Shown here piece after piece: positions 1-64,000 of a stretch of 64,000 nt of DNA. Origin of the DNA: a virus; the IMG/VR virus record IMGVR_UViG_3300025000_000067, positions 1-64,000 of that record, one strand, 5' to 3'. Under the pieces are notes generated by a model that saw only the letters and a list, made by a program, of their open reading frames with translations, was not told the DNA's origin and did no database searches. Within the stretch, counting starts at the first letter, position 1, and the number at the start of each line of letters is the position of its first letter. The translations under genes and the position numbers were made by a program.

Positions 1-190
1 GGTGTATCAGCATTTCCCTTACCCGTAGGATACAGACCTCTACTTGCGGCTACGTTTGCTACAGTGGCTAATAATGCTATAGGTGCAATAACTGTAACAT
101 CTTCTGGGGGAGTTATTATGGGGGCAAACGGTTTGGGGACAGGTTGGTTTTCGCTTTCCAGTATTCCACCATTCAGAGCAGAACAGTAAA
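1..190 (+). CDS. 3' end of probable tail fibre protein (partial)
   Basis: Open frame from the window edge (..AFPLPVGYRPL..FSLSSIPPFRAEQ*). The LPxGYRP motif is typical of tail-fibre C-termini and the gene precedes the lysis cassette. Confidence 0.55.
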
Positions 191-201
191 GGAGTAAAAC
201 A

Positions 202-354
202 ATGAAAACAGTCGGTGAAGTCCTAGAAGAACTAGCCAAATTTCCTAAAGATGCGTTATGCTACGCCTATGAAGGTGAGATGCACGGTATTGTTATTGTA
301 GACAAAGATACTGATGAGCAACTAGGTACTGTTGAAGGAATGGAGGAATATTGA
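202..354 (+). CDS. small hypothetical protein (50 aa)
   Basis: AAGGAG RBS; MKTVGEVLEELAKFPKDALCYAYEGE...; below the ORF-track cutoff. Confidence 0.6.
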   Translation: MKTVGEVLEELAKFPKDALCYAYEGEMHGIVIVDKDTDEQLGTVEGMEEY

Positions 355-355
355 T

Positions 356-664
356 ATGAAAAAAGTAATACGCATTGACCAAAATGGATATTTCGTAGAA
401 GATGTATTATTGGAAGACTGGGAGGAAACATCCGAAGGTCTAGTTTCTCTCGAAGTTCCTGCAGGATTATATCTTCCTAGATATGTGGCAGGTGAGTGGG
501 TTGAAGGTAAATCGCAGGAAGAGATTGATGCTATTAGGAATGTGGTAGCGCCAAAGACAGAATTTGAGCTACTGCAAGAAGAAAGCGCCAAGCTAAAAAA
601 TGAATTACTGGTAACACAAACTGTACTTGATTTTGTTTTAGTTAATTTTATCCCCATGTTTTAG
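356..664 (+). CDS. phage tail-associated protein (tail fibre assembly-like)
   Basis: GGAGG RBS before ATG 356; IDQNGYFVEDV..P.GLYLPRY...W pattern common downstream of fibre genes. Confidence 0.5.
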   Translation: MKKVIRIDQNGYFVEDVLLEDWEETSEGLVSLEVPAGLYLPRYVAGEWVEGKSQEEIDAIRNVVAPKTEFELLQEESAKLKNELLVTQTVLDFVLVNFIPMF

Positions 665-701
665 ACATGGGGATAATAACATATGAAGGAGGTGAAAGGA
701 G

Positions 702-887
702 GTGGAAAAGAATATGGCAGCATACTTTGCAATGAGGACAATAACCAAGTATAACGAATCAGGATTAGTTGCAGCACAGACATACTACAATCAAATCTTT
801 GCAATCCCGCTCTACCAAACGTACCAAGCTGATACCAACGCGATTCTAATCGTTGACGGTTATGGTGATGTAATTCCGGTAGTTTAA
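702..887 (+). CDS. small hypothetical protein
   Basis: ORF with GGAGG RBS, followed by a terminator. Confidence 0.6.
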   Translation: MEKNMAAYFAMRTITKYNESGLVAAQTYYNQIFAIPLYQTYQADTNAILIVDGYGDVIPVV

Positions 888-926
888 GTCCCTACTCATC
901 CGTGTGCTAGTTAATCTACTTCCGAA

Positions 927-952
927 GCCCTCCTGAATGGAGGGCCTTTTTT
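927..952 (+). terminator. rho-independent terminator
   Basis: GCCCTCC-TGAAT-GGAGGGC followed by a T run. Confidence 0.8.
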
Positions 953-1033
953 ATAATTAGGTATAGGCTAAAACTGTATACTATGGTAATATTAGCTATG
1001 CCTAAATACTTCCGAAGTTAATAGCAAGGGGCG

Positions 1034-1510
1034 GTGCTTATGGGTGGACCTACAAATTTAACGTTAAATTCTATGCCATGGTGGGTAGGTATTGTCGCTG
1101 CAATTGTATCTGGACTGTGTGGTTATTTCACCACTCGAATGACTTCCAAGAGCAGGGTGCAATCAGAAAAGGACAAGGTTCAAGCAAAAGCTCAGTCAGA
1201 ACTAGTAACTCAGACTGTAGAACGTCAAAGACAGCTTGATGAGCGACAAGATAAAATGATGGATGACTTTTGCACGGATATTGACCGGCTGCGTGACGAA
1301 CTTCTACTCGTAAGAAAAGAGCTAAATGCCGAGAGGAGCCACAGCAGGGCCTTAAGTGTGGAAATGGAGTCAATTAAAACTGAGAACCGCAAGCTAAGTG
1401 AGGAAAATATTAGGTTGCAAGAGCAAGTCACTGAGTTAAAGGCTGAGCTTCAGAAGGTACAGAGTAATGAACGGGCAAGGTCTATGCGTGAGGAAGGAGT
1501 CAATGCCTAG
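1034..1510 (+). CDS. lysis-cassette membrane protein (N-terminal TM helix plus coiled coil)
   Basis: WWVGIVAAIVSGLCGYF TM helix, heptad-rich tail, overlaps the endolysin start. Confidence 0.6.
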   Translation: MLMGGPTNLTLNSMPWWVGIVAAIVSGLCGYFTTRMTSKSRVQSEKDKVQAKAQSELVTQTVERQRQLDERQDKMMDDFCTDIDRLRDELLLVRKELNAERSHSRALSVEMESIKTENRKLSEENIRLQEQVTELKAELQKVQSNERARSMREEGVNA

Positions 1511-2226
1511 TGAAGGAGAGAACCAGACCCTATGCCTACATAAACCTACACCATACTGCAGGGCATGAAGAAAATACGCAAAAGGTTCGTGAGATCCATA
1601 CTGGACCACCAAATAACTGGGGAGATATTGGCTACAACGCTGTAATTGAACCTAATGGGGCCATTGGCATAGGGCGGGATACTAAATGGTGTGGAGCCCA
1701 TAATCCGGGGATGTCACCTGACAAGGTTCATTCGATGAATGAAGTAGCTTTTGCGGTTTCACACATAGGTGATTTTACGAAAGATGCTATGGGGGAAGCC
1801 CAGTTTCGATCATCCATAAAATATGTAGCTCAAAAAATGAAAGAGTTTGGCCTAGTACCCTCAAAGAGGACCATTAGAAAACACAAGGATGACTACGCTA
1901 CGGATTGCCCAGGGGATAACTTTCCCTATGAACGATACGTTTCTGAGGTTATAAGGCTAATGAAAGGAGGAAGTACGGTGCCAGCTATTGCTATCTTAAA
2001 ATTCTCTCCTGAAGATGACTGGTCAGCTAAGGACATCGATGCTAGACTCGGTGGTGTGGCCACATACGTTAGGCAGGGCACAGACCGAAAGATTCCTTCA
2101 GAAGCTATGTCTGCCACTAAACTCATCGTCATTGGTGGACCAACAACAGGACATCCTAATGAAGTCCTGCTATCTGGAAAGACTAAGTATGATACAGCTG
2201 CAGCGGTAACTAAGTACTTAGGATAA
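1510..2226 (+). CDS. endolysin, N-acetylmuramoyl-L-alanine amidase (Amidase_2) with C-terminal cell-wall-binding repeat
   Basis: HHTAG, WGDIGYN, GAH, HKD..TDCPG Zn-amidase motifs; C-terminal IVIGG..LSGKTKYDTAAAV resembles CW_binding_2. Confidence 0.9.
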   Translation: MKERTRPYAYINLHHTAGHEENTQKVREIHTGPPNNWGDIGYNAVIEPNGAIGIGRDTKWCGAHNPGMSPDKVHSMNEVAFAVSHIGDFTKDAMGEAQFRSSIKYVAQKMKEFGLVPSKRTIRKHKDDYATDCPGDNFPYERYVSEVIRLMKGGSTVPAIAILKFSPEDDWSAKDIDARLGGVATYVRQGTDRKIPSEAMSATKLIVIGGPTTGHPNEVLLSGKTKYDTAAAVTKYLG

Positions 2227-2254
2227 TATACTAAGAAAGGAGAATGGTTATCTT

Positions 2255-2647
2255 ATGGACGTTGCTGTTACCTTTGCCTCGGTATTGGCACCTGTTGTTC
2301 TTGCCTTAGTACAGGTTGTCAAAACATCGTTTCCCATGCCAAAAAACTTTATCCCACTTCTCGGGCTACTCTTAGGGCTCATTGTCGGGTACTTAGCCTA
2401 CCCGTTTACTGATCTAACAGTTCCTGTTAGACTGTGGGCCGGAGCCATTGCCGGCCTAACTTCAGTAGGCCTCTTCGAAACTTTTAACACCCGGGTTGGC
2501 CTAACAACTGAAAAAACCCCAAATACTATCTCTTCAGCAGGGGCTATTATATCATCTAGATCCAGCTACGCAGTGGATAGTGAGTCTAACTTAGCGCAGG
2601 ATGTATCTAAGCATTTAACTTCCAAACAAAAGATTATAGGATTTTAA
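2255..2647 (+). CDS. holin
   Basis: three hydrophobic segments, LVQVVK..PKNFIPL..AGLTSVGLFE holin pattern, next to the endolysin. Confidence 0.85.
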   Translation: MDVAVTFASVLAPVVLALVQVVKTSFPMPKNFIPLLGLLLGLIVGYLAYPFTDLTVPVRLWAGAIAGLTSVGLFETFNTRVGLTTEKTPNTISSAGAIISSRSSYAVDSESNLAQDVSKHLTSKQKIIGF

Positions 2648-2693
2648 TATAAAGGGTAAAAGCCAGTGTAGTTAAAATCACTGACTTTTTACT

Positions 2694-2722
2694 TTACAAA
2701 CTTGTTCAGTGTTGTTATACTT
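2694..2722 (+). promoter_or_regulatory. sigma-A promoter of the HU gene with TTGTTCA operator in the spacer
   Basis: TTTACA-N17-TATACT with an extended -10 TG. Confidence 0.6.
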
Positions 2723-2798
2723 TGCTCAAGTGGTAGGGCAATATCACAGGGCTCAGAAGACTTCAAGCTTCTGAAGTAGAAAACAGGGGGAATAAACC

Positions 2799-3107
2799 AT
2801 GGCTAAGGCAGATTTTACCGGGGAAATTATGAATAAGCCTGAACTCATTGCAGCCGTTCAAGAAAAAACAGGAAGCAATAAAAAGGATGCAACAGCAAGC
2901 GTGAACGCAGTTTTTAAGATCATCGAGGAGCATCTGGCTAAGGGAAACAAGGTTCAAATCGTCGGACACGGTACATATGCAACAGTAGACCGTGAAGCAC
3001 GCACCGGGCGTAATCCTCAGACAAAAGAGCCTATTCAGATACCAGCTAAACGGGTGCCAACCTTTGACCCCGGTAAGGGTTTGAAAGACGCTGTACTGAT
3101 CAAATAG
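2799..3107 (+). CDS. hup: HU family DNA-binding protein
   Basis: MNKPELIAAV..KVQIVGHGTY..REARTGRNPQTKEPIQIPAKRVPTFDPGKGLKDAV; alternative start at 2829. Confidence 0.95.
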   Translation: MAKADFTGEIMNKPELIAAVQEKTGSNKKDATASVNAVFKIIEEHLAKGNKVQIVGHGTYATVDREARTGRNPQTKEPIQIPAKRVPTFDPGKGLKDAVLIK

Positions 3108-3266
3108 ACGGTGGTATACTGTACTAGGTATAAGGTGCTCTAACGCCTTAGACTTGGTGTCCACTTGAAAGTACCTTCTCTTGGCAGGGGTGTATTCATT
3201 TTCAAATGGGGTGAAAAAGTAGCTTTTCCTAGCAGGGGGCTACTTTTTCTATGCCCTTTTACTACC

Positions 3267-3337
3267 GTCCACTCTTTAAAGATGCCTATGTATAGTATAG
3301 ATAGAGGGGAGTATCCCCTAAAATAAAAGGAGCGTGT
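3267..3337 (+). promoter_or_regulatory. repeated early-gene leader (promoter, GGGG/CCCC hairpin, RBS), copy 1
   Basis: GTCCACT.TTTAAA..CCTATGTATAGTAT..AGGGG..CCCCTAAAATAAAAGGAGCGTGT; further copies at 7961, 38426, 38682, 40428, 41018. Confidence 0.8.
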
Positions 3338-3338
3338 A

Positions 3339-3746
3339 ATGATGAAACAACTTATTACTAAAGCCAATGCTGAGAGCTACTGCAAGATGCTGGAAGAATC
3401 CCTTGATAAATTTATTAGCTACTGTGAAGAGTACCCTGCGTACACAAAGTACACCATACATTATCTACCTGCTAGGTGGATTAAACAAAACTATAAGGAT
3501 AAGATAGCCTTGCATATCCTGAGCTTTGCAAGTTCTGGAACACCACACTTCCTTGATGGGAAGCCTGCTTTTGTGGGGCAGACCCTAGATTTTATGCAGC
3601 ATGTTGAATGGTTTATCTTCACTTTTAATGAGGCACGATCCCCATTAAGTTTAACTGAACAAAACGAGCTCAGTAAAAAGTATGTGCACTTTGACTTCTC
3701 AGTCAAAAAAGTGAAGACGATTAATGATCTACTGCAGAAAGGGTGA
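3339..3746 (+). CDS. hypothetical early protein
   Basis: ORF directly behind the leader and RBS. Confidence 0.7.
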   Translation: MMKQLITKANAESYCKMLEESLDKFISYCEEYPAYTKYTIHYLPARWIKQNYKDKIALHILSFASSGTPHFLDGKPAFVGQTLDFMQHVEWFIFTFNEARSPLSLTEQNELSKKYVHFDFSVKKVKTINDLLQKG

Positions 3747-3752
3747 TAAATT

Positions 3753-3935
3753 ATGAGACTAGGAACTGGTCGTGCTGGCTACTCAAAGTTACCTTGCCCA
3801 TACTGTAAAAAAGAGATTGATGGTAATCGTATGGCTGTCCACAAGAGAACTTGCCCTCTGCGAATATACAAGGCACCCATAACTGAGTTACTTTATGGCG
3901 AAATTAAGAAAGCTGGTAGATGGTCTGAGGTTTAA
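3753..3935 (+). CDS. small C2HC zinc-finger protein
   Basis: CPYC..H...C. Confidence 0.55.
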   Translation: MRLGTGRAGYSKLPCPYCKKEIDGNRMAVHKRTCPLRIYKAPITELLYGEIKKAGRWSEV

Positions 3936-3993
3936 AACCTTTAGAAGAGCAGGGGAGCAAGCCTCCCCTAAAACAAAAAGGAGCGTGTAAACT

Positions 3994-4677
3994 ATGAAAC
4001 TACGTGCAAGCAAAAAATCCCTTGAGGACAATAGAATGGCACCTATTTTGCCCGAGAAGCCCAAAGAGGTCCAAGTATCTATCCAGCCTATATTGGATGC
4101 TCAGAAAGGCGAGTTTTTGTACTGGCTAGAGCAGAAAGCACAAGACTCCAGTTTTGTGTTCTTTTCTGATATGTTCAAGAGAATCAATAATGGTCAGGTG
4201 CTCACCCCGAATATGATTACAGCCCTACGGAGGTGCATGGGGCAAGATGCAGAAAGATCAAATCCTGATAAACCTGTGGACGAGAAGGACCTTCCGACCA
4301 TGACCTTCAAGATGAAGCAGTTCTGGACCAAGAAAAATGACCTTGGGTCCCGGGTGATTACAGGGAAGGTTCTCAGGGAAACACATAAGGCTTATCTCCT
4401 GAAGGGGCATGCAGATATGGTTGAAGGCTCCTGGTGTATGAGGTGTGGGAGGGAGCTGACTGAACCTGCATCCATGGTTATAGGCTATGGTGCTATATGC
4501 TGTGCAAAGCTAGGGGTTGACTATCCGAGTGATATCCTAACTTCAAGTAAGAAAGAGCGGTTGGCCATCCGGAAGAAGCTAATGACAGTTCTGCACAATC
4601 AGACGTTTGAAGCATGGGTCCCGAAGTCTCAAATTGAGGAAATTATAGAAAAGAAGGGAAGTAAAAGGAGTGAGTAA
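3994..4677 (+). CDS. DUF6011-like zinc-binding protein
   Basis: CMRCGRELTEPASMVIGYGAICCAK signature. Confidence 0.75.
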   Translation: MKLRASKKSLEDNRMAPILPEKPKEVQVSIQPILDAQKGEFLYWLEQKAQDSSFVFFSDMFKRINNGQVLTPNMITALRRCMGQDAERSNPDKPVDEKDLPTMTFKMKQFWTKKNDLGSRVITGKVLRETHKAYLLKGHADMVEGSWCMRCGRELTEPASMVIGYGAICCAKLGVDYPSDILTSSKKERLAIRKKLMTVLHNQTFEAWVPKSQIEEIIEKKGSKRSE

Positions 4678-4828
4678 AATTTACACTCTATCTATAAATG
4701 ATGGATTGGGTAGATCCACAGATATTGGGGCATTTACCTCCATGGTGAAACTTCAAGTATACAAAGATGAAAACCCTATAGGCGCATATGAATCATACGA
4801 AATTAATGAATTTATTTTTATAGAATAA
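4670..4828 (+). CDS. small hypothetical protein (52 aa)
   Basis: GTG start overlapping the upstream stop; followed by a terminator-like hairpin. Confidence 0.45.
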   Translation: MSKIYTLSINDGLGRSTDIGAFTSMVKLQVYKDENPIGAYESYEINEFIFIE

Positions 4829-4932
4829 AGGCTCCTAATATAGGGGTCTTTTCCCATTTTATAACTGTCAGAATAATCAGATAACACCATGAAAAGTATC
4901 TATATAAGAGAAAAAGTAAAAGGGTTTTTTAG

Positions 4933-5104
4933 ATTACGTATGAGTTGGTACGTAATTTTCATATGCCATCGGTTTTTCTTTTGTGTTAAATTTTTTTTTT
5001 TTTTTTTTATTTTATGTTTTTAAAAAGTGTTAAAAATATTTTTAAAAGAGACACCCCCTATTTTCTGAAAAGTAATTGCGATTACGTACCAACTCATACG
5101 TAAC
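4933..5104. repeat. AT-rich element A bracketed by inverted ATTACGTA-N8-TACGTAA boxes (candidate origin or recombination site)
   Basis: 4933-4956 ATTACGTA-TGAGTTGG-TACGTAAT and 5081-5104 ATTACGTA-CCAACTCA-TACGTAAC flank a poly-T tract. Confidence 0.85.
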
Positions 5105-5287
5105 CTCCAATAGCCCGAATTTTTAATATTATAAATTACTAATGTATACTTCTTTTTGCCTATTCCCATTAAAAATACCTTGCATACTAAGGCTTATAGC
5201 GGTGTATACTAGCTATGAGTGGCTTCGGAAGCCATGCAGGAGGAGGCTATGTCCCCCAAAATAAACTACTAAAGGAGCTGTAAATTT

Positions 5288-6352
5288 ATGCCAAGGGTAT
5301 TAAAGGCAAAAAGAAGTGATATTAACCCCGTGCTGCTGGATCCTTCTATACATTGTAATCAAGAGTATATGAGTCCATCAGACTGTATTTATGAGGGCAT
5401 GGAGAGCATCACAACTGCAGGATATCCGAGTACAGAAGTTCATGAGCAGCCTATTGTAGAGGTTACCCAACTAGAGGTGAAGAAGGCCTTAAAGTTGCTC
5501 CAGACTAGGCAGAATGCTATCATGAGTGTGCTCTATAAGGCTCATGATGACTACAACCATAAGTACTTCCAAGGAAGGCTTTCAGTGCCTCTTATAACGA
5601 TTGAGAAGCTATCCCATAAGACGCTTGGTAGTTATATGGCAAATGCTGACTCTGCAGGTCTTGAGAATCATATAATACTCAATCGTAACTTTGTGGCCTT
5701 GAATACAGAGACTAGGATACTTGAAGCCCTTAAGCATCAGATGATTCATCAGTATCAGGATGAAGTTATCTATGAGAAGCACACTAAAGATGGCTTAATT
5801 CTTCATGAGGGTGAAAAACGTCCTAAGGCTTGGCATAACAAAGACTTTAAGAACTTGGCTATAAATATTGGCATAGCAGCTAAGGGCTCTAAATGTTACG
5901 GAAGTCCTGCTAAGATGCCTGAGCCTAAGAGCTATAATCGAAAGTTTGTGTGTAGGTGTGTAGCTTCTAACGGATATCCCCTGACAATATGGTCAACCCG
6001 GGAGATTAAAGCTACTTGCCAGGTGTGCAGCAGCTCATTTGTTGAGGTAAGTAAGGCCGGAGATGTTATACCTGTAGAAGCTAGTGATATTGAGGGTACA
6101 GGGCAGGATGCTATTGAGATCCGGATGAGGGGGGAGTTTTCTGTATTTGAGAAATTTAAGGATAAGCGTGCCCTAACGAGTAAGATAAAGGAGCTTAAGA
6201 AGTCGGGTACTAGGTACAAAGAAGGTATATACCAGAAAGGGCATAATTCCTGTCTTGCAGGGTATAGTTACTGGGTAGCCTTCGAGGATCGGATAACACC
6301 AGTGCCACCGCTAAGCAGACTAAGTAGGTTAAAGAGGGGAGCTGCAAAGTAA
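5288..6352 (+). CDS. SprT-like zinc metalloprotease-domain protein (HExxH altered to HQxxH)
   Basis: YNHKYFQGRL, LKHQMIH, WHNKDFK, C-terminal CxC..CxxC. Confidence 0.8.
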   Translation: MPRVLKAKRSDINPVLLDPSIHCNQEYMSPSDCIYEGMESITTAGYPSTEVHEQPIVEVTQLEVKKALKLLQTRQNAIMSVLYKAHDDYNHKYFQGRLSVPLITIEKLSHKTLGSYMANADSAGLENHIILNRNFVALNTETRILEALKHQMIHQYQDEVIYEKHTKDGLILHEGEKRPKAWHNKDFKNLAINIGIAAKGSKCYGSPAKMPEPKSYNRKFVCRCVASNGYPLTIWSTREIKATCQVCSSSFVEVSKAGDVIPVEASDIEGTGQDAIEIRMRGEFSVFEKFKDKRALTSKIKELKKSGTRYKEGIYQKGHNSCLAGYSYWVAFEDRITPVPPLSRLSRLKRGAAK

Positions 6353-6660
6353 TGTCTAGAGAAGAACTGTTGGCTAAGCTTAGTAATTCCAAGTTACGTA
6401 AAGTAAAAGCACGCATGGTTAGGGAGGCCCTAAAGACCGGGGCCTGTGACCGTGGTAACCATGCGGTTATTGCTAGTGAAGTAAACATTCGTTTCTTTTA
6501 CCGGGGTGTGGTAGTGGCCTGCATTTCAATTGATACACTAGCAGTTGATTATCCGCTCGTGGGAGAATATGAGCATACAGCGTCTACGTCTTATCATCGA
6601 AAGACTATAGGCGATGCCATAGGGGAGATACAAAGACTAATTGATAGGGAGGCATGCTAG
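6352..6660 (+). CDS. hypothetical protein
   Basis: translationally coupled ORF. Confidence 0.65.
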   Translation: MSREELLAKLSNSKLRKVKARMVREALKTGACDRGNHAVIASEVNIRFFYRGVVVACISIDTLAVDYPLVGEYEHTASTSYHRKTIGDAIGEIQRLIDREAC

Positions 6661-6927
6661 ATGGTAGCTTGTGAGGATGCAGAAGCACTAGATTTTGTTA
6701 ATGCCATGATACTCGTGAGTAAAGCACACGATGAACTCTTGAGAAGGCTATTTGGGGGTGTTCCTGTAAACGTTAAATTTCTAGCTGTATCTCGGGAGAA
6801 GTATACTGAAGTCATGCAAGATATTCAAAAAGAGTATGGCTTAGGTGAAGGTAGCCCTAATCATATGCTTTTCGTTTTTGAACAGCTCAGTCGATCACCA
6901 AGATTTGAGGAGGATGAAAGCCAATGA
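6661..6927 (+). CDS. hypothetical protein
   Basis: coupled ORF with GGAGG RBS. Confidence 0.65.
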   Translation: MVACEDAEALDFVNAMILVSKAHDELLRRLFGGVPVNVKFLAVSREKYTEVMQDIQKEYGLGEGSPNHMLFVFEQLSRSPRFEEDESQ

Positions 6928-7238
6928 GTGAAGCACAGCCACAGTGGGTAAAGTTATTCTTAGTACCACAAACTGATCATTTGAACAGCATGCCACCCTC
7001 CGTTATTGGGCTTCTCATAAAAGAAACACCAGGTAGCTATGTGCTTAACCCTATGCTTGAACCTACTGAAGACGAAGAAACCTATGATACAGTGTATATC
7101 TCAGCCGGCATGAACTTCGTCAACAAAACTTATGTATGGAGAAACCAGATACTAGAGTATAAGCCAGAAGTTGGGGTTATTGGCTCAAAGCTTCAGAAGA
7201 CAGAGTCCTACGATGAGAATAGTGGTGGGCTAGGTTAA
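6924..7238 (+). CDS. hypothetical protein
   Basis: ATGA overlap; terminator follows. Confidence 0.65.
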   Translation: MSEAQPQWVKLFLVPQTDHLNSMPPSVIGLLIKETPGSYVLNPMLEPTEDEETYDTVYISAGMNFVNKTYVWRNQILEYKPEVGVIGSKLQKTESYDENSGGLG

Positions 7239-7262
7239 AAGGCAGCTTAACGCTGCCTTTTT
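7238..7262 (+). terminator. rho-independent terminator
   Basis: GGCAGC-TTAAC-GCTGCC-TTTTT. Confidence 0.8.
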
Positions 7263-7315
7263 GGTAAATAAAGTTGTTCAAAGTTGTGTATACTTGTACC
7301 CTAAAATAGGTTACA

Positions 7316-7954
7316 ATGAGAAGACTAAAGGAGATGATTTTAGTGACTGAAAAAGAACATGTATCGTGGGTTAAAACACTAAAAGTAGGTGATGAGGTTT
7401 GCTATACAGTCGGTGGCTCACACATTGGCAGCAGGGGTGATACTAGGGTGGTACTGGTAAAAAAGGTAACCCCAACAGGCATGATTAGAGTTTCGGATGG
7501 TACGCTATTTAATACCCGGGGAAAAGCAAACAATGGGACGAGATGGATATTCTTAGAGGCTTTTAATGAAGTTAAGAAAGCGCAAGTAGCACGGGGGCAG
7601 ATAGTAGATAAAGCTGGTCATAGTGCTTATGTACTAAGCAGCAATAAGGTTAGCCTTTCAAAAGTCTCAAGTAGTCTTCTTCAGGAACTTGTTAACCTAG
7701 AAGCTAGGATATCTCTAAGTTTAAAAGAGCCTGCTGAGGAGACTGATGCCCAAAAGAAACTGTGTGGGTGTGGAAGAGAGTCCACGAAAGTATATACCGA
7801 TCCTCGGTTCGGTGGGACTTTGGATGTATGTGATGACTGCTATGATCTAAATGAATGTCAGGACCAGGGTCATGGTGTTACAGGTGAATCATACTCTATA
7901 GAAGAGTGCATTGAGATTTTGGAAGCTAGGGGATGGAAAAGTCACTATGACTAA
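7316..7954 (+). CDS. hypothetical protein (SH3-like beta-barrel N-terminus, Cys-rich C-terminus)
   Basis: LKVGDEV..VKKVTPTGMIRV; CGC..CDDC. Confidence 0.6.
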   Translation: MRRLKEMILVTEKEHVSWVKTLKVGDEVCYTVGGSHIGSRGDTRVVLVKKVTPTGMIRVSDGTLFNTRGKANNGTRWIFLEAFNEVKKAQVARGQIVDKAGHSAYVLSSNKVSLSKVSSSLLQELVNLEARISLSLKEPAEETDAQKKLCGCGRESTKVYTDPRFGGTLDVCDDCYDLNECQDQGHGVTGESYSIEECIEILEARGWKSHYD

Positions 7955-8048
7955 AAAACCATCCACTTTTTAAAAGTTCCTATGTATGATCCCAGTAAGG
8001 GGCGGGGCAGGAAGCCCCTAAAATAACTACTGTGAGGAGTGAAAACCT

Positions 8049-10031
8049 ATGATTTTAGACTTAGTCGATGCCAAGCATGCCTTTTTCAACGGGAATACGT
8101 TCAGCTACAAAGCCCTTATTAAAGTAGTACCAGGGGCTGCATGGAATTCAAGTGACAGGCGCTGGGAGGTGCCCATAGAGAGTGTAATGGATGCTAAGCG
8201 TATTCTCCCATCCCTGCAGCTTTCTGAGGATATACAGCGCCTTGTAAAGGCTCTTGACGTTAGAAATAAGAAAGCTATTGAGCTTAAGTCAGCTGATGAG
8301 TCAAAAGCAGTTGCCACGGTTAAAGGTCTTAAAGGAACTCTACGGCCCTATCAGGCAGTTGGCAAAGCCTTCTTGGATGTTCTTCAGCAGGGGGAGGGTG
8401 CTATTCTCGGTTATGACATGGGTCTTGGGAAGTCACTGACAGGATTAGCAACGTTCTTAGACTGGAAGAATAGAGGGATTGTTGATTATTGTTTAGTAAT
8501 CTGCCCAGCGCCTCTGAAGTACTCGACATGGGAGAAAGAAGTTCAGAAGTGGACTGACCTTGAGGTAGTAATTGTCGATGGGGATAAGCCAGAAGTGGTG
8601 GAATGGGACGATGGCACAAAGGAGAAGTTAAAAGGACGGAGTTTACGAGAGGTCCAGTATCTTCAGTACCAGTACGGGGCAGCTATCATTGTTATGAACT
8701 ATGAGCTTTTTCTCCATGATAGTGAAGTTGACCGGTGGGATAAAGTTCGTGATCTAAACCAAGATGAGATAGACATGTACTTTAGATTAGCATCTGAAAA
8801 TAATGATGCAAATGGGCGAAAAGCTGACAGTGCTAAAGGGTTAGCTGTCGCAAGTAAAGCACTTGTTAAAATGCTGGTGTCTTCTGCAGAAGCAAAGGAA
8901 CATAAGATTTATGGTAAGAAGACCCCATGCCTAGCAAAGAGGCGCGTGCTTCATAACATCATACCGAGAATTAATGATCGCTGGTGTGTGATCCTTGATG
9001 AAGCTCACAGGTGTAAAAATAACAAGAGCTCAGCTGTTAAAAGAATCTTCAAAGCCCTTCCCAATGCAGGTAGAAAGATCCCAATGAGTGGAACACCCCT
9101 AGAGAACAATATCCAAGAGCTCTGGTCACTTGTAGACTTGTGTAGGCCAGGACTTTTAGGTACTCACTTTAAATTTATTGATCGTTACTGTGAGAAGGAC
9201 TTCTTCGGAACCATTGTAGGCCCTAAAGTGGGTATGATGCAGGAATTAAAGGACCGCATAGCCCCTATAATGCTTCGGAAGACAAAGGAAGAGGCTCTAC
9301 CAGACCTGCCAGAACTTACAGTCCAAGACTACTGGGTGACTATGACTCCTGAACAAACTAAGCTCTATGCTATGATCAAAGAGGGCATACTTCAGAACCT
9401 AGAAACTCAAGAGTTTTCGTACTTAGAGACTTTAGCCCAACTCACTAGGCTTCAGCAACTCCTTGATAGCCCAAGGCTCCTGAAGGAGGTCCTAGGAGAT
9501 GATACCCTGCCTATTGAAAGTGGTAAGCTGAATGAACTAGCTCATTTGATTGAAGACATAGGTCCTAAAAAATTTGTGCTCTTCAGTCAGTACAGGGAGA
9601 TGACTGATATCCTGTATAATTGGCTTATTGACTCAAAGATCCTTCAGAAGGACCAGATAGGGTACATTCATGGTGGTATGCAGGCCAGAAAAACAGCCCA
9701 AATTCAGGATGGCTTTCAAGAAGGGGATATCCAATGTGTACTCATGACGACAGCTGGTAACTATGGTCTTCAGTTGGATGCTGGAAGTTACGTCATATGT
9801 TACGATGAATTATGGAATCCTCAGAAGATGGCCCAGATATACTCGCGAGTTCACCGGAGCGGGGTTAAGAACGCAGTAATAGCCATTAATATGGTAACCC
9901 GGGGAACTTATGAGGAGAACAAGCTAAAGATCCTTGAGGGTAAGCGTGAGCTGTTCAGTGCCATGATCGACAATGATGACACAGCCTTTGCTAGTATTCT
10001 TAGTAAGGATGACTTTATAAATATGATTTAG
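8049..10031 (+). CDS. SNF2-family helicase
   Basis: LRPYQ, DMGLGKS, DEAH, SGTPLENNIQELWSL, SGKL, FSQY, GNYGLQL, WNP..Q..SRVHRSG. Confidence 0.95.
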   Translation: MILDLVDAKHAFFNGNTFSYKALIKVVPGAAWNSSDRRWEVPIESVMDAKRILPSLQLSEDIQRLVKALDVRNKKAIELKSADESKAVATVKGLKGTLRPYQAVGKAFLDVLQQGEGAILGYDMGLGKSLTGLATFLDWKNRGIVDYCLVICPAPLKYSTWEKEVQKWTDLEVVIVDGDKPEVVEWDDGTKEKLKGRSLREVQYLQYQYGAAIIVMNYELFLHDSEVDRWDKVRDLNQDEIDMYFRLASENNDANGRKADSAKGLAVASKALVKMLVSSAEAKEHKIYGKKTPCLAKRRVLHNIIPRINDRWCVILDEAHRCKNNKSSAVKRIFKALPNAGRKIPMSGTPLENNIQELWSLVDLCRPGLLGTHFKFIDRYCEKDFFGTIVGPKVGMMQELKDRIAPIMLRKTKEEALPDLPELTVQDYWVTMTPEQTKLYAMIKEGILQNLETQEFSYLETLAQLTRLQQLLDSPRLLKEVLGDDTLPIESGKLNELAHLIEDIGPKKFVLFSQYREMTDILYNWLIDSKILQKDQIGYIHGGMQARKTAQIQDGFQEGDIQCVLMTTAGNYGLQLDAGSYVICYDELWNPQKMAQIYSRVHRSGVKNAVIAINMVTRGTYEENKLKILEGKRELFSAMIDNDDTAFASILSKDDFINMI

Positions 10032-10047
10032 GGGGAGGTAACAACTA

Positions 10048-10341
10048 GTGCCTATACAGAGTATCCAAGGGGGAGGGCATAGTGTATTTATCTCTGACGT
10101 TACAGAAGAGGAGTACAAGGCCTTTTGGGAATGGGTAGATACGCATGGTTGGTGCGGAAATGTTGGAGCAACGCTTTTCCCAAGCGATGTAGAAGGAACG
10201 GCAATGATGTACTTTGATTCTGGATTTAACCACACTTGGTATCAAGACATTGTGCCAGCTCTTGAAGAGTACTGGGGTAAAGAACGAATTATCCATGAAG
10301 TAGAGTTTTATGAAAAAGGAGATGATACTCTATGCGAATAG
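10048..10341 (+). CDS. hypothetical acidic protein
   Basis: GGAGGT RBS; ORF in operon. Confidence 0.6.
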   Translation: MPIQSIQGGGHSVFISDVTEEEYKAFWEWVDTHGWCGNVGATLFPSDVEGTAMMYFDSGFNHTWYQDIVPALEEYWGKERIIHEVEFYEKGDDTLCE

Positions 10342-10733
10342 AAATGACAGTTAAAGTCCTAAGAACAGGTGAAGAACACCTTGAAGAGAACCACATAGAT
10401 GATTCTGCAGATCCTGAAGTTTATGCTCAGAGCCTCATTGATGGATTTAATAGGACCCTGAGATCCCATGAAAGTGTAAGAGAGCTTTTAGGTGTAAGAA
10501 TTATTGATGGCAGTAACGCTCATACCCATGACTGGGCTAAACAGAACTTAATTACTGTCATTAATAACCGTGGAAACTATGATGTTATGAAGTGTTCAAG
10601 ATGTGGCATAACAGGTAAGCGCTTTGGTATTGGGCATGGAGTTACAGTAGACCATGCGTATAAAACTAAGGTATATGGGACTTGTGAAGGTGCATTAGCT
10701 CAAAGGGAAAAGCTACGAAAAAAGAAAAGCTAG
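10332..10733 (+). CDS. hypothetical protein with zinc-ribbon motif
   Basis: HDW.K.NL.T..YDVMKCSRCGITGKRFG. Confidence 0.65.
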   Translation: MRIEMTVKVLRTGEEHLEENHIDDSADPEVYAQSLIDGFNRTLRSHESVRELLGVRIIDGSNAHTHDWAKQNLITVINNRGNYDVMKCSRCGITGKRFGIGHGVTVDHAYKTKVYGTCEGALAQREKLRKKKS

Positions 10734-10754
10734 TATTAGAATGAAGTTGAGGAG

Positions 10755-10943
10755 ATGATAACCGTGCCCGTGGCACCAACAACCCATGAATGTACTCGTT
10801 GTGGTCTACATGGGGTAGTGGACTACTACAACATGTATGATTATCTTAAGCTACCAAAATGGGTAATTTTAAAAGTAGGGCACAGTTATGATTATCTAGA
10901 ATGCCCTAAGTGTAAGTGCCCTAATATACTATTTGTTAAGTAA
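10755..10943 (+). CDS. small zinc-ribbon protein
   Basis: CTRC..CPKC. Confidence 0.6.
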   Translation: MITVPVAPTTHECTRCGLHGVVDYYNMYDYLKLPKWVILKVGHSYDYLECPKCKCPNILFVK

Positions 10944-10955
10944 AAGTAAAGGAGA

Positions 10956-11213
10956 GTGGTAACCGTGGAAGTCGTTCAACCTAAGCGCACAGGCAAAAAA
11001 GCTACGGCGATCATGGTTATCGAAGTCCTTGTAGAGGTCGAGGAGTCCGAGAGTTTCTATGATATGGAGGAGCAGGCCCGGGCAAAGCTTCAGAAGCACG
11101 TTGTCGAGGGCCGGGGCTTTTTCCCATTTCGAAATCATTGTGAGACGATCCATGAAATGCCCCTAGAAACGGTCATTGGCAGTACGACGATTAATCCAAG
11201 GAGGAGATGGTAA
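10956..11213 (+). CDS. hypothetical protein
   Basis: AGGAG RBS. Confidence 0.55.
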   Translation: MVTVEVVQPKRTGKKATAIMVIEVLVEVEESESFYDMEEQARAKLQKHVVEGRGFFPFRNHCETIHEMPLETVIGSTTINPRRRW

Positions 11214-11216
11214 GAG

Positions 11217-11717
11217 GTGGGCCGTAGTTATCTAAACAAAGAGGAGAAAAATATTGTTCTGACACTAAGTTCCTTTATAAGCTTTCTAGGCAACCAAACA
11301 ACCAACTGGAAGAAGCTTAAAAGACCAGCTAATCAGCTAAAGTATGCAAAGACAGCCAAAACTTTTTCAGAAAAAGTACTTGGTTTTTTACTGGAGGGTC
11401 TAGATCCACTTGAGGCAGAAAGAATACGAGTAGGCACGAATAGTGTGGAAGTCATTGTAAAGTATACGGATAATGCTATTAGAGCCTACAAAAACATGGA
11501 GAAGCTGGACAGTGTAACACCTATAGAAACAGACCACCTGCTCTATATAGCAGCACAAGCTATTGAGGTGTGCAAAGGGTGCGACTACAACGCTGAAGCT
11601 GTTAAGAAGTGCCCTCTGCGCTTTGTGCTAATTAAGTATGATATTCCAGTACTGGATGAGGATGCCGTGGAAACCTGCCCATACAATGACCAACAATTTA
11701 CAAACTTAACAAAATAA
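11217..11717 (+). CDS. DUF5651-like phage protein
   Basis: YLNKEEK N-terminus; CKGC..CPL..CPY C-terminus. Confidence 0.65.
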   Translation: MGRSYLNKEEKNIVLTLSSFISFLGNQTTNWKKLKRPANQLKYAKTAKTFSEKVLGFLLEGLDPLEAERIRVGTNSVEVIVKYTDNAIRAYKNMEKLDSVTPIETDHLLYIAAQAIEVCKGCDYNAEAVKKCPLRFVLIKYDIPVLDEDAVETCPYNDQQFTNLTK

Positions 11718-11798
11718 TTTTGTTCATTGTTGGTTGTATTTGTTCATAAAATATGTTAGTATTACATATACTATCAGCATGGAAGGAGCGAAGCTCAT

Positions 11799-12053
11799 AT
11801 GGTACTAAAACGACCAGCACCACGACGATGTAGCAAGACTGTAAGCACCGAGCGTATGCTGACCATGCAGGAGGCTATGGACTACTTAACAGACAAAGGA
11901 GTGCCTTGTAAAAGTAGGGCGACGTTCTACCGCATACTTAAGGACTTTGACATCCAGCATGTGAATGTCAACCCGAACGGGAAGAATGCAGTTCGAAGAT
12001 TTCCCCCAGAGAGTTTAGTAGAGATCCTAGAGGCTAAGGGTATCCTTCCGTAA
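11799..12053 (+). CDS. excisionase/MerR-like helix-turn-helix protein
   Basis: LTMQEAMDYL..SRATFYR..RRF; own sigma-A-like promoter TTGTAT-N17-TAGTAT. Confidence 0.75.
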   Translation: MVLKRPAPRRCSKTVSTERMLTMQEAMDYLTDKGVPCKSRATFYRILKDFDIQHVNVNPNGKNAVRRFPPESLVEILEAKGILP

Positions 12054-12056
12054 TAT

Positions 12057-12161
12057 GACCTGGGTAGCTCAATGGTAGAGCAACGGCCAGAGTGTACACC
12101 TTTTCCTTAGGGGAAAGCTGGTTAAGCGTGTGTTGAGGTTCGATTCCTTGCCTGGGTCCCA
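12057..12161 (+). tRNA. tRNA-Asn(GTT)-like gene with a ~33-nt hairpin insertion in the anticodon arm
   Basis: TAGCTCAATGGTAGAGC D arm, GGTTCGATTCC T arm, CCA end; extra stem before GTTAA. Confidence 0.65.
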
Positions 12162-12186
12162 AAAAATATAAGTCGTTCAAATTATC

Positions 12187-12258
12187 AGCGGGATAGAGTA
12201 AAGGTAGCTAGTTAGAGAAATCTTCTAGTGAAGAAGGTTCGATTCCTTCACCCGTGCC
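12187..12258 (+). tRNA. degenerate tRNA (pseudo-tRNA)
   Basis: intact T arm GAAGG-TTCGATT-CCTTC; weak D and acceptor arms; non-canonical anticodon loop. Confidence 0.5.
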
Positions 12259-12360
12259 TAGACTATAAGGGGAGTGAAGCAAAACCATTCCCTCTTATAT
12301 AGATTAAAGGTAATTCTTTAATCCGCTCCTAGTTACCTTATTAGGTCGCTGAGATGGAGT

Positions 12361-12471
12361 GAGGTAGGATGAGTAACTGAAGTCTGCGTAAAAGAACCGC
12401 TTCCCTCGATGGTTGCAGACAAGGCGATAAGATAATCGCGGGTAAAACTTGTCTACCCATCCTCCCTACCA
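12361..12471 (+). ncRNA. putative structured ncRNA ending in ACCA
   Basis: AGGATGAGTA/TACCCATCCT closing stem; GTCTGC/GCAGAC and GCGAT/ATCGC inner stems; lies in the tRNA cluster. Confidence 0.45.
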
Positions 12472-12476
12472 AATAA

Positions 12477-12552
12477 TGGCGCGTAACTCAGTGGTTAGAG
12501 TGCCGAGCTTATACCTCGGAAGTCGTTGGTTCAAACCCAACTGCGCCAACCA
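12477..12552 (+). tRNA. tRNA-Ile(TAT)
   Basis: complete 76-nt cloverleaf; anticodon arm CCGAG-CT-TAT-AC-CTCGG; encoded CCA. Confidence 0.92.
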
Positions 12553-12656
12553 AAAGGTATAAAGTGCCTCTTGTCAGGTACTTTAGATAAAAAACAGAGA
12601 AAGTGCCTTCAACAATCACTTGCTCTAGGGGTAAAGCCATTAGTAACCCCGCTAGG

Positions 12657-12751
12657 TTCAGCCTAGCAAATGGCATTCTGAATGAATGATATTATAAATG
12701 CTGAAAAGCGTGATTTTAATACGGCTTCAGAATGCCATTTGGTAGGTTGAA
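12657..12751. repeat. 26-bp inverted repeat (long hairpin)
   Basis: TTCAGCCTAGCAAATGGCATTCTGAA ... TTCAGAATGCCATTTGGTAGGTTGAA, 43-nt loop. Confidence 0.85.
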
Positions 12752-12859
12752 ATTTTAGCAGCCTGCGAACGTGCAAAGAGAATCAAGTTTCACGCATTGA
12801 GAAACGAGAATTGAGAAATGAGAGAAGAGAGCACGGCAGTATGAAAGGAGCAAATTTCT

Positions 12860-13582
12860 ATGTGTGCATTAAGAGCAACACGCCCAACAGCAGCCCCGGC
12901 AGCGGTAGTAAATCAGATCCCAACTGGTGTAGATCCAGCAGCAGCCCAAGCAGCAGCCCAAGCAGCAGCCCAAGCAGCAGCCCAAGCAGCACCTGACCCT
13001 GTAAATAACACCCCAGTAGTTCAAGGTAGTGGAGCGGTAGCAGTACCGGGGACAGTCCAAGACCTTAACGCCGGAATCCTTGATAACATTGAAGGTATGG
13101 GAAACACCGGAAACTTTGTTACCATGGATGGATCAGATTTTCTGTTCAAAGCAGATAACACAGTAACACAAAGCATTGAGTTAGTCGTTACTTATGGTAA
13201 GCGATACTATCAGTGGGTTGAGGAGCTTCCTGGTGGAGTTAACATTTATCATGACAGCGATGTTAAGCTTGATGATCGATACAAACTCAGGTTTAAAATG
13301 CACTGGTTAGAAGATGGGGCAGAGGCAGGCGACGAGCCTATCGAAATGCAGTTCCACCTACCGACTGCTTCAGCGATGCGCTTCATTGATTATGTAGGTC
13401 AACTGGCCAAGGCTGGTTTCGGAATTGGGAGTGTCGTCACTCAGGCTACCATTAGTCGCCAGATTCAGAACGGAACTACTAACCGTTACAGCCGTGCAGA
13501 GTTTACTATGATTGGCATCGTTAACCCAGATGGAACAACTAATACAGTGAACACGGGGATCACAACGGTTAATAAAAAGTAA
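12860..13582 (+). CDS. probable ssDNA-binding or replication accessory protein with AAAQ repeats
   Basis: strong RBS, beta-rich core, directly upstream of the primase-helicase; function inferred from position. Confidence 0.45.
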   Translation: MCALRATRPTAAPAAVVNQIPTGVDPAAAQAAAQAAAQAAAQAAPDPVNNTPVVQGSGAVAVPGTVQDLNAGILDNIEGMGNTGNFVTMDGSDFLFKADNTVTQSIELVVTYGKRYYQWVEELPGGVNIYHDSDVKLDDRYKLRFKMHWLEDGAEAGDEPIEMQFHLPTASAMRFIDYVGQLAKAGFGIGSVVTQATISRQIQNGTTNRYSRAEFTMIGIVNPDGTTNTVNTGITTVNKK

Positions 13583-13601
13583 GCAAGCATCATAGCGTAC
13601 A

Positions 13602-13629
13602 AAAGGCCTCTGACTAGTCAGGGGCCTTT
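13602..13629 (+). terminator. terminator hairpin
   Basis: AAAGGCCTCTGA-CTAG-TCAGGGGCCTTT. Confidence 0.7.
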
Positions 13630-13787
13630 ACTCTTAGAAATAGGGAACTGGTACATGGGCCTAGACTCATCTTTAATTAGCTCTGTATGTAGAACGTACC
13701 GAAAGGACGCTTATACTATTTCGCAGAGGCAGAAGATGATAGACTATCCATTGTCAGGAATCTCAAAGAAAATCAGGGGGAAAGAGT

Positions 13788-16700
13788 ATGGCAAGAGAAG
13801 CTCGTAAGAAACGAGGTAAAGAAGAGGACAATCTTCTGAACTTCAAGTACGTGGATGTATTTTATCTTAACCCTCAGTCTGGGCAGCGGTCTAAATGGGT
13901 TCGCGTAGAGCAGGGACCCGCTGTAGAAGACTTCAGAAATAAACACGGGAATTACAACGTCTTTGCAACAATTCAAAGCTACCCGAACAGGATCAAGCGT
14001 GAAGGTGGCGGGGAGGAAATGTACGCCCCGCTGTTTTTTGATATCGATAGCTCTTGTTTGCTAGCTAGGGATTGTGCAGCAGACAAAGGTAAAAAGAACA
14101 AACCCGGGCTAATAGACATAGGAGCCTTGAGTAGGCATGATACAGATTCTTTGCAAGTAAGTGGCCTTCTACCTAAGGAACTTATAGCCCATATACTAAA
14201 TAATGACATGGGTATACCCCTATCAGATGAAGTTTGCCAAAAGATCAATGCAGAAGTTGATGCTAATCCGGACCTTAAGCGGTTAGTATGGCTTAAGAAC
14301 TTAGAGCAGAGCAGAATCGACGCTGTAAAAATCATTACTTTCTTTACTGAGCGCTTTGGCCTTACAGAAGATGAAGTTCGGGTGTATTTTAGTGGGTCTA
14401 AAGGGTTTCATATCTTAGTAAATCCCATTGTTTTAGGAATTAAACCAGATAAGAATCTCCATAGGTTTTTCAAGCTCATAGCTATGTACCTAATAACTCA
14501 ACTAGGGCTTAAGAGCCTAGACACGGGGTCTATCTATGGGCATGCTCGTATGCTTAGACTTGTTAACTCGACTCACCACAAGTCAGGCCTGTTTAAAGTT
14601 GAGCTCTACCATAGAGAGCTTAAAGGGGACTTGGAGCGCATTATAACGTTTCTGGCAAAGTCTCCTAGGGATGACTTCTACCCGCCTGACATACAGGAAC
14701 TTCAGTTGAATGATGCAGCTAATGAATGGTACTTAAAGAAGGTTCAAGAGTTCACAGAAGCCCTAAGGATGGAAGAACTATCTGCTACAGGTAGTAAAAG
14801 TGAAGTACTATCTAAAATGGAAAGTGTACCAGCCTGTGTGCAGTTTATTATGGAACGTGGCATTCTGAAGTCTGGGGATCGGAATAAGGCTACCATGGCT
14901 TTAGCTGCTTATGCTAAGGAAGTAGGAACCTCACAGAAAGAGACAGAGCGTACCTTGGTTGCTTGGGTTAAGAAGATACCAGCGTCCATGACATCTAGCT
15001 CATCCTCAGAAGCTGAAGCGTCAACTATATCCTGTGTTAAAACAGTCTACCAAGAGGATAAGTACCGATTTGGATGTGCTTACATTCGAAGTCTGCATGG
15101 TGATAAGTCAGGTAAAGACTACGAGGCTGTCCCTTGTGGTGGACGGAACTGTCCGGCGCATGAGGATCATGCCATAGACGCTGAACCCGCAGAGGAGATG
15201 CATCTTAGCCAGACTTCTAAAGCCGAGTTCACTGGGAAAAAAGTGTCCTTTAGTGCACTAGTAAGTGGTAAACTTGACACTCCATATATTGTACCTAAGA
15301 AGGTCCGGTTTTTATGCAGGAATTTTAAGTACTGTGATAAACCCTGTGTTATGCATGAATACGAAGGAACGTATGACCGAGAGTTCCATGAGAACGAGCG
15401 CTTCTTGATCGAGGCCACAAACCAAAATGACAACAACTTGAAGGGTGTACTTAGGGCCCATAGCGGAGCATCCTGCAATAAGCTGTCTTATGAAGTCCTA
15501 GAACATATCAACGTGTCAGAGCTTTTAGTGGTTCCCATGGCCGACCGGGTGAAGTCGGTTAAAACTTCAGAAGGTCAGTATCAAGATGTTGATGAGTCAG
15601 GCAATGAGTATGTAACCAGAAAGATGTATGCCATAGGTAATGACATCCAGGCAAATAGCCATTACCAAATTGAGGGCTATGTGTACAGCCATCCCCGTAA
15701 TGCTATGGCGACGATTCTTAGTCAAAAGCATGAACCTATGGAAGACAGTATTTCTAGTTTTGAGTTAACCGATGAAGTTAAAAAGTCCTTTGGGGTTTTT
15801 CAAGTTCAACAAGGTGAGACTTTGGATGACCGAATATCCTTTATTGTTGATGACTTAGTTGATAACGTAACCTTGGTGCGTGAAAGGTTCGCTCCTCATC
15901 TAGCTATACTAATGGTGTACCACAGCTGTCTGCACTACTACTTCCAAGGTAGTCTAGAGAAACGTGGCTGGATGGAGACTGTATTTGTTGGAGATAGTGG
16001 AATGGCCAAAACACAGATGGTGAATAACATCATGGAATTCTGTGGACTTGGAAACACAGCATCCGGTGAAGGAACAAGCCGTACTGGGTTAGTATACCGC
16101 TTAGAACAGCTTGGGGAGCGCTGGTTTATTACATGGGGTAAGTATCCTTTGTCTGATCGGAAGCTTATTGCTATTGATGAATTCTCAGAACTGGATCCTG
16201 AAGACTTCGGGAAAATTACAGAAGCCCGAACCACTGGGGTCTTAAGAGTAGACCGAACCGTGAACACTGAAACAAATGCCCGGGTTCGTCTGATACTCTT
16301 AACTAACCCAGTAAGAACGATGACCTTATCCAGATATACCCATGGAGTTGAGTCACTTCGCCCCCTTTTTGCTACCCCTGCAGATATCCGTCGTTTGGAC
16401 TTAGCAGTCTTTCTTCAATCCGGTGACGTTTCTAAATCAGTCCTTAATGCAGAGTACCCGGCTCCCGCAACTCAGGCAGTGTCTTCAGAAGCTCTCCGTA
16501 ACTCAATCTTATGGGCATGGAGCAGGAAACCACAGGATATTACCATTGGAAAACCAACAATGAAAAAGATTCTACAAAGGGCTGATGACCTAGCTACAAA
16601 GTACGGGGATGCTCAGGATATTCCCCTTATGGAGCCCGCCGACCTTCGAAAAAAGCTAGCCCGTATGTCCATAGCCTTAGCCTCCTTAGTTCATAGTACT

Positions 16701-17093
16701 GATGAAACACATGAGAAGATCATTGTACTCCCAGAGCATGTAGAGTACGTTGTGGACTTCCTAAGCGTTGTTTACGATGACAGAAACTGCCGTTTGGACC
16801 TTTACAGCGCTAAGTCAAAAGAGGAGTCGGACTTAACCGATGCAGAACGTGCTGAGGTAAAGAAGGCCTTGGAAGATTTAGACTTTGCTGACCATGCCTT
16901 AGCCTCTGCAGAACTTATTGATCTGTTCCGTAGAAATGACGTTCTGAAGCCCAATGAGATTGTGGATATGTTAGGATTTGAGAGGGCTCAAGTGAATACT
17001 CGTTTGGCCATCTTAACCAAGCATAGTATGATCAAGCGCACCCGAGACGGACTTAGAAAGTTACCGAAGTTTATAGAGTATTTGTTATTGTAA
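13788..17093 (+). CDS. AEP primase / PriCT / MCM-like AAA+ helicase fusion
   Basis: AEP motifs LFFDID and FSGSKGFHI; PriCT-like PACVQ..GDRNKA; Cys clusters; Walker A GDSGMAKT, Walker B IAIDE, Arg finger IRRLDL; C-terminal winged helix. Confidence 0.85.
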   Translation: MAREARKKRGKEEDNLLNFKYVDVFYLNPQSGQRSKWVRVEQGPAVEDFRNKHGNYNVFATIQSYPNRIKREGGGEEMYAPLFFDIDSSCLLARDCAADKGKKNKPGLIDIGALSRHDTDSLQVSGLLPKELIAHILNNDMGIPLSDEVCQKINAEVDANPDLKRLVWLKNLEQSRIDAVKIITFFTERFGLTEDEVRVYFSGSKGFHILVNPIVLGIKPDKNLHRFFKLIAMYLITQLGLKSLDTGSIYGHARMLRLVNSTHHKSGLFKVELYHRELKGDLERIITFLAKSPRDDFYPPDIQELQLNDAANEWYLKKVQEFTEALRMEELSATGSKSEVLSKMESVPACVQFIMERGILKSGDRNKATMALAAYAKEVGTSQKETERTLVAWVKKIPASMTSSSSSEAEASTISCVKTVYQEDKYRFGCAYIRSLHGDKSGKDYEAVPCGGRNCPAHEDHAIDAEPAEEMHLSQTSKAEFTGKKVSFSALVSGKLDTPYIVPKKVRFLCRNFKYCDKPCVMHEYEGTYDREFHENERFLIEATNQNDNNLKGVLRAHSGASCNKLSYEVLEHINVSELLVVPMADRVKSVKTSEGQYQDVDESGNEYVTRKMYAIGNDIQANSHYQIEGYVYSHPRNAMATILSQKHEPMEDSISSFELTDEVKKSFGVFQVQQGETLDDRISFIVDDLVDNVTLVRERFAPHLAILMVYHSCLHYYFQGSLEKRGWMETVFVGDSGMAKTQMVNNIMEFCGLGNTASGEGTSRTGLVYRLEQLGERWFITWGKYPLSDRKLIAIDEFSELDPEDFGKITEARTTGVLRVDRTVNTETNARVRLILLTNPVRTMTLSRYTHGVESLRPLFATPADIRRLDLAVFLQSGDVSKSVLNAEYPAPATQAVSSEALRNSILWAWSRKPQDITIGKPTMKKILQRADDLATKYGDAQDIPLMEPADLRKKLARMSIALASLVHSTDETHEKIIVLPEHVEYVVDFLSVVYDDRNCRLDLYSAKSKEESDLTDAERAEVKKALEDLDFADHALASAELIDLFRRNDVLKPNEIVDMLGFERAQVNTRLAILTKHSMIKRTRDGLRKLPKFIEYLLL

Positions 17094-17112
17094 AAAGGAG
17101 GAGGTTTAAAGG

Positions 17113-17625
17113 GTGAAAAATCACAGCATTAAAGCATGGCCTGTATACTTTCAAGTGGCTAAAACAGGAGAAAAAACATTTGACGAAAGAGTAGATGACC
17201 GGGGATATAAAGTAGGTGATACATTAACACTTCAAGAGTTTGACCCAGAAAAAGGGGAGTATACAGGGGATGAACTCGTTAAGAGGGTAACATACATTCT
17301 GCGTGAACCTTATGCTAAAGATGGTCATGTGATTATGTCATTGGTAGCTGTGGGTAATGTGCCCATGAATGGGACACTTACTAAAAAGGATATTTTGCTC
17401 TATGGAGCACTACTAGAGAGCGACATGTATGTCGATGGCTATGGTTCAACTGATGAAGACACAGTACTTTTAAAAAAGGCTTTAAAAAAGGTTTATGGCA
17501 TAGGTTCAGAGTTCACATCTGATGAAGAAGCAGCCTGTGAAAAGCAACTAAACGAAGACTTAAAGGCACTGGTAGTTGAGATGCGTGGCCTAGTAACCAG
17601 TTATGTTAATGATGGGAGCTCATAG
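17113..17625 (+). CDS. DUF3850/ASCH-domain protein
   Basis: HSIKAWPVYF..GEKTFDERVDDRGYKVGDTLTLQEF..YTG. Confidence 0.85.
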   Translation: MKNHSIKAWPVYFQVAKTGEKTFDERVDDRGYKVGDTLTLQEFDPEKGEYTGDELVKRVTYILREPYAKDGHVIMSLVAVGNVPMNGTLTKKDILLYGALLESDMYVDGYGSTDEDTVLLKKALKKVYGIGSEFTSDEEAACEKQLNEDLKALVVEMRGLVTSYVNDGSS

Positions 17626-17642
17626 GCTCCCTTCCTCTTTGC

Positions 17643-17671
17643 TTGACATATTGTTCAAAGTTGTATAAACT
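17643..17671 (+). promoter_or_regulatory. sigma-A promoter with TTGTTCAAAGTTGTA operator in the spacer
   Basis: TTGACA-N17-TAAACT. Confidence 0.75.
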
Positions 17672-17729
17672 TGGATGTATAAAGTACCACTTGGTACGGT
17701 ACAATAAAGTGAAAAGTAGGTGATACCAA

Positions 17730-18104
17730 GTGAAAACCCCAGTTGAACTTCTGTCAGACTATCAGCGGAAAGTGAAGCTTATGATATCCCAGAAAATACC
17801 GCATAAGGATATCCAACCACTAGACCAGCGAGATATTATACTCTTCATGGCCTTACTCCATCCAACTGCTAAGCGGGAGTCTAAGGAGCTAACCAAGGAG
17901 CTGATAACATTCATTTGTGATCAAGGGATTATTACAGCTGAAGATATTTATGCAAAGTATAACTGGAGTGATAAACCAGTTATGCGACGTTTGAAGCTTT
18001 TTAGGGAGTTTGGCCTAATAAAGCGTGAGCAGAAAAAGTACTACATGCCAACCCCTAGGATGCTAGAACTTCGGAAGACTTATTTAGAAAGGGTGTGTAA
18101 ATAG
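17730..18104 (+). CDS. winged-helix DNA-binding protein
   Basis: ITAEDIYAKYNWSDKPVMRRLKLFREFGLIKRE..YMPT. Confidence 0.65.
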   Translation: MKTPVELLSDYQRKVKLMISQKIPHKDIQPLDQRDIILFMALLHPTAKRESKELTKELITFICDQGIITAEDIYAKYNWSDKPVMRRLKLFREFGLIKREQKKYYMPTPRMLELRKTYLERVCK

Positions 18105-18105
18105 T

Positions 18106-18381
18106 TTGTCAGTAGCCATGAATATTGGTTCCTTGCCATTAGATTTAAAGGAGCATGTGACCTTAGTGCTCGTGAGTAAAGAAGTTATAGCGGATAAGGT
18201 TATTAACGGGAAATGCCTTGCTGATTTTAATGAGGTATTCTTTGATGAGAAGTATTCCCCGCTTAGAAGCTATGTAAGAGATTACTTTACTCAATATGGT
18301 CAATATGGTCAATATGGGTCAAGCGCTAAGGTAGTAGTAGTGAAGTCCAAGCGGGAACAGCCTAAGGTTATTGTGTGTTAG
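18106..18381 (+). CDS. hypothetical protein
   Basis: ORF in operon. Confidence 0.55.
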   Translation: MSVAMNIGSLPLDLKEHVTLVLVSKEVIADKVINGKCLADFNEVFFDEKYSPLRSYVRDYFTQYGQYGQYGSSAKVVVVKSKREQPKVIVC

Positions 18382-18398
18382 AAAGGGTGTATAAATGA

Positions 18399-18656
18399 AT
18401 GCCTAAAAAATGGGAAGATGCCCATGTAATAGTTAAAAAGATTCGCGCTATGAATTTCAGTAAGGACTCTCTGGAACGTATCTTAGGTGTCCTGATGGAA
18501 ATGTTAATGGATGGAGGTAGCGACCTAACAAAGATTGACGCTGCTGGAAAGCTTATTCTAGTACTCAGACAGCCTAATGGTGATCAGGCGTACCTAGATG
18601 AAATGAAGAAGCTGGATACTAAGCTTCGGAAGGGGTGTGTAATTAGTGGACGATGA
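18399..18656 (+). CDS. hypothetical protein
   Basis: ORF in operon. Confidence 0.6.
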   Translation: MPKKWEDAHVIVKKIRAMNFSKDSLERILGVLMEMLMDGGSDLTKIDAAGKLILVLRQPNGDQAYLDEMKKLDTKLRKGCVISGR

Positions 18657-18846
18657 GATTATGATTCGTAATTCATTTGACATTGTTCAGCTAGACCTTG
18701 ATAAGGAGAAAAGGGAGATTAGGCTTAACCTACCCTTAGACGTTTTAAACCTAGTAGATAAAGTAGTTGTTACTGTGTTTAAAGACAAAGTAATGGGTGA
18801 GACTATGCTTAGTCGTGATGGTGAGAAAAAGCCATGGGAAGTTTAA
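18646..18846 (+). CDS. hypothetical protein
   Basis: overlapping ORF in operon. Confidence 0.55.
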   Translation: MDDEIMIRNSFDIVQLDLDKEKREIRLNLPLDVLNLVDKVVVTVFKDKVMGETMLSRDGEKKPWEV

Positions 18847-21473
18847 CGCAGCTAAAGAAACGTCTTGAGAGTCAGAAAGCTGGCAGACCAACTCCTACAG
18901 AAGAGGATAAAGTAACAGGAGTCCTGCAAAAGCAGACTCCTGTGGCGTTGAATTCACCACCGAGTACAATTATAACCCCAGAGGCTGTAAAGGCCCCTAG
19001 CAGGCTGATTATACCTAGAGCTAGTCGATTACCACATGGGGTCACTATTCTAAATGATGAGTTGCCTATGGGGTACCACGCTTTAGGTAAAAATGATGTC
19101 AGTAGACTTATGAAGCTTAAAGAGGAAATTATCAAAGCAGGTGTCTGTGCTTTTGACTATGAATCAGATGGTGATCCGGACGATGAGGCCCAAGACCCTC
19201 AGGATCACAAACTTGTCAGTGTATCACTCGCTTATCAAATTGGTCAGGCATTTTGCACTCCAATAGCACATGATTTCTATGCTGCCAATTGGGATAAGGA
19301 TTGGTTCATTGATAACTTCCTGAAGCCAGTGTTAGAGCACCCAGAGGTCCTTATCATAGCCCACAACGTTAAGATGGAGCATGGTATGAGCATATGCCTA
19401 GGCATTGACATGTTTGAGAAGGCCTGTAATGGGAAGGCCTGTAATGGGAAGGTCATGGATACTATGATCATGCTTAAGGCTTTAGCTCTTCCAGAAACAA
19501 TGGTTCAACGTGGGGAGGATTGGGACGTTCAACTAGGACTTAAGCCTGCTACAAAGGCACTTCTAGCCGATGCAAATGGCTGGGTCCATGGGTTACTGCA
19601 CATCGGCCAGATTAAGAGCTTTGAGGAAACCGTGGGGAGAATTGAGTGGGAAGAACCAATACCCGGGGAGTTCTATAAGTCAGGTGCCAAGAAAGGTCTT
19701 CCGAAGACAAAGAAGATGAGTAGGAGCAGAACCTTTAATGAACTACCAGTGGATCAAGAGACAATTGATTATGGCTGTTCTGACAGTGACTGGGCACTTG
19801 GACTTTATTACAAGCTTCTTCCTATGTGTCATTCAGAAGGTGTCTATGATGTCATTGTTGAGCTCGATGTCCCTCGGATGATGGTCCTTGCAGAATATGA
19901 ACTAGCCGGGTGGCAGATCAATCCTGAAGAGCTTAAGAAGCTCGGGTACATTGCAGATAAAGCCTTAGCTGAGTTGGCACCTCTCCTGCAGGAAGGCCTT
20001 TTAGAGGTAACGAAAGGATACGCTGATACTGATGGGGATGGAAATGTCTTGGTCCCTGTAGGAACATACCCTATGGGTAAATGGCGAAAGGATCCCGTCT
20101 CTTTAACGATTAAGAACGCTAGGCCTTTTAGCTGGGGGAGCACCCAACATATGCAGTGGTTATTCTTTCATGTTTTACAGGTCCCTTTTGGGGATGTAGA
20201 AAGGTCTAAAAAGACCGGACTTCCTAGCATGGGAGAGGTTAGTTTAGATAGTCTTCTTGAGGTGTATACCAGCAGTGGTGGGAATAAGTTCATGGATGTC
20301 CTTAAGGAAAAACGTAAGTATGACAAAATTAAGAGTACTTATGTTGGCAAGTGGAATGAAGACACACAGGAGTATACAACTGGAATGCTTCAGTTCTGTC
20401 GGGAGGACACCCACAAGGTTCACACGAATCTTAGGCTAGTTAGTACTTGGAGACTAGCCAGTAAACGCCCAAATTTGCAAAATATTCCCAGACCCGAGAA
20501 CGACCCCATGGGTATACGTGGGGTGTTTGAGGCTCCAACATATGACCTGACTGTAGACTATGGGCTATTTAATCCACTTACTAAACCTGTGCACTTTATT
20601 TTTAAGGATAATCTCTCAGGCATTACAGTATGGGTCGGCGCGGATTATGCCCAAATTGAGTTAAAAGTGCTTGCTGTTTACACCGGCGAAGAGTCTATGA
20701 TTAGGACTTTAGTTAATGGTGGGGATATTCACTCAAGTACAGCCATTGATGTCTTTAACCTAAACTGTACTGAAGCACAGGTAAAAGAGCTTTATAAGCC
20801 TTTTAGGTATCGAGCGAAGGCTGTGAACTTCGGTTTGGTATATGGTCTTACAGAGTATGGATTAGCTAAAGACCCTGGAATGGGTATGACTGTGGACCAA
20901 GCTAAGGTATTTGTTGAGCAGTATATGCAACGGTATCCTGGTGTAAGAGCCTACATGCATGGAATGATAGCCTTTGCCCGTAAGCATGGATATGTAGAAA
21001 CAATGTTTAAGCACAGAAGGGCTCTCCCACGTATCAATCACCCAAACAAGTGGGTACGTCAGTCTGAGGAGAACAAGGCCATTAATACACCCGTGCAGGG
21101 CACCGCTGCAGACATCATGGGGCTGGCCATGGTAAACGTTCGAAAAGATGCTCCTAAGTGGTTAAAGCCTGTCATACAAATCCATGATGAGCTCATGTGT
21201 GAGTGTCCAATTGAGTATGCAGTTGAGGGATCTATTATCCTTAAAGAGATCATGGAGCGGGAGATCGAAGGTTTCTCTGAGGTCATGCCTTTACTGGCTG
21301 AGCCTTCAGTAGGTAAGATATGGCGACATGCTTTAGACATCAAGTGGGATGACAGAGGAACACCCTATGTAAAGCCTAAACGGGAGCGAAAAGAGCTATC
21401 TGATGTAACGTTAGGTGACATTGAGTACATGATGCCATTGTATAAAATGGCTGGAATTGAGGTGCACGTTTAA
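18834..21473 (+). CDS. polA: DNA polymerase family A with 3'-5' exonuclease domain
   Basis: ExoI FDYE, ExoII AHNVKME, ExoIII YGCSD; PNLQNIP; motif A DYAQIELKVLA, motif B RYRAKAVNFGLVYG, motif C IHDEL. Confidence 0.95.
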   Translation: MGSLTQLKKRLESQKAGRPTPTEEDKVTGVLQKQTPVALNSPPSTIITPEAVKAPSRLIIPRASRLPHGVTILNDELPMGYHALGKNDVSRLMKLKEEIIKAGVCAFDYESDGDPDDEAQDPQDHKLVSVSLAYQIGQAFCTPIAHDFYAANWDKDWFIDNFLKPVLEHPEVLIIAHNVKMEHGMSICLGIDMFEKACNGKACNGKVMDTMIMLKALALPETMVQRGEDWDVQLGLKPATKALLADANGWVHGLLHIGQIKSFEETVGRIEWEEPIPGEFYKSGAKKGLPKTKKMSRSRTFNELPVDQETIDYGCSDSDWALGLYYKLLPMCHSEGVYDVIVELDVPRMMVLAEYELAGWQINPEELKKLGYIADKALAELAPLLQEGLLEVTKGYADTDGDGNVLVPVGTYPMGKWRKDPVSLTIKNARPFSWGSTQHMQWLFFHVLQVPFGDVERSKKTGLPSMGEVSLDSLLEVYTSSGGNKFMDVLKEKRKYDKIKSTYVGKWNEDTQEYTTGMLQFCREDTHKVHTNLRLVSTWRLASKRPNLQNIPRPENDPMGIRGVFEAPTYDLTVDYGLFNPLTKPVHFIFKDNLSGITVWVGADYAQIELKVLAVYTGEESMIRTLVNGGDIHSSTAIDVFNLNCTEAQVKELYKPFRYRAKAVNFGLVYGLTEYGLAKDPGMGMTVDQAKVFVEQYMQRYPGVRAYMHGMIAFARKHGYVETMFKHRRALPRINHPNKWVRQSEENKAINTPVQGTAADIMGLAMVNVRKDAPKWLKPVIQIHDELMCECPIEYAVEGSIILKEIMEREIEGFSEVMPLLAEPSVGKIWRHALDIKWDDRGTPYVKPKRERKELSDVTLGDIEYMMPLYKMAGIEVHV

Positions 21474-22345
21474 TGCCTACACTTAGAAATTGTTTTGATA
21501 AAGTACTCTGCACTGAATACGTGTACACAGAAGAGGATACTAAACAAATTAAGGAGATGATAAAGCCTATGGAAGAGAAAAGAGAGAATCCAAAAGTAGG
21601 GGAGATATGGCAAAGGCACGATGGGCCAATATTTAAGATTATTCCTGCACCCTCAAATGCAATCAGCTGTGTACATTACCTTGACATAGGAGGTAAAATT
21701 TCCACGGTATCCCCTAAGGTATTTATGGGTGTAGTGTTTGGGTTTGGTCAAATTATAGGTGTACCTAATTTTAAAAAAGTTCCACAGGTATATTGGGACC
21801 GTGCAATGGCAGCGAAAGGCGCCTTAACACCAACAGAAGATGGTAGTCTTCAAATGGCGCGGATTGAGGGTGTGCTAAGTAAGTCAGAGGGTGCAGAAAA
21901 GTGTATAGCACCATCTATGCAAGCTGTACAGGTCAAAGCTGGTGAAATATACAGGCACCATGGGGGTAATATTTACAGGATAAAAGCTGTAGATAAAGAC
22001 TCTGAGGATCCTAAAATATTACGTGTGTCCTATGAAGATGCTACAGGTGATGGGCATAGCAGAGCACTTAGAAAGTTTGTTGAAATGGTGGAAGATTCCT
22101 GTGGTGCTTGGGATAGGACATCACGTAAAGTCCCGCGCTTCACTCTTGTTGATTACACAGAATGGGAGAAGGCATGTAATGAAGTTGAGCGATTGAAAAA
22201 AGCAGAGAAACTAAAACAGAAGGAGGATCAAATTGATCGATACCTAAGGTGCATTAAGGCTCAGCTTATGGAAGCTAAGGATTACATGGTAAGTGAAGAG
22301 GGGTTCAAAGGGACAGCTAGAATAATACTTTCTATTAGGGCGTAG
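21473..22345 (+). CDS. tandem DUF1653-like domain protein
   Basis: GEIWQRHDGPIFKI and GEIYRHHGGNIYRI..VPRF repeats. Confidence 0.65.
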   Translation: MPTLRNCFDKVLCTEYVYTEEDTKQIKEMIKPMEEKRENPKVGEIWQRHDGPIFKIIPAPSNAISCVHYLDIGGKISTVSPKVFMGVVFGFGQIIGVPNFKKVPQVYWDRAMAAKGALTPTEDGSLQMARIEGVLSKSEGAEKCIAPSMQAVQVKAGEIYRHHGGNIYRIKAVDKDSEDPKILRVSYEDATGDGHSRALRKFVEMVEDSCGAWDRTSRKVPRFTLVDYTEWEKACNEVERLKKAEKLKQKEDQIDRYLRCIKAQLMEAKDYMVSEEGFKGTARIILSIRA

Positions 22346-22348
22346 GCC

Positions 22349-22648
22349 ATGGCAGTACTACCGAAGCGTAACTTAGTACCTACATCAGCAGCACGTAAAA
22401 AAGCGATCCCAAAAGTAATGGAATCGCCTGTGCTACCTGTGATAGAATCTAGTAAACCTGTTCTTCCGAAGTATAACCAGAAACTTAAGCCATGGCAAAG
22501 CGCTCCTAATACATCTATGGAGCTAATAGGGTGCTGCTCTAGCCACAAGGAATGTCTGGCTTATGGGGATTGTGTAGAAAAACTGTATCATGTCAACTAT
22601 AAAAAAGTATGCAGCCTCTACAGACGCATACGAAAGGGAAGGGGGTGA
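22349..22648 (+). CDS. hypothetical Cys-containing protein
   Basis: IGCCS.H.EC...G.C..C. Confidence 0.55.
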   Translation: MAVLPKRNLVPTSAARKKAIPKVMESPVLPVIESSKPVLPKYNQKLKPWQSAPNTSMELIGCCSSHKECLAYGDCVEKLYHVNYKKVCSLYRRIRKGRG

Positions 22649-22814
22649 TTACAATACCAAATCCTTTTAGCAAAGAAATGACACTTAAGGAGTGGATGGC
22701 CCAGTATGGATACCGATGGGTAGAGGGTAGAGAAGAGCTATGTAAGGGGTTAATGGGGGTTGTTAAGGCTATGGATATTATGTACGAACTTAAAGCTAAG
22801 GGGGCGATTGTCTA

Positions 22815-23102
22815 GTGCTTAACGAAAAAGAACTACTTACCCCTGAGAACATGGAGGACTTCTTTAACCTTCTGAAGGCCACGGAAACTAATTATGTCTA
22901 CTGGACCGGAGTACTACCTAAGAAGCTAATCATTAGCTTTGATATCCTAAAAAAATTGTCTAAGGTAACAGGGTTCTACCAAAGGCCTGAGCTTAAGGCC
23001 GAGGTCACAGCCTTCTCTCCTATTGTCCGGTATTTTAGGTTAACCCATGGTGTAGTCACGATTCAAGAGGACTATGAAGAGTTATTCTTTCACTTCGAGT
23101 GA
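22815..23102 (+). CDS. hypothetical protein
   Basis: ORF in operon. Confidence 0.55.
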   Translation: MLNEKELLTPENMEDFFNLLKATETNYVYWTGVLPKKLIISFDILKKLSKVTGFYQRPELKAEVTAFSPIVRYFRLTHGVVTIQEDYEELFFHFE

Positions 23103-23123
23103 AATTTAAAGGAGCTGGATTAA

Positions 23124-23789
23124 ATGCATATTATTCAACCATCCGTGGAAATTGAAAGTCAAGACTGGGATCTGATACTACGAAGGATCGAGAAGAAGGG
23201 CCGGGTATGCTATAAGAGCGAAGACCACATTACAGACACTTCTGCAGCAGCGTTTGTTGCAATGCTAGCTAAACTAGGTCATCTATCAGTTTTGGAACAT
23301 GAGAAAATATCTATTAAGTTCACCGTTGACCGGGGGATATCACATGAATTAGTTAGGCACTGGTCAGCTAGTTTCAGCCAAGAAAGCACACGCTACTGCA
23401 ATTATGGTAATGATGACAAGGGTATCACAGTCATTGAGCCATTCTTCTACAAAAAAGGAAATCTAAAATACGATGCATGGAGAGAATCTTGTCTAATGTC
23501 AGAGCAGATGTACCTAGCTTTATTGGCACAAGGATCTACACCGCAGGAAGCTAGAGATGTTTTAATCAATAGTCTAAAAACAGAGGTATGGATGACGGCT
23601 ACTGTTAAAGACTGGCTAATATCTATCTTCCCTCAGCGGTGTTCTCCAAAAGCTCACCCACAAATGCGGCAGGCTATGATTCCAACTCTATTGAAGATGA
23701 AAGAGTTAGTATCTGCTATTTTTGGTAATGTACCTTTTGATATGGGATTCCCATTTGAGCATTATGCGGAGGTCATTGTAGCAGACTAA
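23124..23789 (+). CDS. thyX: FAD-dependent thymidylate synthase (variant RHW motif)
   Basis: GRVCYKS, GHLSVLEH, ISHELVRH.SASFSQESTRY, PQEAR, AHPQMR. Confidence 0.9.
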   Translation: MHIIQPSVEIESQDWDLILRRIEKKGRVCYKSEDHITDTSAAAFVAMLAKLGHLSVLEHEKISIKFTVDRGISHELVRHWSASFSQESTRYCNYGNDDKGITVIEPFFYKKGNLKYDAWRESCLMSEQMYLALLAQGSTPQEARDVLINSLKTEVWMTATVKDWLISIFPQRCSPKAHPQMRQAMIPTLLKMKELVSAIFGNVPFDMGFPFEHYAEVIVAD

Positions 23790-23827
23790 ACTAAAAAAGA
23801 CCCTTAGGTCTTAGAAAGGAGATTCAT

Positions 23828-24334
23828 ATGAAAAAGAAGCCTGTTATTCTTATTAATGGCACTGGCAGGTCCGGTAAGGATACCTTCATTGGTTTTTGTG
23901 ATGAGATGGTGCCATGTTTTAATATTTCAGCAGTGGATAAAGTGAAAGAGGCTGGGGCTATCCTGGGTTGGAATGGGGCTAAAACTGAGAAAGATCGTAA
24001 GTTTCTCTCAGACCTAAAAATGCTATCCATCGCATACTCTGACCATCCATACCAGTATAGCACAGAGCAGATTGAGCTATTTCAGAGTGACCCACAGTAT
24101 GCTCTTATGTTTCTTCATTGTAGAGAACCTGAAGAGATAAAACGTTTTGAGGAACTTGGCTGCATTACCCTTTTAGTTACTAACAGCAATGTGGGAATCA
24201 TAGAAAGTAATGAATCTGATGCAAATGTTCTTGATTTTAAGTATGACCACTATGTAGACAATAGCAGGTCACTAAAACACCTTGAAGCTAAAGCTCACGC
24301 GTTTGTCCGTTTACTAATAAAAAGTGCTGAATAG
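23828..24334 (+). CDS. phage nucleotide (dNMP/adenylate-type) kinase
   Basis: ILINGTGRSGKDT P-loop; WNGAKTEKDRKFL; HCREPEE. Confidence 0.75.
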   Translation: MKKKPVILINGTGRSGKDTFIGFCDEMVPCFNISAVDKVKEAGAILGWNGAKTEKDRKFLSDLKMLSIAYSDHPYQYSTEQIELFQSDPQYALMFLHCREPEEIKRFEELGCITLLVTNSNVGIIESNESDANVLDFKYDHYVDNSRSLKHLEAKAHAFVRLLIKSAE

Positions 24335-24363
24335 CTCAGCGGGACAACGCCAAGCCATTCAGC
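24321..24363 (-). terminator. minus-strand terminator of a hidden transcription unit
   Basis: on minus: GCTGAATGGCT..AGCTATTCAGC-ACTTTTT; the G.U pair forms only on the minus strand. Confidence 0.65.
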
Positions 24364-24391
24364 TTCAAGGAAATATGAAAAGAGCTGGTAT

Positions 24392-24544
24392 TTAGTGTCC
24401 TAACGAGAGAGCCAGGGGGAACTCAGGTCGGACAAAACTTACGGTATAACTTAAATTACTCGTATACGTAGGTACGCTAACGGTCAGAGTAGCTCCTAAG
24501 GTTGGAAAACTGAGCTTAAGCTCTAGCTGCATCAAGCGACTCAA
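24392..24544 (-). CDS. putative 50-aa small protein
   Basis: GAGGTGA RBS, TTG start, MSRLMQLELKLSFPTLGATLTVSVPTYTSNLSYTVSFVRPEFPLALSLGH; lies between a promoter and a terminator. Confidence 0.5.
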   Translation of the reverse strand: MSRLMQLELKLSFPTLGATLTVSVPTYTSNLSYTVSFVRPEFPLALSLGH

Positions 24545-24681
24545 GATGCTCACCTCTGATATAACGATTAACCCTACATCGAGTTATTAAACTAACCTGA
24601 CTTAATTACAGTGTATGCAGGTACAAGACTAGTATGCCACCGGGTAGCTTAGTATATACACAAAAATATGTTATAGCTAAC

Positions 24682-24710
24682 ATACTAAGCTATTCGACAT
24701 GGTTCGTCAA
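24682..24710 (-). promoter_or_regulatory. sigma-A promoter overlapped by tandem Spo0A boxes
   Basis: on minus: TTGACG-N17-TAGTAT; TGACGAA-cca-TGTCGAA. Confidence 0.7.
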
Positions 24711-24750
24711 TGCTTAAAGTCCCTAAAAGAGAGGTTGGTGATAAAAATTT

Positions 24751-25350
24751 ATGCCAACTAAGCTAGGCACAGTAACGATCCTTGCCTTTGACCCCGGTAC
24801 AGCTAACCTAGGTTACGCTGCTTTATCCTGTGACTTAAGAACTTCAGAAGCTCGAATAAGCGAAAATTATGGTGTTTTTAGAACAAGTAAGCTGAATGAT
24901 GGAACAGAGGTTCCTATCCGTGAGCGTATTGATACTCTAGGTGCACAGGTTAGACTACTTATTAGGTCCATTAATCCTAGTTTCATTGCTATGGAAGATT
25001 TTGTAGAGCAGGGTAAATTTGTAGGAAAGACCTACAAAGAGATGAGTTATCTAACTGAACACCTGCGCCTTGTATGCAGAGAGATGGGCTACGATGTGAC
25101 TATATACTCTAATGGAATCTGGAAGAAAAAAACCTTAAATGCGACGAATGCTAGTAAGCTACAAGTTCAGCACTATATCAGACACAAGGTTCTTGGTACA
25201 GAGTGCCTTCAGAAGGAACCCGATCATGTATGGGATAGTGTAGGAATTGGCTACTGCAGGTGGTTGGACTACTTAAAAGGTGGCAAGGGGAGGACTGAGA
25301 ACGAAAGGAAAGTACCAAGGGTCAGGAGGGTTGCCTTACGTGCGAAGTAG
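24751..25350 (+). CDS. ruvC: RuvC-like Holliday junction resolvase
   Basis: ILAFDPGTANLGYA, AMED, NASKLQVQ, DHVWDSVGIG. Confidence 0.9.
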   Translation: MPTKLGTVTILAFDPGTANLGYAALSCDLRTSEARISENYGVFRTSKLNDGTEVPIRERIDTLGAQVRLLIRSINPSFIAMEDFVEQGKFVGKTYKEMSYLTEHLRLVCREMGYDVTIYSNGIWKKKTLNATNASKLQVQHYIRHKVLGTECLQKEPDHVWDSVGIGYCRWLDYLKGGKGRTENERKVPRVRRVALRAK

Positions 25351-25370
25351 ACACACCTAGAAGATGCCCG

Positions 25371-25574
25371 TTGTTTGACCCAGAAGAGCCTACTGCCCGG
25401 GAAAACTGTGGGAGTTGTGTTATTTGGTGCTTTAGTGAGGAGAGATGCAGTGTGCAGGAAGAAGTTGTTAAGCTTATGGAGCAGGCTGAGCAGGAACAAA
25501 AACTAAAAGAAGGTCTAAAAGGAGGGGTTAAGTATGAACAACTTAGCTGGTGGGGAGACGATCAAACAAGCTAG
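25371..25574 (+). CDS. small Cys-rich protein (start uncertain)
   Basis: NCGSC..W....C. Confidence 0.45.
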   Translation: MFDPEEPTARENCGSCVIWCFSEERCSVQEEVVKLMEQAEQEQKLKEGLKGGVKYEQLSWWGDDQTS

Positions 25575-25665
25575 TGATATGCTATGCCCTAGCTGTGGTA
25601 TGCAACTAGTTCACCAGAGTGGCTGCCCTTGGTGCCCTCACTGCGCTTGGAGTCAGTGCGGTTGA
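25534..25665 (+). CDS. 43-aa zinc-ribbon peptide resembling the NrdJ C-terminus
   Basis: GGAGG RBS; CPSCGMQLVHQSGCPWCPHCAWSQCG*. Confidence 0.6.
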   Translation: MNNLAGGETIKQASDMLCPSCGMQLVHQSGCPWCPHCAWSQCG

Positions 25666-25931
25666 CAAGAAGGGCTGGTGAGTTTAAATACCCACATGAC
25701 ATTGTTAAACAGGACATAGTTAACGCAGTGTCTGAACTATACCAGATGCACGGTGCAGGAAATCAGATGACTTTAGATAGTATCCGTTCTTGTATGGTCT
25801 ATAAGTTGCCAAAGTCAACACTGCGACCCCTATTGACTGAGTGCATCAGTGAAGGTTTAATTCATAGGTTTAACCTTCATAGCAATAGCCAGAAGGCAAG
25901 GCCTATATACTCCTATAAACCAACTAGATAG
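25629..25931 (+). CDS. winged-helix-like hypothetical protein
   Basis: LPKSTLRPLLTECISEGLI. Confidence 0.5.
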   Translation: MVPSLRLESVRLTRRAGEFKYPHDIVKQDIVNAVSELYQMHGAGNQMTLDSIRSCMVYKLPKSTLRPLLTECISEGLIHRFNLHSNSQKARPIYSYKPTR

Positions 25932-25952
25932 AATAGAAGGAGCTGGATTAAC

Positions 25953-26552
25953 ATGTTTAGGGAAGGTAATTGGATTTTTTCAGAGGGTGAGTCAGGGGAA
26001 TCTACCATTTTAGCACCCTGCCTACCAAAGGTTATTATTGAGCGCTTAAACCCGGAGGTCATTACACCTACTTATGCTTCTGAAGGTGACTCTGGACTAG
26101 ACGTTTACGCAGTAGAAGATACTATTATTCAACCTGAAGAAACAGTTCTTATGAGGCTCGGTTTTAAGCTGGGTGTACCGAAACACCCTTTGCATGATTT
26201 CGGTTACCGTTGGGAAGTTCAGGTAAGGCCTAGAAGCGGTATATCAGCACGCACTAGTTTAAACGTTAAGCTTGGATCAGTGGATAACTTCTATCGGGGT
26301 GAGGTCGGAGTTATTATGCATAATACCAATACCCGTACGGCTAAGCTAAGATACCCTCTAGACTTGAACAATGAACATGATAATATGGTAGAACCTACTC
26401 GTCGTTTTCCTGAAGGGACTTATATCATTAGAAAAGGTGACCGATTCGCTCAATTAGTATTTAACGAAGTCATCCGGCCACTGGAACTTGTTGAGGGCAA
26501 AGTTGAAGATACAGACAGGGGCGCCAAAGGCTTTGGCTCTAGTGGTATATAA
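25953..26552 (+). CDS. dut: trimeric dUTPase
   Basis: SGLDV, RPRSG, GSVDNFYRGE, RFAQL, RGAKGFGSSG. Confidence 0.95.
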   Translation: MFREGNWIFSEGESGESTILAPCLPKVIIERLNPEVITPTYASEGDSGLDVYAVEDTIIQPEETVLMRLGFKLGVPKHPLHDFGYRWEVQVRPRSGISARTSLNVKLGSVDNFYRGEVGVIMHNTNTRTAKLRYPLDLNNEHDNMVEPTRRFPEGTYIIRKGDRFAQLVFNEVIRPLELVEGKVEDTDRGAKGFGSSGI

Positions 26553-26555
26553 GTT

Positions 26556-26969
26556 ATGACACTTGATGAGTTTAACGCATTAGCTCAGATGCAAGATGAC
26601 TATCTTCATAGCCGGGGCTGTAATAAGCCTAAGGAAATGATTGTGAGCCAATCGCTGCACAAAAGACTTAACCTAGGTGATACCATAGTGCTTAGCCATG
26701 CAGGAGAAGTACCGCTTATTGAAGATCCTAGTATTCCCCTGTTCATGTTTCGAGGGTTTGTATATGACCGCAAGAAGGACACTAGCTCAGTTGTAGCCAT
26801 AAAAACAACAAGCGTAGGTCCTTCAGAAGTGCAGTTAACTCCTGATGATGTAATAGACACTGTAGTTCCTGTGCCTAGTGTAAAAGCTGAAGACTTTACA
26901 CCTAAAATGGGAAATCCAGTGCATGCACATAGGGTATCCTTGAACCAGCGTAAACGTGCATCTCGTTAG
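26556..26969 (+). CDS. hypothetical protein
   Basis: ORF in operon. Confidence 0.55.
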   Translation: MTLDEFNALAQMQDDYLHSRGCNKPKEMIVSQSLHKRLNLGDTIVLSHAGEVPLIEDPSIPLFMFRGFVYDRKKDTSSVVAIKTTSVGPSEVQLTPDDVIDTVVPVPSVKAEDFTPKMGNPVHAHRVSLNQRKRASR

Positions 26970-27014
26970 TCTCAAAAGTGCTCTAGGTGCATAGTATGCT
27001 TGTAAAAAAGAAAG

Positions 27015-27263
27015 TTGGTGTTTTGCATGGGGGGTGTTGCTCGGAAGGCTAAAATGGAGTGCTGGGGGTTACTTGATCTATTGGTATATATGATTGTAGG
27101 GTTCTTAATTCCAATAGTTGGCCTTTGTGTAGGTATCTATGGGATATGCCATAGAGGTAAAAGATGTGATGGCATGGTTATTCTTTGCGCAGGTTTAGCA
27201 GGTGTTGTATACATGCCGAGACTTCTGCTATTAGCTTTCTTCACGGGTGGGGCACTGCTCTAG
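27015..27263 (+). CDS. small two-TM membrane protein
   Basis: IVGFLIPIVGLCVGIYGI and ILCAGLAGVVY hydrophobic segments. Confidence 0.55.
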   Translation: MVFCMGGVARKAKMECWGLLDLLVYMIVGFLIPIVGLCVGIYGICHRGKRCDGMVILCAGLAGVVYMPRLLLLAFFTGGALL

Positions 27264-27379
27264 GGCAGTGTCTTCTTTTTGAATTAAGTTGTTCAAAGTT
27301 GTATAAAATTGTTGATAATGACACAGACTATTGGTATAATAGAATATGGACCAAAAAAGAATTTAAGGAGCTGGTATTA

Positions 27380-28861
27380 GTGTTATTACAAGCTATGAAC
27401 TCATTCCAAGTAGCAAGCCGGGAGTACAAAGAAGCTAAGAAAGGTCAATACTCGGATAAGACGGGGCCTAAGGAGTTTTTCAGGGCTTCGGAACTAGGCA
27501 GTGGTGACCGGAAGATTATCTACAGCTTTTTTAAACACCAACTGCCAACTAAAGGCAGATCTGCTAAGAGTCTTAGGCAGCTGGAGAACGGTGATAAAGT
27601 GCATGAAAGATACCAAACGGCATGGGAGGACATGGGAGTACTAATATCCATGGAGCAGCGCCTTTCCTCAAGGGACGACACCGAAGGTTTAGCTAAGTAT
27701 CCATGGGAGTGGGCAGGGCACTACGACGGACTACTCGATATGAATGTTCTAAGAGCCCATGCACTTGGTAAGACAACCGTTAACACGGTTAAAAAGCTTA
27801 ACGAGGCTGGAGAAGAAACTGAAGAGTTTGAGATGGAAGTGTCCATTGATGATGACTTTGCAGAGGAAATAGGAATTTTCAAAGTTGACGCTGAAGGAAA
27901 CTCAACCTATGAAGAGATTACTATGGTGGCTGACATTAAGACCATGAATCCCTTTGGATTTAAGTCCCTCAAAGGTGGTAAACTCTCAGAGATCACTGGA
28001 TACATTGACCAATTATCCTTTTACATGTACATGCTGAACACACCATACGGGTCAATCTTTGTTGAATGTAAAGGGTCAAATGACCTCTGCGAAATCCAAA
28101 TTGTTTGGACTGACCTACATGAAGGTCAAGAATATGTTTTTGATCCGGATCTTCATGGGGAGATTGAGGCTGGTAATGGAGTTCACCGGGTTGTCATTAA
28201 TAATGACCGATTCTTCGGAAGCGATAAGGAAGTTGGCCTAGTACCGAGACTTGACAAGCTGTGGAACACTAAAGAAATGCTGCTGAAGATCGAGGCCGGG
28301 GAACTTGATAACCCTATGCAAGAGGTTATGCCTCCAAGGTGCTCAACGGATCCGAGTAAGTTCCCATGCTCATGGGGAGAAGGTAAAGAAAAATGTGAGT
28401 TCTTTGATCACTGCTGGAATGACATCCACCACGGCTGCGCTACTAAACCCGAGGAAGGGTGTCCAGAGGAACTGGTGTGGGAAATGTCTGTAAGTACTGG
28501 TGGTAAAGACATTCGATTTGACAGCCGGAAGGTACCTACTGGGATTACAAAAGAAGCCTTTGAGACTTTAGTTAGAATGGGTGCCCTAGATCCTATTAAA
28601 TTTATCATTGTAGATCCAAGTACGGCTTCTGAGGTTGAGCTAGAAGATACAGCTCAGATTGATCACATGTTTGGCGCGGGTGGAGAGCTTAACCTAGCAC
28701 CACCTACAGAAGCTTCTGAAACAGTTGAATATACTAACACCGAGGGTAAAAAAGCCATCCAGTGTACCAAGTGCCATAAGGAAACAACCTACCAGAAGCT
28801 TGGAACCGGGAACACAAAAAAGTGTAGCTTCTGTAACCACATAAACAAGGTCAATCGATAA
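27380..28861 (+). CDS. PD-(D/E)xK (Cas4-like) exonuclease with C-terminal zinc ribbon
   Basis: GDKVHE, GHYDG, ADIKT, QLSFYM, Cys cluster; start moved to the GTG after the AAGGAG RBS; promoter TTGATA-N17-TATAAT upstream. Confidence 0.8.
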   Translation: MLLQAMNSFQVASREYKEAKKGQYSDKTGPKEFFRASELGSGDRKIIYSFFKHQLPTKGRSAKSLRQLENGDKVHERYQTAWEDMGVLISMEQRLSSRDDTEGLAKYPWEWAGHYDGLLDMNVLRAHALGKTTVNTVKKLNEAGEETEEFEMEVSIDDDFAEEIGIFKVDAEGNSTYEEITMVADIKTMNPFGFKSLKGGKLSEITGYIDQLSFYMYMLNTPYGSIFVECKGSNDLCEIQIVWTDLHEGQEYVFDPDLHGEIEAGNGVHRVVINNDRFFGSDKEVGLVPRLDKLWNTKEMLLKIEAGELDNPMQEVMPPRCSTDPSKFPCSWGEGKEKCEFFDHCWNDIHHGCATKPEEGCPEELVWEMSVSTGGKDIRFDSRKVPTGITKEAFETLVRMGALDPIKFIIVDPSTASEVELEDTAQIDHMFGAGGELNLAPPTEASETVEYTNTEGKKAIQCTKCHKETTYQKLGTGNTKKCSFCNHINKVNR

Positions 28862-29083
28862 GTAAATACGAGGGACCTTCTATGGGGGTCCCTTAATTAT
28901 AAGGAAGTGGTGTTAATGTTAGAGCGGTGCAGGTCTTGTAGTTTTGAGCATACAGACTTTACCTACGTTTTGTTTAAAAGGCATTTTGTTTCTAACCGTG
29001 TCTTGTCCTATTGTTCACGATGTAACCGTAGATTGTACCTAATATGCCACAAACCGAATCATACTGTTTAGGGTGGTGACTAA

Positions 29084-29575
29084 GTGAGGTTAAAAGTAGT
29101 AATTGCAATTGAAGTACTTCTTATATTTATATTACTTCTGTTGATCTCATACCAAGAGCAGCATCTTATGCCTAAGCCTAGTATTCATACTGTAGCGAGT
29201 GGCTTTCCCCAAGACTACCAAAGAGTTGTAGTACCACCTAAACCAGAACCTCAGAAGTCCCGTAGTAGTGACTTAGACCTTTTATGTGATTTTGAAGTCA
29301 CATGGTATAACAACGATGGCATAACCTATACAACAGCTAGTGGAGGACAGACCATAGCTGGCCGGACAGTAGGAGTTGATCCTAGGATTATACCCTTAGG
29401 AACATGGATCGAGATTCACATGCCTGATGGCAGTATTTTAAAACGAAGAGCTGAGGACACAGGGGGAGCAGTAAAAGGACGCATATTAGACGTCTACGCT
29501 AACAGGTCGAACGCAGAGCTTTTAAAACGTGGTAGAACTAAAGGGGTTGCAGTACGAATACTAGGAGGTAGTTAG
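29084..29575 (+). CDS. 3D-domain peptidoglycan hydrolase with N-terminal anchor
   Basis: VTWY..TASG..VGVDPRIIPLGT..AEDTGGAVKGRILDVY. Confidence 0.92.
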   Translation: MRLKVVIAIEVLLIFILLLLISYQEQHLMPKPSIHTVASGFPQDYQRVVVPPKPEPQKSRSSDLDLLCDFEVTWYNNDGITYTTASGGQTIAGRTVGVDPRIIPLGTWIEIHMPDGSILKRRAEDTGGAVKGRILDVYANRSNAELLKRGRTKGVAVRILGGS

Positions 29576-29746
29576 ACTATGTGTAGGATTAGAGAAGACC
29601 TAGGTGACGATCTTTGTGAACACTGCCCTCTCGATAGAGAGCTTAGGGGTACTTATAGTACTCCAGGTGGTAATTCTTCTGGGTGTGAGGGTAGTCACTG
29701 TGCTGAGGCCTACGAACTTTACCTAGATACTATGGAGGAATAGCCT

Positions 29747-30094
29747 ATGGTCAAAGTTATCAGTCTTAAGTCAGGAAAACGGTTAAATAGGCAAAATACT
29801 AAGTCCAATGACAAGCTAATTAACCAAGAGGGGCGCTACATCGGCGTCCTTCCTTCTGAAGATGCAGAGTTCATGAGGAAGTGGCATGATCGGCTTACCT
29901 ACGAGCAGGCGCAGATCCATGAGCTTATTGAAGAGTACGAGAAGAACCACATGCAGTACCTAACGGACCTAACGAGCATGATGCTCTATTTAGGATTTGA
30001 TCCGGAGTCATATGATCCTACCAAAGAGCGCTTATTTATTAGTGAGGATGGACATATTTGGCTAATAGAAAAGAAGGGGGGGGGGAGTAGTTAA
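29747..30094 (+). CDS. hypothetical protein
   Basis: GGAGG RBS. Confidence 0.6.
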   Translation: MVKVISLKSGKRLNRQNTKSNDKLINQEGRYIGVLPSEDAEFMRKWHDRLTYEQAQIHELIEEYEKNHMQYLTDLTSMMLYLGFDPESYDPTKERLFISEDGHIWLIEKKGGGSS

Positions 30095-30366
30095 TGGATC
30101 AAAAAACTAGAACAGCTAAGGATTTTGTTATCCAAGTGGCCGGAGGTAGGGAGCAGGCCGAAAAGATTATGGCTGAAGTCAGAGAGAACAACAAGAAGCT
30201 CGACTCCTGTATGCTGCATGACTTCTCTATTGACCTTATGCCAGAACGTCCTATTGCTATGGGTAATAAGTGGCAGTGCTCTAAATGCGGTGGAAAAGTA
30301 GACCATGATAGAAAACGGTGGTATGAGCTAGGCCTTATGCATATGGCTACAGAAGGGGGAGTTTAG
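30094..30366 (+). CDS. hypothetical zinc-binding phage protein
   Basis: C..HDF..WQCSKCGG..WYELGL. Confidence 0.65.
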   Translation: MDQKTRTAKDFVIQVAGGREQAEKIMAEVRENNKKLDSCMLHDFSIDLMPERPIAMGNKWQCSKCGGKVDHDRKRWYELGLMHMATEGGV

Positions 30367-30369
30367 ACT

Positions 30370-30921
30370 ATGTACTTTATTGAAAAATCTGAGGATCTAG
30401 TGGGTAAAATAGTAGCTTTTGTTCATGCTGCACGGTTTGCTGAAGCTATTACAATTGCAACCACAGATGGTGGGGTTATGGTTATAGAACAGGATGCTGA
30501 TGAAGAGATACGAATTTTTAAGCAGCATCAGGTTCAAAGGTACCTTTTTGAAAATCATGATAGTGGTAAGACTCTACTACCTAAGCTTCAGGAACTTGGC
30601 ATTATTAAAGAAAATGAGTACGCGGATTTGAAAGAGGCCCAGCGTCTCCGGCGTGAGGAGTCTGATAGGCAGCAAGCTATTCAGAAGGAGAAGAGAGAAC
30701 GCGCTGAGCTTATAAGGCTTAAGGAAAAGTATGATGGTGTAGGTCCTGAAATCACTAATGAAGCTGTTTTAAATATGCTTAAGAATTCCGGCTTTACTGT
30801 GACAGAACGTAAGCTACCTGCTAAGGATGCTAAAGAACTCTTAGACAGAGTGTTTATCCCACCTGAATTTAAAGCAGAAGCTAAAAACCCTGAAATTAAG
30901 TGTGAAGTCTCAAGGTGCTAA
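30370..30921 (+). CDS. hypothetical protein
   Basis: GGAG RBS; coiled coil. Confidence 0.65.
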   Translation: MYFIEKSEDLVGKIVAFVHAARFAEAITIATTDGGVMVIEQDADEEIRIFKQHQVQRYLFENHDSGKTLLPKLQELGIIKENEYADLKEAQRLRREESDRQQAIQKEKRERAELIRLKEKYDGVGPEITNEAVLNMLKNSGFTVTERKLPAKDAKELLDRVFIPPEFKAEAKNPEIKCEVSRC

Positions 30922-31053
30922 GTTCTTAAAAAGATGGTGATGTGTAGGTATACATGGGGTTGTGCCCAGTGTAATCAACATTATGATTGTAAAACTAAGT
31001 ACTGTAACACATGCGCTTTACCAGATTGTCCTTTATTATTAAAATAGTGGATA

Positions 31054-31097
31054 AGAAGAGCCTGTGGTGACCTCGGATGGGGGCCACAGGCTCTTCT
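31054..31097. repeat. hairpin, direct-repeat copy 1
   Basis: AGAAGAGCCTGTGGTGACCTCGGATGGGGGCCACAGGCTCTTCT. Confidence 0.85.
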
Positions 31098-31117
31098 ACT
31101 AGGGGGTGTCGTAGGTA

Positions 31118-31708
31118 TTGTTTGAGAAGACACGAAGTCTTAATAGCATTGTAAGTTTTAATTTGAACGTGCACCAATTCTATATACCTAAGCTATATAC
31201 AGAGTATCGGAGTTTGGTTAATAAGCTTGGCTTGTGCACTCTAAGAACTGATCATGCATCTCTACTTGAAGACTTGCCATTTTATATAGTCGATGCCCAT
31301 AAAGACAGCAGTGAAAAATTAGATGCTATATGGGCTAATGCACAGGATAGGGGTTACAGGTTTATCATAAGTGACGGTATTAAGTATGATGCTATTCAAG
31401 AGTATAATATGGTTGTTAAATTTCAGGAAGACGGTCATTTTTTATTTGAAGCTTCAGGCTTAAAAGTCCCACTTAGGCATATGTACAGATATCCTACTTC
31501 ACTGCTATCATGTACTGGCACCTTATCAGAGGGGATTCACCTTTGGTACATGTTTAATGTACAATATGGGCTAAATAGGCTAGTAATTAAAAATGATTTG
31601 TTAACTCTATACAACTACGGATTATTTGATAAGTGGTTAGAGGTAACAAAGTACCCAATACCAGTAGGCATAAGAAACGAAAACATTGTATTCTGGCAAA
31701 TAAAGTAA
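31118..31708 (+). CDS. hypothetical protein flanked by directly repeated hairpins
   Basis: 196-aa AT-rich ORF; C-terminal EVTKYPIPVGIRNENIVFW. Confidence 0.65.
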   Translation: MFEKTRSLNSIVSFNLNVHQFYIPKLYTEYRSLVNKLGLCTLRTDHASLLEDLPFYIVDAHKDSSEKLDAIWANAQDRGYRFIISDGIKYDAIQEYNMVVKFQEDGHFLFEASGLKVPLRHMYRYPTSLLSCTGTLSEGIHLWYMFNVQYGLNRLVIKNDLLTLYNYGLFDKWLEVTKYPIPVGIRNENIVFWQIK

Positions 31709-31710
31709 TT

Positions 31711-31762
31711 AACAGAAAGAGCCCGTGGTTACCTCAGATGAGGGCCACAGGCTCTTTCTGTT
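31711..31762. terminator. hairpin copy 2; probable bidirectional terminator between convergent genes
   Basis: AACAGAAAGAGCCCGTGGTTACCTCAGATGAGGGCCACAGGCTCTTTCTGTT. Confidence 0.75.
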
Positions 31763-32642
31763 TACCATACCATATAGGCCCCAAGGGATCTTCTGAAGCC
31801 AATTCATTTGATGTAAAGAGCCACTGCAGGTCAGTATTGTCTATTCCATAGATAGCGTTCCTCAGCCTCAGAGCGCGGTCTAGGTTTGTCGTGACTGTTA
31901 GGATAAGGGGGAAGGTTCCATAGATCGATTCAAAGCTTTTAGAGGCATAGTAGGCTGTATAGCGCTGGTGTTTCCTTTGGAAGACCGGTAGGCTCATGGT
32001 TCCATTGTCTAATTCTAGGAAAAAGTGGATACCTTCATCTTCTGAAAACCAATACTGGCCATAAGCATCCGGATTACATACCATCTTCTTCCCCCAGAAG
32101 GTGAAACTATGTCGGGTATGGTTTTCTGTTCTGTACCCGGTAACTTCATGCTTATGTTTTCGAGCATTCCGGAGAAGTGAAATGTAGAAGTTATTGATGT
32201 CTACCATATGCTTAAGGTACGGAAGTCTTGTTTCGTTCATTTCATAGGACCATGATAGTTCTTCTACTTCTTGGTTAAGAAGTCCGGCTACAATCTTGGC
32301 ACCCAGTTTATCAAGGATAATATGGCCTTGGCTTGTTCCTTCATTCCCAATGTCTACAAAGAATCGGTCAACGAGTTGAGCATCAAAAAGTTTTCGGATC
32401 CTTCGTCTTGCAATAAGCTCTGATTGAGAGTTTTCAAGTCCTTTAGAGTTGTATCTGTAGTGCATTTCAGCTATTTGTCTGGTGGTTAAGCAGCGTTGAT
32501 AGTAGATAGATAACAGGACTTCTCTATCCCTTGGCGTTAACATAGGGTTCTGGTAAACTTCTCGTATTGACCGCTCAGTGTCCCCCTGTTTTCTGACGAA
32601 TTTATTAATCCTTCGTGAGGTAATTTGTCTAGTTTCTAGCAT
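31734..32642 (-). CDS. replication-relaxation family protein (Replic_Relax, relaxase-like)
   Basis: LTPRDREVL..LTTRQIA winged helix; H...IN; PDAY; FLELDNGTM; K...Y..Y. Confidence 0.9.
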   Translation of the reverse strand: MLETRQITSRRINKFVRKQGDTERSIREVYQNPMLTPRDREVLLSIYYQRCLTTRQIAEMHYRYNSKGLENSQSELIARRRIRKLFDAQLVDRFFVDIGNEGTSQGHIILDKLGAKIVAGLLNQEVEELSWSYEMNETRLPYLKHMVDINNFYISLLRNARKHKHEVTGYRTENHTRHSFTFWGKKMVCNPDAYGQYWFSEDEGIHFFLELDNGTMSLPVFQRKHQRYTAYYASKSFESIYGTFPLILTVTTNLDRALRLRNAIYGIDNTDLQWLFTSNELASEDPLGPIWYGKQKEPVALI

Positions 32643-32653
32643 ACCCTATCCTC

Positions 32654-35131
32654 CTACTTAACTCTCTGGATCTTACCTGTGGCCTTCCCAGTCTTTATAG
32701 AAGCACTCTGGTCTTCGGTAATCTGATTCTTTTGGATGGTACTATATCGGGCTTCTATGTCATCTTTTATTTCTGAGATATGCTTATAATTCCTAGTTTT
32801 ATAAGCATCTTTCCATTTCTTAACTTCAGCTAGCCCAACACTAGGAAAGTAGTCATCCATGTTAAGACAATCAAAAGTGAAAGGACTTGGGTGGATCTTT
32901 TTAAACCGTCCGTAGCCTGTATACTGAACCATAGATGTTAGGTCCTCTTCTGTAACTTCCGGCAGCATACGTTTGATTTTAGGTGCTGAAGATGTCCCTA
33001 TGAGTAGGCTCACTTGGGTGAAGGTGTTGTCTTCGATCATGCCCATAAGCTTAGCTGGGATCTGTTCAACGCTTTGATGGGCTAGGACTAAACCTAGGCC
33101 ATAGCTTCTGGCCATTTCTAAGAAACGCTGAATATCAGATTCTTGGTCGAGGAACATCTCAAATTCGTCTAAGATGGCCACATGGGGTATCCGTTTATCG
33201 ACTTCTGTATCCCCTCTACTAAATACCGCTTTACTGATAAAGGCAGTGAATAGGGTTCCGAAGAAGGAGATAATTTCGTTTTCGTTTTTGTCTAGCGCAA
33301 AGTTGACTATAATAATTGCTTTTTCGTCTAACATCTTTCTCCATTTATACAAGTTTGTCTTTTGACACATGCTATACCGCGGTAATTCATTTTGGGTAAT
33401 GACCTCAAGCTTATTAAGGATAGCTTTAGACTCTGCTTGGCGTGCTCTAATCTTCATGCCTTTGTAGCTTTGCCAGTAGCTTAGGACATCCGGAAATTCT
33501 GTGTCATCTTCCATCTTAGCTAGGGTCCAATCTAAATAATCTTCATCTGTGAACATGCGGTAGACTTCTAGTATAGATCCTTCAGGATTTGTGCTTATGA
33601 CTGCAATGAGGGCTCTTCTGAGGATGCTTTGACTGTGCTCCTTAATAGAACCCTCACTATTGAGTTTTAGGAAGACAGAGACGATCATAGTGGCCAGATT
33701 GTAGGTGCTCATACCAGGCTGTATCAGGAAATTAAGAGGTATAAACTGCGCTATGTCCTGAAGGTCAATGTAATGTACCCGGTGCCATTCACTTTTTGGA
33801 AGATGGGCCATTAGTTCATCGGCCACATCTCCTTTAACGTCAAAGAAGGTCAGACCACAGTGTCTTATAATTTGAAGTCCTAAGAACGATAGCCACCAGC
33901 TTTTTCCGCTACCTGTTCCACCAATGCAGTAGACATGTTGCATAAGCATTTTAATATCTTTAAAAGCTAGGTATTTTAGACGACCTCTAAAGTTTGATCT
34001 TCCGAAGACAATAGCTTGGTCTTTCCACGCTTCTTCAATGGTATTGTACTGATAGACTCCATCAGGTACAGGCATTTTTTTAGCCTGCAGTCGTATGATT
34101 CCTGGGATGTTCTTTGCTGGGAAATGGAGGATCGTTGCAAGCTCTGCTGGGGTAACATAGTTTTCAATAGGGTATGTATGAATTCTTCTTGCTGCATAGT
34201 CTTTCAAGAATTGACTTACCCCGTGTTGGTTAAATAATCTTAAATGTCTTTTATAGTATTTTTCTCGGTAGTCAGAGAAGGGTCTAAAACGATTTTTATC
34301 AGTGGCTGGTGCAAAGGAGCTAATAACTGTGGATAAGCGTGCTCGGGCTTTACCGAAGGCATTGTGGCTGCATACGAGACGTATTTCTAAGTCAAAATAA
34401 ATACCGGCTTCTAGTTTCTTTTGAATTGAGTTTAAACTGGTGTTATGGTCTTTTGATCCAGCATTGCCTGTGAGGGTATAGTGTATAGCTCCTAGTAATG
34501 CTTTGGGGGTTTTCATTAGTCCAGTCCATTTAGCATATGGGTAGTGCATGCGACTAGGTCGTTTACCTGTTTTTTTATATATTTCGTAGTGGCTATTGGC
34601 TATGACTAAGGCTCTATAGGGTACAGGTCTTAGGGTAAATTGAACCCATACTTCTTCTTCATCATCTAGGTTTTGCATGGAGGCGCATAAACTAGCTATC
34701 ATATCTGCTCCGATGCGTTCACCGTCTGACTGTAGAAGATTAAAGAGATAATGGCTGTCAAGTTCTAGCGTGGCACAGGCTACGTTTAAGGCATAGAGTC
34801 TTCCGAAGCGTCCGTAATCTTTTTTAGGTGTAATAATTTCTGCTGATTTGTGGATAGAGTTTATATTGCTCTGGATAAAATCTTTTTCTAGATTTTTTGA
34901 AAGCCAAGTGTATAGGTTAATACCTTTATTGGTTCCTTGGAACTCAAAGCTTAACCAGTCATAGGGTTTTTTAGGGTTATATATCGTATAGAGAGAATCA
35001 AATAGACTATTGTACTGAGATGGCTTAAATTCAGAATCTTTTTCAATGAGTATTTGGTATAGGTTCCCATTCTTAGATCCACTGCTTAAGCGTTTTCGGT
35101 GAATAGGGTACATTAGGCTTTTTATGATCAT
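32654..35131 (-). CDS. VirD4/TraD-like type IV coupling ATPase
   Basis: Walker A GGTGSGKS, FDVKGD, Walker B AILDEF, ARSYGLGLVLAHQSVEQI. Confidence 0.9.
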   Translation of the reverse strand: MIIKSLMYPIHRKRLSSGSKNGNLYQILIEKDSEFKPSQYNSLFDSLYTIYNPKKPYDWLSFEFQGTNKGINLYTWLSKNLEKDFIQSNINSIHKSAEIITPKKDYGRFGRLYALNVACATLELDSHYLFNLLQSDGERIGADMIASLCASMQNLDDEEEVWVQFTLRPVPYRALVIANSHYEIYKKTGKRPSRMHYPYAKWTGLMKTPKALLGAIHYTLTGNAGSKDHNTSLNSIQKKLEAGIYFDLEIRLVCSHNAFGKARARLSTVISSFAPATDKNRFRPFSDYREKYYKRHLRLFNQHGVSQFLKDYAARRIHTYPIENYVTPAELATILHFPAKNIPGIIRLQAKKMPVPDGVYQYNTIEEAWKDQAIVFGRSNFRGRLKYLAFKDIKMLMQHVYCIGGTGSGKSWWLSFLGLQIIRHCGLTFFDVKGDVADELMAHLPKSEWHRVHYIDLQDIAQFIPLNFLIQPGMSTYNLATMIVSVFLKLNSEGSIKEHSQSILRRALIAVISTNPEGSILEVYRMFTDEDYLDWTLAKMEDDTEFPDVLSYWQSYKGMKIRARQAESKAILNKLEVITQNELPRYSMCQKTNLYKWRKMLDEKAIIIVNFALDKNENEIISFFGTLFTAFISKAVFSRGDTEVDKRIPHVAILDEFEMFLDQESDIQRFLEMARSYGLGLVLAHQSVEQIPAKLMGMIEDNTFTQVSLLIGTSSAPKIKRMLPEVTEEDLTSMVQYTGYGRFKKIHPSPFTFDCLNMDDYFPSVGLAEVKKWKDAYKTRNYKHISEIKDDIEARYSTIQKNQITEDQSASIKTGKATGKIQRVK

Positions 35132-35367
35132 GCTGTCATACCACCTTTGACTGCTTCTTTAATAATATTCCATAGGAGCTGGCCAAGGTCTGTTATTGCT
35201 TGACCGGAGTGTAAGTAGAGTACTAACGCATCACGTTTTACTTGTAGGGCATAGATAACTAAATTACACATTTTAACTATAAAGATTAAGATTACACCAG
35301 TAAAAACACTACCGAAAGTTATCTTTAATATCCAAGATTCAATCTCGTTATGTGAAGGTATATGCAT
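35128..35367 (-). CDS. small membrane protein
   Basis: long hydrophobic segment; ATGA-coupled to the ATPase gene. Confidence 0.7.
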   Translation of the reverse strand: MHIPSHNEIESWILKITFGSVFTGVILIFIVKMCNLVIYALQVKRDALVLYLHSGQAITDLGQLLWNIIKEAVKGGMTA

Positions 35368-35376
35368 AATATCCTC

Positions 35377-35823
35377 CTAAACGCTAAGTAACGTTTTACA
35401 AGCAGCATAGATATCATTAAATAACCCAATAACTTCATAAAGTATAATTCCACCACCGACAAAGGCAACAAGAGGAATAACATCACCGCGTCCTGTAAAC
35501 TTTAAAAATGAACTTACAACTAAAGTAAAAAAGCCAACAACAAGCATATGGAGTAATATAGCTCCTTTCCCTCCCCAAAAACTTGTAGGTACGACTGTTC
35601 CTGATGTAACAGCTAGCGCTGGGTGCATAAAGTTAAAGAGAGCTGAACCAGGTAGTAGAATATTAAGAGTTGTAAAAGCTATACTAGGTGCTAAAGCAAC
35701 AGCTAGATTAACTATTTTTTGGTGTTTTTTGTACCAACGTATAAAACTTCGATTAATAAATACTAATTCAGAATCTAAATACTTTAATTCAGACAACTTT
35801 CCAATTACTTGTACTTTTTTCAT
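35377..35823 (-). CDS. membrane protein with C-terminal SpoIIIAC/AD-like domain
   Basis: ungapped register match of VG..L...GR.D....V...G...IL..V....ND.Y...K to the SpoIIIAC pattern (recalled, not searched); leader ends in ALA. Confidence 0.6.
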   Translation of the reverse strand: MKKVQVIGKLSELKYLDSELVFINRSFIRWYKKHQKIVNLAVALAPSIAFTTLNILLPGSALFNFMHPALAVTSGTVVPTSFWGGKGAILLHMLVVGFFTLVVSSFLKFTGRGDVIPLVAFVGGGIILYEVIGLFNDIYAACKTLLSV

Positions 35824-35945
35824 AAGACACTTCCTTTTTAGATATACTGTGGTGTATTTTTATGTTAAACATTAGATTTACATGCAAGTACCAATAAATT
35901 AAGAAATAGTATCTCAGGTATATCTTTATTGAATAATACAAAAAG

Positions 35946-35985
35946 AAATGCTAAGAAGCTTGCTGTCAGCGGTTTCTTAGCATTT
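35946..35985. terminator. hairpin upstream of the transfer operon (terminator or oriT candidate)
   Basis: AAATGCTAAGAAGC..GTTTCTTAGCATTT. Confidence 0.55.
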
Positions 35986-36080
35986 TTATATAGACTAGTT
36001 TATTTCTTTTTTCTATTTTTAATATTTAAATTTACAATTCTCAAAGTGAGGAGGATTTCTTTTTCTCTCTTTTCTTCTTC

Positions 36081-36425
36081 CTACCATATCTTTAGTTGAA
36101 ATCGTTGTTTCCTTGGAAACCAAGAAATCAACTTATCACTCAAAATATGAACAACAGCTCCTAAAGCTATAAACTCAAAAACTACTACACCAAACAATAA
36201 GAAAGGAAAAGCTAACAATAAAATACCAAATAAGCTATGACAATGCCCTCTGTGTTTCATCCATCGACTAAAAATATTATATCGACCCAATGTTGATGTT
36301 CGGAGATCAATATCAGGTAATAGACTTCCAAAAAGAATACAAAAAAACAATAAAGGACTTTGAACTATAAACAACCCAACTACTGATCCTATAATAAGAT
36401 GACCTAAAAAGTTGAATACAATCAC
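36081..36425 (-). CDS. YdjM-like membrane metal-dependent hydrolase
   Basis: GH, GSLLPDID, HRGHCHS, HILSD. Confidence 0.88.
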   Translation of the reverse strand: MIVFNFLGHLIIGSVVGLFIVQSPLLFFCILFGSLLPDIDLRTSTLGRYNIFSRWMKHRGHCHSLFGILLLAFPFLLFGVVVFEFIALGAVVHILSDKLISWFPRKQRFQLKIW

Positions 36426-36450
36426 CTTCTCTCTTTTAAGTTGATAAATA

Positions 36451-36480
36451 TAGTATGTTCAATTTCAAGTTCATCTATCC
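36451..36480 (-). promoter_or_regulatory. sigma-G-type (forespore) promoter
   Basis: on minus: GGATA-N18-CATACTA. Confidence 0.6.
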
Positions 36481-36489
36481 TACCAAATT

Positions 36490-36744
36490 TTAGAATTTAT
36501 TTTTATACAGAATATTAGCTTTTAAAGATCCCTCAGGCTGCTTTTTAACTGTAGGCTCTTCAGGTATTACCCAAGGTTCAGGAGTCTTAGGGACTTCTGG
36601 AATAGCCCTCATCACTGGCGACCCCTTCTCTATCTGCATAGCTTTACGGTAAACCTCTTTAAGTCGTCCGGTCTTATTCTTATACCGCTCCAAATCTCTT
36701 ATAATATCTGCATCATCTGTAGGATGTAACCTAAACCCAGCCAT
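36490..36744 (-). CDS. ParR-like RHH adaptor
   Basis: FRL..DDADII..LE...N.T..LKE.YR; immediately downstream of parM. Confidence 0.7.
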   Translation of the reverse strand: MAGFRLHPTDDADIIRDLERYKNKTGRLKEVYRKAMQIEKGSPVMRAIPEVPKTPEPWVIPEEPTVKKQPEGSLKANILYKNKF

Positions 36745-36752
36745 AGCTTAAA

Positions 36753-37730
36753 TCACCCCTCTGAGAGCTTAAGAAGCCCGTATTTCCGGTAACCATTAGC
36801 ATTTGCAAGCTCTGCATTATCCATAGTAAGGCAAGGTACACCTGTAAACTCAGTAATGTAGTCTGTATAAACATGAGCCCCACCACCACAAAGGATCACC
36901 GCTGAAAACCTTCTGAAGTCTGGTATATGAAGACTAAGCTCATCTTGTAGTGTAGGTAGCCTGACTTCAATAGCCTTTCTAACAAGTTCATGAACCTCTA
37001 CCTTTTTACCACCTAGCTTTAAAAGACCTGTACGTAAGACTCGATCCACTTCCATAGGCTGAGGTAAAAAACTAAATGAGTGTGAGATAAGCTTTCTAAG
37101 TTCTTTTTGTACTTCATGAACTCCTTCCCAGATAGTAAAGGAGTCCTGTGAGAAGGCACCTTCCTCCATTATGCATCCATCCGTTGACTTACCACCTATG
37201 TCAAGGATTAAGAGGTCTTCAGAAGCCAGCTCTGTGTTCCTCTCTTCCCCCTCAGCATCCAGTACAAAGTCAAAAAATGCCCCGGCAGACTGGGGAAGGA
37301 CTAAAGAATCATTGACTTTAACAAGGCGCTGCACAGCATTAAAGCCGAAGTTAAAACCCCCCTTTAACCGTTCAGCAAAAGCTAGCTTAGAAGCTTCACG
37401 CTTATACTCTTCAACCGGTAGGCCAGATACAAGTAAATCAATAATACTAACACCTGTAGATTCTTGGTAGAGTCCTAAAATTGTGAGTAACTTCGGTAGA
37501 TCCGATTCAGAGGACAACCGCTCAGACTTAAAATCAAAAGATCCTTTAGACCCTACGTTCCATGATCCCCCATGCTCCGTTGTAATAAGATATCCTTCTG
37601 AATCATTTAGATCTCCCATAATAACTTCTGAACGCCTTTTGCTAAGTGACGGGCAAGTATCATCCCAGTCTTTTCCTACCCCTTTAAGTTGGACAAAGCC
37701 AAGGTCAGCACCAACTACATTTTTCTTCAT
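36753..37730 (-). CDS. parM: ParM/StbA actin-like partitioning ATPase
   Basis: ADLGFVQLK, SGLP, PQSAGA, LDIGGKSTD, LCGGGA, ANANGY. Confidence 0.92.
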   Translation of the reverse strand: MKKNVVGADLGFVQLKGVGKDWDDTCPSLSKRRSEVIMGDLNDSEGYLITTEHGGSWNVGSKGSFDFKSERLSSESDLPKLLTILGLYQESTGVSIIDLLVSGLPVEEYKREASKLAFAERLKGGFNFGFNAVQRLVKVNDSLVLPQSAGAFFDFVLDAEGEERNTELASEDLLILDIGGKSTDGCIMEEGAFSQDSFTIWEGVHEVQKELRKLISHSFSFLPQPMEVDRVLRTGLLKLGGKKVEVHELVRKAIEVRLPTLQDELSLHIPDFRRFSAVILCGGGAHVYTDYITEFTGVPCLTMDNAELANANGYRKYGLLKLSEG

Positions 37731-37750
37731 TGTTTAACCAGCTCCTTATT

Positions 37751-37827
37751 TGTTGAACACTCCGTTAAACACTATTCAACAAAGCTTAGTTATATCCTGC
37801 TTAGAGTGTTAAACATTTGATAAAACA
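37751..37827 (-). promoter_or_regulatory. sigma-H-type promoter overlapped by parC-like repeats
   Basis: on minus: GCAGGATAT-N14-GAAT (37800-37774); TGTT(G/A)AACA-like repeats at 37751, 37763, 37773, 37807, 37819. Confidence 0.7.
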
Positions 37828-37958
37828 ACTATACTCCTACGCTATTATGTGTTAAGTATATAGGGACTATCTTATGGGAGGGGTTGTAGACGAGTAGAAG
37901 AAAAGGTTATAGGAACCGTGTCAAGACAATTAGAAAGTACAGAAAGGTTAGGTGTTTT

Positions 37959-38414
37959 ATGGATGAACCAGTATTGAGCCTAAAAGAATTTAAGCTTCTA
38001 GAAAGAGCTGACCAAACAACTCTACTTAAAAAGTACCTTAGTAAAATGACTAAAGAGGAAATAGCAAAATCCTGGGGTTGTGGCCTTGCTAATATAAATG
38101 GCTGGAGAAAACGGCTAGGCCTTACGGAAACTAGGGATATAAAGCGTATGCCTAAGGCAGAGGAACCTTCAGAAGTCATGCTAAGCCCACAAGAAGCAGT
38201 AGATACTATGTACGAGGAGACTCATAGTGAGTCTGAGAATACCCTAATGTTAAGTTCCACAGTAATCTATGTTAATAAAAGGAAATCTGCCTTTTCATTA
38301 CATCTTGAAAAAAGTATGGATGGATCAGAGATCAAAGAGGCGCTTTTAAGTTATGCATCCATCTTAGATGACAAGAAAGTTTATGACCTTCTGCTTGATA
38401 TAGGAGGAGACTAG
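37959..38414 (+). CDS. HTH-domain protein divergent from parM
   Basis: TKEEIAKSWGCGLANINGWRKRLGL. Confidence 0.65.
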   Translation: MDEPVLSLKEFKLLERADQTTLLKKYLSKMTKEEIAKSWGCGLANINGWRKRLGLTETRDIKRMPKAEEPSEVMLSPQEAVDTMYEETHSESENTLMLSSTVIYVNKRKSAFSLHLEKSMDGSEIKEALLSYASILDDKKVYDLLLDIGGD

Positions 38415-38501
38415 CATCATCCATCATCCACTTTTTAAAGATACCTATGTATATTAATAATAGGGGATAGAGCCCCTAAAATAAGTGAAGGAGCTGGTCA
38501 T

Positions 38502-38660
38502 ATGTTAAAGAGAATCACATTAGCCCATGTCGTTATCTTGGTCCTTGTAGGCATAGCAGTCTTCAGTAAATACCATGAGCCCAAAGCGGTTCAAGGATTT
38601 GGTACAAAGGACAATATTGTACCAACGTTCCATGTGACTTCAAAAGCTACTAAAATGTAA
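38502..38660 (+). CDS. 52-aa peptide with signal or anchor sequence
   Basis: MLKRITLAHVVILVLVGIAVFSKYHEPKAVQGFGTKDNIVPTFHVTSKATKM; own leader and a downstream hairpin. Confidence 0.65.
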   Translation: MLKRITLAHVVILVLVGIAVFSKYHEPKAVQGFGTKDNIVPTFHVTSKATKM

Positions 38661-38758
38661 TCTAGGGGCCTACGGGCCCCCGTCCACTTTTTTAAAAAGC
38701 CTATGTATAGTATTAGTAGGGGATGGAACCCCTAAAACAAGAAGGAGCGTGTTGAGAA

Positions 38759-38944
38759 ATGAACTACATCAAACAAATGCAAGAAAATGTTGAGGATCTT
38801 AAGAAAACCAATGCTGAACAGTGTGAGGTTATTAATGAATTTTTACACTACCTCGGGTCCTCTAAATTCTGGAATGATCCTACGATTCAGGTTAGCGAAG
38901 TCCAACAGATGCTAGTGAATATCAAAATGGCTTTGACCACATAA
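38759..38944 (+). CDS. hypothetical protein
   Basis: leader and RBS. Confidence 0.7.
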   Translation: MNYIKQMQENVEDLKKTNAEQCEVINEFLHYLGSSKFWNDPTIQVSEVQQMLVNIKMALTT

Positions 38945-39013
38945 TTACTTCGGAAGTGGGTATATTAAGAGTATAAGGGGCTCCGGCCCCTAAAACAAAA
39001 GGAGTGTTAAACG

Positions 39014-39304
39014 ATGGAAAGATTAACATATCAATACAACTGTGTTGGATGTCCCAATATCAATGAGCTAAACTACATCATAGACAACGCTAAGGACATC
39101 ACGTACCAAACTTTTCGAAGGCATGTTGATACAGAATCTTTTACTCTGCTAAAAGAGCAGCTAGGTTACACACCACAATTAGCGAGAGACTGTAGCTTAA
39201 CCCTGGCTAATGACTGGGCCGTAAGCTTTTGCAAATCAAAAACACCTAAGGGTAAACCTGTGTACTATATACGTCACTCAGCAATTGAACACATTTTTAA
39301 GTAG
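39014..39304 (+). CDS. hypothetical phage protein
   Basis: ITYQTF..DWAVSF.KS....YYIRHSAIEHIF. Confidence 0.7.
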   Translation: MERLTYQYNCVGCPNINELNYIIDNAKDITYQTFRRHVDTESFTLLKEQLGYTPQLARDCSLTLANDWAVSFCKSKTPKGKPVYYIRHSAIEHIFK

Positions 39305-39515
39305 GGGGAGTGGACCTAAGATGAAAAAAGGCGATTACGTAGAGACTCCTAGATTCTTGATGGTAAAAATTGAAAAGGTATTTCGTAAAATGGAGAGGGC
39401 TGTAAAAGAGGGGTATACTGAGCCAACTCATTACAGGAATTCAGATTATCACATTAGAGGTAAGTGCCTTGGTGAAAATCGGATGATCTTTGCAGCAGTT
39501 AAAAGAGAACTATAG
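39285..39515 (+). CDS. hypothetical protein (likely start 39321)
   Basis: MKKGDYVETPRF..GYTEPTHY. Confidence 0.6.
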   Translation: MNTFLSRGSGPKMKKGDYVETPRFLMVKIEKVFRKMERAVKEGYTEPTHYRNSDYHIRGKCLGENRMIFAAVKREL

Positions 39516-39625
39516 AGGAATACTTCTGTGCTACGGAAGACAGGCAGGCGCTTAACATCCTGCCTTGATTCGGGCTCACAGGCGAAGAGGCATCGACCTC
39601 TAAGATAGAAGGGAAGTTTAGGAAG

Positions 39626-40408
39626 ATGAATGAAATTACAGGACCTTTAGAGTTACGAGATGACTATACATCCATAATCGTTAGTTACTCAACAGGCATA
39701 GACTCAACAGGGGCCTTAGCCAAAGCCTTAGAACTTGCTAAGAAGTTACCACGAAAGACCAAAAAGTTTCTGCTTTATTGTGACACAGGTATGGAGTACA
39801 AAATTAATACTGGGTTATTCTACCAAGTAGCAAAAGCGTTTAAATTAGTACCAGTGCTACTTCAGAATGAAAAAACCTTTCTAGATATCCTACTTGAGCG
39901 CCAGAAGTGGCCGGATATGAAAAATCGTTGGTGTACCTCCTATCTTAAGACAGGAGTAACAGATAAATGGATCAGAGCAAATCGTCACATGCTAGGAGAG
40001 AGGGTGCTGTTTATAACCGGGGAGCGCCGGGATGAAAGTCCACGTAGAGCAAAGTATCCAGAATTGGATTGGCAAAGCACTACGCTCAAAACAGAGCGGA
40101 AAGGTAGATTCATATGCCACTGGTATCGGCCTGTTCTTGACTTTGAGAAGGGTAAAATGTTTGAGTATGGTAAAAAACTCCATATTCCCCCGCACCCCTG
40201 CTATGAGTATGTGAATAGATGTAGCTGCATGTTCTGTGTTTTCATGATGGATAAGCATACTATTGAGAATATGAAAAACCATCCTCAAGACGCACAGAAA
40301 TGGTTACAGGCAGAACTAAAGATAAATCACACCTGGAAGAACAAGATGAGCTTAAATAAGCTCTGGAATGAAAACTGTGAAGAAGCCCCTATGAATATCA
40401 TTGTCTAA
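39626..40408 (+). CDS. PAPS-reductase family (PP-loop) protein with Cys cluster
   Basis: VSYSTGIDS, CDTGME, RWCTSYLK, GERRDES.RR, HPCY...RCSCMFC. Confidence 0.88.
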   Translation: MNEITGPLELRDDYTSIIVSYSTGIDSTGALAKALELAKKLPRKTKKFLLYCDTGMEYKINTGLFYQVAKAFKLVPVLLQNEKTFLDILLERQKWPDMKNRWCTSYLKTGVTDKWIRANRHMLGERVLFITGERRDESPRRAKYPELDWQSTTLKTERKGRFICHWYRPVLDFEKGKMFEYGKKLHIPPHPCYEYVNRCSCMFCVFMMDKHTIENMKNHPQDAQKWLQAELKINHTWKNKMSLNKLWNENCEEAPMNIIV

Positions 40409-40507
40409 AAGTCATAGGGTGGCTTCCGTCCACTTTTTAAAAAGGCCTATGTATGGTATTAATAGAGGGGTAGGACCTCTAAAACAAACGAAGGAGAGTG
40501 TATTAAA

Positions 40508-40981
40508 ATGACAGAGAAAATCAATTGGGTAAAAGTTATGGAAGACAACAGTGAGGCAATAGTTGACACAATCAAACTAGCAAAAGAGGAAGCTTATGGC
40601 TGCATGCAAGGATGGCACATTGACGTTGAAATAAACGAGGATGGTAAAGTATGGACCAGTGGTCTTAATTCCCATGGAAGTCAATCAATGTCTTCGTGGA
40701 AAGGTGAAACCCTTATTGTCTGCCATGTAAACTCTTGGGAAGTTGACACAAATGAAGCAGAGGATATTAAGTATTCCCCAGAAATATATGCTGAGTATCT
40801 GGCACAGCAGGAAGCCGAAGATGGTTATGACTCCGCTTGGGAGTTCATGGAGAATAAATACCCTGAGATTCGCCAACAATGGCAAAAAGATGCTAGAAAC
40901 TTTGAGATCAGTGAATTTGATGCAGGTGAACTGCTGGATAGAGCTATTGAGGGGCAGAGAGCATACCACCAGTTTGACTAA
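40508..40981 (+). CDS. hypothetical acidic protein
   Basis: leader and RBS. Confidence 0.7.
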   Translation: MTEKINWVKVMEDNSEAIVDTIKLAKEEAYGCMQGWHIDVEINEDGKVWTSGLNSHGSQSMSSWKGETLIVCHVNSWEVDTNEAEDIKYSPEIYAEYLAQQEAEDGYDSAWEFMENKYPEIRQQWQKDARNFEISEFDAGELLDRAIEGQRAYHQFD

Positions 40982-41085
40982 GTATTTCAGGGGTCCTTAG
41001 GCCCCTTTCCTATTATCGTCCACTTTTTAAAAAAGCCTATGTATAGTATTAGTAGAGGGGATCGAGCCCCTAAAATAAAAGGAGC

Positions 41086-42003
41086 GTGTTGAAGGTGCGA
41101 GACACATTTGAAATGGTCAATGGAGCGGTTACAGTAATTTTAGGTGGAGCAGACCAGCAAGGTAAGTTTTCTTTTGAAGGTGTTAAAGTATCAACGAAAC
41201 CTAACGTATTGTTTAAGTCCTATGTTCACAGCTTAGATAAAAAAGTTAGTGGAGAGCTTACAATCACCTCCCTTCGTGAGCACATCTATGGAAAGATCAA
41301 GGTTCAAGCAGATTCGGAGCTTAAAGATTATATCAAAAAGCATATCAATGACACGGCATTTTACACTGAGAAGGATGAATACGAATACAAGTTTTTCTCC
41401 CGCGGAGTTAACTCCAAAGATGCATATCCGGAAATTGACGAGAATATCAACTTAACTTACGGTAGTATTGGCCATGGCTTAGTTAACTGCACAATTAATA
41501 ATAGATACTGTGTTTACGACCTTGTTCAGGACAAATTTATAAGCATTAGATCATCTAGTTATAGCGATGCGGTAGATGTAACCCCACTGCAAATTTTCTA
41601 TGGGAGAGAACTAAACTTCATTATTGCCCTTGAGCAGTACAAACTTGGTAAAGCTCACCCGGCCTTTACAGAAGTCGTTAACCTGAATAAGTTCCTTGAG
41701 GGTAAAAAGTCAGTGAAACTTAAAATGACCAACGGTAAAGTTCATGAGCTTAAAAGCACATCTTCAGAAGTTCGGGCTAATCAAATTATAGAGTGCATCA
41801 ATGGTGTCTTCTCTATGGAGAATAACTACCACCTATCCCCGCGCCTTGAAAAAGATCACACAGGTTTAGAGTTCCTTGATTGCTTGCAGTTCGGTAAACA
41901 GACCTATAAAATTAATGCAGCGAACCTAGTAATTAAAGCCCCGGCCCCAAAAGTAAAGGCACCTAAGACCCGGGTTCGGAAGTCTAAAAACGCAGCGAAG
42001 TAA
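41086..42003 (+). CDS. hypothetical protein
   Basis: leader and RBS; 305 aa. Confidence 0.7.
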   Translation: MLKVRDTFEMVNGAVTVILGGADQQGKFSFEGVKVSTKPNVLFKSYVHSLDKKVSGELTITSLREHIYGKIKVQADSELKDYIKKHINDTAFYTEKDEYEYKFFSRGVNSKDAYPEIDENINLTYGSIGHGLVNCTINNRYCVYDLVQDKFISIRSSSYSDAVDVTPLQIFYGRELNFIIALEQYKLGKAHPAFTEVVNLNKFLEGKKSVKLKMTNGKVHELKSTSSEVRANQIIECINGVFSMENNYHLSPRLEKDHTGLEFLDCLQFGKQTYKINAANLVIKAPAPKVKAPKTRVRKSKNAAK

Positions 42004-42036
42004 TTAATAGGGGCTTCGGCCCCTTAATATAAAGGA

Positions 42037-42666
42037 GTGTTTAAGATGGAATTAGCTACTTTTGAGCTACCTAAAGGCTATGAACTTCTGAAGTCTAAGG
42101 TCAAAGAGGGCGAAACAGTTGATGGTGGCCCGGTGCGTATTATCCTAGCTGTAAGAGCTTCTGACGGGGAACATGTTACCTGGGAGTACAATGACAGGAG
42201 CAAGTGTTACTGGGGTCACTACTACAGAAGTAAGTGTTACTGGGGTCACTACTACAGAAGTTTAGAGGCTGCTGAGAGAGACTTCGAAACTAGGAACCCT
42301 GACTATACGAAAGCTATCAGAGATGCTAAGGCGATCTACGAAGAAATGAAGGCCCTCTATGCAGCAGGCAATGAGAACCCAGAGGATTACTTGGTAGTAG
42401 CTAAGAAGTATGCTAACTTAGTTACTAAGTACGGAAGTTGCAGGGATGGGCTCCATACTGAATGGACTATTCCCGGCACAACATTCCTATCTTCACGGAA
42501 TACACCTACCTATACTTCCTATAAATCGTTCACCAGACTTCCGGATTTCCTTATATTTGCTGAGGACTGTGCTATGATGGTCTATCGCCTAAACGGTGGC
42601 GAAGGGTTTACTACGCCAGAGCTTGTGAAGTTCTTAGACAGTCGGCCTAAGTTCTTAGGGGAATAA
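42037..42666 (+). CDS. hypothetical protein with duplicated SKCYWGHYYR
   Basis: VTW...YWGHY motif; 30-bp tandem duplication. Confidence 0.7.
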   Translation: MFKMELATFELPKGYELLKSKVKEGETVDGGPVRIILAVRASDGEHVTWEYNDRSKCYWGHYYRSKCYWGHYYRSLEAAERDFETRNPDYTKAIRDAKAIYEEMKALYAAGNENPEDYLVVAKKYANLVTKYGSCRDGLHTEWTIPGTTFLSSRNTPTYTSYKSFTRLPDFLIFAEDCAMMVYRLNGGEGFTTPELVKFLDSRPKFLGE

Positions 42667-42704
42667 AAGGGGCTTCGGCCCCTAAAATAAAAGGAGTGCT
42701 GTAA

Positions 42705-43244
42705 ATGAAAAAGCTTTTTAAGGCTATGCAAAGCCTAGTCAACAAACATGTTGAATGCTATCAATCGGACTTCGGAATTGACAAGAAAGTGATCATGGCT
42801 AACCCTAATGAAGTTCTTTATTATTGGTACATTTGTCAGTATGGGACCTTTCTTGCAAGCGCTACTGACATGCAGTGGGTCGAATCAGGTAGACCAAAAT
42901 CCGCTAAGTTCTGGTTATCTGAAACTAAGATGATCTTTGAAGTTCATATAGATACTAAGGAGCTTAAGTCCATAACCCCATACAAAATGGAGGGTATTAT
43001 TAAGGCAGCTAAATCTATGTCTGAGAACATTAAACTTGACTATCTAATCAAGTGGATGGGCAGAGGTCCTATGTTCGAGAATGAGAGGCCTTCTGAAACA
43101 CTCTACCATGTAGCTGATAGCCTTAACTTTAAACATCCTAAAATTAATGAACTCATTAAGGATTGCTCAGGTATCCTTACTATTCTTGCTGCCTTAACTG
43201 AACTAAAGGCTAGCACAATGCATGAACTAAAGGAGCGTGCTTAA
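42705..43244 (+). CDS. hypothetical protein
   Basis: leader hairpin and RBS. Confidence 0.7.
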   Translation: MKKLFKAMQSLVNKHVECYQSDFGIDKKVIMANPNEVLYYWYICQYGTFLASATDMQWVESGRPKSAKFWLSETKMIFEVHIDTKELKSITPYKMEGIIKAAKSMSENIKLDYLIKWMGRGPMFENERPSETLYHVADSLNFKHPKINELIKDCSGILTILAALTELKASTMHELKERA

Positions 43245-43647
43245 AATGATGGAATTTAATGACACAGATGTAGTTAAAGAGCTAGTAATCGAGATCAAAT
43301 TAGAGTTTACAGCATCGGATATTGATAACCTTATTGTGACGGCTTTTGAGGGTGGTACTGATTATTGGGCAGGCATAATTTATAAAAAAGAGCAGTTTAG
43401 TCTTAAACCGAAAGGTGTACCTACGGCACAGTGGATTACTAAGCTTTTACTTGAGGGGCAAGACGTTGAGCTATGTGATATTGAGGACAGGTCTGAACGT
43501 TGGGTACTGAGCTTACAGAAGCTCATGGATGGTATTGCTTTGAATGCTAAGGAACGTCCAGAGCACATAGACAAGGATAATTGGGATGCTGAGGACGCTG
43601 ATTGTATTATGCAGTACGCCTTATTCGGGGAAATTGTATACAGCTAA
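43237..43647 (+). CDS. conserved phage hypothetical protein
   Basis: AFEGG.DYW..DAEDADCIMQYALFGEIVY. Confidence 0.7.
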   Translation: MLKMMEFNDTDVVKELVIEIKLEFTASDIDNLIVTAFEGGTDYWAGIIYKKEQFSLKPKGVPTAQWITKLLLEGQDVELCDIEDRSERWVLSLQKLMDGIALNAKERPEHIDKDNWDAEDADCIMQYALFGEIVYS

Positions 43648-43763
43648 TGGGGCTTAAATGCCCCTTCTTTTCCATAATTTATTTTGTTCAAAGTTGTATA
43701 AGTTTGGTCATTATGTGGTATGATAGTATCATTGAACTAGTGAAATGAAAGGAGCGGATTATA

Positions 43764-44324
43764 TTGTCAATCGAACCTATTATTTGCCCAGCAGAGGGTA
43801 ATGGGAAGGTCATGGACTTTCATCAGAAACTAGGTACTATTCTAGGTCTTACAGGCTCAAAAGAGCTGTACCTATGGGCTAGTAGCTCTGCGAGTGAATA
43901 CCTGTTCTGCTATGGTAATGCAGAGTACGCGGTGTCTAAGATTCATTTCTACGATCCAGCAGGGAGAGTCTACACAAATCCTCATGGGTACTTTGGTTAC
44001 TGGGAGGGCGAAACTAGCTACAGGTATCGAGGTATAAGCTTTAAGACAAATCAAAAGCTTCTGAAGCGTGTGAAGCTGACGAAAGACTTCAATTGGAAAA
44101 AGTCCTACGATGAAGATATTCTGTTCTTTGTATCCCGGGGGAGGATGGGATACACCAAACCACAAGCTGAGATATATATCCCCTTCTCATACCTTAGGAA
44201 CCTAGGGTTTACCGTTGAGGTTGCAGAGTTTGATCATAATGATGATGAGATTCTGCAGGTGGCTAAGCTGGTAGCGCCAGAATTTTCTGTGATCATAGGT
44301 CAAGAAGTTAAATTGAAGGAGTAG
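43764..44324 (+). CDS. hypothetical protein
   Basis: AGGAG RBS behind a TTGTTCA-motif promoter. Confidence 0.65.
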   Translation: MSIEPIICPAEGNGKVMDFHQKLGTILGLTGSKELYLWASSSASEYLFCYGNAEYAVSKIHFYDPAGRVYTNPHGYFGYWEGETSYRYRGISFKTNQKLLKRVKLTKDFNWKKSYDEDILFFVSRGRMGYTKPQAEIYIPFSYLRNLGFTVEVAEFDHNDDEILQVAKLVAPEFSVIIGQEVKLKE

Positions 44325-44331
44325 GTGGGGA

Positions 44332-45011
44332 ATGCTTAATCCTATAAAAATTACATGGGAACCTGTAACCTATGGTATGGGGCAGTGGATCGGGTACATG
44401 AGGATTAACAATCTACGTAGGGGAGCTGTGCAAATAGACAGCATAAGAATTGTACTCAAGATATACACTGCTAACCTTTTAACTTGCTCGGAGTTGAATG
44501 CACTAACGCATGAGCTAGTGCAAAATCCAAATATGAGGGATAAGCTAGTCGAGTTGACGTGCATAGAGGAGGGAGGTTAAGCTATGAATCTAATTGATTG
44601 CCATGTAACAAAGGTTATCAGTGTTCGGGAATTTAACGCTACTGAAGAGTGGAAGCTTGTTAAAGGGGACTGGGGCTTTGGTAATGTCTATACTGAGTTT
44701 ATGGTGGAGTACTGGGATGACGGCGGGCAGCAGAAAAAGCCTGAACAATTAATCTTTGAAAGGGGAACTGAGCCAGATGTTAAACCTGGGTACATTTTTC
44801 AACACTGATGAGGAAGACTAATGAATCTCAAGCGCACCTTAACTGCTCAAAGTGCAAATGGTCAGACATAAAGGTTAAGGCAGACTACCAGCATAGGGGA
44901 GTTGGTTTCTGCCTCGTGCATAAGCAGCAGTGGATAATCGAACAGCATCCAGAGGAGGATATATCAGAACGGGAATGGGCCAATTCAACCTATGCTAGGT
45001 ACTACGTCTAA
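44332..45011 (+). CDS. three small hypothetical genes (44332-44580, 44584-44808, 44808-45011)
   Basis: tightly packed ORFs with RBS. Confidence 0.55.
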
Positions 45012-45043
45012 AGATAAGAAAGAGGAGAGCTGGGGGTTAAATT

Positions 45044-45538
45044 ATGGCAGAGGACAAAATGCCCAAGCATTGGGAAATGCAAAGAGTATCTAGACTTTCA
45101 CATGAAGAGCAGCTAGAAAATATGAGGGGTAGTCTTAGAAGACTAGAGGACAGAAACTCTACGTTAGAACAACGTGTAGAACACCTAAGAGTATCCCGTA
45201 GAGTGCTTATGACCTTACTTGAACAACTAGAGCAGGAAAATGCTTCTGAAATCAAACGCTTGGAAAAACTCTTAGCCTTAGAGAGAAGTCAGAAGAGGCG
45301 TGTGTCTAAGGATCATCCTTTATGGGCACCCCAAGAGCATCCTAGTCTAGATGCTTTAGCCAACGAGTACTTAAAAAGTTACCCTAATGATCCTCAAGCT
45401 GTACTAGAAGCCCAAGGTATTAGGGAAAATGCAAAGAGTATACGTGAGGAGTTTAAATCTGATGAGTCAGAAGTGCTAGCCAGTAAGCAGGATAAGTTGC
45501 GGAAAATACGCAGACTTACAGAGCAGGAAAGAGTCTAA
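45044..45538 (+). CDS. coiled-coil protein
   Basis: LEQRVEHLRVSRRVLMTLLEQLE heptads. Confidence 0.6.
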   Translation: MAEDKMPKHWEMQRVSRLSHEEQLENMRGSLRRLEDRNSTLEQRVEHLRVSRRVLMTLLEQLEQENASEIKRLEKLLALERSQKRRVSKDHPLWAPQEHPSLDALANEYLKSYPNDPQAVLEAQGIRENAKSIREEFKSDESEVLASKQDKLRKIRRLTEQERV

Positions 45539-45559
45539 GAAAGAGGAGAGTGTTCAACT

Positions 45560-46174
45560 ATGAAAAGTATTAAGGGGATTGCTGCAGATGCTCGAGACTT
45601 AGAACTCATTGAATTAGCCTTTGCTAAAACTGAGAGAAATCAAGCTGCAACAATCAGCTCCAAGCTAATCTACGGAGCAGCAAGGCAGTGCGGTAAAGTT
45701 GACTTCACTGCTTCAGCTTTAGAAGGCCTACTAAAAAGTTCACCCATCGAAGTCACGTGTTGCAAATGTGGTGATAAGGGCTTAGCTGAACCTATACCAA
45801 GAGTCGATGACAACGTTAAAGAGTGGATCTATGAGCTCTGTGACGAAGCTTTTAAGGCCCTAGAGCGAGATCCTAATATACCACCTGATGAAGAGTGCCT
45901 ACCCGGTAAACCCTGCGCCCGGTGCGCTGAAATACTAGCTGAGGTCTTCTGTTCTGAGTGCGGGTGTTTGGTAGATCTGGATGAGCTTTCCAATGAAGAA
46001 CGCCCTAATAAGGGGTTGTGCAAAGACTGCTTTGAGGCTATCAGGAGAGCTGGTATTTGCTCAGTATGCGCTTCAGAAGAGTACGATGCAGATGAGTTAC
46101 AGGAGAGCAGGTGTCCCAGTTGTTATGAAGAGTTTAGTGCTTACATCGGTGTACAAAAAGAGGAGGAGGAATAA
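45560..46174 (+). CDS. multi-CxxC zinc-binding protein
   Basis: six CxxC pairs. Confidence 0.6.
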   Translation: MKSIKGIAADARDLELIELAFAKTERNQAATISSKLIYGAARQCGKVDFTASALEGLLKSSPIEVTCCKCGDKGLAEPIPRVDDNVKEWIYELCDEAFKALERDPNIPPDEECLPGKPCARCAEILAEVFCSECGCLVDLDELSNEERPNKGLCKDCFEAIRRAGICSVCASEEYDADELQESRCPSCYEEFSAYIGVQKEEEE

Positions 46175-46177
46175 GCG

Positions 46178-46996
46178 ATGTTTGTAATTTGTATGAATGA
46201 CTATCCAGTGGCCACGGCTGAAACTGAACAGAAAGCATCGAAGGCCCGGGCTTATATTCAAAGGATTTATGACATGCTGTGTATAGCTAGCTCACAATAT
46301 GGGAGTAAAATTTATATCCATATACATGAAGTACCTGAAATTTCAACAGTAGAGGATTATCACAATGTCTTTATAAAGTCGGGGGGAGGGCAGTACCAAC
46401 ATATTCTAAATAACCTGATGCACCGAGTATCGTACCCATTAACTAGCACTGTACCTATACTTAATGCAGAAGAGGCTACTGACCTATTCAAGAACTTTCG
46501 GAAAACGTACCCGACCATTGATGAATTCATTAAGCGTACACAAGCTGAAGGCTGGTCTGTTAGCTCTAAAGAGGAAATCAAGGAAGATATTAATTACTGG
46601 AATGTAGCTAGATCATATATGGTGCGTAGTAACTGTTTAAAAAGGCAGTACGGATGTGTCATTGTCCGAGCGGACGGGGTTGTAGCTTCTATGGGGTGTA
46701 ACAAAAGCCGTGTGCCTTGCACCACTTGTGCTAGGGAAAATGTTGATCATAATTCCGGAGACTATGCAGGGTGCCCGGCTATCCACGCTGAGCAAATGGC
46801 TCTTATGAAAGCTAGTGCCCATAACTTGAAAGGGGCTAAGCTTTACCTAGTTAGTAATGACAACCTAAATGTAACATGCTGCCCTACCTGTCAAAACATA
46901 ATGAACTGGTATGGAGTAACTCAAGTAACGGAGGTGTTAATAACGGAGGTGTTAATAACGGAGGTGTTAATAACGGATGAAAGTCAAGAAAATTGA
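46178..46996 (+). CDS. dCMP deaminase-domain fusion protein
   Basis: RSNCLKRQYGCVIV, GCN, IHAEQMAL, CCPTC. Confidence 0.8.
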   Translation: MFVICMNDYPVATAETEQKASKARAYIQRIYDMLCIASSQYGSKIYIHIHEVPEISTVEDYHNVFIKSGGGQYQHILNNLMHRVSYPLTSTVPILNAEEATDLFKNFRKTYPTIDEFIKRTQAEGWSVSSKEEIKEDINYWNVARSYMVRSNCLKRQYGCVIVRADGVVASMGCNKSRVPCTTCARENVDHNSGDYAGCPAIHAEQMALMKASAHNLKGAKLYLVSNDNLNVTCCPTCQNIMNWYGVTQVTEVLITEVLITEVLITDESQEN

Positions 46997-47171
46997 AAAG
47001 CGAATATCTGATGCACTTATAGCAGCACGAATGACTAATGCATCATTTGGCTTTGGTGCTAAAACTTCACAGGACATTATTGCAACAACAAAACCATATA
47101 GAGATACCTATATCATAGGACCTCTAGAAGAGGCCTTAAAACTTCTTCGTGAGGGCAAGCGTCATGATTAG
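46977..47171 (+). CDS. hypothetical protein
   Basis: GGAGGTG RBS. Confidence 0.55.
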   Translation: MKVKKIEKRISDALIAARMTNASFGFGAKTSQDIIATTKPYRDTYIIGPLEEALKLLREGKRHD

Positions 47172-48303
47172 GGATTGGCATTGTCCTGAAGGATGCACGG
47201 GTGTAGCCCTTTATCAAGGTGCGTGTCCCGATGATCTAGGTCCAGATGAACCATGTGTTAATGGAATCCTTGATGATGAGGAGTACAAAGCTTCAGAAGA
47301 TTCAAGAGATGTTCCTACGCTATTCAAAACTGAGGAGGAGATACAGACAATGGTTGACTTTAACAAGCTGAGAGCTAATAGGGACCAGAAGGATAGGAGA
47401 ACTCAACAGAAGACATCGGGAGTGGTTAAACCGCTCCCTCGGACTTTTGTTGTATTAGACCTAGAGACAACGGGTTTTGATCGTGTTAATGACCGAATCA
47501 TTGAAATCGGCGCGGTGAGATTTACAGATGGTGAGCCTGTGGCCATATTTAATACACTCGTTAACCCAGAAGTGCTTGTAAGTGAAGAGATAACTAAACT
47601 TACAGGGCATACCAACGAGGACCTTCTGAAGGGCATGAGTGAAGATCACGCAATTATCACCTTAATATACTTTCTTCGAAGTGAGCCTATCGTTGGCCAC
47701 AATGTTCTTTTTGACTATGAGCTATTCTACCGGGCTGCTGGAAGAATTGAATGTGGTGTGTGTAACCCCTTAATCGATACACTCACCATTGCACGAGACA
47801 GGCACAAGTACCCTCACAAGCTCCCAGATATGTGTAAGAGGTATAATGTTCACCAAGAAGGCTGGCATAGTGCTTATTTCGATGCCCTAGCATGCGGGGA
47901 CCTGTTACTCGCTATGCACGCAGAGGATAAAAACTACCCCGAGGGTAAACAGGTAGCTGACTATACAAATGTGATTGGTTGGAAGAGGCAGTATGGAGAA
48001 CCTAAGTGGGGACCATCATGGGTAACACTCAAAGGGCAGGGTGATATGCATGTTCAAGAAGGTCCTCGGAAGGCTAGGCAGGTTATGGTGCCTAAGCATG
48101 ATAAACCAGATGCTAAGTGGTTCGGCAAAGGGTGTGCATATCAGGCATGCCAATTTGAAGAAAGTGGTGTTCAAGGGGAAGGTGTAGGTTTTCCAGTACT
48201 GACTGCCTGTAGCCATCCTGAAGCATCACAAAGCATACGAGAAGATAATTGCCAAGCCAACATGCTCTGTCCTATGGGTCTAAGTGATGACCTCCCATTT
48301 TGA
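47164..48303 (+). CDS. DEDDh 3'-5' exonuclease (DNA pol III epsilon-like) with Cys-rich flanks
   Basis: VLDLETTG, IIEIGAV, GHNVLFD, IDTL, HSAYFDA. Confidence 0.9.
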   Translation: MIRDWHCPEGCTGVALYQGACPDDLGPDEPCVNGILDDEEYKASEDSRDVPTLFKTEEEIQTMVDFNKLRANRDQKDRRTQQKTSGVVKPLPRTFVVLDLETTGFDRVNDRIIEIGAVRFTDGEPVAIFNTLVNPEVLVSEEITKLTGHTNEDLLKGMSEDHAIITLIYFLRSEPIVGHNVLFDYELFYRAAGRIECGVCNPLIDTLTIARDRHKYPHKLPDMCKRYNVHQEGWHSAYFDALACGDLLLAMHAEDKNYPEGKQVADYTNVIGWKRQYGEPKWGPSWVTLKGQGDMHVQEGPRKARQVMVPKHDKPDAKWFGKGCAYQACQFEESGVQGEGVGFPVLTACSHPEASQSIREDNCQANMLCPMGLSDDLPF

Positions 48304-48324
48304 AAGAAAGGAGTTGAATCTCCT

Positions 48325-48735
48325 GTGGACATGACCCCACACCAAGTACGGGTCTGTAAGAACTGTAAAAATAGGTTTGTTATAGCCTGCGCTTGTTATG
48401 ACAAAAAGCACTGGGAACTTAATTTAGAATGCTATGGCTGTACTCATTGCTTTAACAAAAGTTCCACGGACACTGTAATGTGCTACAGGTGCAATAACTT
48501 TAGTAAAAAGATTATTAAGCTAAAACCAAAAGGAGTTGATGATACAGTGGCAAATATCAAAATTGAGTACAGTGCAACGGACCTAAAAAATCTCGTACTG
48601 AAGGACCTGCAGGAAAAATTCCCAAACCAAAAGATTGAGCTGCATCGAGTAAACATTGAAACTAAGTCTAAGCAGAATTATAAGTCTGAGTGGGAGACTG
48701 CTGATTTTAGAGCTAGTATTAATGTAAATATTTAG
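48325..48735 (+). CDS. hypothetical protein (Cys-rich N-terminus; possible internal start)
   Basis: CxxC pairs; KSKQNYKSEWETADF. Confidence 0.55.
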   Translation: MDMTPHQVRVCKNCKNRFVIACACYDKKHWELNLECYGCTHCFNKSSTDTVMCYRCNNFSKKIIKLKPKGVDDTVANIKIEYSATDLKNLVLKDLQEKFPNQKIELHRVNIETKSKQNYKSEWETADFRASINVNI

Positions 48736-48752
48736 AGAGGAGTTGATTACTG

Positions 48753-48920
48753 ATGAAAGCTGAGGACTTAGATAGCAAGGCTAATGAAAACGAAACATTT
48801 CGCCAATTTATTCAATACGGTGAAAAAGAGTTTGGTTTAGAGCCACAAGACTTAAATTCAATGTCTGAACAAGAATTAACCGATTATTTAGATTTAATAG
48901 ATTATCTGTGGACTAAGTAA
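48753..48920 (+). CDS. 55-aa acidic protein
   Basis: GAGGAG RBS; ETFRQFI..ELTDYLDLIDYLWTK. Confidence 0.6.
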   Translation: MKAEDLDSKANENETFRQFIQYGEKEFGLEPQDLNSMSEQELTDYLDLIDYLWTK

Positions 48921-48935
48921 AGGAGTTGAATACCT

Positions 48936-50243
48936 ATGCCTCACTGTAAGTGCACACAAACTGACCAAACATGTAAATGTAACGGATGTGCCGAAGCTTT
49001 TGACTGTGATCTATGCCCTGAGCACGGATGTCAGAAGAACCCAGTAAACGGGGCTAGAACAAGCATGTTCCTATGCTTCTATACGCTTAAGCCAGGATAT
49101 AGAGAGGCATGGAAAAAATTAAATAAGGGAGCTGAGAGCTGATGCTATCTAAAACATGTAGTGAAGTTAAAGCAGGGTTGGAGGGTCCTTGTATCCAGCA
49201 TATAGAAAACACTTGCTTATGCTTAGACTGCTCAGAGAGTGGGGACTGTCTTTTATGCCCTAAACACGGGTGCCCTGTGTACCCACAAGATCATAACTTT
49301 ATAGCTGATGTAGAGTTTCAAGGAAACAATGGTGGGGATTATGTGAAGATAAGCCAGACTGTAGGTCAATCTAAAGAATCATGTCTTAATATTGAAGTCG
49401 GTCATTGCTGCGTTGTTACCCTTAGGGCAGTTGTCCCTGTTGAGTTTCTAACATCACTTATTACTAAGTTCATGTTTACCGATACAGAGGGTATGTCAAG
49501 AGCCACGGATGATAAGCTGTCTGACTTTGCTAGAGAAATCATGGACGAATGGCCTAAGGACTTTGTAGATGAGAGGTTGTCTAAAATAGTTGAAGGAGGT
49601 TTTTGGAATGCCTAAAACGTGTACTGATGTTGTAACCAGTCCTAATGGTAATCCTCTAGATTGTCTAAACTGTAGGTGCGTAGGGTGTGGGGAGTATAAA
49701 GATCCCTATAATGCAAACTGTGACTTATACCCAGAGCACGGGTGCCCTAAGTACCCACTAATACCTGAACCTGAGAAATGGTCCTATAACTTTACTGAAG
49801 ACGGTCTATGGGATAATGAAGTCTTTGAAACAGGTGAAGAAGCTTACGAGGCTGGTAAAGCGGAAGCCCTAGATCGTGGGGGCGATACCTTCTACATTGG
49901 CCAGTTGGTGCCTATCACTATTTCTAGTAATGCTGCTGTTGATGTAGATGGGATATTTGATCTAATATCCCAACAATTAGACGATGAGTATGGGTCAGAC
50001 TTCGAGCACGGTGAGCGGTGGTACGATGCCATTACATCCGATGATAAGCTCACCTTGGAGGAGATGCTTAATGCAGCGTTCCACGAGTGGCTTCAGAAGA
50101 CCAGCAACCAACCTACGAGTTTAACGATTATTGACATTGATGAGTACTGCAAGACTGCAAACACATGGGTAGAGAAGCTTAGTACGCAGAAGGCAAAGAG
50201 GCTAAGTGAAAAATTAGGGGAGGATATGCTAAATGAAAACTGA
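48936..50243 (+). CDS. three genes (48936-49142, 49142-49615, 49608-50243) sharing a Cys/His module
   Basis: CxCxxCxE..CxL(C/Y)P(E/K)HGC in each. Confidence 0.65.
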
Positions 50244-50658
50244 TATTGAAGTACTCCGGTTCGGGTATAATGATGAACTGTATGCCGTTGTAGAGAAGCT
50301 GAAAGATGTGCATAAAGAGGATCCTACGTCACTACGCATCTTCGAAGTTGAGGGGGAAACTCGACCTCCTAAAGATCTATACATTTATGGATCGGCTAGT
50401 GTTCAGAAGCTCAGGGACTTCTTAAACAGCTTATACGAGCCAGCTAAACACACCAAGGATTGCTCCTGCATTGACTGCATCAATACATCAGCTATGCGAA
50501 TGCTGTTGCAGGAGGCAGTTAAGCTCTTTGAGGGGTTAGATCTTAACCGGGATAGGGCAAATTCTTGGATAGTTAATCTCAGTGAACATGGTCTGCTATA
50601 TGCTGATATTCTAAGGTTAAAAGGGTCCATAAGAGACTTACTAGAGCCCCAAGAATAG
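50233..50658 (+). CDS. hypothetical protein
   Basis: coupled ORF, terminator follows. Confidence 0.6.
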   Translation: MKTDIEVLRFGYNDELYAVVEKLKDVHKEDPTSLRIFEVEGETRPPKDLYIYGSASVQKLRDFLNSLYEPAKHTKDCSCIDCINTSAMRMLLQEAVKLFEGLDLNRDRANSWIVNLSEHGLLYADILRLKGSIRDLLEPQE

Positions 50659-50682
50659 GGGCTCTTTTCCTTTACTTAGTAT

Positions 50683-50868
50683 GTGGGCAAGCTTACTAAA
50701 ATAAAAGGAGTGGTTCGTACTATGCTAGAGGGTATCAGTGGAATAATTGAGGTCTTTGTTACAGTATTTAAAGATTCAAAATATTTTGTTAAATCATTCA
50801 CTATAGAGGATGTCTGGGGTGGCATAGCCCTAGTGACTGTGCTGTTCGTGCTAAGTATTTTACTATAA
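50683..50868 (+). CDS. small membrane protein (likely start 50721)
   Basis: C-terminal TM segment. Confidence 0.5.
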   Translation: MGKLTKIKGVVRTMLEGISGIIEVFVTVFKDSKYFVKSFTIEDVWGGIALVTVLFVLSILL

Positions 50869-50958
50869 ATACTTGTCTATATTTGTTCATCGTTGTATAC
50901 TACTTAACAGGGGGATTTTAGGAAGAACTAAAATTTTTAAAGGGATGGTGGACAAGCT

Positions 50959-52279
50959 ATGCCAGTTAAATATCCCAGGCCGGCAGCCGGAGCTGTTGCA
51001 GAACAAACGGATACCTATGTCAAGAAAGAGAAGCACCAAGTGGAATTAACTAAGAACCTACGGAAGCCTAGTGTCACTAAAGCTAAAGAGCCTGTAACTG
51101 ATTGGTTTATACTTCAGGCAGGTGATGACCCGGGTCCAGGAGATGGTACAGAATGGGTATGGAGAAATGACTTTAAGTCCATTCATAGGGGAACTAGAAA
51201 AGAGTGCTTGGATTATATAGTGACCTATAAGCGTAAGAACCCAAAGGATACAACTGAGATGTTCTTGGCCCATGGGTTAAAGGTGATCTAATAAAGAGGA
51301 AGAGGAGCTGGCGAATATGAAAGAGATGGATGTACTACTAGCACGAAAGCTGCTGATTACTCTAGGTGTACTTACTGAAGTCGATGAGCAGGAGAACGGT
51401 GAGATTATTGCTGTACTTACTGCTGAAGACATGGCTGCTTATGAGGATCTTGCTTCACAGGCTGCAGAGATTCGTAATTTAGAGAAGTTACTAAAAGAAC
51501 TTAAGGTTAAAATCAATACGAAAGTACTTGTGCATAATGCCCGTCGGGATATGTGGTGGAACTGCATAGAAATGCGACATGGAGTAACCAAAGAGCAGAG
51601 CACCACTGGATTGCACGTTGATAGGATAAACAATGCACTAAGAAAAGGTATACTGGCTGACAATACCTATGGAATTAATCGGACTTAAGTTAAGAAGAGG
51701 AGGAATTTATCCATGAGTAATACTATTGCAGTGAGTTCTTCAGATTACAAAGAATCAGGTTGTGTAAAGTGTGGTTGTGAGTACTGTTATGGACAGGGTA
51801 TAAGTGGTGGAGGCACGACACCTGTAGTATGTGGAGAGTGTGAGACACGATTTATTATCCTTGCAGAAGGCTTAACCAAGTCAAGGATAGGCTTTGGATC
51901 TGGGGATGGCCCCGCATCGTACCCTGAGCTACAAGCACACCCACGAAAAGGTACTCCTAATCATCCATATATAAGACCTGATGTAAAGCCAGAGGGTGGT
52001 GGTGAATACTGGGCACCACGGGGCGTAGGGTATGACCTATCGGGCTTCGTCAAATGTAAGGAGGCCGGGGAGCGTATTGTTAAAATGGTGGAAAAAGGCA
52101 TTGGAAGAACTCCCAAAACTTGGCTAGACTACAGACCATCGGAACCTAAATGGGTACAGGTAAAAGTTCAAGCTGTCGATGGGATTAACCTTGAAACGCT
52201 GTGTGATTTATGCAAAGATGGAATCATAACGGAGCAGAGGATAATTACATCCTTAACCATTGAAGCTCTGACTAAGTGA
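50959..52279 (+). CDS. three hypothetical genes (50959-51291, 51317-51688, 51713-52279)
   Basis: each with an RBS; promoter TTGTCT-N17-TATACT upstream; the last has CxxC pairs. Confidence 0.6.
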
Positions 52280-52788
52280 TCTTCTGAAGCCCTAGTGCCA
52301 CAAGGCATTGGGGCTTTTCCTATACCCGCTCAATGCCCTCTCATATATGCCTTTGACGAATGTTACATAATAAGCATATGTAACATTCAGGTTTAAGTGG
52401 GGGGTGCTCCTATACTCCTAGATGCCTCCTATAAATGGGCTAAAAATCCATGACAGAATACTCTGACAGGGTTTATGCAGTCGAGTGCATAATTATGCAT
52501 AGGTGTTTTCTTGCAATTCTTAGGAGCCTATAGTATAGTATAGGGATTTTTAAAATGGGGTGTTTTCATGTGAAAAGGAAAAATGTTACAAGTAGCTGTA
52601 ACCCTTGGTATCGCTGGGTTTGGGCATTTATTACAAAAGTATCCATGTAAAAAATTAGGATATTTTTAAGATGGGGTGAGAGGCTCAGAGAATTGGACTA
52701 ATGGTCTGACTATTGGTAAGACGAAATTGTAAATAAATGGAGCCAAAAATGGGGGCAAAATGAGGCCTTTTTGCCTTTTTGAAAAAAA

Positions 52789-53000
52789 TTTTCTCGATTA
52801 CGTACGAGTTGGTAAGTAATTATTAAAGACACAAAGAAAAAAGGGGTCTATAAAAAAAAAAAATGGTTTTTGTACCAATACTGCAAATTTGTTCATAGTT
52901 GTTCATAAAAAAGTGCACAAAAAAATAAAAAAAAAATTTGCAAAAAATAAAACGCTTGGCACCTGATAATTACGTATCAACTCGTACGTAATCGAGAAAA
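52789..53000. repeat. AT-rich element B; inverted homolog of element A
   Basis: 52797-52820 ATTACGTA-CGAGTTGG-TAAGTAAT and 52969-52992 ATTACGTA-TCAACTCG-TACGTAAT; ~32-bp inverted arms around poly-A tracts. Confidence 0.85.
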
Positions 53001-53301
53001 CCTTGAAAACAGTTAAAATGACCTATTTTTGAAATATATTTTAAAAATGTAGTGTATAAAGTGCATAAAAATTCATAAGAAAACGACAAAGGAAATAAGT
53101 ACTTTAAGGATGAAAAAATAGTTTTATTTATATTAGGTTTATTTTTTATTTCTTCTTATATATGTATTTTAAAATTGTTTGTTCAAAGTTGTGAACTATT
53201 GTCTATCAATTTTCTTATAGATGTGGTAAAATACTCCATAGAATTCCTCGGACGCAGGTCCTGGGAGTCCCTATACACCTAGGGAGGAGGCGATTTTACC
53301 C

Positions 53302-54123
53302 ATGGGGCATAAACTAATATCTAAGATAAAGCAGGCTGCAAAACCTGTTAAGTATACACCTGAAGAAATAGCAGTAGCAGAGGCCCCAAAAATAGCTAAA
53401 GGGAAAAGACAACGCATGCAACTAAATATGCCCGTCCCTGCCACACAGACTAGGGTTATAGCTGTTAGCAAAAGAAAAAACCCCATAACAGCACGCAAAG
53501 TACTAACGGGCAAGTCTCCGAAGTATGTGCAGCTTGAGGTTAGAGGTTCTGGCGATAAGGTATATACAATTGTCGTTCCTGCTAGCTACAAGAACGTGAT
53601 ACCGAAGACCTGGAGATGGAACCCTAGGCGCTACAAGGCTGCTGATATGATAGGTGCTGGGCATCCTATTACCCAAATAGCTAAAGTGCTAGGCATGCAT
53701 AAGTCTATGATCTATGCATGGTTGCAGCATCCAGAGTTCAAGGGTCATGTTAATGGGCTCGTGATGGAGACAGGATGGGCCAATAAGCAGGAGCGGATTG
53801 CAGGGCTTAACAAAGTGACCCGCTTACTCTTTGATAAGGTTGTAGCGGAGATTGATGGGGTTAACTTAACAGATAAGTCTATTGGCCCAGTGCTAACAGC
53901 CATCCAAACGATTGCCAAGCAGATCGCTCAAGAAAAAGATGAATTTGTAGAGCAATCGAAGGTGGAGCAGAATACCAACTTGAGCGGTGTCGTTGGTATA
54001 GCTATCGCTAATATTGATACTATAATGGCCAGCAAAAGCGCTGAAGAACGAAGGGCTTTAGAAGCCCAGTTTAAAGATGTCAGTGATGATGTGATTCGGG
54101 GTATCACTGGTGAGAAGGAGTAG
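53302..54123 (+). CDS. probable terminase small subunit (HTH)
   Basis: ITQIAKVLGMHKSMIYAWLQHPEF HTH; upstream of the large terminase. Confidence 0.65.
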   Translation: MGHKLISKIKQAAKPVKYTPEEIAVAEAPKIAKGKRQRMQLNMPVPATQTRVIAVSKRKNPITARKVLTGKSPKYVQLEVRGSGDKVYTIVVPASYKNVIPKTWRWNPRRYKAADMIGAGHPITQIAKVLGMHKSMIYAWLQHPEFKGHVNGLVMETGWANKQERIAGLNKVTRLLFDKVVAEIDGVNLTDKSIGPVLTAIQTIAKQIAQEKDEFVEQSKVEQNTNLSGVVGIAIANIDTIMASKSAEERRALEAQFKDVSDDVIRGITGEKE

Positions 54124-54130
54124 AGGGAAT

Positions 54131-54406
54131 ATGAAAATATACATTGCTGGTGCTATAACAGGCAATGAAAATTATCAAGCAGAATTTGCACAGGCTGAGA
54201 AAGAGTTAACGGAATTAGGGAACACAGTGCTTAATCCTGCACTACTACCTAAAGGATTTACACAAGAGGAGTACATGAGTGTATGTATCCCAATGCTTAA
54301 TATTTGTGAGGCGATATACCTACTACGTGGCTGGGAGCCTAGTATTGGTGCAAATATTGGAAAGCTACATGCAGAGCATGTAGGGAAGATAGTTATCTTC
54401 GAATAG
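54131..54406 (+). CDS. DUF4406 family protein
   Basis: KIYIAGAITG..F..AE..VLNPA..YM..C.AIYLL.GWE.S.GA. Confidence 0.85.
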   Translation: MKIYIAGAITGNENYQAEFAQAEKELTELGNTVLNPALLPKGFTQEEYMSVCIPMLNICEAIYLLRGWEPSIGANIGKLHAEHVGKIVIFE

Positions 54407-54495
54407 TAGTTGTTAAACAACCTGCACAACGCCATAGAGTGGACAAACTATGGCTATGAGCGGGTTCGTGTTAAACGAATGAGTAAACAGGGGGA

Positions 54496-54872
54496 ATGAT
54501 TGTCGTGCCTAAGATTTGTCAAGTATGCAATGTTACCTATGGAAGTACCAACCAAACGAAATGCAGCTACTGTGAGAGGCCTCTTCAAATTGTATCCAGC
54601 CAGGGCATGTGCCCAAACAGCAGTCTGCAACTTCTCCAAGCGGATATGGAGCAGCATAAGAATCCATACTTTGGTACTCACTAATGGCTAATGTGCTGCA
54701 GGAGGAACCTGCTACAACCCATATGCGGAAGTCAAAGCGGTGTAGCCATTGCAACGGTTCAGGCAAGGTTCCAGTATCTTGTATGATACATAATAACCAT
54801 GGGCTACCTACACGACTAGAACTTAAGGAGTCGTGCCCGGTGTGTAAAAGGCATGGGTTTGTGAAGGTATAA
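54496..54872 (+). CDS. two small zinc-finger genes (54496-54684, 54684-54872)
   Basis: CxxC pairs; CSHCNGSG..CPVC. Confidence 0.5.
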
Positions 54873-54888
54873 GAAAAAGATCAACTCG

Positions 54889-55056
54889 TTAAGAGTTGAT
54901 CTTCTGCTGTTGAAGTTTGAACTTAACAGCTAGGTCTTTTATAGCTTCATCTAGTAGTTTAGCAATGGAAATTCTTGAGTCTACTGATAGGTTTTTTAGT
55001 ATTTCGTATGTTTCACGATCAACGGCTGAGCCTAATTTAACCCTATTCTTAAGCAT
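54889..55056 (-). CDS. ribbon-helix-helix regulator (55 aa)
   Basis: GGAGG RBS; MLKNRVKLGSAVDRETYEILKNLSVDSRISIAKLLDEAIKDL. Confidence 0.8.
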   Translation of the reverse strand: MLKNRVKLGSAVDRETYEILKNLSVDSRISIAKLLDEAIKDLAVKFKLQQQKINS

Positions 55057-55190
55057 GGGTAGCCCTCCCTAAAGTGGTATGACTTGTAAGTGGAAGCATT
55101 TAGCAGTATAGTATATCCAAGTAATTACTGTTTATGCTACTAGGAAGTACACTAAATGTCAAACTAAATTAGCAAGGGAGTGGGATTAGG

Positions 55191-55340
55191 ATGTTTAAGA
55201 CAGAGGAACAGGCTCAGGCAGTATTTAGAGTTTTTATTGATGTTGCGCTTAATCGGGAAGTATCTTTAGTTGATCTTATGCAAATTACACCACGACATAT
55301 GGATGTAGAGGCAGCTAAAGATTGGCTTAATTCCATATGA
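55191..55340 (+). CDS. 49-aa hypothetical protein
   Basis: divergent from the RHH gene. Confidence 0.45.
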   Translation: MFKTEEQAQAVFRVFIDVALNREVSLVDLMQITPRHMDVEAAKDWLNSI

Positions 55341-55431
55341 GCACCTGTAATGAGAAAACAGCTATGCGAGTTACATGGTAAGGACACCTATGAAGAGTGC
55401 CTACAAACTATCTTAGGTAATAAGGAGTTAG

Positions 55432-56022
55432 ATGAACAGGTACATACCTATGAATGAATTAACTAAGATAGTTGTTGAAGGCGATATCTTTAAAGTAGAC
55501 AGCAGAATTATTGCTAAAAACTTTGAAAAGGACCACAGGCACGTATTACGAGATATTGATAATCTAATTGCGCAAATAGATGTGTCCAAAATTGGGCACA
55601 TCTCTGAAAGCTATTTTGTGCCAGCTAAGTATGCAGATGTGCATGGTAGGGTACAAAGATTCTATGATATGACTTTTAGAGGTTTTATACTTCTTACTAT
55701 GGGTTTTACAGGGGAAAAGGCATTTGCTTGGAAATTAAAGTACATTGATACTTTTGAGTGGCTGAGACAAGAGTACTTAAAAAAGCTAAAAGTACCTGAG
55801 CATCCCTTTATAAACCTAGCTACTATGACAGGTCTTCAAATGGATGTTTTTGAGCGTTTTGTGCCAGATGGTATGACGCTGAGGGAAGGGGCTTTTTGGT
55901 TTAATACAGACTTCTATAAGGATATAATTAGATCCTATGAAAAGGGAGTAAGGAAGTTTGAGCGTAAACAAGCTAGGCTAAAACAAAAGAAATTAGAATC
56001 ATCTTCAGAAGTTGAGGACTAA
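55432..56022 (+). CDS. Rha family regulatory protein
   Basis: DSRIIAKNFEKDHRHVLRDIDNL..GFILLTMGFTGEKAFAWKLKYIDTF. Confidence 0.92.
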   Translation: MNRYIPMNELTKIVVEGDIFKVDSRIIAKNFEKDHRHVLRDIDNLIAQIDVSKIGHISESYFVPAKYADVHGRVQRFYDMTFRGFILLTMGFTGEKAFAWKLKYIDTFEWLRQEYLKKLKVPEHPFINLATMTGLQMDVFERFVPDGMTLREGAFWFNTDFYKDIIRSYEKGVRKFERKQARLKQKKLESSSEVED

Positions 56023-56251
56023 GGTCAAATAGACCAGAGCATAAAGGAGGAATACACCGATGTATGATGCAGGGACAACTGTATCGATCATCATTGTGCT
56101 TACACTAGGCCTTATGGTCGTTAGCCTAATATTCGCTGTAAAGATCATTCAGCTAAAGAAGGTAATTAAAGCCTTAAGAGCTAAGTATACCAAGATTAGA
56201 GCTTTAGGCCGAAAGCCTAAGTACTATAACTGGTCCTAGAGGGGGAACACT

Positions 56252-56458
56252 ATGTTCAAGGTATCAGACACTTTAATACATGCGATTATTATTCTATCCT
56301 TATCCGGACTAACTGGTCTGCTTGTTGTAGCTGTATTTTATGCGTGGGATTGGGCCTTTACCAAGATACTAGAAGTATTAGGCGTTAAAAAATGCTTCGT
56401 TGAGTTTTTGATTAAAAAATACCGAGATAAGCGAGTGACTAAACAGAAGATGGAATAG
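56252..56458 (+). CDS. small membrane protein
   Basis: single TM segment. Confidence 0.55.
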   Translation: MFKVSDTLIHAIIILSLSGLTGLLVVAVFYAWDWAFTKILEVLGVKKCFVEFLIKKYRDKRVTKQKME

Positions 56459-56470
56459 GCAGGTGACATC

Positions 56471-58288
56471 ATGGAGGGCTTCTCACGACAGGAGATATTT
56501 GACTATCAAATACGCACTAGGCCCTCTATATGGGCTCAGTACCACACTAAGCTAAGGGGAAAGCCTTATCGCTTCGAACAACTCAATCCTGATGGCTCCT
56601 TGGACCTACGGAAGGCCTTTCAGATATCCCCTCAAGAGCAGAATATAGGGCTCCGTGGTCAAAGGCAGTTTCTTCAGCAAATGCTAGATGACCAGCACCC
56701 ATATAAGTCAGAACAGAAGTCCCGGCAATGTGGGGCCAGTGAGAACGAGGTTAGAGAAGTCTTATGGTTTGCTGATACTCATCCCTACTCATCTATCGTC
56801 TATGTCTTCCCAACGTTTGACCAAGTGGCTGACTTCTCAAAGACACGGATCGAGGAGGTTATGAGAGAGTCACCTCATGTGAAGAGTCGTATGGGCTATG
56901 ACCCAAAGACAGGTAAAAAGAGGCAGGGTGAAGATCCTGTGGACAATGTACGACTACGGAAGATGGGGGATAACAGCTGGCTCTATTTCCGTAGTGGTAG
57001 TACACCAAAAGCCGGAGAAGGAATACCATGCGACGTGGTTGTGTTCGATGAGATCGACAGAATGGCACCAAATGTCATGATTGCCTTCAATGAAACGCTG
57101 TCATCCAGCGCCTATGGATGGAGAAGGGACGTATCAACCCCTAGCCTCCCTGGTGTAGGTGTGAATGCAAGCTTCAAAGATTCAGATCAACAGCATTGGT
57201 TTATGAAATGCCCACACTGTAATCATTGGACTACGATGATACATGACTTTCCGAAGGGTGTAGAGCAGCTTACTGTAGACCGCCATGATCGGCCAAATCA
57301 CAACTTGCATCTAGTCTATGACTGGGTGCAGGAGTCAGACAGGTACATATACACTTGTTTGAAGTGTAAGAGACCTATTAGTGACGAAATGCGGATCAAT
57401 GGCATATGGCAACCGCTCTACCCTCATAGAGATCGAATCAGGGGTTATCAAATAAGCCAACTTATGTGCCCGTGGATAAGCCCTAGCCAACTCATGCAGA
57501 AGAAAGCTGACTATAAGCTAGAGCAGCTGTTTATGAACTATGTTATTGGCCTAACCTACCTTGGGGACAATGTCATGATATCTAAGGGGGATATTCTTAG
57601 ATGCTGTGATACGTCGCTTACGAATCCCTATGACCTCAGAAGGGATCGTGTGTGTCTAGGTGTAGACTGGGGTAACACATCGTGGGGTACTGCTGGCATG
57701 CCTCATCCAGATAACCCAAGTAAGATCATTATTCTGGACATATGGGACGTTAAAGATGATGAAGCAGTGACTACAGATGGCCGGAAGAACAACCCACATA
57801 TATCGAGGACCGCTGATAAGATGAGACAATGGGATGCTAAACGTGGGGTATTTGACGCAGGCTATGGCAAGGACCGTAACTGGGAGCTTATGCAAGTATT
57901 CCCGGGTAAAGTATTTAGCTGTTTCTACCCTAATCTGTCAACGACCTCAACGAAGAATGTAGATGATCAGTGGCACGAGGATGAGGCCAAGGTTAACGTT
58001 GATCGAACACTAGACCTTAAGCTTATGGCCCGGATGTTTAGAGAAGGGCTCTTTGTGATACCAGCATGGGTTGTGCTTAATCCGCTCTTTGAAACCTTCT
58101 TTATCAAGCACCTAACCAACATTGTCCTGATAAGAGATATTGAAGAAGATGAGAAGACTAAAAAAGAGATCATATCTGAGAGAGTGGGCACCCTTCCAGG
58201 TGGAGATCACTTTGCCCATGCAACGAACTATTTGACAATCGCCTTACGGAAGGTTGGTAAAGGTGGCGGGGGAGATTTCTTTTTCTAG
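56471..58288 (+). CDS. terminase large subunit (GpA-like)
   Basis: KSRQCGASE Walker A, VFDEID Walker B, STP, SDQQHWFMKCPHC, GVDWG, DHFAHA. Confidence 0.93.
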   Translation: MEGFSRQEIFDYQIRTRPSIWAQYHTKLRGKPYRFEQLNPDGSLDLRKAFQISPQEQNIGLRGQRQFLQQMLDDQHPYKSEQKSRQCGASENEVREVLWFADTHPYSSIVYVFPTFDQVADFSKTRIEEVMRESPHVKSRMGYDPKTGKKRQGEDPVDNVRLRKMGDNSWLYFRSGSTPKAGEGIPCDVVVFDEIDRMAPNVMIAFNETLSSSAYGWRRDVSTPSLPGVGVNASFKDSDQQHWFMKCPHCNHWTTMIHDFPKGVEQLTVDRHDRPNHNLHLVYDWVQESDRYIYTCLKCKRPISDEMRINGIWQPLYPHRDRIRGYQISQLMCPWISPSQLMQKKADYKLEQLFMNYVIGLTYLGDNVMISKGDILRCCDTSLTNPYDLRRDRVCLGVDWGNTSWGTAGMPHPDNPSKIIILDIWDVKDDEAVTTDGRKNNPHISRTADKMRQWDAKRGVFDAGYGKDRNWELMQVFPGKVFSCFYPNLSTTSTKNVDDQWHEDEAKVNVDRTLDLKLMARMFREGLFVIPAWVVLNPLFETFFIKHLTNIVLIRDIEEDEKTKKEIISERVGTLPGGDHFAHATNYLTIALRKVGKGGGGDFFF

Positions 58289-58300
58289 AGGAGGATTAAT

Positions 58301-58615
58301 ATGAAAATGCGGAAGATTGTGCAGAAAGTTGTACATTTGAAAGAACATAGGGTAGCCGTACTAGCCTATAGAATGTCAGAGGGTTCTGAAGTACAATACC
58401 TGACTGCTATGCCTAAGGAAGGTAGGCGCATGCTCAAGGAGTTTAGAGAAACTGGTAAGTTTACACGATTAAAACCATGGGTAAGCAGAGATGCCTTAGA
58501 AGTTCTAGAGCCTGTGAGTATGACTATGGCATACACAGATGGCTGGTACGCTAAGATTCCTGCAGTCATTGACTATAAGGAGGATGAAACAAATGGATAT
58601 GTACATTGGATTTAA
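58301..58615 (+). CDS. hypothetical protein
   Basis: GAGGAGG RBS. Confidence 0.6.
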   Translation: MKMRKIVQKVVHLKEHRVAVLAYRMSEGSEVQYLTAMPKEGRRMLKEFRETGKFTRLKPWVSRDALEVLEPVSMTMAYTDGWYAKIPAVIDYKEDETNGYVHWI

Positions 58616-59207
58616 GATGATCGAGGCAAAGCCTATGACAGCAAAAGAGGCTAGCCTAATACTATTTGATCGGCCAATTAGCACTGAGAACGCTGATGAA
58701 GAAGGTAATGGCTATCTAGTGAAGTATGAAGATGGCTACACCTCATGGTCACCTAAAGCTCAGTTTGAAAAGGCATACACAAAATTTGGGACTAGGAGTG
58801 CCATAGGTGAAGGCCTAGAAATCAAACCGATTGACTCAAGTGTTTGTATAATCAAATTTAAAGAGGACTTCTCACACGAAGAGATTGAGTCATTTAAGAA
58901 AGCATGGAGAACTGCGATGTGTAGTCCAGGATCACCTAAAGTAACAGCGCTCTGTGTGCCAAATACCATAGACATAAAATCCTTAGAGGGGACAACCTTT
59001 GATTTCTCAGTGGCCCTGAAGCTTCTGAAGTTAGGGTATAAGGTCACAAGAACCTACTGGATGGATGGGGATAGTGTGGTTTACTGGCTAGAGCTGGTAG
59101 ATAACGATATTCGAAAAGGCCGGATGTACGCTGGTAACCTAAGCTATTGGGATGATGCAGAGTCGGCAGCTCTGTTAGCTGAAGACTATAAGCTCATGAA
59201 GCGCTAA
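58593..59207 (+). CDS. DUF2829/Tad2-like domain protein
   Basis: N-terminal YIG.K.I.A.PMT..GYLVKYEDGYTSWSPK..FEKAY; C-terminal FDFSVAL..LK.G.KV.R..W..LLAEDY. Confidence 0.7.
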   Translation: MDMYIGFKMIEAKPMTAKEASLILFDRPISTENADEEGNGYLVKYEDGYTSWSPKAQFEKAYTKFGTRSAIGEGLEIKPIDSSVCIIKFKEDFSHEEIESFKKAWRTAMCSPGSPKVTALCVPNTIDIKSLEGTTFDFSVALKLLKLGYKVTRTYWMDGDSVVYWLELVDNDIRKGRMYAGNLSYWDDAESAALLAEDYKLMKR

Positions 59208-59223
59208 GAGGAGGAAGGGGAAT

Positions 59224-59514
59224 ATGTTAGACGCTGGGTGGACTGTGCATGTCGGATGGCTTGTACTTGCGGTATTAGTTGGGGTAATTATCGGTTGTCT
59301 AATCCTCGGATTCTTTGCAGGGGCAAAGGAACCAAAGTGTGACGAATGCGTGCTGATGTGCAGAGCTGTGTCAAGTGGTAAAGGTACTTACTGCAGCAAT
59401 CAAATGGCTAAACATAAGGCAGAACCACCACTAAAACATAACTGGGAAATAACCCATGCAGATAAACCTACAAGGAGCCCGTACCGTAGAAATGAGCGTC
59501 GTAGTAAGGTTTAA
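59224..59514 (+). CDS. small membrane protein
   Basis: TM segment LVLAVLVGVIIGCLILGFF. Confidence 0.6.
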   Translation: MLDAGWTVHVGWLVLAVLVGVIIGCLILGFFAGAKEPKCDECVLMCRAVSSGKGTYCSNQMAKHKAEPPLKHNWEITHADKPTRSPYRRNERRSKV

Positions 59515-59599
59515 TAATCTTCGGAAGTAAAAGGGCTATTGATTTTCCATAAATAATGGTATTATTAGTTTAATATGCAAATGGGACGGGGGAATTTAT

Positions 59600-60880
59600 A
59601 TGAGTCAGATTGGAGATACACGAGAGTATACAAATATTGATGAGAGTGCCAGCAAGTTGCTTGCTAAGTGTCCACAATGTCAGGTAAAAGCAGTACCGAA
59701 GGGAATCAACTCAACGAGTCCGGGGGCACCAGGTGAAAAGCACTGCCCTAATTGTGGCCAGATCTTTGGCCGGGGAACCTTCCCGACAAAGGTGCTAACA
59801 GTTGCTGTAACTGGGACTGCAGGAGCGGTAACCATTGCAGTGGATAAGGCTAGGCTGCAAATGTTATCTGAAGTCCTTCCTGCTATTGCTACCGATAAGT
59901 CAGTAGCATGGAGTGTAGCAGCTGGGACAGGAACAGCGTCAATCAGTTCTGGTGGCTTACTGCAGTCACTAACAAACGGCACTGTTACCGTGTTGGCTAC
60001 AGCTAACGATGTGACTAAGGTATCCGGAAGCAGGGTAGTCACGCTAAGTAACCAGAGTATCTGGGTACAGAGTTTAGTAGTTACTGGGGCAGGGAATGCC
60101 ACAACCGTAGAAACAGACAGAGGCACCCTCCAAATGGCCGTAGCAGTATTACCTGCTAATGCTGCGGATAGTGCTGTAGTCTGGAGTGTTACAGCGGGTA
60201 CGGGAACCGCTACAATTAGTGCAGAAGGCCTACTCTCTGCAGTGTCTAATGGGACTGTAACCGTTGTAGCAACCGCTCATGATGGCTCAGGGGTTATTGG
60301 TAGCCGTGTGATCATGTTAAGTAATCAGAGTATCTGGGTAGCTAGCCTAGTTGTATCGGGTGCAGCTGGTGCAACAACTATCACAGTAGATGGTGGTACC
60401 CTACAGATGGATGTTGCTGCATTGCCTGCTAATGCTACAGATGCTTCTGTAACATGGAGTGTAGCAGCTGGAACTGGTACAGCAACGATTAGTGCGGGTG
60501 GATTGTTAACCGCAGTAACAGATGGAACAGTAACCGTCACAGCCACAGCAGACGATGCGGGTGGAGTTACAGATGATCTAGTAATTACGCTCAGTAATCA
60601 AATTAAGCTGGTGACTAGCATTGTAGTAACTGGAGCGGGAAGTGCAGTAATCATTGATGTAAATGATGGCACCCTTCAGATGGCTGCAGCAGTTTTACCT
60701 GTTGATGCCGATGATGGTACCTATACATGGTCCGTAGAGCCGGGAACCGGGGCAGCTGCGATCAGTGATACTGGGTTACTCACTGCGGTAACCAATGGTA
60801 CAGTGACCGTAAAAGCTACAGCTAATGATACCTCAGGTATTGTTGGTGAGAGGATAATTACAATTAGTAATCAAGTATAA
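59600..60880 (+). CDS. Ig-like (Big_2) four-repeat protein with N-terminal zinc finger
   Basis: four ~91-aa repeats LQM...VLP..A.D..V.WSV..GTG.A.IS..GLL.A..NGTVTV.ATA.D; CPQC..CPNC. Confidence 0.9.
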   Translation: MSQIGDTREYTNIDESASKLLAKCPQCQVKAVPKGINSTSPGAPGEKHCPNCGQIFGRGTFPTKVLTVAVTGTAGAVTIAVDKARLQMLSEVLPAIATDKSVAWSVAAGTGTASISSGGLLQSLTNGTVTVLATANDVTKVSGSRVVTLSNQSIWVQSLVVTGAGNATTVETDRGTLQMAVAVLPANAADSAVVWSVTAGTGTATISAEGLLSAVSNGTVTVVATAHDGSGVIGSRVIMLSNQSIWVASLVVSGAAGATTITVDGGTLQMDVAALPANATDASVTWSVAAGTGTATISAGGLLTAVTDGTVTVTATADDAGGVTDDLVITLSNQIKLVTSIVVTGAGSAVIIDVNDGTLQMAAAVLPVDADDGTYTWSVEPGTGAAAISDTGLLTAVTNGTVTVKATANDTSGIVGERIITISNQV

Positions 60881-60909
60881 GCTAACCACGAGCCCAGGGG
60901 GAATTAAAG

Positions 60910-60949
60910 AAAGAGCGGAGGAAGGGGACAACCTTCGTCTGCTCTTTTT
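60910..60949 (+). terminator. rho-independent terminator
   Basis: AAAGAGCGGA.GAAGG..CCTTC.TCTGCTCTTTTT. Confidence 0.7.
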
Positions 60950-60967
60950 GTTTTAGGTAGAGGAGGT

Positions 60968-62776
60968 ATGGTTATGGATAACATACTAGACATTTGTGCA
61001 ACAGCCCCAAAAGCTGAAGAGCTTCTGAAGGCCTTTGCTAGTGGAGAAAAGATAAAGATGGGTAAGCCTAAGTCTGCAATTATTGATCCGTATATGACGA
61101 CAGGGGCTAACGGCCTAAGACAGAAACCTACTGCTGTTCCATACTCTGTGCTTAGACGAATGGCTAAGGTCCCTGCAGTAGCTGCGATCATTAACACAAG
61201 ACTCAATCAAGTTGCACGGTTCTCTCGACGGCCACGATTTGAAGGGGATATGGGATTTAAGATCGTACTGAAGGACAGAGAAGCTAAAATGTCAGAGGCC
61301 CAGAAAAAACGAGCCTTCGAGCTGGAAGAGTTCTTCATGACCACAGGTGCCGTGCCTAATGCTAAGCGCAAAGACAACTTTGATAAGTTCATGCGTAAGA
61401 TTGTACGTGATACCTTGACATTAGATGTTGTGACCTTTGAAAATGTAGGTAATCGCAAAGGAACCATAGCTGAGATATGGGCTATTGATGGCGCAACGAT
61501 TGAACTTGTAGCCAGTGATCTAACAGGTGCAGAGCGGGAAATGCCTGTCTATGAGCCAATGACCCGGGCCGGGCAGTCAATAGCTAAGGACATATCCTAT
61601 GTGCAGAGGGTTAATGGCCAGATTATTGCGGAGTTTACAGAAGACGAATTGTGTTTTGCTATTCGCAATCCTCAGACAGATATCAACATGGTGGACTTCG
61701 GAATGTCAGAACTTGAAACACTAATAGAGATTGTCACAGGAATTATGAATAGCGTCCGGTACAATACAAGCTATTTCAGTGAATCACACCTACCCCAAGG
61801 GATACTAGAAATCGTGGGTAGCTATGAAGACTCACACTTAGAAGGTTTTAAGAAGCACTGGAAAGCGATGACTAGTGGCGCATCAGGGAAGTGGGCAGTG
61901 CCTGTGATGGCCTTAAAAGAAGGAGCAGGGTTTAAGTTCACAAACTTTAAGGCAAATAATCGGGATATGGAGTTCAATGAGTTCTTAGAGTTTTTGTTCA
62001 ATATCGCCTGTGCAGTGTATCAGATCGATCCCAATGAAGTAGGTTTTAAGTCTTGGACCAGTGGTGGCAACGGAGCTATGAAATCGGACAATACAGAAGT
62101 CAAGATTGACCAGTCAAAGGATAAAGGATTCGTCCCGCTCATGCAGTTCTTAGCCAATACCTTCAATTCAGAAGTCGTGGACCGGATTGATGATCAGTTT
62201 GCCTTTACATGGATTGGAATTGATGAACAAGATGAGGAGCAGAAGTGGGCGCGGTATAAGGAGCAGATTGACTCGGGAGTTGTCGTCGTTGCAGAGATCC
62301 GGAAGAAAGAAGACATGGATGAACTGTTGGATGAGGAAGGTAAACCCGCTCAATGGACAACAGCACCTGGTAACCCCACCCTAATTCAGGTGTTTATGGC
62401 TGAAGTCAATGCTAAGATGGCAGAAGAACAGCAAGCACAGCAACAACAGCAGGGTGCTATCGACGGAGCACAGGAGAAGATGACTGCTGATGATACCCAT
62501 AGTAAGGCTTTAGAAGTCATGGATAAGCAACACCAGCAGGGATTAGAAGCTAAGAAGTTGGATCAAGAACATCAAGTTAACCTAGAGAAAATCAAGCATA
62601 AACAAGGTCTTGAAGGTAAACAGCTTGACCAAAAGCATCAGACAAATATTGAACAGATGAAAGCAAAAGCACAGGCTAAGAAGCCACCGCTTAAGAAATC
62701 TCTTATAGATTCTTCCGAAGTATTAGATTCCGAAGAGGACGAGCTGCAGGTATCAATTGAGTGGGGAGATTACTAA
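60968..62776 (+). CDS. portal protein
   Basis: AIINTR..QV, IVRDTL..D, G.SELE, N..YF...P.GIL, DMEF, YQIDPNEVG. Confidence 0.92.
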   Translation: MVMDNILDICATAPKAEELLKAFASGEKIKMGKPKSAIIDPYMTTGANGLRQKPTAVPYSVLRRMAKVPAVAAIINTRLNQVARFSRRPRFEGDMGFKIVLKDREAKMSEAQKKRAFELEEFFMTTGAVPNAKRKDNFDKFMRKIVRDTLTLDVVTFENVGNRKGTIAEIWAIDGATIELVASDLTGAEREMPVYEPMTRAGQSIAKDISYVQRVNGQIIAEFTEDELCFAIRNPQTDINMVDFGMSELETLIEIVTGIMNSVRYNTSYFSESHLPQGILEIVGSYEDSHLEGFKKHWKAMTSGASGKWAVPVMALKEGAGFKFTNFKANNRDMEFNEFLEFLFNIACAVYQIDPNEVGFKSWTSGGNGAMKSDNTEVKIDQSKDKGFVPLMQFLANTFNSEVVDRIDDQFAFTWIGIDEQDEEQKWARYKEQIDSGVVVVAEIRKKEDMDELLDEEGKPAQWTTAPGNPTLIQVFMAEVNAKMAEEQQAQQQQQGAIDGAQEKMTADDTHSKALEVMDKQHQQGLEAKKLDQEHQVNLEKIKHKQGLEGKQLDQKHQTNIEQMKAKAQAKKPPLKKSLIDSSEVLDSEEDELQVSIEWGDY

Positions 62777-62792
62777 AAAGGGGACGGTGTAA

Positions 62793-63152
62793 ATGACTAA
62801 GTCTAGATTAAGGCACTGCAAGGATGGCGTTCAAGAATATGATCTTCTGTGGCTCTGGTGCCCAGGGTGTAACGAGTACCATGCAGTTAAAGTTAACACT
62901 TCAAATGGTTGGAATTGGAATGGAAGTCAAGAAAAACCGACAGTTACACCTTCAATACTAGTGCGAGGTACAAAACCAATAAGTGATGAAGAAGCTAAGA
63001 GAATCCTGAATGGTGAGCATATTGAGTCAATTCCACTGGTATGTCATAGTTTTGTAACAGACGGTAGAATACAGTTTCTTAGTGATTCAACTCATGTGTT
63101 AGCAGGCCAAACAGTGGATTTACCTGAATTGGACGAAAATGATATTGATTAG
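62793..63152 (+). CDS. DUF6527-like protein
   Basis: CPGC...H..WNWNG...PT..PSILV..CHSFVTDGRIQFL.D.TH.LAGQTV.LP. Confidence 0.8.
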   Translation: MTKSRLRHCKDGVQEYDLLWLWCPGCNEYHAVKVNTSNGWNWNGSQEKPTVTPSILVRGTKPISDEEAKRILNGEHIESIPLVCHSFVTDGRIQFLSDSTHVLAGQTVDLPELDENDID

Positions 63153-63175
63153 AGGAGTTGAGGAGGTTGAAGCAA

Positions 63176-64000
63176 TTGAATATCGTACTTCCGAAGACTC
63201 TGCAGGCATTGTCAAATGATCATAAGCTTCAGATAGTCTCTGAACTATCTAAGGCCCTAGATATTAAAAGCCCTAAGGCCTCGGGATTAGAACGCACAGT
63301 GTGGACCACGAACGATGAGCAGTTACTCGGTGAAGCTGAGGATGAACTTTATGAAATACTAGTGGGTCCAGCTCTAGAGAATATGGCTGAGCTCATAGCA
63401 GCCTTGGAGCGAAGTGATGAGCCAATACAACTACAGAAGGCCTTCAGTCCAGAATACTTAACCTATGAAGATCAATTGTTTAAGGCCTTGGACAATGGTA
63501 AGCACAAGTTAAGTGATCTTATCAACCTATCGAAGACTAAGCGCAATGCTTTTACTAAGCTACTGCAGGAGGGTAGTGAGTGGACAAAAGCTAAGCTTAA
63601 GCAAATTGACGATATCATGAAACAAAAGTTACCGGACTATGCAAAGTTAGCTGAGCAGTTTGCAGTAAGAGCAGCGTTTATAGCTAAGATCCGGAGTCAT
63701 GCAGACACTGAGATGTTGAGCACTGTAGGCGCTTTTGTAGACCGCTTTCCCTCAACGATTAAAGAGGCAGAGCATGAAGGGTTAGTTCTAACTCTTAAAG
63801 AGCAGGAGAGGGCTAAGGCAGAAGGTCGAACAGTGAAGATCCTTCCTCTACAACCCCAAGAACTTAGGGCAGTAGAACATGCAAATTTACGAGCGGGCGA
63901 TAAGCTGACAGAGATAAGTGATCGCCACCGAGCAGGTGTCCGGCAATTAGTGATCCGAGCACAGAATGAGCGCTGGGGTGCTCAGAAGTTAGCTCAAGCC
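63176..64000 (+). CDS. probable head morphogenesis / minor head protein (3' truncated)
   Basis: GGAGG RBS, TTG start, frame open to the window end; position after the portal. Confidence 0.6.
   Translation, partial: MNIVLPKTLQALSNDHKLQIVSELSKALDIKSPKASGLERTVWTTNDEQLLGEAEDELYEILVGPALENMAELIAALERSDEPIQLQKAFSPEYLTYEDQLFKALDNGKHKLSDLINLSKTKRNAFTKLLQEGSEWTKAKLKQIDDIMKQKLPDYAKLAEQFAVRAAFIAKIRSHADTEMLSTVGAFVDRFPSTIKEAEHEGLVLTLKEQERAKAEGRTVKILPLQPQELRAVEHANLRAGDKLTEISDRHRAGVRQLVIRAQNERWGAQKLAQA

Follow-up and report, generated by a model that had tools for sequence, protein, structure and literature searches.

SpoIIIAC and SpoIIIAD are membrane subunits of the SpoIIIA-SpoIIQ complex, which links the mother cell and the forespore, and to our knowledge neither of them has an assigned role or relatives. 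The complex was described as 'cobbled together' from components of other secretion systems (PMC2703783). A second described system is the 'DNA translocation operon' of phage 0305phi8-36, named by Pathria et al. 2012 (PMC3357382), which encodes a MobC-like relaxase (orf200), a translocase (orf201), a VirB6 homologue (orf203) and an MreB-like protein (orf207). Partial versions of this operon are present in SPO1, GBSV1, BV1 and the Gamma group, and its deletion in 0305phi8-36 led to no growth defect in the laboratory (PMC3357382). Coupling proteins that have no membrane domain have been reported to use small membrane partners, for instance TraJ with TraI of pIP501 (PMC7434980). We analyzed a phage gene in which features of these systems come together, and suggest the function of its product.

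The window, i.e., the whole 64,000-nucleotide stretch analyzed, comprises the first 64 kb of a virus record of 102,131 bp, complete by CheckV, and the hosts of this phage are spore-forming bacteria. Helicase, primase, DNA polymerase, terminase, portal and tail genes are on the plus strand of the window. The sole large minus-strand block in the window (31734-37730) is lower in G+C. It codes for a ParM-like actin and an 84-aa protein, then for a YdjM-family membrane protein, the 148-aa protein studied here (AC148) and the single-span membrane protein TM79 (79 aa), and finally for an ATPase of 825 aa and a Replic_Relax protein. A tyrosine integrase was not detected in the 102-kb genome, and the block had no megablast match among phages or plasmids.

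Judged by the encoded proteins, the cassette that contains AC148 is the published 'DNA translocation operon', the translocation role of which is putative. The gene for the Replic_Relax nuclease lies beside the gene for the 825-aa ATPase, and a ParM-like protein is encoded in the same block (ORF 36753-37730, 325 aa); together with the 84-aa adaptor-like protein it forms a partition pair (36490-37730, minus strand), supported by PF17989, PF21522, phrog_691 and synteny. The same nuclease/ATPase pair is found in SPO1 (gp27.3/27.4), Kirov (18/19) and 0305phi8-36 (gp200/201). In Kirov the gene string consists of ParM, a ParG-like protein, small proteins, an M23 peptidase, a TrwB-like ATPase and Replic_Relax, and SPO1 has the same string from gp27.9 to gp27.3. 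None of the small proteins in the cassettes of SPO1 and Kirov matched PF06686 (SpoIIIAC/AD) or pilins, and gp27.8 of SPO1 is not a membrane protein.

The Replic_Relax protein (302 aa; 31734-32642, minus strand) scored 86.8 bits on PF13814 and matches phrog_9381. It is a putative relaxase or nickase, with the family assignment (MobC-like, PD-(D/E)XK) following PMC3424549 and the relaxase reading following PMC3357382. Relatives of the cassette nuclease were detected in 39 phage records, all of them Bacillus phages.

The adjacent ATPase (32654-35131, minus strand), of the VirD4/VirB4/HerA clade, passes the VirD4/TraG profile PF02534 (23.1 bits; threshold 20.1) and is matched by phrog_5156 along its entire length. 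In its structural model (pLDDT 84.7), the C-terminal domain matched VirB4 (Z 27.7, rmsd 3.1, 336 residues) and TrwB (Z 27.0, rmsd 3.9, 370 residues), which is a tie, and the whole chain matched TrwK/VirB4 of R388 over 565 residues (Z 20.9, rmsd 14.2). Hydropathy confirmed the initial annotation, according to which the ATPase has no obvious transmembrane segment: residues 1-600 contain no hydrophobic segment, and the sole peak (620-638, 1.63) is inside the ATPase core. The protein has the coupling-protein profile and the nucleotide-binding fold and does not have the N-terminal transmembrane domain.

AC148 is a real, conserved gene under selection (35377-35823, minus strand), with 36 homologues in a collection of 5.8 billion clustered proteins and 22 representatives in a library of 1.84 billion. 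The encoded 148-aa precursor consists of a predicted cytoplasmic N-end, a hydrophobic leader, a P-A-L-A site and a SpoIIIAC-like hairpin. The C-terminal two-helix hairpin, claimed in the initial annotation, was confidently predicted by AlphaFold2 (codons 84-148, 35380-35574): the helices cover residues 86-110 and 113-147, with pLDDT of ~90-97 over residues 90-148. Hydropathy detected hydrophobic segments at 37-58 (leader), 84-111 and 113-136, and the hairpin loop, K-F-T-G-R-G-D, is short and basic. The mean pairwise identity among the homologues is 71% in the C-terminal 65 residues vs 32% in the N-terminal part.

The N-terminal region (codons 1-71, 35611-35823) was analyzed using alignment A1, hydropathy and site statistics. 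The same annotation had described the layout of a pilin-like precursor, and its elements are present: residues 31-36 form a basic stretch, residues 37-66 a hydrophobic segment and residues 68-71 the P-A-L-A site. P68 is conserved in 29 of the 34 aligned homologues, and the leader is probably removed by signal peptidase at the P-x-x-A site. Small residues at -3/-1 were found at the aligned site in only 21/34 homologues, and cleavage is not certain. A conserved R-x-F-x-x-W motif was also detected in this region (alignment A1). The invariance of its tryptophan, W30, suggests that the N-end does more than targeting, and the protein may therefore remain uncleaved, with three membrane spans.

Profile comparisons place the AC148 hairpin in the SpoIIIAC/AD family, as a divergent member and not a SpoIIIAC orthologue. 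The single AC148 sequence scored 16.7 bits on PF06686 (E 0.0086; residues 90-139 on profile positions 1-50 of 56), which falls short of the gathering cut-off of 24 bits, and 18.2 bits in the six-frame search; on TIGR02848 it scored 18.2 bits (E 0.0026), below the equivalog cut-off of 56.65 bits. All 34 aligned homologues matched PF06686 (best E 3e-6) and TIGR02848 (best E 1.2e-5). The spoIIIAC and spoIIIAD genes were gathered from 34 Bacilli genomes, and 28 SpoIIIAC sequences were used for hhalign. The C-terminal domain of AC148 matched them with a probability of 95.2% (E 2.8e-8) over 61 gap-free columns, in agreement with the ungapped SpoIIIAC alignment proposed initially. The real alignment scored 41.8, the reversed SpoIIIAC alignment 9.4 and 30 column shuffles no more than 16.7; since these controls are far lower, the match exceeds what chance or composition would give. 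SpoIIIAC matched SpoIIIAD at 90.4%, more weakly than the AC148 hairpin matched SpoIIIAC, and the hairpin itself did not match SpoIIIAD (0.6%). Conversely, an HMM of the phage hairpin selected the SpoIIIAC ORFs from the spoIIIA loci and no other ORF.

More distant sequences gave the same assignment. Six such AC148 relatives (P0047-P0052) matched SpoIIIAC at 92.4%, and one of them, P0051, which combines a classical signal peptide with the hairpin, scored 31.5 bits on PF06686, above the cut-off; the genomic context of the six was not found in scans of viral contigs. The phage-type homologue in Ammoniphilus resinae, annotated at NCBI as a SpoIIIAC/SpoIIIAD family protein, is also above the cut-off (24.6 bits), while the bacterium's own SpoIIIAC scored 66 bits and its SpoIIIAD repeats 50 and 73 bits. 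Searches with tblastn using AC148 and P0051 against the phage collection gave no match. With host SpoIIIAC, tblastn detected seven unannotated faecal 'Bacteriophage sp.' contigs (37-45% identity), which may be bacterial spoIIIA operons. An extra PF06686 match in genome G028 was rejected as part of an ordinary, divergent spoIIIA operon. Structure comparisons with the AC148 model were negative: Foldseek found no match in the PDB at E <= 0.001, and VIA-align against 48,161 chains returned generic helical hairpins only (Z <= 8.5), with no SpoIIIAC structure among the matches. Neither comparison discriminated between a pilin and SpoIIIAC. PDB sequence searches with alignment A1 and with the ATPase gave no matches either.

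AC148 has in common with SpoIIIAC the ~60-residue two-helix membrane hairpin in ungapped register and the positions G, L-K, G-[KR]-x-[DE], G, L, V, [LI]-[FY] and K. The differences are in the 83-aa N-terminal leader region, present only in AC148, and in the gene neighbourhood, which is a VirD4-type ATPase in a phage cassette for AC148 and spoIIIAB and spoIIIAD, on either side, for spoIIIAC. The AC148 locus is not a spoIIIA operon, and operons of the host type look different; SpoIIIAB, SpoIIIAE or a second PF06686 gene was not found in the phage. The hairpin is only ~16% identical to SpoIIIAC (hhalign) vs 71% within its own family, and thus forms an old separate lineage instead of being recently copied from the host.

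An alternative is that AC148 is a true homologue of VirB2 or T4SS_pilin, in which case the resemblance to SpoIIIAC would be the convergence of short hydrophobic hairpins. The comparison of the SpoIIIAC profile with TrbC/VirB2 had been set beforehand, and it came out in favour of SpoIIIAC: against the 95.2% given above for SpoIIIAC, the pilin profiles reached 0.1-0.5% (TrbC/VirB2, PF04956) and 1.7% (T4SS_pilin, PF18895), whereas TrbC and T4SS_pilin matched each other at 96% as a positive control. Two of the 34 homologues touched TrbC at E 0.09, and none touched PF18895. The position, length and leader layout of AC148 equal those of gp150 of phage G and gp204 of 0305phi8-36, which are pilin-type proteins, and its N-terminus resembles gp150 over 11 residues, but this N-terminal match has a probability of just 6.7%, and we rejected the 11-column resemblance as too weak. 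The SpoIIIAC match, by contrast, withstands reversal and shuffling. By these profile comparisons the AC148 hairpin is not a detectable pilin, and we regard it as very unlikely that AC148 is a true VirB2 or T4SS_pilin homologue with a convergent likeness to SpoIIIAC.

The pilin-type proteins of the two phages are nevertheless informative on the role of AC148. Phage G gp150 (154 aa) scored 27.4 bits on PF18895, passing T4SS_pilin, and touches TrbC; downstream of it are TrbL/VirB6-like and VirB4-like genes and gp156, an 825-aa homologue of the window ATPase. The 0305phi8-36 protein gp204 (171 aa) scored 19.6 bits on PF18895. Both occupy the slot of AC148, i.e., after ParM and the adaptor and before the ~800-aa ATPase and the Replic_Relax nuclease, and all three proteins have 148-171 aa, a cytoplasmic N-end, a long leader, P-x-x-A and a C-terminal two-helix hairpin. 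They differ in the hairpin, which matches T4SS_pilin/TrbC in gp150 and gp204 and SpoIIIAC, not pilins, in AC148. They differ also in the surrounding genes: a VirB6-like gene is present in the gp150 and gp204 cassettes and a VirB4-like gene additionally in phage G, but both are absent from the AC148 phage, in which we detected no VirB4 or VirB6 homologue and no PF19597 match in the 102-kb genome. The other membrane proteins of the AC148 block are only TM79 (35128-35367, minus strand; ORF, hydropathy, synteny and alignment A4) and the 114-aa YdjM-family protein (36081-36425, minus strand; PF04307 47.8 bits, synteny), which is a conserved neighbour. Because VirB4 and VirB6 homologues are missing, the phage encodes no complete channel, and any channel used would have to be very small or belong to the host. 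Since pilin-type proteins fill the same slot in 0305phi8-36 and G, the simplest role for AC148 is that of a conjugation-style membrane subunit.

AC148 heads a tightly coupled operon, as the initial annotation had it. Upstream of the gene, and downstream of the YdjM-family gene, is a terminator-like stem-loop followed by a U-run (35936-35991, minus strand; dG -16.5 kcal/mol, z -4.4, with 0/200 shuffles folding as well), which closes the ParM/YdjM unit, so that AC148 begins a new transcription unit. The AC148 stop codon is separated from the TM79 start by a 9-nt gap bearing the Shine-Dalgarno sequence GGAGGA, the TM79 stop and the ATPase start overlap by ATGA, and the Replic_Relax gene starts 11 nt after the ATPase gene. 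The order AC148, TM79, ATPase, Replic_Relax, with the block adjoining ParM, was retained in 9/9 related loci, these being the ones that were long enough: one on the Ammoniphilus contig, four on metagenome contigs and four in IMG/VR phages of 20-105 kb. Sequence identity to the closest relative is 92-95% for the ATPase, nuclease and ParM but drops to about 70% for AC148 and TM79. This organization also bears on the possibility that AC148 acts as a decoy SpoIIIAC, poisoning the host channel and blocking spore formation, so that the host stays productive for the phage. SpoIIIAC, to which the hairpin is homologous, is an essential subunit of the channel, and spore yield can fall through phage homologues of sporulation regulators (PMC9429907). 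However, in all loci AC148 is strictly linked in one operon to the ATPase and nuclease and coupled to them in translation, which points to a shared machine and away from a stand-alone decoy. The sequence identity to host SpoIIIAC is low, and we find a decoy function very improbable.

We suggest instead that AC148 is a small, probably leader-processed membrane subunit of the phage 'DNA translocation operon' that anchors the ATPase, a proposal that we hold with about as much confidence as doubt. AC148 would be made as a precursor, in which the short cytoplasmic N-end and the long hydrophobic leader insert the protein into the membrane, and the leader would then be cut off at P-x-x-A, probably by signal peptidase. 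The mature protein would be a SpoIIIAC/AD-family hairpin of ~75 aa with both ends outside and the basic K-F-T-G-R-G-D loop in the cytoplasm. The hairpin and the co-translated TM79 would form a membrane platform that holds the ATPase at the membrane through contact with AC148, comparably to TraI with TraJ in pIP501 or VirB2/VirB3 with VirB4, and together they perhaps line a passage. The Replic_Relax nuclease would prepare phage DNA (nicked or cut) for movement by the ATPase. We infer the physical complex from the conserved operon and the movement of phage DNA from the VirD4/VirB4/HerA clade of the ATPase; likewise, DNA would be the substrate, and any destination for it is presumed.

Both comparisons have their limits. 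As in pIP501, a VirD4-type ATPase without an N-terminal membrane domain adjoins a small membrane protein that probably recruits it (PMC7434980), but pIP501 has a full 15-gene transfer system and the phage does not, and the two are not known to be related in sequence. The VirB2-VirB3-VirB4 arrangement is similar in the succession of a leader-bearing hairpin protein, a small membrane protein and a large ATPase without membrane segments. It is dissimilar in that Pfam groups the phage ATPase with VirD4/TraG and that TM79 gave no VirB3 match in the profile search.

A relationship to sporulation would be more direct if the AC148 hairpin inserts into, or partly copies, the host SpoIIIA-SpoIIQ channel of the mother-cell membrane and the ATPase pumps the phage genome into the forespore, resulting in a 'virospore'. 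Several observations are consistent with this. The hairpin is nearest to SpoIIIAC, not to SpoIIIAD or pilins; the sole cultured carrier, Ammoniphilus resinae, is a spore former with its own spoIIIAC and spoIIIAD; the cassette is confined to phages of Bacillus and relatives, in line with the 39/39 nuclease records; the ParM partition pair is joined to it; and phage genome entrapment in spores has been documented (PMC9429907). The upstream regions of AC148 are less favourable: in seven loci, CATA-type and GATACA-type boxes are common, but there is no consistent -35 element, and no sporulation-type promoter or sigma factor could be assigned. The box upstream of AC148 has no other copy within the window. 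The identity to SpoIIIAC of ~16%, compared with 71% within the family, is unlike a mimic tuned to the host complex, other SpoIIIA parts are missing from the phage, and DNA passage through the SpoIIIA-SpoIIQ channel is without precedent. In addition, pilin-type proteins are in the slot in phages G and 0305phi8-36, showing that the cassette needs no SpoIIIAC-like part. We therefore consider entry into the spore by this route unlikely, and the conjugation-style membrane subunit that anchors the ATPase is our preferred reading.

The cassette itself was already known, as was the SpoIIIAC/AD family label on one homologue at NCBI; discussion of a phage SpoIIIAC homologue was not found in the literature searched. 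The controlled evidence of homology between AC148 and SpoIIIAC is new, and so is the finding that a SpoIIIAC-type hairpin stands where otherwise equivalent operons have a VirB2-type protein. A further step, which is at present clearly improbable, would be that SpoIIIAC-type and VirB2-type hairpins are interchangeable within this phage cassette, with SpoIIIAC and SpoIIIAD as possible VirB2-like inner subunits of the SpoIIIA-SpoIIQ complex and a phage ATPase that may use this channel to move the genome from the mother cell to the forespore.

Taken together, AC148 is a member of the SpoIIIAC/AD family outside sporulation, operon-linked to a VirD4/VirB4-type ATPase, and adds a defined component to the 'DNA translocation operon', a cassette found in SPO1 and many other Bacillus phages. 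Were it linked to entry into spores, this would account for the persistence of non-integrating phages in them. The location of AC148 in a VirB2-type slot provides an idea for the function of SpoIIIAC/AD hairpins, which may serve as the membrane platform or the channel lining for a secretion ATPase.

The two small membrane proteins of the phage DNA translocation cassette, AC148 (148 aa, SpoIIIAC-like; window 35377-35823, minus strand) and TM79 (79 aa; window 35128-35367, minus strand), are approximately 70% identical between the window (35128-35823) and its closest relative, locus L056 (6001-6693). By contrast, the ATPase, nuclease and ParM encoded on either side of this pair reach 92-95% identity in the same comparison. 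The AC148 differences are mostly located in the leader, suggesting fast co-evolution or relaxed constraint in this region.

The N-terminal region is also variable among the AC148 homologues. We detected one to three additional N-terminal copies of a unit of approximately 25 residues (F-P-x-A ... D ... G ... E; alignment A1, columns 1-100) in P0009, P0012, P0023, P0025, P0028, and P0030, preceding the conserved R-x-F-x-R-W-Y motif. Given these additional units, the cytoplasmic N-end may constitute a small domain built of repeats and serving a separate function.

The adjacent ATPase gene (window 32654-35131, minus strand), annotated by Pfam as VirD4/TraG-like, encodes a two-domain protein, and its alignment with TrwK/VirB4 of R388 spans 565 residues. 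The N-terminal 350 residues matched no Pfam family in the profile set searched, which did not contain PF26449; PF26449 is a precomputed assignment on the ATPase homologues. In the Bacillus phage Kirov cassette, an M23 peptidase gene (L061, 2306-3001) separates the ATPase gene from those of the small membrane proteins. By analogy with the Gram-positive transfer systems, it could be a cell-wall hydrolase; SpoIIQ is likewise an M23-fold protein.

Upstream regions were compared for the window (35830-35900, minus strand) and loci L003, L004, L006, L007, L056, and L060. In most of these loci, the start codon is preceded, at a distance of 25-55 nt, by two short boxes, one CATA(A/C)AAT-like and one GATACA/ATATAC-like; the full box occurs only once within the window. 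The recurring boxes in the window and the six further upstream regions allowed no sigma factor assignment.

Similarity to the SpoIIIAC/AD family was also detected elsewhere. One Bacilli genome contains a 238-aa ORF (L064, G020:C17, 9154-9870) that is located outside the spoIIIA operon and matches PF06686 weakly (21.8 bits; cut-off 24 bits). The phage collection also includes seven contigs of human faecal origin, recorded as "Bacteriophage sp." and lacking annotation (MT839853.1, MT836295.1, MT835798.1, and four others), whose encoded proteins share 37-45% identity with Ammoniphilus SpoIIIAC. These contigs may represent either bacterial spoIIIA operons deposited under a phage label or genuine copies carried by phages.

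No tyrosine integrase was found in the whole 102-kb phage record (G000), which nevertheless encodes the ParM partition pair. The same ParM-linked cassette is present in SPO1, a lytic phage. The G000 phage may either persist as a plasmid prophage or follow a lytic lifestyle.
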